From positions 1 to 42,310 of the forward strand of contig JBGQBE010000025.1 of the NCBI GenBank assembly GCA_041494685.1: DNA of 42,310 nt, read 5' to 3'. This document shows, in pieces, positions 1 through 42,310 of the stretch (within the stretch, counting starts at the first letter, position 1; every line of letters starts with the position of its first letter). This DNA comes from Dehalococcoidia bacterium. Lineage in GTDB: Bacteria; Chloroflexota; Dehalococcoidia; DSTF01; JACRBR01. The position numbers and the translations under genes are program-made. The notes beneath the pieces are model-generated. The model did not search any database. It was not told where the DNA came from and saw nothing but the letters and a program-made list of their open reading frames with translations.

Positions 1-135
1 CTATCAGAGCAACGCAGAACGCCTCGCAGCCCTGCCCGGCTTCCTCCAGGCGTACAATGGCGATCGCCCACACACCGCACTCGGCGGTCTCCCGCCGCTC
101 TCGCGGATCTGTCAATAACGTCCGTGGGAACTACA
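1..135 (+). mobile_element. Right end of an IS481-family insertion sequence (transposase C-terminus 2-118, element end ...AACTACA at 135)
   Basis: Frame 2 reads YQSNAERLAALPGFLQAYNGDRPHTALGGLPPLSRICQ* (stop 116-118), the typical IS481 C-terminal YNxxRPHxALGxxPP motif. The element ends in ACA and is followed by GCTAGC (136-141), matching the NCTAGN target of IS481 elements. Not in the ORF track. Confidence 0.85.
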
Positions 136-261
136 GCTAGCCTCGGGCCCGACGCCCTCCGCGGACCGCCGCAGCGACTGACTCTCGTTGGAGCCTGCAC
201 TTCTCGATCAACCCTCTGCTCAGTAAGCAGATGGTCGCAGAATTCGGGCCCAGAGGCGAAG

Positions 262-283
262 GCCCCGGACACGCGTCCGGGGC
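262..283. terminator. GC-rich hairpin, possible intrinsic terminator
   Basis: GCCCCGGAC-acgc-GTCCGGGGC 9-bp perfect stem; U-tract is weak on both strands. Confidence 0.35.
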
Positions 284-398
284 TTCCATATAGTGAGGGG
301 GGACTTGGAGCGGGAAGCAGACGGGTGCCGCCGGAGGGGCGCCGCCCGACGGTCACCGGGGCCTTCACCGGCGACCCCTGGCCCGCGGTGCCGCGCGC

Positions 399-420
399 GT
401 TGCTGTCACCGTTGCTGTCA
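399..420. repeat. GTTGCTGTCA direct repeats (399-408, 411-420; third copy 628-637), putative integrase arm-type sites
   Basis: Three exact copies of a 10-mer flank the att copy at 479-523 on both sides. Confidence 0.55.
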
Positions 421-478
421 TCCACGGCGCGGGAGGGGCGATCTGACGCGCAAGCGGCCCAGTTTCGATCCTGAGAAG

Positions 479-523
479 TGGCACGCCCGGAGGGATTCGA
501 ACCCCCGACCCTCGGTTCCGAAG
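479..523 (-). repeat. att site: duplicated 3' part of tRNA-Arg(UCG)
   Basis: 45 bp identical to 31719-31763 except one mismatch (483 A vs 31723 G). Covers the anticodon loop through CCA; the 5' half of the tRNA is absent. Confidence 0.95.
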
Positions 524-643
524 GTCGTATCGTTCCGTACGTCACCGTCCGTACCCGTCCGTCTACGCGTACACCAGCATACTCAAATTCCATATCCGTC
601 CGCGCCTGTGCGCACTCGTCCGCCCGGGTTGCTGTCAACAGGC

Positions 644-1571
644 TCACACGCCGATCGCCGCGGCCACCTTCCCCCAGCTCGCGTCAGCTTCGCCTTCCAA
701 CCGCCGGAGGTAGATCGAAATCACCTGCAGCGACGAGTGGTCGAGGAAGCGGCTGACGCTCTCGATGCTCTCCCCGGCGTCTCGCCGGAGCTTGGCAGCC
801 GAGTGGCGGAAGATGTGCACGCCGGCGAGCGGCAGGGTCCCCGCCTTCAGGTAGCGGCGCAGGTTCCCGTAGAACGTCCCCGACGTGACGCCTCTGTCGC
901 CCGCGCTGGACGGCCGCAGCGAAGCCTCCGGGGGCATGGCCGCGATGTCCCGCCCGAAGGCCGCCAGGGCCCGCCGTGAGCGCCACGTACGCGGGCTGTG
1001 GCAGCTCCCGCTTGCCCTGCTTGTTCCCCTTGCCACGGTAGCGGTACCAGATGCGTTCGTCCTCCTGCGTGAGGTCGCCCGCGGTCATGTTCAGCACTTC
1101 AACTCGGCGCCGGCCGGTGAGCGTCAGCGTGAGGATGATCGCCCGGTCCCTCAGGCCGACCGGCGTCTCGGGGATCACGGCGAGCAGCTTGCGGATGTCG
1201 TCGGCGGTGAGGCCCTTCGGCGGGGCGACCTGGACGCGCGGGCGTTCGAGCGCGTCGCACGGGTTGGACGAGACGACGTCCATGCGGATCAGGAAGCGGT
1301 AGAAGCTGCTCAGGCAGGCGAGCCGCGCGCCGATGGTGACGGACGAGGGCTGCTTGCCGGAGAGCCCGACGCCGTACCCCCAGGCGAAGACCTCGGGGCT
1401 GGTGACGCGGTCGGGCGGCTTGCCGACGCTGGCGAAGAAGTGCTGCAGCATACGGCTGTAGCCCTCAACGGTGCGCCGACTACCGGAGCGTCGCTCCTTC
1501 TCGGCGAGGAACGCGTAGAGGCTGCGTTCCCGGACCTCGGCGGTGTTGTCGAACGTGGCGATCGTCTGCAT
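644..1571 (-). pseudogene. XerC/D-like tyrosine recombinase/integrase with +1 frameshift at ~970-972
   Basis: ORF 684-1571 has the N-terminal SAM-like region, RDRAI..TGRR and GKGNK. ORF 644-1036 has HIFRHS, LDH and the catalytic Y. Removing one base from CCC 970-972 joins them (YVALTAALAAFGR). Confidence 0.85.
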
Positions 1572-1681
1572 GGTGACGCCCCCTCCTGGAAGGGCGTCAC
1601 CATATTGGCTCTCACGCGGACACTATCAAGTCCGCCAGCGCGTGACGATGGTATCCTGCTTTCGCTGGAGGCGAGGAACAC

Positions 1682-1933
1682 GTGAGCGGACGCAGACGAC
1701 CCAAGCCGGTGGGCATCGCTCCAGGTAGCCGCATCACGCTGCGACAAGGAGCCTTTGACACTTCACGGCAGCCGCACCTCCACGCTCATGCGCTGCACGG
1801 CGACCTTGGCACCGTCGTCGAAGGGCGCCATGCCGCTTGGCCTGGCTGGCTTCATGTCAGGTTTGACGATTGCCCAACGGTCCATCGACTGGCGGAAAAC
1901 GAGGTCTCATTGAATCGGCGCGCAAAGACGTAG
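1682..1933 (+). CDS. Small hypothetical protein (83 aa), possibly SH3-like beta fold
   Basis: GTG start after AGGA, divergent from the integrase; GTVVE...WLHVRFDD beta-strand pattern. Confidence 0.4.
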   Translation: MSGRRRPKPVGIAPGSRITLRQGAFDTSRQPHLHAHALHGDLGTVVEGRHAAWPGWLHVRFDDCPTVHRLAENEVSLNRRAKT

Positions 1934-1998
1934 CACTCGTCCTCGCTGGGCCGTCGCCCGACGTGCGCACCATGACTGCGTTGTGTTGGCCGATACCG

Positions 1999-3972
1999 TC
2001 AAGGGGCTGTGTGGCGGATTTCAGTAAGCTCCTCGACCACAACCGAAGCGCTCTCCGGTCGCTGGTCGGACGCCTTTGCGAGCATACGCAGGATCAGCGC
2101 GTCGAGCGACGGCGGTACCGCGGCGTTGTGCTCTGACGGAGCGACGGGGGCCGCATGGACGTGCTGCGAGGTCACGGCGGCCGTGCTGTCTCCGACGAAC
2201 GGCGGCCGCCCTGTCACCAGTTCGTACAGCATGGCCCCAAGCGCGTAGAGGTCGGTGCGTGCGTCGGTCTCCTGGCCGAGCGCCTGCTCTGGCGACATGT
2301 ACGACGCCGTACCCATGACAACGCCTGCCATGGTGAGACGCGAGCGGTCCATTGCGAGGGCCAGGCCGAAGTCGCCCAGCTTCGCCTCGCGATCCTCACC
2401 GAGGAGCACGTTTCCGGGTTTCAGATCGCGATGGATGATGCCGCGTTTGTGGACCACGGCCAGAGCGGAGGCGATGCCCGAACCGATTGAAAGCGCACGG
2501 CTGATCGACAGCGATCCCCCGGCCGCCCGCAGTTCCTGCTTCAGGTCGCCGCCGGGCACGTACTCGTAGACAATGTACGGTCGGCCCTCGTCTTCGCCGA
2601 CGTCGAAGACGGTCACGATGTTGGGATGCGCCCCCAGACGCGCCATCGCCTGCCCCTCGCGCTGAAGACGGAAGCGATCCTCCGGCTCCAGGAGCGCAGT
2701 CTTGATCAGTGCGAACGCGCAGTCGCGGTCGAGTGTCAGGTCGTGCACGAGATATACGATCTTCTGGCCGCCCTCGCCCAGCGCCCTGCGCACCATATAG
2801 CGGCCGCCCGCCAGGGTCCTCCCGGTGCTCGGGGCGATCACCGTCGCGCCGTCGACCGGGCGCTCCTTCAAGTCGACGATTCTGTACGCGGTCACTGGTT
2901 TGAGGATGCCTTTGAGCATAAACTCGCCGGCTGGCTCGACGTCCAACCCCTGTTCGACCGCGGCGTAAACACGCTGACTCAGGAGAATCTGTCCGCTTGC
3001 CGCCTCATCGCAGAGGCGCGAGGCCAGGTTGACGACGTTGCCGATCACCCCGTAGTCGCGACGTCCTTCAAACCCGATCTCGCCCAGCGTCGCATATCCG
3101 AAATCGATACCGACGCCAAAGCCGAGGTCGTGCCCGCGTTTCCCCCAGGCACGGAGCATCTCTTCCATGCGGTCTCTCATCGACACGGCCAACCGCACAG
3201 CTTGAGCGGCCGGCTCCGGACAGGGAAGAGGGTCGTTGAAGAAGACCATCAAGCCGTCGCCCTCGAAGAACCCAACTGTCGCCTCGGCAGCGGAGATCAG
3301 CGCCCCCATGGCCTCGTGATACTCACCAAGGACGGCCATCACTTCTTCGGGTTCCGACCTCTCGCTGAACCCCGTGAAGCCGCGCAAATCGCAGAAGACG
3401 ACAGCCACCCGACGCCGGTGGCTGCGCAGCATCGTCTCGTCGCCGGAGGAGACAAGAACATCGGCGATCTGTGGCGAGAGGAAGCGACGCAGCCGGCCCA
3501 TGCGCTCCAACTCGCGAAGCTGCTGTTGCACGCGGTCTTCGAGCGTCCGGTTCAACTCCGCGAGTTCGGCCGCTTGCGTACGAATGACGTCGTAGTACTG
3601 CTTCACGCGCAGCAGCGATCCGACGCGCGCCAGTAGCTCCGCCTTATCGAACGGCTTAGCGATGAAGTCGTCGGCGCCGGCCTCGAGCGCCTTGAGTTTT
3701 TCCTGATCGCCGCTGGCGGTGATCATCACCACCGGGAGTGCGCGTGTCGCTGGATCGTTGCGCAGCCTGCGACAGACCTCGTAGCCGTCCATCTCCGGCA
3801 TCAGGATGTCGAGGAGGATCAGGTCGGGTCTTTCGCGGCCGATCAGCTCAAGCGCGTCGCGGCCAGATGTCGCCGGCAGCACGGTGTAGTTGCGGGGGGC
3901 AAGGACGGCTTCCAGGAGCCTGATGTTCTGGGGCGTGTCGTCGACCACGACGATCTTCGGCTGCGAGTCCAT
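1999..3972 (-). CDS. Receiver - class III nucleotidyl cyclase - Hanks-type Ser/Thr kinase fusion
   Basis: REC (VVDD, LLDILMP, KPF); cyclase (FCDLRGFT, EGDG, DYGVIGNVVNLASRL); kinase (GEGGQKIVY, HRDLKPGN, DFG, GTASYMSPE, DLYALG). Start set at ATG 3972, just after the upstream stop. Confidence 0.9.
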   Translation of the reverse strand: MDSQPKIVVVDDTPQNIRLLEAVLAPRNYTVLPATSGRDALELIGRERPDLILLDILMPEMDGYEVCRRLRNDPATRALPVVMITASGDQEKLKALEAGADDFIAKPFDKAELLARVGSLLRVKQYYDVIRTQAAELAELNRTLEDRVQQQLRELERMGRLRRFLSPQIADVLVSSGDETMLRSHRRRVAVVFCDLRGFTGFSERSEPEEVMAVLGEYHEAMGALISAAEATVGFFEGDGLMVFFNDPLPCPEPAAQAVRLAVSMRDRMEEMLRAWGKRGHDLGFGVGIDFGYATLGEIGFEGRRDYGVIGNVVNLASRLCDEAASGQILLSQRVYAAVEQGLDVEPAGEFMLKGILKPVTAYRIVDLKERPVDGATVIAPSTGRTLAGGRYMVRRALGEGGQKIVYLVHDLTLDRDCAFALIKTALLEPEDRFRLQREGQAMARLGAHPNIVTVFDVGEDEGRPYIVYEYVPGGDLKQELRAAGGSLSISRALSIGSGIASALAVVHKRGIIHRDLKPGNVLLGEDREAKLGDFGLALAMDRSRLTMAGVVMGTASYMSPEQALGQETDARTDLYALGAMLYELVTGRPPFVGDSTAAVTSQHVHAAPVAPSEHNAAVPPSLDALILRMLAKASDQRPESASVVVEELTEIRHTAP

Positions 3973-3973
3973 G

Positions 3974-4360
3974 CTATACCCCCCGGCGGGCAACCTCGCA
4001 CTGCTGCCGTATGAGCTCAGGGAATCGGCGGATGTCGATAGGCTTCGTCAGGTAGCCGTCGAAGCCGGAGGCCAGGAACCGGTCACGGTCGTCGCGCATG
4101 GCGAAGGCGGTAAGCGCCACCACGCGGAGCGCCGCCGTGGCCGGTTCGCCCCTCAGCCGGCCCAGAGCCGTGACGCCGTCCATGTCGGGCAGTTGGATAT
4201 CCATGAGGATGAGGTCCGGCAAGTGCTCCGTCGCGAGCGCGATAGCGTCGTGCGCCGTCTCCGCTTCGAGCGTACGGTAACCATTGAACTGCAGGATATC
4301 GCGTACGAGCTTCAGGTTCTTCTCGTTATCCTCGACGACGAGGATCAGCTCACCCGCCAT
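3974..4360 (-). CDS. Single-domain response regulator (DivK/CheY-like)
   Basis: LVVEDN, LMDIQLP, ALTA, KPID motifs. Confidence 0.92.
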   Translation of the reverse strand: MAGELILVVEDNEKNLKLVRDILQFNGYRTLEAETAHDAIALATEHLPDLILMDIQLPDMDGVTALGRLRGEPATAALRVVALTAFAMRDDRDRFLASGFDGYLTKPIDIRRFPELIRQQCEVARRGV

Positions 4361-4363
4361 GCC

Positions 4364-6820
4364 TCACGCAACCTCTCGCTGACACAAGCGCCGCACGAGC
4401 TCGACAAACTCGACCCGGCTGAACTCCGCCTTGCGCGCGAGGTGACTAATGTGGGAATTCAGCCGCTCTTTCTCCTTCTGGCCGATGCTCTTTGACGTCA
4501 GCACCACAATGGGGATCTCCGCCGTCGCAAGGTTGCCGTGCAGACGCTCGGCTGCCGTGAAGCCGTCCATCTCCGGCATCAGCAGGTCCAGGATGATCAG
4601 CGCGGGCCGTTCAGACTCCGCCTTCATTATCCCTTCTTCGCCGCCCGTCGCGCGCAGGACGGTGAATCCGGCGGGGACGAGGATGGTCTCGATCAGCTCC
4701 AGCGCAAGCGGATCGTCGTCGATCGCCAGCACCTTGCATGGCGCGTCGGGGCCCCGTCCGTCCGCCGTAAAGCGCCGCAGCGTGGCGAGCAGTTCGTCGC
4801 GGTTGACCGGCTTCACCAGATAATCCGCCGCGCCCAACGCGATGCCTTTGCCGCGCTCATCGAGCATGGAGACGATGATCACCGGGATGTCCGCCGTGCT
4901 GCTGTCGCCCTTGATCTGCGTGAGGAAGTCCCAGCCATCAAGGCGCGGGAGCGAGATGTCGAGCGTGATGCCCGACGGGTGCAGGCTGCGCGCCATCTCC
5001 AGCCCTTCCTCGCCATCGCGGGCGACGGACACGTTGAAGCCCGCGCCGCTGATGTAGATCGTCAGCAGGTCGATCGCCGCCTGGTCGTCCTCGACGAGCA
5101 GGATGGTGGCGCCGCCGACGGTCGGCTCCGGCTCCGGGCCAATCGCCGGGGCGGGTGCCGGCGGGGACGGGCGTCGCGTTATGTCGTGCGATTTGAAGCT
5201 GGATCGGGGTTCGTTTCGTAATTTCGCTTTTTCGGGGACCACGGATTGGACAGACGCTTCCGTCTCGGCCGGACGGCGCACCGGCAGCCGGAAGGTGAAG
5301 GTGCTGCCGACGCCAAGTTCGCTCTCGACCCAGATCCGGCCGCCGTGCAGCTCGACGAATTTCTTGGCCAGCGCGAGGCCTAACCCCGTCCCTTCCCGCT
5401 TCTGGGCGTCGGGTTGAGAGGCCTGCTGAAATTCTTCGAAGATGCGCTCCTGGTCGTCGGGCGCGATGCCGGTGCCCGTGTCGCGGACGGCCACCTCGAG
5501 CTCGCCGTCCACGAGCCGCGCCGACGTATCGATGCGGCCGCCTTCGGGCGTGAACTTCACAGCGTTGGAGAGCAGGTTGAAGACGACCGCCTTCACTTTG
5601 CGCTCGTCGGCCTCGATGACGCCGCTGTTCGGGTCGACCTCCAGCCCGAGCGCGATCCTGTGACGCCCTGCCCGCTCGCGCGACATGCCCAGGCAACTCT
5701 CCAGCGTCTCGGCGACCGACAGCGCGCCGAGCTCGAGTTCCATTCTCCCCGCCTCGACCTTCGAGAGGTCGAGGATGTCATTGATCAGCAACAACAGCTG
5801 CTTCCCTGACGCAACGATGTCCTGCAGGTACTCGTCCTGCTTCTCGTTCAGCTCGCCGAACATGCGCTCCTGCAACACCTCGGAGAAGCCGATGATCGCG
5901 TTCAGCGGCGTGCGCAGCTCGTGCGACATGCTCGCCAGGAACTCGGATTTATGGCGGCTCGCCAACTCGAGCTCCCGGTAGAGCCGCCCCAGCTCGCCGC
6001 TCATGCGGTTGAGGTTCGCCGCCAGCGCGCCCAGCTCGTCGCGGTTCGGCACCTGCACACGATGCGAGAAGTCGCCGGATGCGACCTTCTCCAAGTGCGC
6101 GCCCATCCGCCTGACCGACCCGCTGAGCGAAGACGCGATGGCGTAGCCAAGGACGAGTGCGAGCGCGATGCTGCCCGCCGCGAATCCGATGACGATCCAG
6201 CGCGACGTCCCGTAGGCATCGCTGTTCTGTGCGATCGTCGTCACCATGTCCGACTCGGCCGTGTTCACCAGCTCGTTGGTACGCAGCGCGAGCCGGTCCG
6301 CCAGCGGTCGCGCCTGCGTCCTCAGCAGGTCCTGCGCCTCGGCGATCTTGCCGTCGCGCACAAGTTCGACGACCTGAACCATCATTTTGCCGAAATCGCC
6401 GTAGTCCTTATCGATCTGGCCCAGCAGCTCCGTCTCGTGCGGCCCGATCTGGTCTTTCGTTACCAGCTGGAGGCGGTCGAAGTTATAGGTCGACTCCTTG
6501 AGCTGCCGCAGCGTCGAGTCGAGCGTCTCGGCGTCGGAAGCGGAGAACGCCGACGCGACGAGATAGAGCTGGTTGGTGGCATCGTTCTGGACTGCCCGGT
6601 ACGCGGAGACCTTCCGCTGGAGCGCGCCCAAATGCTCGGCGCGGTCGTTCGCCTTGCTGAGTACCTGCAGGCCGGCGGCGCCCACCGCGATGAGGAGCAG
6701 CACCATCGCCAGGAACGCCGCCGCGAGCTTGCCGTAGATCGGCACCGGAACGCGTGCGACCAGCCAGCCGGGCCATTCGGCCGGCGCCATGCCCCCGCGG
6801 CGTCCCTCCGTTGCGTTCAC
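4364..6820 (-). CDS. Hybrid sensor histidine kinase (TM - helical sensor - TM - HAMP - HisKA - HATPase - REC - REC)
   Basis: MSHELRTPLN H-box, NLLSNAVKF, DTGTGI and GTGLGL boxes; two receiver domains with intact Asp; start overlaps the upstream SBP stop (GTGA). Confidence 0.93.
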   Translation of the reverse strand: MNATEGRRGGMAPAEWPGWLVARVPVPIYGKLAAAFLAMVLLLIAVGAAGLQVLSKANDRAEHLGALQRKVSAYRAVQNDATNQLYLVASAFSASDAETLDSTLRQLKESTYNFDRLQLVTKDQIGPHETELLGQIDKDYGDFGKMMVQVVELVRDGKIAEAQDLLRTQARPLADRLALRTNELVNTAESDMVTTIAQNSDAYGTSRWIVIGFAAGSIALALVLGYAIASSLSGSVRRMGAHLEKVASGDFSHRVQVPNRDELGALAANLNRMSGELGRLYRELELASRHKSEFLASMSHELRTPLNAIIGFSEVLQERMFGELNEKQDEYLQDIVASGKQLLLLINDILDLSKVEAGRMELELGALSVAETLESCLGMSRERAGRHRIALGLEVDPNSGVIEADERKVKAVVFNLLSNAVKFTPEGGRIDTSARLVDGELEVAVRDTGTGIAPDDQERIFEEFQQASQPDAQKREGTGLGLALAKKFVELHGGRIWVESELGVGSTFTFRLPVRRPAETEASVQSVVPEKAKLRNEPRSSFKSHDITRRPSPPAPAPAIGPEPEPTVGGATILLVEDDQAAIDLLTIYISGAGFNVSVARDGEEGLEMARSLHPSGITLDISLPRLDGWDFLTQIKGDSSTADIPVIIVSMLDERGKGIALGAADYLVKPVNRDELLATLRRFTADGRGPDAPCKVLAIDDDPLALELIETILVPAGFTVLRATGGEEGIMKAESERPALIILDLLMPEMDGFTAAERLHGNLATAEIPIVVLTSKSIGQKEKERLNSHISHLARKAEFSRVEFVELVRRLCQREVA

Positions 6821-7899
6821 GCTACTGCCAACTCCCGCTTGATCTGCTCCAGGTAGCGCCAGTCCGTGGCGCGGGCGATCAGCTCATCCGGCGTGCTCTT
6901 AACGAGCCCCGCCTCGTTGAGCCGCAGCGCATAGAATCGCACGGTGTCCTCGGGGTTGAACTCCCGCCAGGCGGTGTACGATAACCCGGCGAATGTATCG
7001 AGCGTGCTATCGTAGTTCGACTCGTAGCCTTTGTCTACGAGGTAACGAGCGGCGCGCTCCGGTTCCTTAGCGCACAGGTCGGTTGCCTTCAAGATGGCGC
7101 GCAGTGCGCGCTTCGTCGCTGCGGGGTGCTTCTCTACGAAGTCTCTGTTTCCCGCAGCCATGCAGCAGAAGTACTGCGTCCACGGAGGGTCCATCATAGT
7201 GTCGAGGACGACGTGCCCGATGTTCTGGCTCCGGAACAGCATCGACACAGGGGGTGGCAGGAGAAACACGTCAATCGTGCCCGCCAAGAACGCCTGCACG
7301 AAGTCGTTCGGGCTCAGCTCAACGAACTCAACCTCGTTGTTGATATCGATGCCGACGAACGCCAGAAGCGACGCCATGAAGAGGTAAGACGGATCGGTCG
7401 CATCTCGCTTCTCGATCCAGATTCTCTTTCCTTTGAGGTCGCGCAGCGACTGCACCCGGTCGTTGCCGAACAGCTCCCAGCAGGTCTGGTGCACGCCGGC
7501 GAGAACCACGAGCTGGTCGCTCGTATCTAGCATGGCGGTCATTTGCTCCCCGCCGACGAAATGGATGTCTATCTCGTTCTTGGCGTTTTGGTGACCCACT
7601 GGGTCGTCGATGTACTGCACGGTGGTGAACCCTTCCTCCGGCAGGAAGAGTTCGGCGAGCTGGAACGGGGCCGAGCACACCCCAATAGCGGTCTTGCCGA
7701 GCCGGATCGTCGTCGTCTCCGGCGGCGGGTCGACGACGGCCCCGGGCGTGCTCGTCGGGCTGGCCTTGCTGCCGCCTGAGCCGCAGGCGCCGAGCAGCAG
7801 GACGCCTGCGCCAACGGCACCCGCGCTGGCGGCGACGCCCAGGAACTCGCGCCGGCTCAACGTCTGGGACTGGCGGACGGGGCTGATGTGGCTATCCAC
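6817..7899 (-). CDS. NitT/TauT (SsuA/NMT1-like) solute-binding lipoprotein with Tat signal, paralog 1
   Basis: SRREFLG twin-Arg motif, LLGAC lipobox, DLKGKRI, FVEKHPAATKRALRA; AGGAGG RBS before GTG. Confidence 0.85.
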   Translation of the reverse strand: MDSHISPVRQSQTLSRREFLGVAASAGAVGAGVLLLGACGSGGSKASPTSTPGAVVDPPPETTTIRLGKTAIGVCSAPFQLAELFLPEEGFTTVQYIDDPVGHQNAKNEIDIHFVGGEQMTAMLDTSDQLVVLAGVHQTCWELFGNDRVQSLRDLKGKRIWIEKRDATDPSYLFMASLLAFVGIDINNEVEFVELSPNDFVQAFLAGTIDVFLLPPPVSMLFRSQNIGHVVLDTMMDPPWTQYFCCMAAGNRDFVEKHPAATKRALRAILKATDLCAKEPERAARYLVDKGYESNYDSTLDTFAGLSYTAWREFNPEDTVRFYALRLNEAGLVKSTPDELIARATDWRYLEQIKRELAVA

Positions 7900-7962
7900 G
7901 TCGGTCCTCCTTCTGCGATGCGCGCCGCCCCGCGATGCGCCCGCGCCGTCCCTCTGCTGGGT

Positions 7963-9108
7963 TCACGCTACCGCCAGTTCCCGCTTGATCTCGTTCAGGT
8001 AGCGCCAGTCCGTGGCGCGGGCGACCAACTCATCCGGCGTGCTCTTAACGAGCCCCGCCTCTTTGAGCCGCAACGCATGGAATCGCACGGTGTCTTCGGG
8101 GTTGAACTCCCGCCAAGCGCCGGACGACAGGTGCATCACTGCATGGAGCGTGTTGTCGTAGTCAAACGTCACGCCTTCAGCCGTCGTGAGGCCGTTGTCG
8201 ACGAGGTAGCGAGCGGCGCGCTCGGGCTCCCTGGCGCACAGGTCGGTTGCCTTCAGGATGGCGCGCAGTGCGCGCTTCGTCGCTGCGGGGTGCTTCTCTA
8301 CGAAGTCTCTGTTTCCCGTGACCATGCAGCAGAAGTACTGCGACCACGGAGCGTCCAGCATGCCGTTGAGGATGACGTGCCCGGTGTTCGTGTTCCGGAA
8401 CAGCGTCGAGAAAGGTTCTAACACGAGCACCGTGTCAATCGTGCCCGCCCGCAGCTGGTTAAATCCATCTGTCCCGCTCAGCTTGACGAATTCAACTTCA
8501 TGTTCGAGATCGATGCCGACGTATGCCAGCAGCGTCGCCATAAAGGTGTAAATCGGGTCGTTCGCGTCGGTGCTGGGGACCGAGATCCTCTTGCCCTTGA
8601 GGTCGTGCAGCGTCTGCACACGGTCGCTGGCGAACAGGTCGTAGCAGGTCGGGTAGATGCCGGCGAGGACCACGAGCGGTTGGCCCGCGTCTGCGGCGGT
8701 TGTCAGCGACGACATCAGGCTGGGACTGAAGTCTATCTCGCCCGCGGCAGTATGCCCTGCGCCGTGGTCGCCGCTCGCGACCTGGCAGGAACATCCAGTT
8801 TGCTGGGCGCCGTCGACCTGGACGTACTGCACGTCGGTGAACCCTTCCTCCGGCAGGAAGAGTGCGGCGAGATCGATCGGCGCCGCGCACATAGCGCCGG
8901 TCTTGGCGAGTCGGATCGTCGTCGTCTCCGGCGGCGGGTCGACGACGGCCCCCGGCGTGCTCGTCGGGCTGCCCTTGCTGCCGCCTGAGCCGCAGGCGCC
9001 GAGCAGCACCACGCCGGCGCCAACGGCGCCCGCGCTGACGGCGACGCCCAGGAACTCGCGCCGGCTCAACGTCTGGGACTGACGGACGGGTCTGAGGTGG
9101 CTATCCAT
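7963..9108 (-). CDS. NitT/TauT solute-binding lipoprotein with Tat signal, paralog 2
   Basis: N- and C-termini nearly identical to 6817-7899; central region divergent with a Cys/His-rich insert. Confidence 0.85.
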   Translation of the reverse strand: MDSHLRPVRQSQTLSRREFLGVAVSAGAVGAGVVLLGACGSGGSKGSPTSTPGAVVDPPPETTTIRLAKTGAMCAAPIDLAALFLPEEGFTDVQYVQVDGAQQTGCSCQVASGDHGAGHTAAGEIDFSPSLMSSLTTAADAGQPLVVLAGIYPTCYDLFASDRVQTLHDLKGKRISVPSTDANDPIYTFMATLLAYVGIDLEHEVEFVKLSGTDGFNQLRAGTIDTVLVLEPFSTLFRNTNTGHVILNGMLDAPWSQYFCCMVTGNRDFVEKHPAATKRALRAILKATDLCAREPERAARYLVDNGLTTAEGVTFDYDNTLHAVMHLSSGAWREFNPEDTVRFHALRLKEAGLVKSTPDELVARATDWRYLNEIKRELAVA

Positions 9109-9226
9109 GTCGGTGCCTCCTGCGATCCCCGCCCGCCCGGTTGGCGGGGGTTCGCGGTGGGACTATCGTACACCCTCCAGAGAGCGCCGCGATTCCAGGA
9201 CGCTCACAATACGCTGACAGATCGAG
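9052..9226 (-). repeat. Duplicated promoter/leader plus first ~19 codons (second copy 10503-10673)
   Basis: Shared blocks GCTATCCATGTCGGTGCCTCCTGC, TCGTACACCCT, GCGATTCCAGGACGCT and CTGACAGATCGAG. Confidence 0.9.
9203..9220 (-). promoter_or_regulatory. OmpR/PhoB-type tandem box CTGTCAGcgtaTTGTGAG upstream of the SBP operon
   Basis: 11-bp-period direct repeat resembling a pho box; candidate -10 TACGAT at 9170-9165. Confidence 0.55.
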
Positions 9227-9362
9227 GGATCGCGCCGGCTGCTGGCGTGAGCGCCGGCACGAACCACGCCACCCGGGTGTGGGCGCGAGCAACCAGAGCT
9301 GAACTTGACAGACGGATGCGCGGCGGGCGGAAGCGCCCGATGGTCTGCGTGTCGTCGCTCCT

Positions 9363-10559
9363 TCAGGGGGTGCCGTCGGTCAAGGCGTGACCCTTGAAGA
9401 ACGTCCACATCAGTTGGGTCGCGTCGATAGCGTCCGTCACGGGTCTGAATGCGGCTCCATCCGCCGCGTTGCTCATCTCCTTCATGACCTTGCTGCCCGG
9501 CCAATTGTGGCCGCCGGCGGCGATGACGAAGAACTGAACGGCGCTGGCTTGATCACAGCCGCCGAAGTCCCGCTCCTCGACGTCGACAGCCATCTGGACA
9601 ACGTTGGGGTTAGGACCGCAACCGTTGGCAGACGCCCAGGTGCCGACTACCTGCTCGACCGGCGGAACTCCAAATAGGTTGTCGGGCGGGCAGGTGGGCG
9701 CGCTCGGGGTCGGGAGCGGCTGGTTCAGAGCGAGCGCAAGAGCGACGTTCCCGACGCCGCCGCAGTACGGCGCCACGACGTCCTGCTTGCCCCAGAAGAC
9801 CACCATAGGGATCGGGCGCGGCGGATGGCACGCGTCGGAGCGCCTGATCCCGGACACGAGGCCGACGGCGGCGATCCGGTCGCCGCGGAGACAGGCGAGG
9901 ACCGAAGCCAGGCTGCCGCCAGAGGAGAGCCCGTCGATGTAGACCCGCGCCGTATCGACGCAAGCTGTCGCTTCCACTTCATCGAGCATCGAGGTGATGA
10001 ACTGCACGTCCACGTTCGCAGCGTCCTCCTTGCCGAAATTCCAATTCGTCGGCGTGCCGACTCCTTGCGGCGTTAGGACAATGAATGTCTCTCGTGCGGC
10101 CACGGCTTCAAACGCGCTGATCGCCACCTGCTTGTCGATGTTGAACGTCGCCCCATGCAGGTCGATCACCACGGGCGACGGGCGGTCGTCCGTGTGCTCC
10201 GGAAGGTAACGGCGGTACGTCCGTTGGGCCCCCGCCACCGCGATCGTCTCTGTGGCCGCGCCCGATGCCGATGGGTTCGGACCAGGACAACCAGACGAAG
10301 GCCGAACCGGCGCCATCGAGACCGCGGCCGTAGGCGCGGCCGCCGTCGCGGTGACCGACGCTGGTTGTGTCGGCGCGGCGTTCGGCGACGACGAGCACGC
10401 GGCCCCTACGATGGCGCCGAAGAGCACGCACATCGTCACAGCGTGCACCTTTTGGCGGCGGGCGCTGAAGGGCGACAGACCCCGGGTCAGATTGCCGATG
10501 AAGAACTCGCGGCGGCTCAAGGTCTGAGATTGGTGGATCGGTCTGAAGCGGCTATCCAT
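9363..10559 (-). CDS. LpqC/PHB-depolymerase-family alpha/beta hydrolase lipoprotein
   Basis: VIDLHG, GLSSGG nucleophile elbow, GGHNWPG catalytic His, GAAC lipobox; start at ATG 10559 after GGAGG. Confidence 0.85.
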   Translation of the reverse strand: MDSRFRPIHQSQTLSRREFFIGNLTRGLSPFSARRQKVHAVTMCVLFGAIVGAACSSSPNAAPTQPASVTATAAAPTAAVSMAPVRPSSGCPGPNPSASGAATETIAVAGAQRTYRRYLPEHTDDRPSPVVIDLHGATFNIDKQVAISAFEAVAARETFIVLTPQGVGTPTNWNFGKEDAANVDVQFITSMLDEVEATACVDTARVYIDGLSSGGSLASVLACLRGDRIAAVGLVSGIRRSDACHPPRPIPMVVFWGKQDVVAPYCGGVGNVALALALNQPLPTPSAPTCPPDNLFGVPPVEQVVGTWASANGCGPNPNVVQMAVDVEERDFGGCDQASAVQFFVIAAGGHNWPGSKVMKEMSNAADGAAFRPVTDAIDATQLMWTFFKGHALTDGTP

Positions 10560-10649
10560 GTCGGTGCCTCCTGCTATCCGCGCCGCCCGTACGCGGGGCT
10601 TCGCGGCACCAGTGTCGTACACCCTTCGGACCGCTGCGATTCCAGGACG

Positions 10650-10667
10650 CTGACAATACACTGACAG
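10650..10667 (-). promoter_or_regulatory. OmpR/PhoB-type tandem box CTGTCAGtgtaTTGTCAG upstream of the esterase
   Basis: Perfect TGTCAG repeat at 11-bp period, conserved in the duplicated promoter. Confidence 0.6.
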
Positions 10668-10867
10668 ATCGAGCAAATGGTTCGGTCATTGGGGGTTAGG
10701 AGGCGGCCGATCACGTCGGGCGCCACCCGGGGACGCGCGTGCGCCGGGAGGGCGAAATGGTGCGATCCGGCGGAGCAACGCCCGGTGGCGGGCATAACAA
10801 CGCGCGCGGAGCGGAACCTCATCCCGCAGAGTCATCCGGCCGGATAGCCCGGAGCGCGCGGCGTTCG

Positions 10868-11494
10868 TTACGTGGAATGGCGTTCGATTTTGTAACCAAC
10901 TCCGGGAACGCTCGCGATCCACTCATGCAAGGACGAGAGCTTCTGCTTCAATCGATGGACGACGCGATGCAGCATGTTGTACGTGTAGTTCCCCTTGCCC
11001 CAGATGGCCGTCCCCAACTCGTCTCGTGTGCACACTCTACCGTAGCGGGAGGTCAGCAGACTGAGGAGCTCGAACTCCTGCACTGACAGACGCACGTCCA
11101 CCTGCTGATCGCCAACCCACACCTCCCACGACGAGGAATCGCAGCGAATCGGGCAGTCGGCAGGCATCGGACGGAACGCCGTGGGTACGCCCTCCTGCGA
11201 AGCTGCGTCAAAGAACACGACAGATAGTTCGCCCATGGAGATCTCATCGCCAGAGGACAATAGCTGCATCTCGCTGATGCGACGGCCATTCACGTTCGTG
11301 CCGTTGGTGCTGCCCGTATCCACGACCATGTAACCAGACTCCGTCAATTCCAGGCGCGCATGTAGACGGGACATATAGCCGTACTCGAGCACGAGGTCAC
11401 AGGTGGGAGCGCGCCCGATGGTCGTGACCTTCTGCCTCAGTGGAAAGTCATGGTACTGACCCCCAGGGACCTGCACGACCAGTTTCGCGGTCAT
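10868..11494 (-). CDS. FHA domain + OmpR-type winged-helix transcription regulator
   Basis: FHA motifs IGR, SRLHA and GSTNGT; C-terminal QEFELL...RDEL...IWG...HRLKQKL...VPGVGY (Trans_reg_C). Confidence 0.9.
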   Translation of the reverse strand: MTAKLVVQVPGGQYHDFPLRQKVTTIGRAPTCDLVLEYGYMSRLHARLELTESGYMVVDTGSTNGTNVNGRRISEMQLLSSGDEISMGELSVVFFDAASQEGVPTAFRPMPADCPIRCDSSSWEVWVGDQQVDVRLSVQEFELLSLLTSRYGRVCTRDELGTAIWGKGNYTYNMLHRVVHRLKQKLSSLHEWIASVPGVGYKIERHST

Positions 11495-11893
11495 CTGACA
11501 ACTCCGGGTGCGCGACTGCCGCGCCGACGCCCATGCGGCTCGCGATCGCGCCCATCCCGCCGGCGCGAAGCTCGTGAGGCGAGCTTAGACTTGTGCTTGC
11601 CCCAGTTGCAAGCGAACGTCCGCCGTCGAAGGGTGTTGTGCGGCGAGGCCAGCATAACCCGGCACGATCATCTCTTAGTGTGCGTTTGGCTCTCCACGCA
11701 GCGGCGGCGACTGCCGCGCGATTGGCCGCTGGCGTATCGGGGCGAATCCCACAGCCGGCCGTGAGGACCACGCAATCCACGAGCGTTGCGCACGCCCATC
11801 GAAACAGCTCCGACAGCTAACGGCGCGCCTGGTTAACCTTTCGCGCTCGCCAGACGTTGTACTGAGCAAGGAACGCTGCCTGCACGCACTGGC

Positions 11894-12580
11894 TTGCAGG
11901 ATGCGAGCGAGAGACCTCGATTGAACCGCCGGAAGCTGCTCTCCGTCGTCGCCGTGTTCGGGCTCGCTGCGGCGGGACTAACTGTCGGCAGCTACTCGCT
12001 CCGCTTCTTCGGGCCACAGGCTAGCTGGAACGTGTTCGCGGCCGCGCCGACGGCTACGGCTACACCGACGCCCACTCCCACCAACACGCCGACCTTCACG
12101 CCGACGCCGACGGTCACGCCGACGCCGCTTCCGACATCGACGCCTGAGCCCCAGGTGCCGCCACCGAACCCACCGGCCGTGCCCGGTCCGGACGTTCAGG
12201 GCGAGCGCTGGATTCTCGTCGACATTGGCAACCAAACGGCGAGCGCGATGATCGGCGACCAGGTGATCTACGCAGCGCTCGTCTCGACGGGCAAAGACGG
12301 CTGGGATACGCCGACGGGGACGTTCCACATCTTGGATCGGGTGGCGGACGAGACCATGACGTCGGCGTCGATCGGCGCCGACGACTACTACGTGTTGAAG
12401 GACGTACTGTGGACGCAGTACTTCACGAACCGCGGCCACGCACTGCACGACAACTACTGGCGTCCGGACTATTACTTCGGCCGCGTACGCTCGAGCCATG
12501 GTTGCGTCGGGATGCGGGTCCAGGACGCGAAGTTCTTCTGGGACTTCGCGACGATCGGCACGCGCGTGATGATTCAGTGA
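11894..12580 (+). CDS. L,D-transpeptidase (YkuD family) with N-terminal anchor and Pro/Thr linker
   Basis: VSTG, TPTGTF, ALH...SHGCV catalytic motif; start uncertain (TTG 11894 or 11921). Confidence 0.88.
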   Translation: MQDASERPRLNRRKLLSVVAVFGLAAAGLTVGSYSLRFFGPQASWNVFAAAPTATATPTPTPTNTPTFTPTPTVTPTPLPTSTPEPQVPPPNPPAVPGPDVQGERWILVDIGNQTASAMIGDQVIYAALVSTGKDGWDTPTGTFHILDRVADETMTSASIGADDYYVLKDVLWTQYFTNRGHALHDNYWRPDYYFGRVRSSHGCVGMRVQDAKFFWDFATIGTRVMIQ

Positions 12581-12898
12581 ATCTCGTTACCTGGCCCCTC
12601 TGAGCCCGACCGAGCAGCTGGCCTCCGGACCCTCACCACGAAGTCATCGTGATGGGCCGACGTGCGAGGGAGCCTCGGCAGCCGCGGCGAGATGCACACA
12701 CGACGACGCGATACGGCTCTGAGGGTGCCGCCTGCGTGTCGCCACGCGGCCAGTGCAGGCACGGACCACATCCGGCCGGTGTCACGCCACGGCAATTGCT
12801 TGGTCCGCTATAGTCCCGACGGGACTAGCGACGAGTGGCTTAGATCGGCTCGGGCTGCCAGTTTTAGCGGAGCGCCCAACTGCACTAGAGGCGCGTGA

Positions 12899-13777
12899 AT
12901 GGACAATCAACGCTTGGCCGGCAAGACTTGCCTCGTCACCGGCGCGAACCAAGGCATCGGCAAAGAAACCGCGATCGGGATCGCCAGGCTCGGCGCGACG
13001 GTCGTCATCACTGCTCGCGACCGCGCGAAGGGCGAAATCGCGCTCGTCGACGTCAAACGCCGCAGCGCCAGCGACGCGGTCGAGTTCATGCTGGTGGACT
13101 TCGCCTCGCTGGACTCCATCCGGAAATTCGCAGGCGAGTTCCAACAGCGACACCAGCATTTGCACGTGCTCGTGAACAACGCGGGCGCCTACAACGCCGC
13201 CCGGACGCTTACGCAGGACGGCTTCGAGACAACGTTTGGCGTCAACCACTTGGGCTACTTCCTCACCACGAAGCTGCTGCTGGACACGATCAAGGCAAGC
13301 GCACCGGCGCGCATCGTCAATGTGAGCGCGGGAGCGCACACGGGCGCTTCGATCAACTTCGATGATTTGCAGGGCCAGCGGTCGTACGGCGGCTGGGGCG
13401 CCTACGCGCAGTCGAAGCTCGCCAACATCCTGTTCACCTACGAGTTGGCGCGGCGCCTCGAGGGCGCAGGTGTCACAGCCAACTGCCTGCATCCGGGCGT
13501 CGTGCTCACCGGATTCGGCCAGCACAACACGGGCCTCGCCGGCGGTCTCTTCCGCCTGTTCCACACCCTGGGACGGCCATTCCTGCTCACGCCCGAGAAG
13601 GGAGCACGGACATCTATCTACCTCGCGTCCTCGCCTGCCGTCGAAGGCGTCACGGGCAAGTATTTCGCCAACGGACGCGAGCAGAAGTCAAATGCCATAT
13701 CGCACGATGCCAATGTCGCTCGCCGGCTATGGGAAGTGAGCGAAGCGCTCGTCGCCTCGCCACCGCCACGAAGCTGA
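12899..13777 (+). CDS. SDR-family oxidoreductase (retinol-dehydrogenase-like)
   Basis: TGANQGIG, NNAG, YAQSK, LHPG motifs. Confidence 0.92.
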   Translation: MDNQRLAGKTCLVTGANQGIGKETAIGIARLGATVVITARDRAKGEIALVDVKRRSASDAVEFMLVDFASLDSIRKFAGEFQQRHQHLHVLVNNAGAYNAARTLTQDGFETTFGVNHLGYFLTTKLLLDTIKASAPARIVNVSAGAHTGASINFDDLQGQRSYGGWGAYAQSKLANILFTYELARRLEGAGVTANCLHPGVVLTGFGQHNTGLAGGLFRLFHTLGRPFLLTPEKGARTSIYLASSPAVEGVTGKYFANGREQKSNAISHDANVARRLWEVSEALVASPPPRS

Positions 13778-13967
13778 TCGGGGATACCGGCCGTTGGCGC
13801 CAGGTAGCTCCCCGTAAAGCGTTGCTCGCACTGAGCGGTCACGATCCGCTCATAGTGGCGGCAGCTCCGACGCCCGTTCGTCTCGTCCGTTCAGGACACC
13901 GGGCGGAGCCGTTCGCCTCTTATCGGTTTGTGGATCAGGCGAATACCATAGGCGTGCGAGGGAGTTC

Positions 13968-14606
13968 ATGACGATCGAGTTGTGCTTTGCCACGCGGGCG
14001 GAGCGACGCAAGACGCTTCCCGGCGACGAACTGGTGCCGAATCCGCTTGGCTCGGTCACGCATGCGGTGACAATCAACGCGCCGCCGGAGCTCGTCTGGC
14101 TATGGTTGGTGCAGTTGGGCTCCGGCCGAGCCGGGTGGTATTCCTACGACCACGTCGACAACGGCGGCGTGCCGAGCGCGCGCAAAGTCGTCGCGGAGCT
14201 GCAGCACGTGGCGGTTGGGGACGTGATGCCGTGGCTGCCCGGAGCGCAAGATGGCTTCGTCGTCGGCGAAGTCACGCCCGAACGCGCATTGGTCCTCGTC
14301 GTTCCCCTTCAACGTTCCGTTCTGGACTCGGTTGCCTCGGCGCCGCGGCTTCGCGCGAGTTGGGCGCTGGTGCTCGAGCCTGTGAACAGCGACAAGACGC
14401 GCCTCATCGCGCGCAGTCGACCGTCTCGCGACTGGCTTGCGAACCAGGGCTACAACACACCAGGACGACCGCTCCCCATCGAGCGGGTCTATGACTTCAT
14501 GGCGAAGCTGCCGCGACCTCTCCTCCTCCCGCTCGCGGCGTGCGGCCACTACGTCATGGAGTCCCGGATGCTTCGCGGCGTGAAGTCGCGGGCCGAGCGA
14601 AGCTGA
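13968..14606 (+). CDS. SRPBCC/START-like conserved hypothetical protein
   Basis: LPGDELVP...AVTINAPPELVWLWLVQLG..RAGWYSYD pattern; GGGAG RBS. Confidence 0.7.
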   Translation: MTIELCFATRAERRKTLPGDELVPNPLGSVTHAVTINAPPELVWLWLVQLGSGRAGWYSYDHVDNGGVPSARKVVAELQHVAVGDVMPWLPGAQDGFVVGEVTPERALVLVVPLQRSVLDSVASAPRLRASWALVLEPVNSDKTRLIARSRPSRDWLANQGYNTPGRPLPIERVYDFMAKLPRPLLLPLAACGHYVMESRMLRGVKSRAERS

Positions 14607-14722
14607 GCCAGCCAGCGCTTCCACGCCAGTGTTCGCGACGGCGTGCCCGGGGATCGCTCATTCGCCGCACACGATGTCTCATAGCGATGGGTCGGCCATC
14701 GGGCGACCTTCATGGTGCCGCG

Positions 14723-15355
14723 TCAGAGATCCTTGACGATCAAGACGCGCCCCGGACTGCCCGTCATTTGCTCGTAGCGAGAGTTCTCCTTCGTCGCCAC
14801 CGTTCGGAATCCTGCACGCTCGTACAGCCGTCGGGCGGGATTCGTGATGCCAGTCTCCAGACACATACGTCGAAATCCGCCGCGACGCGCAAGGTCCTCG
14901 GCATGTTGTAAGAGTCGTCCGCCGATCCCGCGGTTGCGCAGCTGCTCGTCGACGTAGAGTTCGGCGACTAGGAACGCATCGGACATGGGCGCGAACTGCA
15001 CCCGCTGGCGTAGCCACATTCCGCACAACCCTCGTGGCAGGGCCGGACCGAGGACGGCGACGGCGCGCGGAATGAGCTGCAGGAGACCCGCGGCGCTCAT
15101 CCGGATAGCGTACTGACTGCCGCAATCCATCACGCCGACCACGGCGCCGTCGAGGATTGCCACAGTGGTGCGCGCTAATGCGATTGACACACCCGATCGA
15201 ACAAGCAGATCGCCGAGCCGGCTGGCGCGTTCTACACCCAGGAGCGTGGCAGTCGGCGGCTCCGGCGGATAGTTCATGATGCGCGAGATTACCAGCAAGT
15301 CGGCCTTGATGGCCTGCCGCAACGCGACGACGTCAGATAGGGATTGATCCATCAC
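14723..15355 (-). CDS. GNAT acetyltransferase
   Basis: LYVDEQLRNRGIGGRLL motif A; NPARRLYERAGF motif B. Confidence 0.85.
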   Translation of the reverse strand: MMDQSLSDVVALRQAIKADLLVISRIMNYPPEPPTATLLGVERASRLGDLLVRSGVSIALARTTVAILDGAVVGVMDCGSQYAIRMSAAGLLQLIPRAVAVLGPALPRGLCGMWLRQRVQFAPMSDAFLVAELYVDEQLRNRGIGGRLLQHAEDLARRGGFRRMCLETGITNPARRLYERAGFRTVATKENSRYEQMTGSPGRVLIVKDL

Positions 15356-15588
15356 GCCGTGATCGTGGCGCCGCCCGAAGACCGCTGCAAGGCGTCGCGT
15401 CTTGCGTATTCCGCAACGGTTGCATTGAAGCCAGAGCGGGTTTCTAGTGCACCTAGCTCACGGTGGGCTGGGCCTCGACGCTTCTGCGACACGATGACCT
15501 CTCTGGTGCTGGTCAATTCGCGCAGAATCTGCCGGTCGCGTTGGAGCCTCGGCGTGCCTTCGCCGGGCCGACTCTGGCGTACTTACTC

Positions 15589-17049
15589 TTAACGGTACAC
15601 GGATCGCACGACGTCCTCGGCGCGATAACTGCCGTCCGGGGCCGTGTTGATCTGATCGTAGAAGTCGACGTTCTTACCGAAGGTGACGATCATCGGCTCG
15701 CGGCCATTTCGGGCGACCCGCCCGAAGCCGGCGGCTGCAGCGAGACCGTTGCAGAGGCAGACGACGCCGGCGGTCTTCTCCCGGCGCCCGCCTTTCCGAA
15801 GGTAGGCGCCGACGGGTTCGCCCGGGCAGCGAAATCCGACGCCGGTTCCGCTCCCCCCGGGCTTCGTGTACGCCTCCACGATATGGCCGATATTGCAGAT
15901 GCGACTCCTCGACCGGTAGACGTGGGCCTCCGAGAGCGTTTCCGCGAGCTGCGCGATCTGGAAGGGGAATCCGGTAGGAGAGGCAGTCGCGCTGGTGGTC
16001 ACCTGGAGGATGCCGGCCGCTATCTGTCCACGCAACTCGCGTTTCACGTTGGCATCCAGGCCAGACTCGTCGCAGAGGGCGAAGGCAGAGCCGACCTGGA
16101 CGCCGGCCGCTCCGAGCGCCATGGCTTCCGGGAGCCTGCAGGCGTAGGAACCGGCGAGCCAGAACGGCTTGCCGAGGCTCCGCATCCTGGCCAGGTCGGG
16201 CTGGTCCCGCTCGCCATAGATGGGCTGACCCGCCTCGTCGACATCCTTCCCCCGCGCGGGCGCATTATGGCCGCCGGCGGTCGGGCCTTCGATGATGAAT
16301 CCGTCGACTTCCACGGTGCTGGCGAGGCGCATGGCGAGCGCGTGATGAGAGACGATCGCGAAGAAGCGGGGCTTCTTGAGCTCCCTGCCCGGCGAGATGA
16401 AGGGACGCGGATCGAGGGTCATCAGGTGCTTTTCGTTCGTGCCCGCAACATCCAGTTTGTACGAGGCCAACTGGAGCGACGCGTAGCTCTGGAGCACCGC
16501 GGGGATCTGATGGGGAATGCCGGCGCCCACGAGCACATAGTCCACACCGGCCAGCATGGCGCCGAGGATCATCGGCAGGTGCATCAGTTGCAGCTTCTCG
16601 AGGATGTTGATGCCCACAGGGCCGTTGTGGCCGCTCTTCGCCAGGCTGACCTCGACAAAGGCGGCAGCGACGGTGAGACGCGTCAGGTGCGCCTTCATCG
16701 CCGCGGTCCCGTTGACGAGCACTTCGGGCTTGGGTGCGAACCGATGGCGGCCTCCGCTCGGCCCCGACATGCTCGCTCCATAGACCGCGAGGAGTTCGCT
16801 GGCCAGCCCGGGGTCGTAGTCCGTGAGCGTGCGGAGGGTATCGGGATCTCCCCGCTGGAGGCGGTGGATCATCACGTCGGAAAGCCCCGTGCCCGAAACG
16901 ACTCCTAGGACGGGCCGACCGAGCTTCTCGCCCGCTATGGCGACGGCCCGGGCCAGCCGCCAGCTCGAAACACCTACCCCCATGCCGCCCTGAATGAGCT
17001 GGGGTGGTGGCGGCGCGTGGACGGAATCGCTTTCGGCGGGTTGTGTCAT
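15589..17049 (-). CDS. Nitronate monooxygenase/FabK-like FMN enzyme with Cys-rich C-terminus
   Basis: IQGGMGVGVS, EGPTAGGH, GAAGVQVGSAF, CLCNGL; start set at ATG 17049. Confidence 0.85.
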   Translation of the reverse strand: MTQPAESDSVHAPPPPQLIQGGMGVGVSSWRLARAVAIAGEKLGRPVLGVVSGTGLSDVMIHRLQRGDPDTLRTLTDYDPGLASELLAVYGASMSGPSGGRHRFAPKPEVLVNGTAAMKAHLTRLTVAAAFVEVSLAKSGHNGPVGINILEKLQLMHLPMILGAMLAGVDYVLVGAGIPHQIPAVLQSYASLQLASYKLDVAGTNEKHLMTLDPRPFISPGRELKKPRFFAIVSHHALAMRLASTVEVDGFIIEGPTAGGHNAPARGKDVDEAGQPIYGERDQPDLARMRSLGKPFWLAGSYACRLPEAMALGAAGVQVGSAFALCDESGLDANVKRELRGQIAAGILQVTTSATASPTGFPFQIAQLAETLSEAHVYRSRSRICNIGHIVEAYTKPGGSGTGVGFRCPGEPVGAYLRKGGRREKTAGVVCLCNGLAAAAGFGRVARNGREPMIVTFGKNVDFYDQINTAPDGSYRAEDVVRSVYR

Positions 17050-17267
17050 GCAGGGTTGGCCCTCGTCGTCATTATGCACGGAGAGAGCCGAACGCGACAT
17101 CCTCCGCGGGCAACGCGGCATGGCCTCGCCTTGACTGAGGTTCTGCGTACTCGTTCCGTGAACTAGTACGCACGAGCCCCCCACGATGGGGACATCGTGT
17201 CGATTCGGTAGGCGTGCCTTTCACGAACTGCCCAGGCGTCTCGTACCATGAGGGCACGCGGAGCATC

Positions 17268-17720
17268 ATGGTCAACGTGCGCATCCGAACATGCCTTGAT
17301 TCTGAACTCGACGCGGTGCTCGCACTGTGGCGAGAAGCTGCGGCCTTCGCGACGGCGACGGACGACCGGGATGGGTTGCTGGCGCTGCACGGACGCGACG
17401 CAGATGCGCTGCTCGTTGCGGAGGACGCAGGTCGGATCATCGGAAGCGTAATCGCCGGCTGGGACGGGTGGCGTGGTGGCATCTATCGCCTCGTCGTCGC
17501 GGAGTCACATCGTCGGCGCGGCGTGGCACGCACTCTAGTGCGCAAGGCCGTGGCGGCGCTTGAAGCTCGTGGCGTGCGGCGTATTGCCGCTGTTGTCGAC
17601 GCCGATGACAAGCAGGCGATGGCCTTCTGGCGCGCCCTGGCCGCGGACGGCTTCTTCCACGACGCCGAGCGGACGCGCTTCACGAGGAGCCGTGACGTTC
17701 GAGCACCTGGGTCCGCTTGA
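17268..17720 (+). CDS. GNAT acetyltransferase (YpeA-like)
   Basis: IAGWDGWRGGIYRLVV..HRRRGVA; GGAG RBS before ATG 17268. Confidence 0.85.
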   Translation: MVNVRIRTCLDSELDAVLALWREAAAFATATDDRDGLLALHGRDADALLVAEDAGRIIGSVIAGWDGWRGGIYRLVVAESHRRRGVARTLVRKAVAALEARGVRRIAAVVDADDKQAMAFWRALAADGFFHDAERTRFTRSRDVRAPGSA

Positions 17721-17883
17721 AACGGTGAAGCGCGCGGGACTTCAGAGTCGAGGCCGACTCAGGCTGGCAGTCCGAGAGCCACGCACACGATGGCACAATC
17801 GTGCCTCGTCCTGCCATGCGAACTCCGTGGCGACACCATCACCGTCGTGTGTTGGTTGCGGCCGCCGGAGATGCAGGTCGGCG

Positions 17884-18750
17884 TTAGGGTAGGCGTGCGG
17901 GAGGCGTGTTCGTCGGCTGCGGCGTGGCGGTCGGCGGCGAAGGCGTCGGCGTGCAGGCGCCGAGAGTCGCCGGAGGGGCGCAGGTGGGCGTCGAGGCCGG
18001 CCCCGGCGTCGGCGTGGCGCTGGCCGGAGGTGGCGCGGGCGGCGCGACGGTGACGACCGTCGAGGCGGTCGGCGCAGGGAGCGGCGTGTCCTTCAGCGGC
18101 GGTGACGGCACGGGCGTTGGCGTCGAAACAGCGCCACCGTTGCCAGCGGGCGTCGGAGTGGCGGGCAAGATGATCGTCGCAACGGCGGTAGCGGCGATTC
18201 GCGGCGTCGCGGTTGGGGTGGCCGCCGTGTCACTGCCTCCGCCGAAGCCACCGGACGCGAATATGACGACGCCAATCGTCGCCACAATGGCAGCGACTCC
18301 AGCGACGAGCCACAACCCAGCAAAGTAGACCCAGGTTGCCGAGATGCACACCCATTTCGCGACCCAGTACCAGATAGTGCAGACCCAGCTCGCCAAGAAC
18401 GACCACATGATGCAGAACAGGCCCACAAGCTCGAGCAACGTGATGCAGACCACGTTGGCCACCCAGTACCAGCCGAGGCAGACCCAGTTCGCGACCCAGT
18501 AGAACGCGTCACAGAACCAGGAACAGGGTGCCCAGTCACAGCACTGGCTGCTGCCCTGGTCGGCCCACTGGGTGCACTGGCTGCTGCCGTGGTCGGCCCA
18601 CTGCGTGCATTGCTGGGTGACGTGTTCGACCCACTGATCGCACTGCTGCTTGACGTGTTCGACCCACCGGGCGCACCGGTTGGCGCCCTGGTCGGCCCAA
18701 TTTCGGCAAGCCTCGTAAGCGGCGGCACGCCGGGCGTTCTTGCTAGGCAT
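17884..18750 (-). CDS. Cys/Trp 11-residue-repeat membrane protein with Pro/Thr-rich tail
   Basis: CxxW repeats at 11-aa period, then a TM helix and PT-rich C-terminus; ATG 18750 overlaps the end of the upstream gene. Confidence 0.7.
   Translation of the reverse strand: MPSKNARRAAAYEACRNWADQGANRCARWVEHVKQQCDQWVEHVTQQCTQWADHGSSQCTQWADQGSSQCCDWAPCSWFCDAFYWVANWVCLGWYWVANVVCITLLELVGLFCIMWSFLASWVCTIWYWVAKWVCISATWVYFAGLWLVAGVAAIVATIGVVIFASGGFGGGSDTAATPTATPRIAATAVATIILPATPTPAGNGGAVSTPTPVPSPPLKDTPLPAPTASTVVTVAPPAPPPASATPTPGPASTPTCAPPATLGACTPTPSPPTATPQPTNTPPARLP
18541..18705. repeat. Five degenerate 33-bp tandem units encoding the CxxW repeats
   Basis: Units start GCA at 18541, 18574, 18607, 18640 and 18673. 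Confidence 0.85.
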
Positions 18751-19225
18751 GACTACCCCCGGTCGTCTCCGGAGACGAATGGGTCGCGAGCAGTCGGTCA
18801 ATTTCCCGGTTCAGCCTTCGATGGGCGCGGGCGAGCCCTGTGAGCTTGCCAGCTGTCGCGCCGAGCAGCGCGGCCGCCAGCGTCAGCGGCAGGCGCCAGA
18901 AGAAGCCGGCGCTGGCCACGCCCTGGCTCCAGGCGAGATACAGGAGCATTGCGACGAACCCGGCCGCCATGCACTTGGCTCCAAGAGAGCAGCCGCACTC
19001 CTGGGCGAAGCCGACGAGGCGTTCGCCTGCCGCACCAGTATCAGTCCGAGATAAGCCGGGGATCTCTATGGCAAGCGAGAATCGGGCGGGCATCGGGCGC
19101 CAGCGCCGTAGTGCCTCAAGCTCATCGATACTGCTAATGAGGAGGACGCTCTCAGAGCGCGCGCTCACGGAGGAAGCAACGGCGCCGTCGAGTCCGTTCG
19201 CTTCTATGGGATACACATCTTCCAA
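18743..19225 (-). CDS. Small 2-TM membrane protein with ECGCSLGAKC motif
   Basis: Two hydrophobic segments after the CGC motif; coupled to the Cys/Trp gene; start uncertain. Confidence 0.55.
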   Translation of the reverse strand: MEDVYPIEANGLDGAVASSVSARSESVLLISSIDELEALRRWRPMPARFSLAIEIPGLSRTDTGAAGERLVGFAQECGCSLGAKCMAAGFVAMLLYLAWSQGVASAGFFWRLPLTLAAALLGATAGKLTGLARAHRRLNREIDRLLATHSSPETTGGSHA

Positions 19226-19427
19226 TTAGCACGGCGCCATACATGACGCGGGATCTCCACATCATCAGCGCGCATCAGGCAAATGATCGGCTACTTCGGC
19301 GCAGGTCGGCAGGGTGGTAACATCTCGCCACGAGCGAGCGCGAACGCCCGCCCTCTATCGCTACCGGATCGAGGCCGTTCCCGACGTGGCACTGTCACCC
19401 CGTGTTGCGGGGTGGCGGCGCATCTGG

Positions 19428-19720
19428 TTAGCCGTGGCTGTGGGCCGTCACGTGCGCAGCGCACCGGGCGATCCGGCGGCCGACGGTGTGGTCGGGGTCG
19501 TCCTCCACCGTCAGCGTGCCCTGGATCATGTAGCCGGCATCGTCCCGCTTCGGATCGCCGCCGATGACGGCGGCCGCCTTGGGTTTCGCAGCGCGTTCCG
19601 CGCCTTCTGGTCGCCGCGCTCACAGGCGAAGATCAGATCGTCCCAGTCGCGCGCGAACCAGATCGTCACGACATGCGGGAAGCCGTCGCGGCTGACGGTG
19701 GCCAGGCGGTCGACTCGCGG
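19428..19720 (-). pseudogene. PPOX-class (pyridoxamine-phosphate-oxidase-like, split barrel) gene remnant
   Basis: Manual translation RLATVSRDGFPHVVTIWF...QKARNALRNP, frameshift near 19582, then KAAAVIGG...YMIQGTLTVEDDPD. An in-frame TAG at 19721-19723 removes the start. Confidence 0.75.
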
Positions 19721-19771
19721 CTACCTCCCGCTCGGAGCGCAGCGTCGGCGCGACGACGACGCTAGCTGTTG

Positions 19772-20302
19772 TCAGTCCTTCCAGATCGAGAACTGCTGCG
19801 CGCGTCGCAGCTTGAAGTCCGTCTCCGACAGCTTGAATCCGAGTGCCCGAACCTTTCGCAGGCTGGCTTCGACCTGGTGCCTCTCGGTTGCGCTCAGAGC
19901 GGCGGTGAAGAGTTCATCGTACAGGTCCCGCATGATCTGGACGATCTCAGACGTCAGCTTGCGACCAGCGTCGGTGAGCTGCATACGCACTGCACGGTGA
20001 TCGTTCGGGTCAGGCGTGGATACGACCCAGCCGCGCGACTCGGTGAGTCGGAAGATGCCCGTGATGCTCTGCGCCTCCTGGAAGAGAAGCGTCGCGACGA
20101 GGCTCGGCTTCATCGGCTCGGCTGCGTAGTAGAGTGCGGCCAGGGCGCGCGACTGAGGCGCCGATACGCCGAGATGGTACAGGCGTCGCTCCAGCAGCTT
20201 GCTGGACATCCAGTAGAGTTCTGAGACCAGCACCCATGGCGTCAACGTCGGATCCATGAAGCTGGGCGCGCCCGGTCCGCTCGCGGTCTTCTTTGCAGAC
20301 AT
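19772..20302 (-). CDS. MarR-family transcription regulator
   Basis: SITGIFRLTESRGWV..PDPNDHRAVRMQLTDAGR wing motif. Confidence 0.85.
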   Translation of the reverse strand: MSAKKTASGPGAPSFMDPTLTPWVLVSELYWMSSKLLERRLYHLGVSAPQSRALAALYYAAEPMKPSLVATLLFQEAQSITGIFRLTESRGWVVSTPDPNDHRAVRMQLTDAGRKLTSEIVQIMRDLYDELFTAALSATERHQVEASLRKVRALGFKLSETDFKLRRAQQFSIWKD

Positions 20303-20633
20303 CCGTCATCTCACGTCTCTGCGTCGGCCGATTCGTCTGGTCAATCTACCCAAGCCGATGAGCAGCAGCTTCTTCTTGGTGCATACGTGTCAAGGCGCGC
20401 ACACGATTCCAGAATAGTGCTGGCCGAATGAGGCAAGCGCAACGAGATCTGCATGCTGGCCAGACGAAGAAGCTTCGCGCCTTTGAGCGCGTGTCGTGTG
20501 AGACGAAGCTACGCGTCACCTTTGCCCTTGTAGCGAGGCGATCCACTCCTACTCACGAGTCGCGGTGACGCGATGTGGGCGTAACGATTAGCGCCGATCT
20601 GATGCCGCCTCGCTGGTGCGCTAGGCTCTAGCC

Positions 20634-21347
20634 ATGGCCGACGATGGCACGAGCGTTAAACGTGGCGCGATCAACCGCCTTTTGGCAGGACTGCTGGGCG
20701 TCGCGGCCACCTCCATCATTGGTGGAACAGGGGTCGTCGCGGTCTATTTCCCGCTTCGGCACGCGAACTTCGCTGTGCAGTGGCTCCTCGTCTTCGTCAT
20801 GATGGTCGGCGAAAGCGCGGCGATCCATCTACCAAGCGAAGTGATCCTTCCGGTGGGCGGGTGGCTGGTTGTCCGCGAGCACCATCTCGGCGTCACGGGC
20901 GTCATCGCCTTGAGCGCGATCGCCGCCGCCGCGAATACACTCGGCTCGGGGATGCTCTACGCAGCGGGCTGGTGGGGCGGCCGTCCGCTCGTTCGCCGAT
21001 ACGGGCGGTGGTTCTTACTCCACGAACGCGACATCGATGCCGCCGAACGGCGAATGTCCACACATCGCGTGTGGGCGCTCTTCATCGCACGACTTCTACC
21101 CGTAGTACGGACCTATGTCGGTTTCGTCGCGGGAATCTTGCGCATGCCGCCGACCACGTTCGCGCTCGTTACGTTCGCCGGCTCCTTCGCTTGGTGCGCG
21201 CTGTTCGTGGGCGCTGGTGCCCTCCTAGGCACGCACTGGTCGGCGATCCGAAAGCCCGCAGAGGGCGCGGTGATCGCCATCGTGATCCTCTTGGTGGTCG
21301 GGCTGGGGGCGGTTACGATCGCGCAACTGCGCCGAAAATCCGCTTGA
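20634..21347 (+). CDS. DedA-family membrane protein
   Basis: ESAAIHLPSEVILPVGG and ARLLPVVRTYVGFVAG motifs. Confidence 0.9.
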   Translation: MADDGTSVKRGAINRLLAGLLGVAATSIIGGTGVVAVYFPLRHANFAVQWLLVFVMMVGESAAIHLPSEVILPVGGWLVVREHHLGVTGVIALSAIAAAANTLGSGMLYAAGWWGGRPLVRRYGRWFLLHERDIDAAERRMSTHRVWALFIARLLPVVRTYVGFVAGILRMPPTTFALVTFAGSFAWCALFVGAGALLGTHWSAIRKPAEGAVIAIVILLVVGLGAVTIAQLRRKSA

Positions 21348-21539
21348 GACGTCGCCCGCCATGAGCGCTGGTCGGTGGACCTGCTCAGTCTGGTGAGGTT
21401 CGGCCACAGCCCCCGCTAGGTCTGTCCGGATGCCAGACTCACGCGAACTTAACGAACGTCCTCGGCGCCGTCGCTTCCATGATACGTCGACGATCGGTTC
21501 ATCGTGTGGGTGAGATCGCGCCACCCATACGACAGGCAG

Positions 21540-21568
21540 TTGACGCCATGAGTCGATTGGCGTACCGT
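21540..21568 (+). promoter_or_regulatory. Sigma70-type promoter for the riboswitch operon
   Basis: TTGACG-17 bp-TACCGT just upstream of the riboswitch. Confidence 0.6.
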
Positions 21569-21592
21569 GGGCTGCACAACCGAATATCGATG

Positions 21593-21741
21593 CGCTTGAG
21601 GTGGCCCGAACACCGACGTGAGGGCCAGACAGGGGAAGCCGGTGAGAGTCCGGCGCTGTCGCGCAACTGTAAGCGTCCGCCGCGGCGACGCAAGCCAGAA
21701 TACCTGCCTCAAGTGAAGCCATGAACCTTCGCGTGAAAGGG
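21593..21741 (+). ncRNA. Cobalamin riboswitch
   Basis: AGGTG...AGGGGAAGCCGGTGAGAGTCCGGCGCTGTCGCGCAACTGTAA...AAGCCAGAATACCTGCC (B12 box); P1 CTTGAGG/CCTCAAG; downstream CCTTCGCGTGAAAGG hairpin. Confidence 0.95.
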
Positions 21742-21776
21742 GCAGGACATATGTTTGAACACTTCTGACGCCTGAC

Positions 21777-21801
21777 CCCCGGACGATCCGTCCGGGGTTT
21801 T
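21777..21801 (+). terminator. Attenuator terminator of the riboswitch expression platform
   Basis: CCCCGGACG-atc-CGTCCGGGG followed by TTTT, before the first gene. Confidence 0.8.
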
Positions 21802-21837
21802 CATTTCCCACCCATCTCTCGAAGAAAGGCACACCAC

Positions 21838-22956
21838 GTGTTGCGACGACTCACGCTCGCGTGCGTCGGCCTCGTGCTCTGCGCGACCGGCGCCACCCAA
21901 CTCTTTGCGGCCAGTCCCCAGACCACCGCCGCGACGAAAGCGACGGATTACATCCGTACGCTCCAGAACAGCGACGGGGGCTTCCCCGACTTCGGTGCGA
22001 CCTCGTCGCCCGGCGGAACGATCGAGGCGGAGTTCGCCTTCGCCGCCACCGGCGTGAACCCGAAGAACGTCCTCAAGGGCGGCAAGTCGCCGGCCGACTA
22101 CCTGGCAACACAGGCCGCGACCTATGGCGCGACGGCGGGCGGCGCCGCCAAGCTCGTTGTGGGGCTGGCCACCATGGACGTGAACTCGACATCGTTCGGC
22201 AGCATCAACCCGCTCGCGGTGATGGAGTCCTATTACAACTCGGGCACCGGCCAGTATGGCAGCGGCCTCTTCGATCAGTCGCTCTACATGCTCGCCGAGC
22301 GCAGCCTCGCGCGCCCGGTGCCGGCGGCCGCCGTCACCTATACGGAGTCATTGCAGGGCATGGACGGGGGATGGGAGGACTGTTGCGCGTTCGGCGAGGA
22401 CACGAACACGACGGCGCTCGTCATCCGCACGCTGATCACGTCAGGTGTGGCGCCGTCGAACGCCCATATCGTCAACGGCCTGGCCTACTTGAAGGCGAGT
22501 CAGCAGGCCGACGGCGGCCTCCCGTACGCCGCGCCCGGCGCCTCCGACCCCGATTCGACGGCGTACGGCATCCAGGCGATCGTCGCCGGCGGTCAGAGCG
22601 TCGACGCGGGCGGCGCGTGGGACGCGGGCGGCGGGAACACCCCCCTCACCGCGCTCGTGTCGTTCCAGAACCCCGTGACCGGCGCGCTCCAGTACTTCGG
22701 GACAGACAGTCCGTATGCCACCTACCAGGGGGTGCCAGGGCTGATGCTCGACGCCTATCCCGAACAGCAGGTGTACGCCACTTCGTCGGTCGGTGGTATC
22801 GCCGAAGCCCCGGAGGTTGCGAACCTGCCCGTGCAGTCCAGCGACGGCTCGGGCGGGAACGTGCGAATCCTCGTCTCACTCGCGATCGTCGTGGTAGGCG
22901 GCGCACTCGCGCTAGGTGCTTGGGCGGCGGCGAGCGGCCGGCCGCACAGGACGTAG
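21838..22956 (+). CDS. Secreted, C-terminally anchored prenyltransferase/squalene-cyclase-repeat (alpha-barrel) protein; putative corrinoid-binding protein
   Basis: Signal peptide; LQNSDGGF, LQGMDGGW and QQADGGL repeats; DTNTTA and DPDSTA motifs; C-terminal TM; first gene after the B12 riboswitch. Confidence 0.75.
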   Translation: MLRRLTLACVGLVLCATGATQLFAASPQTTAATKATDYIRTLQNSDGGFPDFGATSSPGGTIEAEFAFAATGVNPKNVLKGGKSPADYLATQAATYGATAGGAAKLVVGLATMDVNSTSFGSINPLAVMESYYNSGTGQYGSGLFDQSLYMLAERSLARPVPAAAVTYTESLQGMDGGWEDCCAFGEDTNTTALVIRTLITSGVAPSNAHIVNGLAYLKASQQADGGLPYAAPGASDPDSTAYGIQAIVAGGQSVDAGGAWDAGGGNTPLTALVSFQNPVTGALQYFGTDSPYATYQGVPGLMLDAYPEQQVYATSSVGGIAEAPEVANLPVQSSDGSGGNVRILVSLAIVVVGGALALGAWAAASGRPHRT

Positions 22957-22960
22957 CCGG

Positions 22961-24070
22961 ATGACGACGGCCGCCGAAACGAGCGGCGCAGTCAGCGCGC
23001 GGGCGCTGCGGCCTGATCGGGTTGCGGCGTCCGCGCTCCATCCCGTCGCGTGGGCGGCATGGCTCGCGGGCGCGCTGGCGATGGTGTTCCTGACGTCGAA
23101 CCCGCTCTATACGACGATGATCGCCCTGGCCTCACTCGTCGTATACGCGGCGCACCGCGATCCCACGCGGCGCGGCAGTGACTACGTGCTTGCAGGCTCG
23201 ATCATGTTCGCGACGCTCACCGTGCCACTGAATCTCTTGACTGGCAGCACGGGCGCCACGCACGTCGCGTCGCTGCCGGCGCTGACCACCCCCGGCTGGC
23301 TCGGCGCCGTCACCTTCGGCGGCGATGTCACGGCGGAGTCCCTTGCCTACGCTGCGGCGAGGGCGATGGCGATCATCGCGCTGCTCGCGGCCGTGTGGGC
23401 CTTCAACGTTGGCGCCGACCACTTCCGCCTGCTCCGGTACGTGCCCGCCGGGTTGGCGCAGCTCGGCGTCATCGTCAGCGTCGGGCTGATGCTCGTGCCG
23501 GCGACGCTGGCTCGGGGCGCTGCGTTGCGGGAGGCCCGCCTGGTGCGGGGGCACCACGGCCGAGGTCCCGCCGCGGTCGTCGCGCTGGCGCTGCCCCTGC
23601 TTTCCGACGCGCTCGAACGCTCGGTGCAGCGGGCCGAATCGCTCGACGCGCGCGGCTTCGGCCGATTGGCGACGGCGCCACGGCCGTGGGAGTCGCTCCT
23701 CGCGGTCGGCGGCCTCGCCGTGTCGACCGTCGGCGCGTTCGCGTCTTCCTATACTGGCGGGGCGCCGGCCGCACTGTGCATGATCGCCGGGATGGCCGCG
23801 TTGGCCGCGGTGCTCCTCCGGCAGAGCGGCCGCTCCACGGCGGTGCGGCTCCACGCACCGCGGCCCGCCGCGCCTGATGTCCTGGTGATGACGGCGACGG
23901 CAGCCAGCGTCGCTATCTTCGCGGCGTTGCGGATCGCCGGGGCTGGCGGTCTTGCGTATCTTCCGTTCCCGACCGTGTTCACGCCTCGGTTCGCACCGTT
24001 GCCGGCGATCGCATGCGTTCTGCTGATCGCGCCGGCGCTCTATCCGTCCACACTTCGAGGTGCGCGATGA
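22961..24070 (+). CDS. ECF transporter T component (EcfT/CbiQ family)
   Basis: LHPVAW N-terminus, multiple TMs, ARLVRG and SLDARGF Arg motifs. Confidence 0.9.
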   Translation: MTTAAETSGAVSARALRPDRVAASALHPVAWAAWLAGALAMVFLTSNPLYTTMIALASLVVYAAHRDPTRRGSDYVLAGSIMFATLTVPLNLLTGSTGATHVASLPALTTPGWLGAVTFGGDVTAESLAYAAARAMAIIALLAAVWAFNVGADHFRLLRYVPAGLAQLGVIVSVGLMLVPATLARGAALREARLVRGHHGRGPAAVVALALPLLSDALERSVQRAESLDARGFGRLATAPRPWESLLAVGGLAVSTVGAFASSYTGGAPAALCMIAGMAALAAVLLRQSGRSTAVRLHAPRPAAPDVLVMTATAASVAIFAALRIAGAGGLAYLPFPTVFTPRFAPLPAIACVLLIAPALYPSTLRGAR

Positions 24071-25662
24071 CCGCGATCGTGCGCGCCGAGCGGCTGGGCT
24101 TCACGTATAGCGGCGCGCCGTACCCGGTGCTCAGCGACGCCTCATTCGAAATCGAAGACGGTGAGCTGCTGGTGATGGCCGGCCCATCGGGTGGAGGAAA
24201 GTCCACGCTGCTGCGCTGCATGAACGGCCTCATCCCCCACTTTCACGGCGGCGCCTTCCGCGGCAAGATCGAGGTAGCCGGCATCGACACGCGCGAGCGC
24301 CAGCCGCGCGACCTGGCGCATCTTGCCGGCATGGTCTTCCAGGACCCGGAGTCGCAAGCGGTCGCGCCGACGGTCGAAGAAGAGATCGTCTTCGGACTGG
24401 AGAACCTCGGTGCGCCCCGCGTGCTGATCCGCAAGCGGCTGGAGGAGTCGCTCGACGTCCTCGGCCTCGCGGCGCTCCGCAAGCGCGCCCTGACGACGCT
24501 CTCCGGTGGTGAGTTGCAGCGCGTGGCGATCGCCGCCGTGCTGACGATGCAGCCGCGCGTGCTGCTGCTCGATGAGCCAACGTCGCAACTCGACCCCCAG
24601 GCCGCCGAAGACGTGTTGCACGCCGCCGTCGCGCTCCGCGCCGACGCCGGGCTCACCATCGTCATCGCGGAGCACCGGCTCGAACGGCTCGTGCAGCACG
24701 CCGACCGCATCATGGAAGTCCCCGGCGACGGTACGGTCAGCCTCCACGACGTGCGCTCCGCGATCGCCCGGCTGCCATCGGCGCCGCCCGTCACCGCGAT
24801 CGGCCGCGCCCTCGGCTGGGCGCCGCTACCGCTGTCGATCGCCGAGGCGCGCCGCTTCGCCAGCCCCCGCCGCCCGGACGGCGGTTCTCCCGTTGTGAAC
24901 GGTCCGCCGCGTGCAGCCGGCGACGTCGCCGTCTCCGTGCGATCGCTGAACGTCACCCTGGGCGGCCAGCGCGCGTTGCGAAGCCTCTCGCTCGACCTGC
25001 GCGACGGTGAGGTCGTGGCGCTCATGGGGCGCAACGGGGCCGGCAAGACCACGCTGCTGCGCGCCATCGCGCGGCTGGTGAAGCCGGCATCCGGAGCCGT
25101 CGCGCTCACGCATCTTTCTGCCGACCAGCCGTACCACCACCTCGCCTACGTCGCGCAGAATCCGGGTTCCATGCTCTACCACGACACCGTGCGGCGCGAG
25201 ATCGCCGACGTCGTCTCCGGCACTGGCCGGGGAGCGCACATGGATGACGCGCTCGACGAATGGCGCCTGCGGGACCTCGCGGACTGCAACCCGCTGGACC
25301 TCAGCGTCGGCGAGCGGCAGCGCGTCGCCATCGCGGCGATGCTCGCCGGAGCGCCGCGGGTCATCTTGCTCGACGAGCCTACGCGCGGCATGGATCACGA
25401 GAACAAGGAGTTGCTCGTGCGCAACCTGCGCGCGCGCGCCCGCAGCGGCGCCACGATCGTGCTGGCCAGCCACGATGTGGAGCTCGCCGCCCGCTGCGCC
25501 ACGCGCGTCGTGCTGCTTGCAGAGGGAGAGTTAATCGCCGACGGGCCCGCCGCCGCCGTGCTCTCCGACTCGATCACCTTCAGCACACAGGCGAACAAGC
25601 TCTTCGGCGGCAACGTCTTGACGGTCGAGGACGCACTGGCAGCAATGGAGGCGCGGTCGTGA
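24067..25662 (+). CDS. ECF transporter fused double ATPase
   Basis: GPSGGGKS/LSGGE/LLLDEPT and GRNGAGKT/LSVGE/LLDEPT; ATGA overlap with EcfT. Confidence 0.93.
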   Translation: MTAIVRAERLGFTYSGAPYPVLSDASFEIEDGELLVMAGPSGGGKSTLLRCMNGLIPHFHGGAFRGKIEVAGIDTRERQPRDLAHLAGMVFQDPESQAVAPTVEEEIVFGLENLGAPRVLIRKRLEESLDVLGLAALRKRALTTLSGGELQRVAIAAVLTMQPRVLLLDEPTSQLDPQAAEDVLHAAVALRADAGLTIVIAEHRLERLVQHADRIMEVPGDGTVSLHDVRSAIARLPSAPPVTAIGRALGWAPLPLSIAEARRFASPRRPDGGSPVVNGPPRAAGDVAVSVRSLNVTLGGQRALRSLSLDLRDGEVVALMGRNGAGKTTLLRAIARLVKPASGAVALTHLSADQPYHHLAYVAQNPGSMLYHDTVRREIADVVSGTGRGAHMDDALDEWRLRDLADCNPLDLSVGERQRVAIAAMLAGAPRVILLDEPTRGMDHENKELLVRNLRARARSGATIVLASHDVELAARCATRVVLLAEGELIADGPAAAVLSDSITFSTQANKLFGGNVLTVEDALAAMEARS

Positions 25663-26678
25663 TGCGGTTTGCCCGGGTCGTCTGCCTGTCGGCGTGTATG
25701 CTCGCGTTCGCCTCCGCCGCATCAGCTCCATCGGGGTCGGTTGCGACGGTGTCCGCGACGCATCCGTGCACGAGCGTTGCCGGTCTTACGGCCGGCGCGC
25801 ACCACGCCGGGCTCGTCGTCACATACGGCGACCGCCACAGCGATATGTTCTGCATCGAATTCACGGAGGACTCGATCACCGGTCTCGAGCTGCTCCAGCG
25901 CTCCGACTTGCTGGTCGTCGCCGCGTCCGGCGGTGCGGTGTGCGGCATCGGCGGGGAAGGGAGCGCCGACCCGAGTAACTGCTTCTCCCAGTGCAGCGGC
26001 GGCAGCACATGCCGGTACTGGGCGTACTACCAGGAGAGCGGGGCCGCGTGGACGTACTCGTCGATGGGCGCGCAGTTGAGGATCGTCCACGACGGCGACA
26101 CCGACGGCTGGGCCTGGGGGCCGGGCGGGCTGACCAGCGGCGCGGTACCGGAGCTGCCGCCGGCCGGCGGACTCTGTCCGTCGCCGACGCCTGAGCCCAC
26201 CGCCACGCCCAGCATGACGCCGACGCCGGCGCCCTGGCCGACATCGTCGTCGACGCCCGCATCCGCGAGGCCCACCCGGACGCCCATGCCCACGTTGACC
26301 ACGCCTCCGCGCGCCACCGCCACGATCGAATCTCCGGTCGCGGCCAGCGACACTCCGGCAGCGCCGGTGGCGACGGCGATGTCGGGTGCCACGTCGGACG
26401 TCGCCGCCGCGGAGGTCGCGCCACCGGCCACGACCGCCGTCTCAAGCGACCCATCGGTCACGCCAACGCCCCGGCTGGCGCCGTCACCGGCCGCGACGAC
26501 AAGGACGGGCGTCATCTCGATCGGCGCGGACGAAGGCAGGAAGAACGCTGAGGCGCCTCGCGTCGAGGCCGCGACGCATGGGGCGAGCCGGCGAGGCCTG
26601 GTCGCCTTCGCCGCGCTGGCCGCGCTGATGGTGGCGGCGCTTGGTGTTGTGCTCTACAGGAGACGCGCGGTTGATTGA
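25662..26678 (+). CDS. Surface protein with DUF4430/transcobalamin-beta-like domain, PT linker and C-terminal TM
   Basis: TGLELL...VCGIGG...YWAYY...WTYSSMGA...DGDTDGWAWG pattern; start overlaps the ATPase stop. Confidence 0.72.
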   Translation: MRFARVVCLSACMLAFASAASAPSGSVATVSATHPCTSVAGLTAGAHHAGLVVTYGDRHSDMFCIEFTEDSITGLELLQRSDLLVVAASGGAVCGIGGEGSADPSNCFSQCSGGSTCRYWAYYQESGAAWTYSSMGAQLRIVHDGDTDGWAWGPGGLTSGAVPELPPAGGLCPSPTPEPTATPSMTPTPAPWPTSSSTPASARPTRTPMPTLTTPPRATATIESPVAASDTPAAPVATAMSGATSDVAAAEVAPPATTAVSSDPSVTPTPRLAPSPAATTRTGVISIGADEGRKNAEAPRVEAATHGASRRGLVAFAALAALMVAALGVVLYRRRAVD

Positions 26679-27528
26679 GCCGGCGGCGGCGTTCCCGACA
26701 TCCGTGCGCGGCACGTTCGGCGGGCGTATCACGTCGATGGTGACGCTGGCCGCCGCGAGCAGCGCCGGTCTGATCGCGTTCTTCTACCCGTTCCTGCTGT
26801 CGCGAGCGCCGTCCCCGGACGAAAACAACGCCCACGCCGGTGACGCGCCGCTGATCTTCGGCGTGCTGGCGGTGATGGCCGCTGCCCTCTTCCTTGTCGA
26901 ACTCTCCTCGGGCGGCATGAACGCCAAGGTGGCGTCCGCGCTCGCGGTGCTCGCCGTCGCCGCCGCCGTGATGCGACTGCCGCCGCTGCCTGCCGGTGCG
27001 AGCGGCTTCTACTTTCTGATCATCCTCGGAGGCTATGTCTTCGGACCGCGCTTCGGGTTCCTGCTCGGCGCGGTGGCGCTCTTCGTCTCGTCGTTCGCTG
27101 CCGGCGGATTCGGACCGTGGGTGCCGTTCCAGATGTTCGCGTCAGGCTGGCTCGGCCTGGCGAGCGGCTGGCTGGGCGGACTGCGCCCCCATCTCGCGCG
27201 GCGGCCGGTTGCCGAACTCGCGGTGCTGCTGGCGTTCGGAGCGCTCGCGGGATTCGCGTACGGCGCGCTGATGAACCTCTGGTTCTGGCCGTACGTCTCG
27301 GCAGGCGAAGGCGTCTCGTGGCGGCCGGGGATGGGCGTCCTCCAGACGCTGCGCCATTATTGGGCGTTCTACGTCCTGACGTCCGCGGGATGGGACATCT
27401 GGGCCGCCATGGGTAACGTGCTGCTGCTCGCCGCGGCCGGGCGGCCCGTGCTCTCGATCCTGACTCGCTTTCGCGATCGCTTTCACGTGTCATGGGGAGA
27501 TCCGCCGCCGGCGACGATCACACGATGA
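26671..27528 (+). CDS. ECF transporter S component (cobalamin, CbrT-like)
   Basis: GYVFGPRFGFLLG and GPWVPFQM motifs; AGGAG RBS before TTG 26671. Confidence 0.85.
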   Translation: MIEPAAAFPTSVRGTFGGRITSMVTLAAASSAGLIAFFYPFLLSRAPSPDENNAHAGDAPLIFGVLAVMAAALFLVELSSGGMNAKVASALAVLAVAAAVMRLPPLPAGASGFYFLIILGGYVFGPRFGFLLGAVALFVSSFAAGGFGPWVPFQMFASGWLGLASGWLGGLRPHLARRPVAELAVLLAFGALAGFAYGALMNLWFWPYVSAGEGVSWRPGMGVLQTLRHYWAFYVLTSAGWDIWAAMGNVLLLAAAGRPVLSILTRFRDRFHVSWGDPPPATITR

Positions 27529-27946
27529 CACGTCGTGTGGGTTCGCGGTCCGCGGCGTTCGGCACCTCGCCTCGCGGGCAAGCCATTCGAAGTCGTCCAT
27601 ATCGATGTGGATCACGTTGTTAGCTCCCTCCTCGAGGACACTCAGCCGATCGTGATCGGTGCCGAGACGCTCGGCCATCAAGACATAGAGAGCAAGCTCG
27701 CGTTTCATCGTCGCCTCTTTCATCGTCGCCTCATTGGGGCTCGGTCGCGCCACGTTTGTGGGCTGCGCGGTTCATCGGCATCTCGCATCGATCTTACACC
27801 TGCCGACATGGCTTGGTGCCCGACGCGCAGCCTACGCTCACCGACGATCTCTTCTTGCTCCTCGGCATCTATCACGGTCCTCGGGTCTCCGTTCGCGGCA
27901 GGGCCTTCGCGGACGCAACGCAACCGTCACGGCAGCGACTTCTCCG

Positions 27947-28001
27947 GTTCATCCGCCGTTCATCCGCGCGCAACAGCCTCGCGTGTGTGCGTCGTTAGAC
28001 T
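27947..28001 (+). promoter_or_regulatory. nirA promoter: GTTCATCCGC x2 (11-bp period) plus -10 TAGACT
   Basis: Exact 10-mers at 27947-27956 and 27958-27967; TAGACT at 27996-28001; AAGGAGG RBS follows. Confidence 0.55.
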
Positions 28002-28023
28002 CGCCCGCAAGGAGGTGGCGCAC

Positions 28024-29529
28024 ATGAACAAGTTCGAGGTCATCAAGCGTGAAGCAGACGGGCTCGATGTCCTGCGGCGCATCTACGAGCATGCAACGGC
28101 GGAGACGCCTGCGTCTGACATCGCGGAAGACGACCTGGTGCGCATGAAATGGTACGGCGTCTTTCACCGGCAGCAATCGCCCGGGCTGTTCATGATGCGA
28201 TTGCGCACGCCGGGCGGCCGCCTCAGCAGCGCGCAGGCTGAAGCGATCGCTACGTCGGCGCGGGACTTCGGCCGCGGCGGCGTTGACATCACCACACGGC
28301 AGAACGTGCAGATTCGGGGGCTGGAGCTCCGCAACGTCCCGGAGGTGTGGCAGCGGCTGGAGCGCACGGGGATGACGAGCCTGCAGTCAGGCATGGACAA
28401 CGTACGCAACTACGTGGGCTGTCCGCTGGCAGGCCTCGATGCCGACGAGGTCTACGACACGACGCCGCTCCTCGCCGAGATCGGCAGGATGCACCTGGGG
28501 AAGCGCGAGTACAGCAACCTGCCGCGCAAGTTCAACGTTTCGCTGGCCGGCTGCCGCGACGACTGCGGGCATGCCGTCGCGCACGACCTGGGATTCGTGC
28601 CGGCGACGCGAAACGTCGGCGGCACGCCGACGGTCGGTTTCAACGTGCTCGTGGGGGGCGCGCTCGGCGGCACAAGCCCGCGCCTGGCGCGGCCGCTCGA
28701 CGTGTTCGTGCCGCCCGCGCAGGTGGCGCCGCTGTTCCTGGCGGTTCTGCGCGTGTTTCGGGACTATGGCCCGCGCGAGCAGCGCACGAAGGCCCGGCTG
28801 AAGTGGCTGATCGCGGAGCGCGGCGAGCCGTGGCTGCGGCGGGCCGTCGAGCAGGAGATGCGCTGCAGGTTGCTCCACGAGGGCAAGGACGAACGTGCAC
28901 GGACCGCAGGCGACCATCTGGGCGTCCACCGACAGCGGCAGCCGGGGCTGTACTACGTGGGCCTGCACGTGCCCGTTGGACGGATCAGCGTCGACCAGAT
29001 GCTGGAGCTGGCACGGCTTGCGCGGGTCCACGGCGACGGAGACATCCGCCTTACGGTGAGCCAGAACGCGATCATCGCCGGCGTGCCTGAGGAGCGGCTC
29101 AATCACCTGCTGCGTCAACCGCTGCTGCAAGAGCTGCGTCCGAACCCGCGGCCGTTCTGGACCAACCTCGTCGCCTGCACCGGCATCGACTACTGCCACT
29201 ACTCGCTCATCGACACGAAGGACCGGGCCGTCGAGCTGGTGACCGAGTTGGAGCGACGTGGCGTGCAGGTCCCTGACGACACACGCATCCACATCTCGGG
29301 CTGCGTGCATGCGTGTGGGAAACACCATGTCGCCGACGTCGGGATTCAAGGCGCGAACGTGCGCATCGACAACGAGGTCGTCGAAGCCGCTGACATCTAC
29401 ACCGGGGGCAGCTTGCAGGGTGAGGGGCGTCTTGCCCAGCGCATGGCCGAAAAGGTCCCGATGACGGAGCTGGCCGACGCGATCTCGGCGCTGTTCGCCG
29501 AACGCGTGCCGCAGGAGGTGGCGCTGTGA
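28024..29529 (+). CDS. nirA: Ferredoxin-nitrite reductase (siroheme, 4Fe-4S)
   Basis: KWYG, FMMRLR, TTRQN, SGMDNVRN, NLPRKFN, CTGIDYC and SGCVHACG motifs; adjacent to narK; start ATG 28024. Confidence 0.9.
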   Translation: MNKFEVIKREADGLDVLRRIYEHATAETPASDIAEDDLVRMKWYGVFHRQQSPGLFMMRLRTPGGRLSSAQAEAIATSARDFGRGGVDITTRQNVQIRGLELRNVPEVWQRLERTGMTSLQSGMDNVRNYVGCPLAGLDADEVYDTTPLLAEIGRMHLGKREYSNLPRKFNVSLAGCRDDCGHAVAHDLGFVPATRNVGGTPTVGFNVLVGGALGGTSPRLARPLDVFVPPAQVAPLFLAVLRVFRDYGPREQRTKARLKWLIAERGEPWLRRAVEQEMRCRLLHEGKDERARTAGDHLGVHRQRQPGLYYVGLHVPVGRISVDQMLELARLARVHGDGDIRLTVSQNAIIAGVPEERLNHLLRQPLLQELRPNPRPFWTNLVACTGIDYCHYSLIDTKDRAVELVTELERRGVQVPDDTRIHISGCVHACGKHHVADVGIQGANVRIDNEVVEAADIYTGGSLQGEGRLAQRMAEKVPMTELADAISALFAERVPQEVAL

Positions 29530-30782
29530 ACCACAACGTGGATGTGAACCCCCAGCGGGGGAACCCGCGCGTCTTGTTCGCGTCGTTCCTGTACTTCGAC
29601 TCGAGCTTCATGACCTGGGTGCTCCTGGGCGCGCTTGGCAACTTCGTCGCGTCGGACCTCGGGCTGGGCGGCGCAATGAAAGGAGTGGTGGTGGCGCTGC
29701 CGGTGCTGACGGGCGCCGCGCTGCGCCCCGTCATGGGGTTGGCGACGGATCGGTTCGGCGGCCGCCGCGTGGGGCTGGCCGGCATGGCGCTCACGCTGGT
29801 GCCCCTCGCCATAGCATGGCTGTTCGCCGACCATCTGCCGGTGTTGCTGTGCGCTGGTGTCATGCTGGGCGTCGCCGGCGGGAGCTTCGCGGTCGCGATC
29901 CCGCTGGCCAGCCGCTGGTACCCGCCCGAGAGGCAGGGACTTGTCCTCGGCATCGCCGGCGCCGGTAACAGCGGCACCGTCCTGGCTTCGCTGCTTGCGC
30001 CGCGGTTCGCCGAGATGTGGGGCTGGCAGAACGTCTTCGGGCTGGCGATGCTCCCGATCTTGCTCGCGATGGCTGTCTTCGCAGCGTGGGCCAAGGACGC
30101 GCCCGTGAGGCCGCCCCGGCGCACCGTCGCCGACTACAGCCGGATCGCACGCCAGCCGCGCACGCTCGAGCTGTGCGGCTACTACGCTGTTACGTTCGGC
30201 GGGTTCGTCGGATTCGCGAGCTATCTGGCGATCCTGCTGCACGACGCGCAGGGGCTGGACAAGGTGAGTGCCGGCGACCTGACGGCGGCGGGTGTCCTCG
30301 CAGGCAGCCTCGCGCGTCCGATCGGCGGACTGCTGGCCGACCGTTTCGATGGCACGCGCGTGCTGGCCGTGGTCTTCGCCGGGGTCGCCGTGCTGATGTT
30401 CGCCGCGAGCCGCGCGCCGGCCGCGACATCGAGCATCGCTGTACTCATTGCGGCCATGATGCTGCTGGGTGCAGGCAACGGGGCAGTGTTCCATCTCGTG
30501 CCGCGGCGCTTCCCGCGCGATGTCGGCATCGTCACCGGTCTGGCCGGCGCATCCGGCGGGCTGCTCGGGTTCCTACTACCCTTTGCGTTGGGGATGACAC
30601 ACCAGGCGACAGGGTCGTACTCCCTTGGATTCGTGCTGCTCGCCGGGACCGCCGCGCTCGGGCTGGCCATGGCCGTCGCGCGAGGAAGCATTGGGCGGTC
30701 CGGCGAAGCGGCGCCCGTTGTCCACCACACCCCGCCTGCCCTCGCGCACATGCCGGAAACACTGGAGACGACGACCGTATGA
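29526..30782 (+). CDS. narK: Nitrate/nitrite MFS transporter (NarK/NasA, NNP family)
   Basis: GVAGGSFAVAIPLASRWYP, GIAGAGNSG and GAGNGAVF nitrate-signature motifs; GTGA overlap with nirA. Confidence 0.88.
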   Translation: MNHNVDVNPQRGNPRVLFASFLYFDSSFMTWVLLGALGNFVASDLGLGGAMKGVVVALPVLTGAALRPVMGLATDRFGGRRVGLAGMALTLVPLAIAWLFADHLPVLLCAGVMLGVAGGSFAVAIPLASRWYPPERQGLVLGIAGAGNSGTVLASLLAPRFAEMWGWQNVFGLAMLPILLAMAVFAAWAKDAPVRPPRRTVADYSRIARQPRTLELCGYYAVTFGGFVGFASYLAILLHDAQGLDKVSAGDLTAAGVLAGSLARPIGGLLADRFDGTRVLAVVFAGVAVLMFAASRAPAATSSIAVLIAAMMLLGAGNGAVFHLVPRRFPRDVGIVTGLAGASGGLLGFLLPFALGMTHQATGSYSLGFVLLAGTAALGLAMAVARGSIGRSGEAAPVVHHTPPALAHMPETLETTTV

Positions 30783-31453
30783 CTACGAGAGACTGCATCC
30801 GTCCGCCGAAGTTCGCCGACAAGTTCGCTGCCCTCGACTTCGAGGCCGAGCCGTTGCCAGTCATCTCCATGTTTCCAGAGCCGGAGCCGTGCGCACTCGA
30901 AGATATCTCGATCTTGATCCGCGGCGAGGACCTGAAGCCGCATACGCTTGGCTGGTGCGATCTGGCGTCGTTGCCCGAACGCGAACTCGAAGCGCCCTTG
31001 ATTTGCCAGATCTTCAACTGGTACGAGGTCGCGCGTTGGCGGGGTGTGCGCCTCCGCGACTTCCTCGACGCGCACGGGCTTGAGGCGCACCCGGAGGGCT
31101 TCTACGCATTCCACTCGCGCGACGGGCAGTATTTCGAAGTCCTTACGCGCGACGAGGCGCGCGACCCGCGCACGATGCTGGCCTTCGGGCTCAACGGCGG
31201 GCCCGTGCCGCAGGAATATGGCGGCCCCGTGCGCCTCGTCGTGCCGTTCCTGCAGGGGTACAAGAGCGTAAAATGGGTGGCGAGCATCCAGTCGTTTCGC
31301 CACGACCCGGCCGGTATCAAGCGCCTTCTTGGACAGAGCAAGAGCGGAGCGCTTGGGCAGGCGTGGGTAGAGCGGTTCGCGATCGAGCCAGCGGCTCGGT
31401 CGACGCGGCCGGCAGGCATGGCAGCCGCCGGCGTTCTGCGTTTGATCACGTGA
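30779..31453 (+). CDS. Sulfite-oxidase-family molybdopterin-binding protein, no signal peptide
   Basis: LICQIFNW (Mo-ligand Cys), WRGVRLRD, YGGPVRLVVPFLQGYKSVKWV; ATGA overlap with narK. Confidence 0.85.
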   Translation: MTTRDCIRPPKFADKFAALDFEAEPLPVISMFPEPEPCALEDISILIRGEDLKPHTLGWCDLASLPERELEAPLICQIFNWYEVARWRGVRLRDFLDAHGLEAHPEGFYAFHSRDGQYFEVLTRDEARDPRTMLAFGLNGGPVPQEYGGPVRLVVPFLQGYKSVKWVASIQSFRHDPAGIKRLLGQSKSGALGQAWVERFAIEPAARSTRPAGMAAAGVLRLIT

Positions 31454-31718
31454 CGGCAGTGGTCATCGCCGTGAGCCTCCCCGACTTTTCCGGACACCTG
31501 GACTGTGGCGAGCGAGTCGCCGGAGGGAACTTCACGTAGCGGGCCTTTTCGGGCTGGTGAAACTCGCACGCACCGACCGGGCGCCATCGCTTCAGCCCCT
31601 CATCGACGTGCCTCAGGAATTCATCCTCTGTAGTCATGAGATTAGCACCGGGTTAGCAAGCGGCCTGTCTGGCCCGCAGAAGAAGCCCTCTGTGGAGCCC
31701 CTTTCAGATCCTGTGTAG

Positions 31719-31794
31719 TGGCGCGCCCGGAGGGATTCGAACCCCCGACCCTCGGTTCCGAAGACCGATGCTCTATCCGCTGAGCTACGGGCGC
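31719..31794 (-). tRNA. tRNA-Arg(UCG)
   Basis: GCGCCCG acceptor stem, TCGGT-CT TCG GA-ACCGA anticodon arm, TTCGAAT T-loop, encoded CCA; extended -10 TGCTAGAAT upstream. Confidence 0.95.
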
Positions 31795-31849
31795 ACAGGC
31801 CGGCGAGATTCTAGCACAGCCGCATCCCGCGGCCGGGGCGCCAGGCGCC

Positions 31850-32848
31850 CTACTGCGCCGCCTTCTGCGTCTTCACCTGCACGTCGATCCGCGTGTACGT
31901 TTCGTCGCCCGCAAACGTGCTCGTCGTCACCTGCCCGCCGACGGTCTTCGCCGCGTCAGTGAAGGTCACCGCCTGCGCGTTCTTGAGCGTCGATTGAGAC
32001 GTGTCACCGTCCGCGACCGTAAGGCTCGCCTTGTTCAGCAGATCCTTGTAGAAGCTCACGACCGTGGCCGCGTCGTCCTTGGTGATGAACGACACCTGGT
32101 ACGTCGTCGCGCCCGACTGCTTCTGGAAACCCGTCTCGATGATCGTCGAGCCCGCGTACTGCGGCAGCGTGTCGCTAGGGTAGCCGCTGGGCAGCGCCTT
32201 GCCGCTGGGCGGCGCGAACGCCGGCTGCGTGATCGCCGACGCGCCCCCCGTCACCTGCACACTGTAGATGATCGTCGTCAGTGCGTCGTGCTTCGATTCG
32301 CCCGCCAGCACCAGCCCCGCGATGTTCGCATCGTCGATCTTGCTGAACTGGTGGACCGTCGAGTCCAGCCCGTCGTGCGTCAGGTCGATCTGCCACGGGT
32401 CCGCCGCCAACTGCTTGTCGAAGTACGCCGCCACCGTCGCGCGCTTGTCCGGCGTGTCGTATACCGCGAGATACGCCACGTCGTTGCCGTTGATCTGCAG
32501 GATCGACGACACGAGCCGCCCGCCCGGATACGTCGGCATACCCTTCGGATAGCCCGGCGGCAGCTGACCCTCGTACCGCGTCACGTTGGAGCCCTGGCTG
32601 AACGCCGCGATGATGCTGCTCACGTCCGCATTCGTGCGCGTCGCGCCGCCGCCGCCACCGCCGCCGACCAGCAACCACACCACCACCCCGACGATTACCG
32701 CCGGCACGACCGCCGCCAGCACCGCCGCGACCGGCGGCACGCCGCGCGACCCGCGGGCCGGCGCGTCATCGCCCGGCGCCGCGTCGCCGGCAGGTTGCTC
32801 CGCGGCGTCGTCCGGCGCTGCCTCGTTCGGGGTCTCGTCTTCGGACAC
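31850..32848 (-). CDS. Hypothetical membrane-anchored protein with two tandem extracytoplasmic domains
   Basis: Single TM; internal repeat LPPGYP..PTYPG..VAAYF versus LPSGYP..PQYAG..VVSFY; AAGGAG RBS. Confidence 0.75.
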   Translation of the reverse strand: MSEDETPNEAAPDDAAEQPAGDAAPGDDAPARGSRGVPPVAAVLAAVVPAVIVGVVVWLLVGGGGGGGATRTNADVSSIIAAFSQGSNVTRYEGQLPPGYPKGMPTYPGGRLVSSILQINGNDVAYLAVYDTPDKRATVAAYFDKQLAADPWQIDLTHDGLDSTVHQFSKIDDANIAGLVLAGESKHDALTTIIYSVQVTGGASAITQPAFAPPSGKALPSGYPSDTLPQYAGSTIIETGFQKQSGATTYQVSFITKDDAATVVSFYKDLLNKASLTVADGDTSQSTLKNAQAVTFTDAAKTVGGQVTTSTFAGDETYTRIDVQVKTQKAAQ

Positions 32849-32876
32849 GCGGGGCTCCTTCGGGTAGAGGGGAAAT

Positions 32877-32953
32877 TGGGGTGGACGGAGGGATTTGAAC
32901 CCTCGATCTCCAGGGCCACAACCTGGCGCCTTAACCGCTAGGCCACGCCCACC
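32877..32953 (-). tRNA. tRNA-His(GUG)
   Basis: Cloverleaf with CCAGG-TT GTG GC-CCTGG anticodon arm, encoded G-1, C73 and CCA. Confidence 0.95.
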
Positions 32954-33082
32954 ACGCAGGCCGCAACGGCGAGAAAAAAGCTCTGGGCAACAGCCGCAGA
33001 GCGCTCGTCACGCCATCCGGAACCTGCGGAAGTCTAGCAATCGGCGCGAAAGGCGGTCAAGGAGCACGCCTCGGAGCGCGCC

Positions 33083-33517
33083 CTACCGGCCCGTCGAGCC
33101 GTGGCCGCCGTCGCCGCGCACCGTGGCGCTCAGCTCGGCCGCCAGCACCACCCGCACCGGCGCAAGCTGCGCCACCACCATCTGCGCGATGCGGTCGCCG
33201 TCGCGCACCTCGTACGCGTCGAGGCCGCCGAAGGTCCACATCGTCACGAGCAGCTCCCCCCGGTAGTCGGCGTCGACCGTGCCCAGCGCCACGCCAACGC
33301 CTTTCGCCGAGAGCCCGGAGCGCGGCCGGACCTGCACGTCGTAGCCGGCCGGGAACTCGATCGCAATACCCGTGCCTACCCGCTGCGGCGCCGGCGTCAG
33401 CGTCAGCGGCGCGTCGAGGCAGGCGTACAGGTCGAACCCCGTCGCCGTCTCCGTCGCGCGCTCGGGTACGCGGGCGCCCGGGCGCAGTTGCAGGACGCGT
33501 AGTTCGATCATCTGCAT
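33083..33517 (-). CDS. dut: Trimeric dUTPase
   Basis: GFDL, RPRSGL, GTVDADYRGE, GDRIAQ and RGDGGHGSTG motifs; TACGT-like -10 (TACGCT) 7 bp before the ATG suggests a leaderless mRNA. Confidence 0.93.
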   Translation of the reverse strand: MQMIELRVLQLRPGARVPERATETATGFDLYACLDAPLTLTPAPQRVGTGIAIEFPAGYDVQVRPRSGLSAKGVGVALGTVDADYRGELLVTMWTFGGLDAYEVRDGDRIAQMVVAQLAPVRVVLAAELSATVRGDGGHGSTGR

Positions 33518-33635
33518 GCCGGCCAGCGTAGCAGCCCACCGCCAACAGCCAAGCTCCGCCCCGTTGACTCGGCTGCGCGCGTCAATGAGAATACGCTCGA
33601 GGGACAGGGACGCACCGCGCCGGAGGGCTCGCACG

Positions 33636-34925
33636 TTGAAATTCCGCGTCGCCGGAGCGTTCGCAACGGCCGTGATCGTCACCGCCGGCATCGCCCTCGC
33701 CATCGCGCTCCCGTCACGCGCCAACGCCGGCTCGCCCACGCCCACGCCTACGCGCACAGCGTCCGCCACGCCGAAAGCGCCGCCGCCCACGCCGACCCCC
33801 GCGCCGAGGCTCGCGCCTGCGCAAGGCCCCGGCATCATGCTGACCGACTGCGCCGGCGCCACGGCGGACTCCGCGCGGGCCATCGTCCTCTGGACGCCCT
33901 CCCGCGCAGGCACCCAGTGGCTCGACCTCAGCATCTTCAACAACGGCTTCGCGCCCGGCACCTTCATCAGCGCCGGCGCGTTCGACGCCGCGCGCTGGGG
34001 CTACATCTGGAACGGCCTGCGCGAGGGCGAGACGCACTTCGCGCGCGTCAACACGCTGACCTCCGCCGGCTGGCTGACGAGCCAGACGCTCGCGTTCTAC
34101 ACGCCCGTCTGTGACGGCCACACCGACGGCCCGCCGCCCGCACCGGACATGCTGCAACTGCGCAATGCACTGGCGGGCGCGGTGCAGTACTGGGACATCG
34201 ACGCCGCCATCGCGATCACGGATCTCCGGAGCGGCGAGACGATCGACGTCAACGGTGCTTCCGTCCGCCTGCCCGGATGCACCATCAACCTCTTCGCGTT
34301 GATGCGCGTCGTCGCGGACCTGCAGGACGGCAAATACCCGGAGTCCGACGTCGGCGACACCATCGCCCAGACGATCAACCGCTCCGACCCCATCCTCGCG
34401 CGGCGCTTGATGAAGGACGGCGTCGGCAGCGGCGACGTGACGCTCGGCATGACGCGCGTGAATACGTGGATGCAGGCCCTCGGCATGACTTCGACATTCA
34501 TGGACCATCCGCCCGCATACCCCGAAGAATCGCTGAGCGGCGACCCCGACACCGACAACCGCATCACCGCGCTCGACGTCAACCGCGGCCTTCGCGCGCT
34601 CTGGGACGGCCGCGCGCTGTCGCCGCCGTGGCGCGACTACCTGCTCCAGAAGATGACGCTGGTGAAGCCCGGCCTCAACTACCTGATCCCCGTCGGGACC
34701 AGCGGCGGCGTCACCGTCTCGCACAAGAACGGCTTCCTCTGGGCCGAGGGCTGGTCCGACAACGACATCGGCATCGTCTGGTACGAGCGCGGAGGCCAGC
34801 GCTTCGGCTACGCCATCTCGTACTACTCGCAGCACTTCACCGGCAAGTACGACGGCATACCCCTCGGCCAGCGCGTCTCCACGCTCGCGTTCCAGTGGTT
34901 CGTCGCCCGATACGGCTACCCCTAG
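33636..34925 (+). CDS. Secreted class-A beta-lactamase-fold (serine-hydrolase family) protein with atypical active site
   Basis: Signal peptide, PT linker, AITDLRSGE, PGCTINL at the SxxK position, SDP at SDN, HKNG at KTG, NDIGIV; GGAGG before TTG 33636. Confidence 0.75.
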   Translation: MKFRVAGAFATAVIVTAGIALAIALPSRANAGSPTPTPTRTASATPKAPPPTPTPAPRLAPAQGPGIMLTDCAGATADSARAIVLWTPSRAGTQWLDLSIFNNGFAPGTFISAGAFDAARWGYIWNGLREGETHFARVNTLTSAGWLTSQTLAFYTPVCDGHTDGPPPAPDMLQLRNALAGAVQYWDIDAAIAITDLRSGETIDVNGASVRLPGCTINLFALMRVVADLQDGKYPESDVGDTIAQTINRSDPILARRLMKDGVGSGDVTLGMTRVNTWMQALGMTSTFMDHPPAYPEESLSGDPDTDNRITALDVNRGLRALWDGRALSPPWRDYLLQKMTLVKPGLNYLIPVGTSGGVTVSHKNGFLWAEGWSDNDIGIVWYERGGQRFGYAISYYSQHFTGKYDGIPLGQRVSTLAFQWFVARYGYP

Positions 34926-35086
34926 CTACGTGCCTGGCAGCGCTCCTGCACCCCTGGCGCTCCGATCTCCGCGGCGCGGGCATTGAAGCCGATGCGCCCG
35001 TCGCGAAGCGTGTGGCACAGCCGTCCCCGGCTGTGCGTCCGGCGAAGCCGGAACCGGCCCGGCACGCCGTCTCACACCCGTAGCCG

Positions 35087-35809
35087 CTACGCCCGCCTCC
35101 GCCGCCGAAGCAGCCCCGCCGCCACCAACGCCGTCCCGCCCGCGATCGCCAGCGCGGCGCTCGGCCACCGCGCGCCTGCATCGCGCGTCCCGCCACCGCC
35201 CGCGCGGGGGAGCAACGCGCCGGCGACCGCGCCGCCCGACGGCGCCGTGGGGGTAACCTCCACGGCGCCGCCCGGTGCGGGCGGCGCGGGCGTCGGATCT
35301 GCCGCCGTGGGCGCCGGCGTGAGCGTGGCGGCCGGTGCGGTCGCCTCGGCCGTCCGCGTCTCGGTCGGCGTGCGCGTGCGCGTCGGCGTCGCCGCCACAG
35401 TCGTCGCCGTCGCGGGTGGCGTGTCCGTCGGCGTCGCGGCCGCCTCCACGACGACCGTGCCGATCATGCCGCTGCCCGGCGCGCCGTGTATCTCGCAGTG
35501 ATAGTGATAGGTGCCCGGCGTGCTGAACGTAAACTGGTACGTCTGCCCGGTCGTCAGGAACGACCCAGGCGACGAGAACGCGCCGTCGTCCGATGTCACG
35601 GTGTGCGGCGCAGCCCCGGTGACCGTCCACGTCACCGTATCGCCCGCCGTGATGGTGACGGACGCGGGCGAGAACGCGAGCGCGGCCGTCGCATCGACGC
35701 CCGCGTTCGCCGCGTGCGCCGCGCCGCCCCAACCCGCCATTGACACATTTGCCACAGCGGCCGCCAGCAGCGCCGCGCCCAGCGCGGCAATGTACTTCGT
35801 CCGGAGCAT
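35087..35809 (-). CDS. Plastocyanin/azurin-family cupredoxin with LPxAG-type C-terminal anchor
   Basis: PHTV...YHCEIH...M type-1 Cu ligands; PT linker; LPRAG + TM + RRRRR; GGAGG RBS. Confidence 0.88.
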   Translation of the reverse strand: MLRTKYIAALGAALLAAAVANVSMAGWGGAAHAANAGVDATAALAFSPASVTITAGDTVTWTVTGAAPHTVTSDDGAFSSPGSFLTTGQTYQFTFSTPGTYHYHCEIHGAPGSGMIGTVVVEAAATPTDTPPATATTVAATPTRTRTPTETRTAEATAPAATLTPAPTAADPTPAPPAPGGAVEVTPTAPSGGAVAGALLPRAGGGGTRDAGARWPSAALAIAGGTALVAAGLLRRRRRA

Positions 35810-35939
35810 GCGACCTCCTCTCGTCGTGCCCTGCATAGGTGCGGTTACAGAGGTGCTACGAACGGCCGCGCCGCGCGGATTGCCGCCCCGAGCGAGACGC
35901 CGATACAATTCCGCGGCGGAGTAGCGGCTGGAGGCGGAC

Positions 35940-36809
35940 GTGCGTGTACGAAAAGCGGTGGTGTTGGCGGCCGGCTACGGAACGCGGCTGCTCCCGGCCA
36001 CCAAGGCGCAGCCGAAGGAATCGCTCCATCTCGTCGACAAGCCGATCATCCAGTACACCGTCGAAGAGGCCGCCGCCGCCGGTCTGACCCAGGTGATCAT
36101 CGTCACCGCCGCCAGCAAGCGCGCCGTCGAGGACCACTTCGACCGCTCGCTCGAACTCGAGATGACGCTCCGCGACAAGGGCGACCTCACCCGCCTCGCC
36201 GAGATCCAGCGCATCTCCGAGCTCGCCGACATCGTCTACATCCGCCAGAAGGAGCAGAAGGGCGTCGGCCACGCTGTCCTCCAGGCCCGCGACGTCGTCG
36301 GTAACGAGCCCTTCGCGCTGCTCTTCCCCGACGACGTGCTCGTCGCCGACGTGCCCGTCACGAAGCAGATGGTGGACGTGTTCGAGGCGCGCGGCGGCTC
36401 GGTCATCGCCGTGCAGGAGGTGCCCGATTCCGAGGTCGAGAGCTACGGCATCGTCGGCGGCACCGACGTCGGCGGCCGCGTCATGCGGGTGAACGCGCTG
36501 GTCGAGAAGCCCCGGCTCGAAGACGCCCCCTCGCGGCTCGGCATCGTCGGCCGCTACGTGCTCACGCCGGAGATCTTCGACATCCTCGCCCGGACGCCGC
36601 CCGGCAAGGGTCGCGAAGTGCAGCTCACCGACGGCCTCGCGACGCTCATGGAGACGCAGCCCGTGTTCGCGTACCAGTTCGAAGGACGCCGCTACGACAC
36701 CGGCCGCCCCCTCGGCCTCCTCACCGCGGCCATCGAGATCGGCCTCAAGCGCGACGACATCGGACCCGGCCTGCGCCAGTTCTTGCGCACGCTGTCGCTC
36801 GAAGACTAG
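35940..36809 (+). CDS. galU: UTP-glucose-1-phosphate uridylyltransferase
   Basis: KAVVLAAGYGTRLLPATKAQPKE, VEKP, EVQLTD motifs. Confidence 0.95.
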   Translation: MRVRKAVVLAAGYGTRLLPATKAQPKESLHLVDKPIIQYTVEEAAAAGLTQVIIVTAASKRAVEDHFDRSLELEMTLRDKGDLTRLAEIQRISELADIVYIRQKEQKGVGHAVLQARDVVGNEPFALLFPDDVLVADVPVTKQMVDVFEARGGSVIAVQEVPDSEVESYGIVGGTDVGGRVMRVNALVEKPRLEDAPSRLGIVGRYVLTPEIFDILARTPPGKGREVQLTDGLATLMETQPVFAYQFEGRRYDTGRPLGLLTAAIEIGLKRDDIGPGLRQFLRTLSLED

Positions 36810-38132
36810 ATGCCCGGCTCAAGGGTCATCGGGCGCATCCTCTCCCTCGGGTTTCCGCTTCCGGGCCCGCTGGTCGACAACTACACGTTCCTCAGCGCCC
36901 CTTCGTTCTTCGACTACGACGCTATCGTCGTCGATCTCCCGGCCCTCTCGCTGCTGATCGACGGAGTGCTCGACGGCTCCGTCGAGGCCGCGACCTTCGG
37001 CGGCGCGCCCGTGCGCGCCAGCACGCCCGCGCACGGCGACGAGTCGCTCGCGGCAGCGCTGCTGCGCCGCCGCGACGAGACCGCGATGCTGCTGGACCAC
37101 GGCGGCGCGATCGTCTGCTTCGTCGCCCCACCCGCCACGCACGCCGTGCCCGGCGCCGGCGAGATCGACGACGCCTTCTGGCTGCCCGACGCCGCGGCGA
37201 GCGCCTGCCGCGCCCCAGCGCTCGCCGCCGCCGCCGGCACGAAGGTGCGCGCCAGCGACGGCCAGCACCCGCTGGCGTCGTTCATCTCTTCGCAGGCCGC
37301 GAACATCGCCTACCGCGCCCGGTTTGACGTCGCGCACATCAACGGCGCCCGCGTCTTCGCTCGCAGCGAAGGCGGTGCCGCCGTCGGCATCGAGCTGCCC
37401 GTCGAGCGCGGCCACGTCGCCCTGCTGCCCGCACTGAGCGGCACTCCCGCTGGCGACGCGCGTTATGTCATGTCCGACGCTCTCCAGGCCGGTATCCGCC
37501 GCATGCTCGGCGCCATGGCCGAGGGCCGCGAGCCCGCCTGGCTCTCCAGCTTCGCCATACCCGGCCTCGACGACCGCACCGCCGCGCTCGATGCCGCCCG
37601 CGCCGCGCGCGACGAAGCGCAAGGCGCGCTCGACGCCGCATCGCAGGCGCATGACGAGTTGGCCCGCTATCGGCGCCTGCTCTGGCAGGAAGGATCCCTC
37701 GGCCTTCACGGCGTCGTCATCGACGCGCTGCGGCTCCTCGGCTTCGACGTCTACGCCAACGACCCCAACGCCATCGAGGTGCGCGACGGCGATCGCTCCG
37801 CCCTGGTCGAGATCGAGGCGTCTGAGTACCCGATCGGCATCGCGCCGCACGAGCGCCTGCGCGACCGTACCGAGGACGCGCTCCAGCGGCGCGCGGCCGC
37901 CCCTCGCGGCGTCATCTTCGTCAACGGCCGCCGTCTGCTGGCGCCCGCCGGCCGCGAGGACGAGGTCGGCCCGGCCCTGCGCCTCGCCGCCGAGACGATG
38001 CGGTACTGCGTCGCCCCCACGTCTACACTCTTCGCCGCCGTCGCCGCCACCCTCGCCGGCGACGCGGACGCCGCCCCGGCCTACCGCCGCCGCATCCTGA
38101 CAACCGACGGCGTGCTGGCGGACCCGGACTAA
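36810..38132 (+). CDS. Conserved hypothetical protein (coiled coil followed by an alpha/beta C-terminal domain)
   Basis: Starts immediately after the galU stop; strong GC3 codon bias. Confidence 0.75.
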   Translation: MPGSRVIGRILSLGFPLPGPLVDNYTFLSAPSFFDYDAIVVDLPALSLLIDGVLDGSVEAATFGGAPVRASTPAHGDESLAAALLRRRDETAMLLDHGGAIVCFVAPPATHAVPGAGEIDDAFWLPDAAASACRAPALAAAAGTKVRASDGQHPLASFISSQAANIAYRARFDVAHINGARVFARSEGGAAVGIELPVERGHVALLPALSGTPAGDARYVMSDALQAGIRRMLGAMAEGREPAWLSSFAIPGLDDRTAALDAARAARDEAQGALDAASQAHDELARYRRLLWQEGSLGLHGVVIDALRLLGFDVYANDPNAIEVRDGDRSALVEIEASEYPIGIAPHERLRDRTEDALQRRAAAPRGVIFVNGRRLLAPAGREDEVGPALRLAAETMRYCVAPTSTLFAAVAATLAGDADAAPAYRRRILTTDGVLADPD

Positions 38133-38254
38133 GCCCCGCCCGGCCGCCGGTCCCAACGGCCCGGGCCGGATCGCCGGTGACACACAACTCCGCGCGCCGT
38201 AAGATGGACAGAGGCCCCGGCGCGACGGCCGCGGCATGAAAGGGAGAGATGCAC

Positions 38255-39490
38255 ATGCGCAAGGTAGCAGTGGTCGGCGCGGGCATGACGCGCTTCGGCA
38301 AGTACTTGGACCGCACCCTCAAGGACCTCGGCCGCGATGCCGTCGAAGCCGCCATGAAGCAGGCCGGCGTCGACAAGCCGCAGATCGAGGCCGCGATGGT
38401 CGGCAACGCCACCGCCGGCCTCATCACCGGCCAGGAGATGATCAAGGCGCAGGTCATCCTGCGCGAGATGGGCTTCGGCGACATCCCGATGATCAACACC
38501 GAGAACGCCTGCGCCAGCTCCTCCACCGCCTTCCACCTCGCGTGGCTGTACGTCGCCTCCGGCATGTACGACTGCGTGCTCGCGCTCGGCGTCGAGAAGC
38601 TCTACCACGAGGACAAGCGCCGCTCGTTCCAGGCCATCGGCTCCGCCGTCGACATGACGGCGATCGAGGAGCTCAAGAAGGCGACGGCCGCGCGCGCCCG
38701 CACCGCCGGCGAGACCGGCGACAGCGGCGAGGGCGCCGGTGAGAAGCGCTCGATGTTCATGGACTTCTACGCTGCCGGCGCGCGCGAGCACATGAAGAAG
38801 TACGGCACGACGGCCATGCAGTTCGCGAAGATCGCCGTGAAGAGCCACTACAACGCTTCGCTCAACCCCTACGCGCAGTACCGCGAGACCTACACCGTCG
38901 AGGACGTCCTCAACTCGCCCATGGTCGCCGAGCCGCTCACCCGCCTGATGTGCTCGCCGATCGGCGACGGTGCGGCCGCGCTCATCCTCTGCTCCGAGGA
39001 GAAGGCGCGCCAGCTCACCACGAAGCCCGTCTGGGTCACGGCGTCCATCCTCGGCTCCGGCAAGGACCGCGCCCCCGGCGAGCCCGGCGTCACCACCCGC
39101 ATGGCGCGCAAGGCGTACGAGAAAGCCGGCGTCGGCCCCGACGACATCGACGTCATCGAGCTGCACGACGCGTCCGCGCCGGCGGAGCTGATGGAGTACG
39201 AGGAGCTGGGACTTTGCAAGCTCGGCGAGGGCGGCCGCCTCATCGAGGACGGCGTCACGGCGCTGACCGGCAAGATCCCGGTCAACCCCAGCGGCGGCCT
39301 CCTGTCGAAGGGCCACCCGATCGGCGCCACTGGCTGCGCGCAGCTCACCGAGATCTTCTGGCAGCTCCGCGGCGAGTGCGGCGACCGCCAGGTCAAGGGC
39401 GGCAACGCCAGGATCGGCATGACCCAGAACGGCGGCGGCATGATGCGCGGCGAAGCCGCGGCGATGGCGATCCACATCCTCGAACGCTAA
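38255..39490 (+). CDS. Thiolase family protein (SCP2/SCP-x type)
   Basis: NACASS, ELHD, NPSGGLLSKGHPIGATG motifs. Confidence 0.92.
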   Translation: MRKVAVVGAGMTRFGKYLDRTLKDLGRDAVEAAMKQAGVDKPQIEAAMVGNATAGLITGQEMIKAQVILREMGFGDIPMINTENACASSSTAFHLAWLYVASGMYDCVLALGVEKLYHEDKRRSFQAIGSAVDMTAIEELKKATAARARTAGETGDSGEGAGEKRSMFMDFYAAGAREHMKKYGTTAMQFAKIAVKSHYNASLNPYAQYRETYTVEDVLNSPMVAEPLTRLMCSPIGDGAAALILCSEEKARQLTTKPVWVTASILGSGKDRAPGEPGVTTRMARKAYEKAGVGPDDIDVIELHDASAPAELMEYEELGLCKLGEGGRLIEDGVTALTGKIPVNPSGGLLSKGHPIGATGCAQLTEIFWQLRGECGDRQVKGGNARIGMTQNGGGMMRGEAAAMAIHILER

Positions 39491-39513
39491 ACCGTCGCCT
39501 CCACGATCGATCA

Positions 39514-39542
39514 AGAAAGCCCGCGCGACGCGCGGGCTTTCT
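39514..39542. terminator. Bidirectional intrinsic terminator
   Basis: AGAAAGCCCGCGC-gac-GCGCGGGCTTTCT between convergent genes. Confidence 0.8.
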
Positions 39543-39601
39543 CGTTACACGACAACTGGCGCCGTTCCCTTTGCTGTTTGCTCTTTGCTGTGCGCCCCGC
39601 C

Positions 39602-40282
39602 CTACCGCAGCCAGGCCTTCGCCCACTCGCCGATCTTCTCGCTCGCCTGGCCGATGATCGGCGTGCCGTGACCCGGCAGCGCGACGTCGAAGTCCAACTC
39701 GGCCAGCGCGAACACGCTGCGGCGCGCGGCCTCCATGTCGTGCGTCGACATCGACATCGGCAGGTGCAGCCCCAGCACGTTCATCAGCGCGTCGCCCGTG
39801 AACAGCACGCGCTGCTCCTTCGCGTAGAGCGAGATGTGCCCCGGCGTGTGGCCCGGTGTGTGTATGACGAGCAGCCCACCCGCGAACGGCAGCACGTCGC
39901 CGTCGCTCAGCGCGCGGTCCACCTTCAGCCCGTACGGCTCCGGTCCGAAACGGTCCAGGAAGCCCCACGGCGGCGGCGACGCCATCCACGGCGTCCTCCC
40001 CTCGACGTACGGCACGTCCGCCGCGTGGACGCAGAGCTGCGCGCCGCTGCGCTCGCGCAGGGCGCCCGCGTTGCCCGTGTGGTCGTAGTGGTAGTGCGTG
40101 GCCACGATCGCCCGCAGATCGTCCGCCCGGTGCCCCGTCTCATCGATCGCGCGCAGGATGCCCGCCGCCGCGTCCGTCGTGCTCGTATCGACCAGCGCGA
40201 TGCCGCCCTCCCCTTCGACGAGGTAGCTGCGCCCCATCTTCAGGCCCGCGATCGCGAACACGCCCGGCGCGACCGGCCTCAT
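39602..40282 (-). CDS. MBL-fold metallo-hydrolase
   Basis: THYHYDH, TPGHTPGH, FTGD, PGHG motifs; ATGA overlap with the PHP gene. Confidence 0.9.
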   Translation of the reverse strand: MRPVAPGVFAIAGLKMGRSYLVEGEGGIALVDTSTTDAAAGILRAIDETGHRADDLRAIVATHYHYDHTGNAGALRERSGAQLCVHAADVPYVEGRTPWMASPPPWGFLDRFGPEPYGLKVDRALSDGDVLPFAGGLLVIHTPGHTPGHISLYAKEQRVLFTGDALMNVLGLHLPMSMSTHDMEAARRSVFALAELDFDVALPGHGTPIIGQASEKIGEWAKAWLR

Positions 40283-40965
40283 GGCGCCTCCGGCGAGCTG
40301 AGCGCCGTCAGATCGAGGCGGTGCGGCTTGCCCGTCAGGTCGACCGCGTCGAAGCGCCCCGCCTTCAGCTCCTCGATCAGGTCCTCGACGCTGTGTACGT
40401 CGCGCTCGAAGTTCGTCGCCACGCGGCCGATGTCGCTGCGCGAGTGAGAGTCCGTGCCGGCCGTGCCCGGCATCTTCATGAACTCGCACAGCGCGGCCGA
40501 GAACTGGTTCTCCTTCACCGTGCCGCGGCCGTTCAGCTTCTCCAGCGCCTGGCAGTAGCCGTACGCCGGGTTCTTCGACGCGCGCATCAGCGCCTCGTGG
40601 TAGTCGCGCTCGTTCTCCATGTACCAGGGCATCTGGCGGCGGTACGGGTGCGCCGCCACCATCGCGCCGTTCGCCTCGCGCACGTGGCGCGCCAGCTCGC
40701 CCGAGCGGTGCATCCCGTACACGTACTTGTCGATGCCGTAGACCAGGATATGGCCGTCGTCGGTGTTGATCTCGATGGCCGGCAGCACCAGGTAGTCGTG
40801 GCGCTTGCCCAGCGCGATCACCTCCGCCGGATCCCACAGGTAGTCGTGCTCGCTGAGGCAGATCCCGTCCAGCCCCGCCTGCTTCGACCGCTCCACCAGG
40901 TCATCCGGAGAGAGGTACGAGTCCCAGGAGAGCGGGCGCGTATGCGTATGGAGGTCGATCAGCAA
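40279..40965 (-). CDS. PHP-domain metal-dependent phosphoesterase
   Basis: DLHTHT, SEHD, AAHPY, GTDSH motifs. Confidence 0.9.
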   Translation of the reverse strand: MLIDLHTHTRPLSWDSYLSPDDLVERSKQAGLDGICLSEHDYLWDPAEVIALGKRHDYLVLPAIEINTDDGHILVYGIDKYVYGMHRSGELARHVREANGAMVAAHPYRRQMPWYMENERDYHEALMRASKNPAYGYCQALEKLNGRGTVKENQFSAALCEFMKMPGTAGTDSHSRSDIGRVATNFERDVHSVEDLIEELKAGRFDAVDLTGKPHRLDLTALSSPEAP

Positions 40966-41261
40966 GCGGCGGCATCCTCAGATTCGGGGCAGGTTCGCGT
41001 CAGTATAGCGAAGCCCCCGCCACACGCTATCGCTGTGGGGTGTAGAGAGATAACGCCGTCCGAAACGCCCCCCGATCGTAACAAGGTCCCGCATGCCGCG
41101 TTCGCCGCGCTCAGAAGGAAGTCCACGAACACGAACGCCCCCAACGGGACGTGTCCCCTCAATCAAGCAGTGGCACGGAAGCTCCAGGAACTTAGCATGG
41201 CCGGTACCGCGATCAACTGGCTATGGCGCGCATCATCGCGTTCAGCGGCCATCGCGCCCCC

Positions 41262-41432
41262 TCACCTCCGCCGCGCCAGCACCTCGCGGTACAGCGCCTC
41301 CGTCTGTCGCGCGCACTCCCGCCACGTGAAGCGGCGCAGCGCTCGCGCGTAGCCCACCTGGCCCATCGCGCGGCAGCGCGCCGGCTGCCCCACAAGCCCC
41401 GCGATCGCCGCCGCGAGCGCCGCCGCGTCCGC
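41262..41432 (-). pseudogene. Orphan C-terminal fragment of a GT4-family glycosyltransferase
   Basis: Manual translation ADAAALAAAIAGLVGQPARCRAMGQVGYARALRRFTWRECARQTEALYREVLARRR*; no start codon or N-terminal part. Confidence 0.7.
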
Positions 41433-41436
41433 CCAC

Positions 41437-42147
41437 TTAGCTCAGCGGCGCCGTCAGCAGCGGCATCAGCCGCTCGTCCATCTTCCTCGCGCGGTCCATC
41501 AGCTCCGCCGTCGAGTCCTCCGACGTCATCCGCAGCACCGACACCGATACGAGCACCCGGCCCCGCCGGAACTGAACCACCGAGAACGAGCCGCGAATGC
41601 CCGACAGGCTGAAGCGCTCACGCACCCCGGCCACCTGGTCGCCGAGGCCCGTCACCACCAGGTCGTCGACCCCCTCGATGGTCAGCCCAAAGCAGCCCTC
41701 GAACACCCGCGTGTCGTCGCGCGCCGTGGCCTGGGAGTACGTCAGCATGTTCGCGGCGCCGTCCGGCGTCCCGTAGACGTCGATGTCGCTCTCGACGCTG
41801 CCGGCGTTCGTGCCGTCCGACTCTACGGAGCCGAACGAACGAGTGAAGCCACGTGTCCAGCCGTACTTGCTCAACGCAGCCGCTTCCTTCGATGGCTGGC
41901 AGGAGCTGTTCGCTCGCGACGTCAGCGTCGCTGTTCCGGATCCGTCCTCAGGCTGGTACCCTTCGTAGCGCGCGCCCCATTCGCCGAGCGCCAGCGGGAT
42001 CAGCGCCATCTCTTCGTCCGTCAGGTCGCGGTGCGTCACCGCCGCCGTCGGCGCCGTCGTCGGTGCCGGGCGCGCCGGGGCCGCCTTGCCACCGCAGGCC
42101 CCCGCCACCGCGAGGCAAACAGTCATGACCAGCAGCGCTCGTCTCAC
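41437..42147 (-). CDS. Hypothetical lipoprotein
   Basis: GGAGG RBS, GTG 42147, basic-hydrophobic signal peptide with AGAC lipobox. Confidence 0.75.
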   Translation of the reverse strand: MRRALLVMTVCLAVAGACGGKAAPARPAPTTAPTAAVTHRDLTDEEMALIPLALGEWGARYEGYQPEDGSGTATLTSRANSSCQPSKEAAALSKYGWTRGFTRSFGSVESDGTNAGSVESDIDVYGTPDGAANMLTYSQATARDDTRVFEGCFGLTIEGVDDLVVTGLGDQVAGVRERFSLSGIRGSFSVVQFRRGRVLVSVSVLRMTSEDSTAELMDRARKMDERLMPLLTAPLS

Positions 42148-42310
42148 GTAGCACCTCCGCAATCAGCCCGCCCGCCGGGACGGCAGGCGCCCACGGGAGG
42201 GCGCGCCCTCCCGTAAGGGTTGTCGGCAGGTCGCGATTGCTTCTGTAGCGAAGGAGTAAGCCCCGGACTACACGATCCAGTCGTCCTGAATCTGGCTACG
42301 CCTCCGTACC

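Follow-up and report, generated by a model that had tools for sequence, protein, structure and literature searches.

A glycine-loop lysine in place of the β3 lysine in a mostly Chloroflexota clade of PknB-type kinase domains: a probable relocation of WNK type with an independent origin

Introduction

Can a bacterial protein kinase domain that has lost the invariant lysine of strand β3 still be a working enzyme when a lysine is found in its glycine loop instead? This question is raised by a gene in a 42,310-nucleotide stretch of DNA from a Dehalococcoidia bacterium (hereafter the window; contig JBGQBE010000025.1, assembly GCA_041494685.1), the product of which ends in such a domain. A comparable arrangement is known from the WNK kinases. 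In the excerpted text of Kannan et al. (2007; PMC1821047), WNK is treated as the sole functional protein kinase family without a β3 lysine, and its lysine, at position 55 in PKA numbering, is described as needed for catalysis and as touching ATP in the manner of K72. The words "bacteria" and "prokaryot" are absent from a review of the WNK family (PMC13686953). An original prediction, made from the letters of the window, had taken the domain for an active bacterial kinase that converged on the WNK arrangement, possibly with a WNK-like anion pocket. A full-text literature search, whose coverage ends short of the supplements of the bSTK atlas and of Kwon et al. 2019, which is said to deal with pseudokinases across the tree of life, found no bacterial kinase of the Hanks type reported to have a lysine in its glycine loop.

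Results

Gene and domain layout

The gene lies on the minus strand in an open frame of 664 aa that begins with a TTG at 3993 and extends to the stop codon at 1999..2001 (1999..3993). Translation probably begins at the ATG at 3970..3972, which gives a protein of 657 aa (database record P0002) and a range of 1999..3972. The frame encodes a fusion of a response-regulator receiver domain (residues 14-124, 3622..3954, minus strand; Pfam PF00072, 106.7 bits with a cut-off of 30.2), a class III nucleotidyl cyclase domain (residues 194-370, 2884..3414, minus strand; PF00211, 72.9 bits with a cut-off of 21.9) and a Hanks-type Ser/Thr protein kinase domain (residues 399-652, 2038..2799, minus strand; PF00069, 157.3 bits with a cut-off of 31.7). 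The acceptor Asp of the receiver was read from the sequence alone. The protein terminates 12 residues past the kinase domain and has nothing else C-terminal to it. The range of 1999-2810 that had been given for the kinase does contain the domain, but it also spans the C-terminal tail and the stop codon.

The solved structures closest to the cyclase domain are CyaB of P. aeruginosa (3r5g, E 4e-32) and Cya2 (2w01, E 8e-25). As in both of these, the two metal-binding Asp and the transition-state Asn and Arg are kept in the alignment. Class III cyclases are distinguished by their base-specifying residue, which is Lys in adenylyl cyclases and Glu in guanylyl cyclases. Neither is found here, where a Phe is aligned with the Lys of CyaB and the Glu of Cya2; the paired base position is Gly, the same as in Cya2.

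Kinase motifs and register

By profile match and by fold the C-terminal domain belongs to the Hanks-type kinases. Translation and alignment place the αC Glu, which forms a salt bridge with the catalytic Lys in kinases, at Glu446 (2656..2658), the catalytic loop HRDLKPGN with Asp523 and Asn528 at 2410..2433, and the DFG motif with Asp541 at 2365..2373, all on the minus strand; the DFG is preceded by Gly540, a signature of the clade described below, so that the sequence reads GDFGLA. The VAIK Lys is absent. Strand β3 reads CAFALIK (2701..2721, minus strand), with Ala428 (2710..2712) in the canonical Lys position and Lys431 (2701..2703) three residues on. The glycine loop reads GEGGQKIVY (2752..2778, minus strand), and Lys411 (2761..2763), the proposed ATP-anchoring lysine, takes the third-Gly position of GxGxxG.

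This register does not depend on a choice of gaps. In a phmmer search against the PDB, M. tuberculosis PknB aligns to the kinase domain with an E-value of 8e-56 and zero gaps from the Gly loop to β3, which sets the catalytic Lys of PknB against Ala428 and the Ser in its third-Gly position against Lys411. A profile HMM built from 333 canonical bacterial kinase domains gives the same gap-free alignment with high posterior, and the 17 residues between Lys411 and Ala428 equal the spacing of the PknB equivalents. Both WNK features, a Lys in the third-Gly position (Lys411) and a non-Lys residue in β3 (Ala428), are thus present, and in sequence register the relocated-lysine arrangement is confirmed. 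The original prediction had read a β3 strand, CAFAL, without its invariant Lys, and both alignments agree in putting Ala428 there. It had further taken the αC Glu, HRDLKPGN and DFG to be intact, which holds for this domain and for its whole clade, and had placed the loop Lys in the WNK register, which fits the assignment of the third Gly to position 55 (PKA numbering) in the excerpted text of PMC1821047.

A clade that carries the lysine swap

A set of 502 kinase-domain rows, drawn from 259 proteins, includes 124 with a Lys in the Gly loop; all 124 are without the β3 Lys, and all 124 keep the αC Glu, the HRD Asp, the Asn and the DFG Asp; not one of the 502 rows has both lysines. The pooled set comprises 476 distinct domains, 143 with a Gly-loop Lys and 333 canonical, the canonical comparison rows including the best 150 of a representative search, which are mostly multi-kinase-domain proteins. 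The original prediction had called for a homolog alignment to see whether the loop Lys covaries with loss of the β3 Lys, and it does: the β3 Lys is missing from 143/143 domains with the loop Lys, and a Lys in the Gly-loop column occurs in 0/333 canonical domains, where that column is 77% Gly. The conservation of Lys411 in 143/143 domains follows in part from the definition of the class, and in a clade defined by the tree, which takes in a clade-like protein whose loop Lys is replaced by His (P0078), it becomes 143/144. Only small residues occupy the β3 position of the 143 clade domains (90 Ala, 49 Ser, 2 Cys and 2 Gly), and 143/143 retain the αC Glu, the HRD Asp, the Asn and the DFG Asp. Position 431 is more variable, with Lys in 115 members, Arg in 21, Asn in 4, Cys in 2 and Gln in 1, and is basic in 136/143.

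The swap requires one change on a FastTree phylogeny of the 476 rows (clade support 99) and likewise one on a quick IQ-TREE phylogeny of 98 rows from which the three trait columns were dropped (SH-aLRT 99). Both trees place the swap clade among bacterial kinases, with no WNK sequence included. The loop Lys and β3 loss pattern in these alignments exceeds chance, and on the trees the swap is a single evolutionary event that was strictly retained, not 143 independent ones. Named members of the clade are nearly all Chloroflexota/Dehalococcoidia, and their divergence reaches about 50% identity with the loop Lys retained.

Nearest relatives

The best PDB matches of the kinase domain by phmmer are PknB, StkP, PknA and PknE, and WNK is outside the best 60 of 1894. 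The AF2 model of the domain has a pLDDT of 91.2, a value obtained with an alignment of clade members only, from a sample that held zero single-domain canonical proteins. VIA-align finds PknA (4ow8; Z 34.5, rmsd 2.0, 270 aligned) and PknB (5u94; Z 33.3), the PknA/PknB structure matches spanning Z 31-34.5 at 36-42% identity. WNK1 (6cn9) is reached at rank 44, with Z 28.9 and 26% identity. The nearest solved relatives are therefore PknB, PknA and Stk1 and not the WNK kinases by common descent. Because its closest relatives are PknB and PknA, the swap is convergent with WNK, and the independent origin that the original prediction had proposed is upheld.

Genomic context

The kinase fusion gene appears to belong to an operon on the minus strand. 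The first signalling gene of this apparent operon encodes a hybrid histidine kinase (4HB_MCP sensor, HAMP, HisKA, HATPase and two receivers; 4364..6820), and it is followed by the gene for a single-domain receiver protein (3974..4360), the stop codon of which is 1 nt ahead of the kinase-gene ATG. A protein with an FHA domain and an OmpR-type winged helix (Trans_reg_C) is encoded 7 kb upstream of the kinase gene on the same strand (10868..11494) and is a candidate reader of phospho-threonine; in genome G001, an FHA match of equal strength is found on the same strand as the ortholog of the kinase and about 9 kb from it. At the start of the window, a tRNA had been suspected beside an integrase, and ARAGORN finds none in 1..2000.

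The genome, which is 97.6% complete, encodes two FHA proteins, and the fusion gene is its sole Pkinase match above the cut-off. A search of the same genome found no PP2C, no PP2C_2 and no SpoIIE phosphatase above the cut-off. A functioning Ser/Thr phosphorylation system would not usually lack a PP2C-type phosphatase. Across 20 relatives the loop-Lys type accounts for 22 of 27 kinase domains, and it is the only kinase type found in five of them as well as in the genome studied here. Of the 10 genomes that have the type, 4 have an FHA match no more than 10 kb from a loop-Lys kinase. Across 21 genomes, FHA and kinase occur together in 8 and are both missing from 6, with the kinase alone in 4 and FHA alone in 3; the link between the two is loose.

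Discussion

We consider the C-terminal domain to be, with a probability of about 0.7, a working PknB-type Ser/Thr kinase in which Lys411 of strand β2 replaces the β3 Lys, a replacement that would have come about independently of WNK in a mostly Chloroflexota clade. Since the swap is common to the whole bacterial clade, a working enzyme is likelier than a dead one. We infer catalytic activity and, for its mechanism, that Lys411 would anchor the ATP phosphates and pair with the αC Glu446, with the small Ala428 of β3 leaving space for it. Given that a receiver and a cyclase stand ahead of the kinase, in an operon with a hybrid histidine kinase and a further receiver, the most likely activation route would start with phosphotransfer to the N-terminal receiver and a resulting change in dimerisation. 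The altered dimer could switch on the cyclase and bring about trans-autophosphorylation of the kinase activation loop, and FHA proteins, among them the FHA/winged-helix regulator encoded 7 kb upstream, might then recognise the phospho-threonine.

The usual sequence definition of a pseudokinase, loss of the VAIK Lys, the HRD Asp or the DFG Asp, covers this domain, whose VAIK Lys is gone, and this counts against the view that the kinase is active. The definition leaves function unsettled, because active WNK kinases fall under it too. A domain that binds ATP or a partner without phosphotransfer, serving the cyclase and the receiver as a module for dimerisation or as a scaffold, would account for the missing canonical Lys and for a genome in which no PP2C-type phosphatase was found, and bacterial pseudokinase families without this Lys are on record in the excerpted text of the bSTK atlas (10.1101/2025.01.12.632604) and of a review (PMC12599244). 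Yet of the seven bacterial pseudokinase families described in that part of the atlas, six have lost the HRD Asp too and several the DFG Asp (10.1101/2025.01.12.632604), both of which are kept in 143/143 domains here. The loop Lys has also been kept across a clade that diverges as far as its members do, and FHA proteins are encoded in the genome. Moreover, since the fusion gene is the sole Pkinase match above the cut-off in this genome and its type the sole one found in five relatives, there would be no active partner kinase for such a module to regulate. We regard a pseudokinase as unlikely.

Two further readings keep the enzyme active and differ on the role of Lys411. The catalytic lysine could be Lys431 of ALIK, reached through a hairpin three residues longer or a bulge, with the loop Lys otherwise employed, which the original prediction had named as an outcome that would speak against it. 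The length of the β2-β3 hairpin differs between kinases, ALIK resembles VAIK and VALK, and position 431 is basic in most of the clade. This placement is nevertheless very improbable given how variable the position is and how the alignments run. PknB and the canonical profile align without gaps even at the cost of an invariant Lys, and the loop-to-β3 distance is that of PknB. Members with Asn, Cys or Gln at 431 (7 in all) keep the other catalytic residues, 21 more have Arg, and in the phmmer alignment many canonical kinases with their own β3 Lys have an Arg or Lys three residues on. A three-residue shift would also be expected to turn the side chain to the opposite face of the strand, and the DSSP strand at 39-46 of the domain model ends just before Lys431. 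Alternatively, the kinase could work without any dedicated lysine, Lys411 being kept for substrate or regulator binding or for closure of the glycine loop. The His of P0078 at the loop position is in keeping with this, but the strict coupling between loop Lys and β3 loss, with no domain having both and, within the clade, only P0078 having neither, is what functional replacement predicts. The αC Glu of kinases requires a basic partner, and this Glu is invariant here; the restriction of the β3 position to small residues is likewise at odds with a lysine kept for other purposes. We hold this reading to be quite unlikely.

If Lys411 does replace the β3 Lys, an independent bacterial clade would demonstrate that relocation of this lysine is a repeatable evolutionary route, and it would offer a second, simpler system in which to ask why the lysine moves, with room for a ligand and changed regulation as candidate reasons. 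Automatic pseudokinase calls based on the VAIK Lys would then be wrong for the principal Ser/Thr kinases of a Chloroflexota lineage, which in some of its genomes are also the only ones. It is conceivable, at long odds, that the departure of the lysine from β3 freed a pocket by the DFG for an inhibitory anion or small ligand, as in WNK, and that the clade consists of ion or osmotic sensors. The fusion protein would in that case join ion or osmotic input with two-component and cyclic-nucleotide signalling, and the sensors would be the only Hanks-type kinases found in several such genomes. WNK kinases carry DLG in place of DFG. The domain here has GDFGLA and no DLG, and nothing was found in favour of the anion pocket that the original prediction had ventured. 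The chloride site of WNK lies where the activation loop begins, according to the review (PMC13686953).

Comparison with known systems

The lysine-swapped domain resembles PknB, PknA and S. aureus Stk1 in fold, in sequence family, in its αC Glu, HRD, Asn and DFG, and in a Thr-bearing activation loop. It differs from PknB in having Ala for the β3 Lys (Lys40 by alignment count) and Lys for the Ser of the third-Gly position, and from proteins of the PknB type in having no transmembrane or PASTA part, the kinase standing behind a receiver and a cyclase instead. With the bacterial pseudokinase families ActPs1-3, DYD, DLHK, GLW and CP1 it shares the lack of a VAIK Lys, but in most of these the HRD and/or DFG Asp is lost as well, or the Lys is exchanged for Arg (excerpted text of 10.1101/2025.01.12.632604), and a loop Lys is described for none of them in the accessible text of the atlas and the review, family tables aside.

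A positive charge has likewise shifted into the glycine loop in POMK/SGK196, which has a G-loop Lys (excerpt of the review PMC12599244), and in the CAK-chloro subfamily of small-molecule kinases, which has Arg at position 55 and Met at 72 (excerpted text of Kannan et al., 2007; PMC1821047). Unlike the domain described here, in which Glu and DFG are intact, POMK is without the αC Glu and carries a DLD motif, and in CAK-chloro a Phe stands where the Glu would be; their substrates are small molecules or sugars, whereas this domain is of the protein kinase type. The closest likeness in arrangement is to WNK1-4, which also combine a Lys at the third-Gly position and a small residue at the β3 Lys position with a conserved αC Glu, HRD and core. 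From these the domain differs in its DFG motif, in the absence of any domain after the kinase and in having no shared descent.

Results

An open frame on the minus strand (1999..3993) encodes 664 aa from a TTG, from which residues are numbered here; in its database entry, P0002, translation begins at the ATG 3970..3972 and yields 657 aa. Pfam divides it into three domains, all on the minus strand: residues 14-124 match a response-regulator receiver at 106.7 bits, residues 194-370 (2884..3414) a class III nucleotidyl cyclase at 72.9 bits, and residues 399-652 a protein kinase domain at 157.3 bits versus a cut-off of 31.7. The range 1999-2810 in which the original prediction had placed a WNK-like kinase covers the kinase domain, the tail behind it and the stop codon. 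Each of the motifs it quoted is borne out when the minus strand is translated at the exact coordinates, namely the glycine loop GEGGQKIVY (2752..2778), CAFALIK (2701..2721), the alphaC Glu (2656..2658), HRDLKPGN (2410..2433) and DFG (2365..2373).

Among all PDB chains searched with phmmer, the best match of the kinase domain is M. tuberculosis PknB (E 8e-56). The alignment is ungapped from the glycine loop to beta3, with 'dvavKvl' over 'dcafAli' and Lys411 paired with the Ser of 'gfggmSev'. A profile HMM built from the 333 canonical bacterial kinase domains gathered in this analysis returns the same ungapped query alignment at high posterior, despite its invariant Lys falling on Ala428. The beta3 Lys is therefore absent, with Ala428 at its place in both alignments. 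Lys411 falls in the column of the third GxGxxG glycine (PKA position 55), which holds Gly (255/333), Ala (47/333) or Ser (18/333) in canonical domains and Lys in none (0/333). In eukaryotic WNK kinases the corresponding letters read GRGSFKTVY, as the original prediction had noted. Its claim that the loop Lys stands in the WNK register holds because Lys411 occupies position 55 and Kannan et al. 2007 (PMC1821047) place the WNK Lys, K233 of WNK1, at that position, where it is needed for catalysis.

A word-indexed search with the kinase domain showed that the arrangement recurs in relatives. The best 120 proteins listed include, besides P0002, 11 full-length proteins with the receiver-cyclase-kinase layout (P0004-P0014, 77-89% identity), one fragment (P0003), and dozens of further proteins with 54-64% identity across the kinase domain and other partner domains (alpha/beta hydrolase, AAA/STAND ATPase (PF13191), zinc ribbons, TPR, another cyclase). 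Source organisms, where named in this list, are Dehalococcoidia or Chloroflexota/Chloroflexi, except for one 'Myxococcota' record (P0102). These were pooled with the best 150 of an exhaustive representative search, and phmmer extracted 502 kinase-domain rows, representing 259 proteins. Lys at the loop position was found in 124 of the 502 rows, always coupled with loss of the beta3 Lys (124/124) and with retention of the alphaC Glu, HRD Asp, catalytic Asn and DFG Asp (all in 124/124), and no row (0/502) carried both lysines, which is the covariation looked for. Partial hits gapped at all three sites account for 64 rows; another 35, P0078 (below) among them, have neither lysine, and on inspection by eye most of these are misregistered alignments or decayed domains from proteins with several kinase domains. 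In named genomes, all five hits at ≥57% identity carry the loop Lys and belong to Dehalococcoidia/Chloroflexota MAGs, and all 78 at ≤46% identity are canonical and come from many phyla. One clade-like protein, P0078, has His for the loop Lys (GEGGQH...) and Ser at beta3 with the other catalytic residues all kept; this may reflect genuine variation, an inactive copy or an error in the sequence.

In a FastTree phylogeny of 476 distinct domains (143 loop-Lys and 333 canonical), the loop-Lys domains form a single clade (support 99) and one state change suffices. The same was seen (one change, SH-aLRT 99) in a quick IQ-TREE run on 98 rows, comprising every third loop-Lys row by distance plus the 25 nearest and 25 random canonical rows, with the three trait columns dropped; both trees were built without WNK sequences. 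On these trees and alignments, the loop-Lys arrangement has a single origin and is strictly retained. Lys411 is present in 143/143 clade domains (143/144 counting P0078), as are Glu446, Asp523, Asn528 and Asp541 (143/143 each), and the beta3 site holds only small residues (Ala 90, Ser 49, Cys 2, Gly 2). Glu407, His417, Met450 (four residues past the alphaC Glu), Gly540 (immediately before DFG) and Pro646 are further clade signatures relative to canonical domains.

Alternatively, the catalytic Lys could be Lys431 of 'ALIK', three residues beyond the canonical site, and five points speak against this. Lys is the commonest residue at position 431 in the clade (115 domains), yet 21 members have Arg and seven have Asn (4), Cys (2) or Gln (1) with all else kept, and canonical kinases with the loop Gly and beta3 Lys are themselves often basic three residues past that Lys (Arg in 66 rows, Lys in 12). 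Lys431 is also off the catalytic column in both ungapped alignments, to PknB and to the canonical profile. In the predicted structure, DSSP assigns beta3 to domain residues 39-46, so that Lys431 (domain residue 47) lies just beyond the strand. A three-residue offset should also turn its side chain to the opposite strand face.

The AlphaFold2 model on which this rests was made from a 77-row clade alignment (mean pLDDT 91.2, pTM 0.90), with pLDDT <50 only in the activation loop (domain residues 165-170). Foldseek ranks PknB, PknA and Stk1 as its top matches, and VIA-align gives Z 34.5 for PknA (4ow8; rmsd 2.0, 270 aligned), 33.5 for Stk1 (9ymt) and 33.3 for PknB (5u94). WNK1 (6cn9) ranks only 44th (Z 28.9, rmsd 2.3, 259 aligned, 26% identity), on par with Aurora A and NEK7. 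Because PknB, PknA and Stk1 are the nearest structural matches and WNK1 is so much lower, the kinase is PknB-type, and its likeness to WNK is convergent.

Discussion

Taken as a prediction from sequence, phylogeny and context, the WNK-like reading of this kinase, with Lys411 as the relocated lysine whose amine would reach the phosphates and Glu446, is well supported; the WNK-like anion pocket also proposed found no support. Counted for activity is the fully retained set of Glu and Asp/Asn/Asp, unlike described bacterial pseudokinase families, of which six of seven have also lost the HRD Asp according to the 2025 bSTK atlas (10.1101/2025.01.12.632604). The kinase is also the sole Pkinase match above cut-off in its own genome, G000 (97.6% complete, 1.3% contamination), which has two FHA-domain proteins, one of them inside the window (10868..11494). 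Counted against activity, PP2C and PP2C_2 phosphatases were not found in G000, where SpoIIE gave a sub-threshold match only, and FHA/kinase co-presence is loose in 21 genomes (both 8, kinase only 4, FHA only 3, neither 6), the relatives being kin and not independent. The relatives also count for activity: 11 of the 20 carry 27 kinase domains, 22 of the loop-Lys type, many in open frames of ~1,500 aa, and five others (L005, L015, L020 and L029 canonical; L028 with Arg). The loop-Lys type is the only match in G004, G005, G007, G011 and G015, and an FHA match lies <10 kb from a loop-Lys kinase in G000, G001, G007 and G020.

The FHA protein of the window (minus strand, 208 aa) carries an OmpR-type winged-helix DNA-binding domain (Trans_reg_C) behind its FHA domain and is likely a phospho-threonine-dependent transcription factor. 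In G001 (contig C31), an equally strong FHA match lies ~9 kb from the 88% kinase ortholog on the same strand, as in the window, which also counts for activity. Upstream of the kinase gene, all on the minus strand, are a single-domain receiver gene (3974..4360), whose stop codon is 1 nt before the kinase gene's ATG, and, preceding it, a hybrid histidine kinase gene (4364..6820), whose product combines a four-helix-bundle sensor with HAMP, HisKA and HATPase domains and a pair of receivers. The start of the histidine kinase gene overlaps the end of the nearer of two paralogous NMT1/THI5-like solute-binding protein genes (6817..9108; 360 and 381 aa), which lie directly upstream and whose products may be co-sensors. 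Their N-termini resemble twin-arginine signals. Neighboring open frames match in size and order at L032, an 88% kinase ortholog in a named Dehalococcoidia MAG. A phosphorelay ending on the N-terminal receiver would place a dimeric cyclase and the kinase under joint control. The cyclase domain best matches CyaB (3r5g) and Cya2 (2w01), with the metal-binding Asp residues and transition-state Asn/Arg aligned. The base-specifying residue is Lys in adenylyl cyclases and Glu in guanylyl cyclases; where CyaB has Lys and Cya2 has Glu, the window's cyclase has Phe, with Gly at the paired position.

On the other side of the kinase gene, a phage-integrase-like gene (644..1571, minus) is apparently split across two overlapping frames and is probably frameshifted: the match of ORF 684..1571 to the Phage_integrase profile stops after 75 of its 172 positions, counted from the first, and ORF 644..1036 resembles by eye the C-terminal catalytic part. 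ARAGORN found no tRNA in 1..2000.

Full-text literature searches found no description of a bacterial Hanks-type kinase with a glycine-loop lysine. The available portions of the atlas main text (10.1101/2025.01.12.632604) and of a 2025 pseudokinase review (PMC12599244) describe no bacterial loop-lysine family and cite WNK only as a eukaryotic analogy. A 2026 WNK review (PMC13686953) attributes the WNK lysine placement to a clash with the chloride site and nowhere mentions bacteria. The sequences point to a clade of PknB-type kinases in bacteria whose lysine is placed in the WNK style. Kannan et al. 2007 (PMC1821047) single out WNK as the sole functional ePK family to lack K72, and note a parallel Arg55/Met72 shift for just one small-molecule kinase subfamily.
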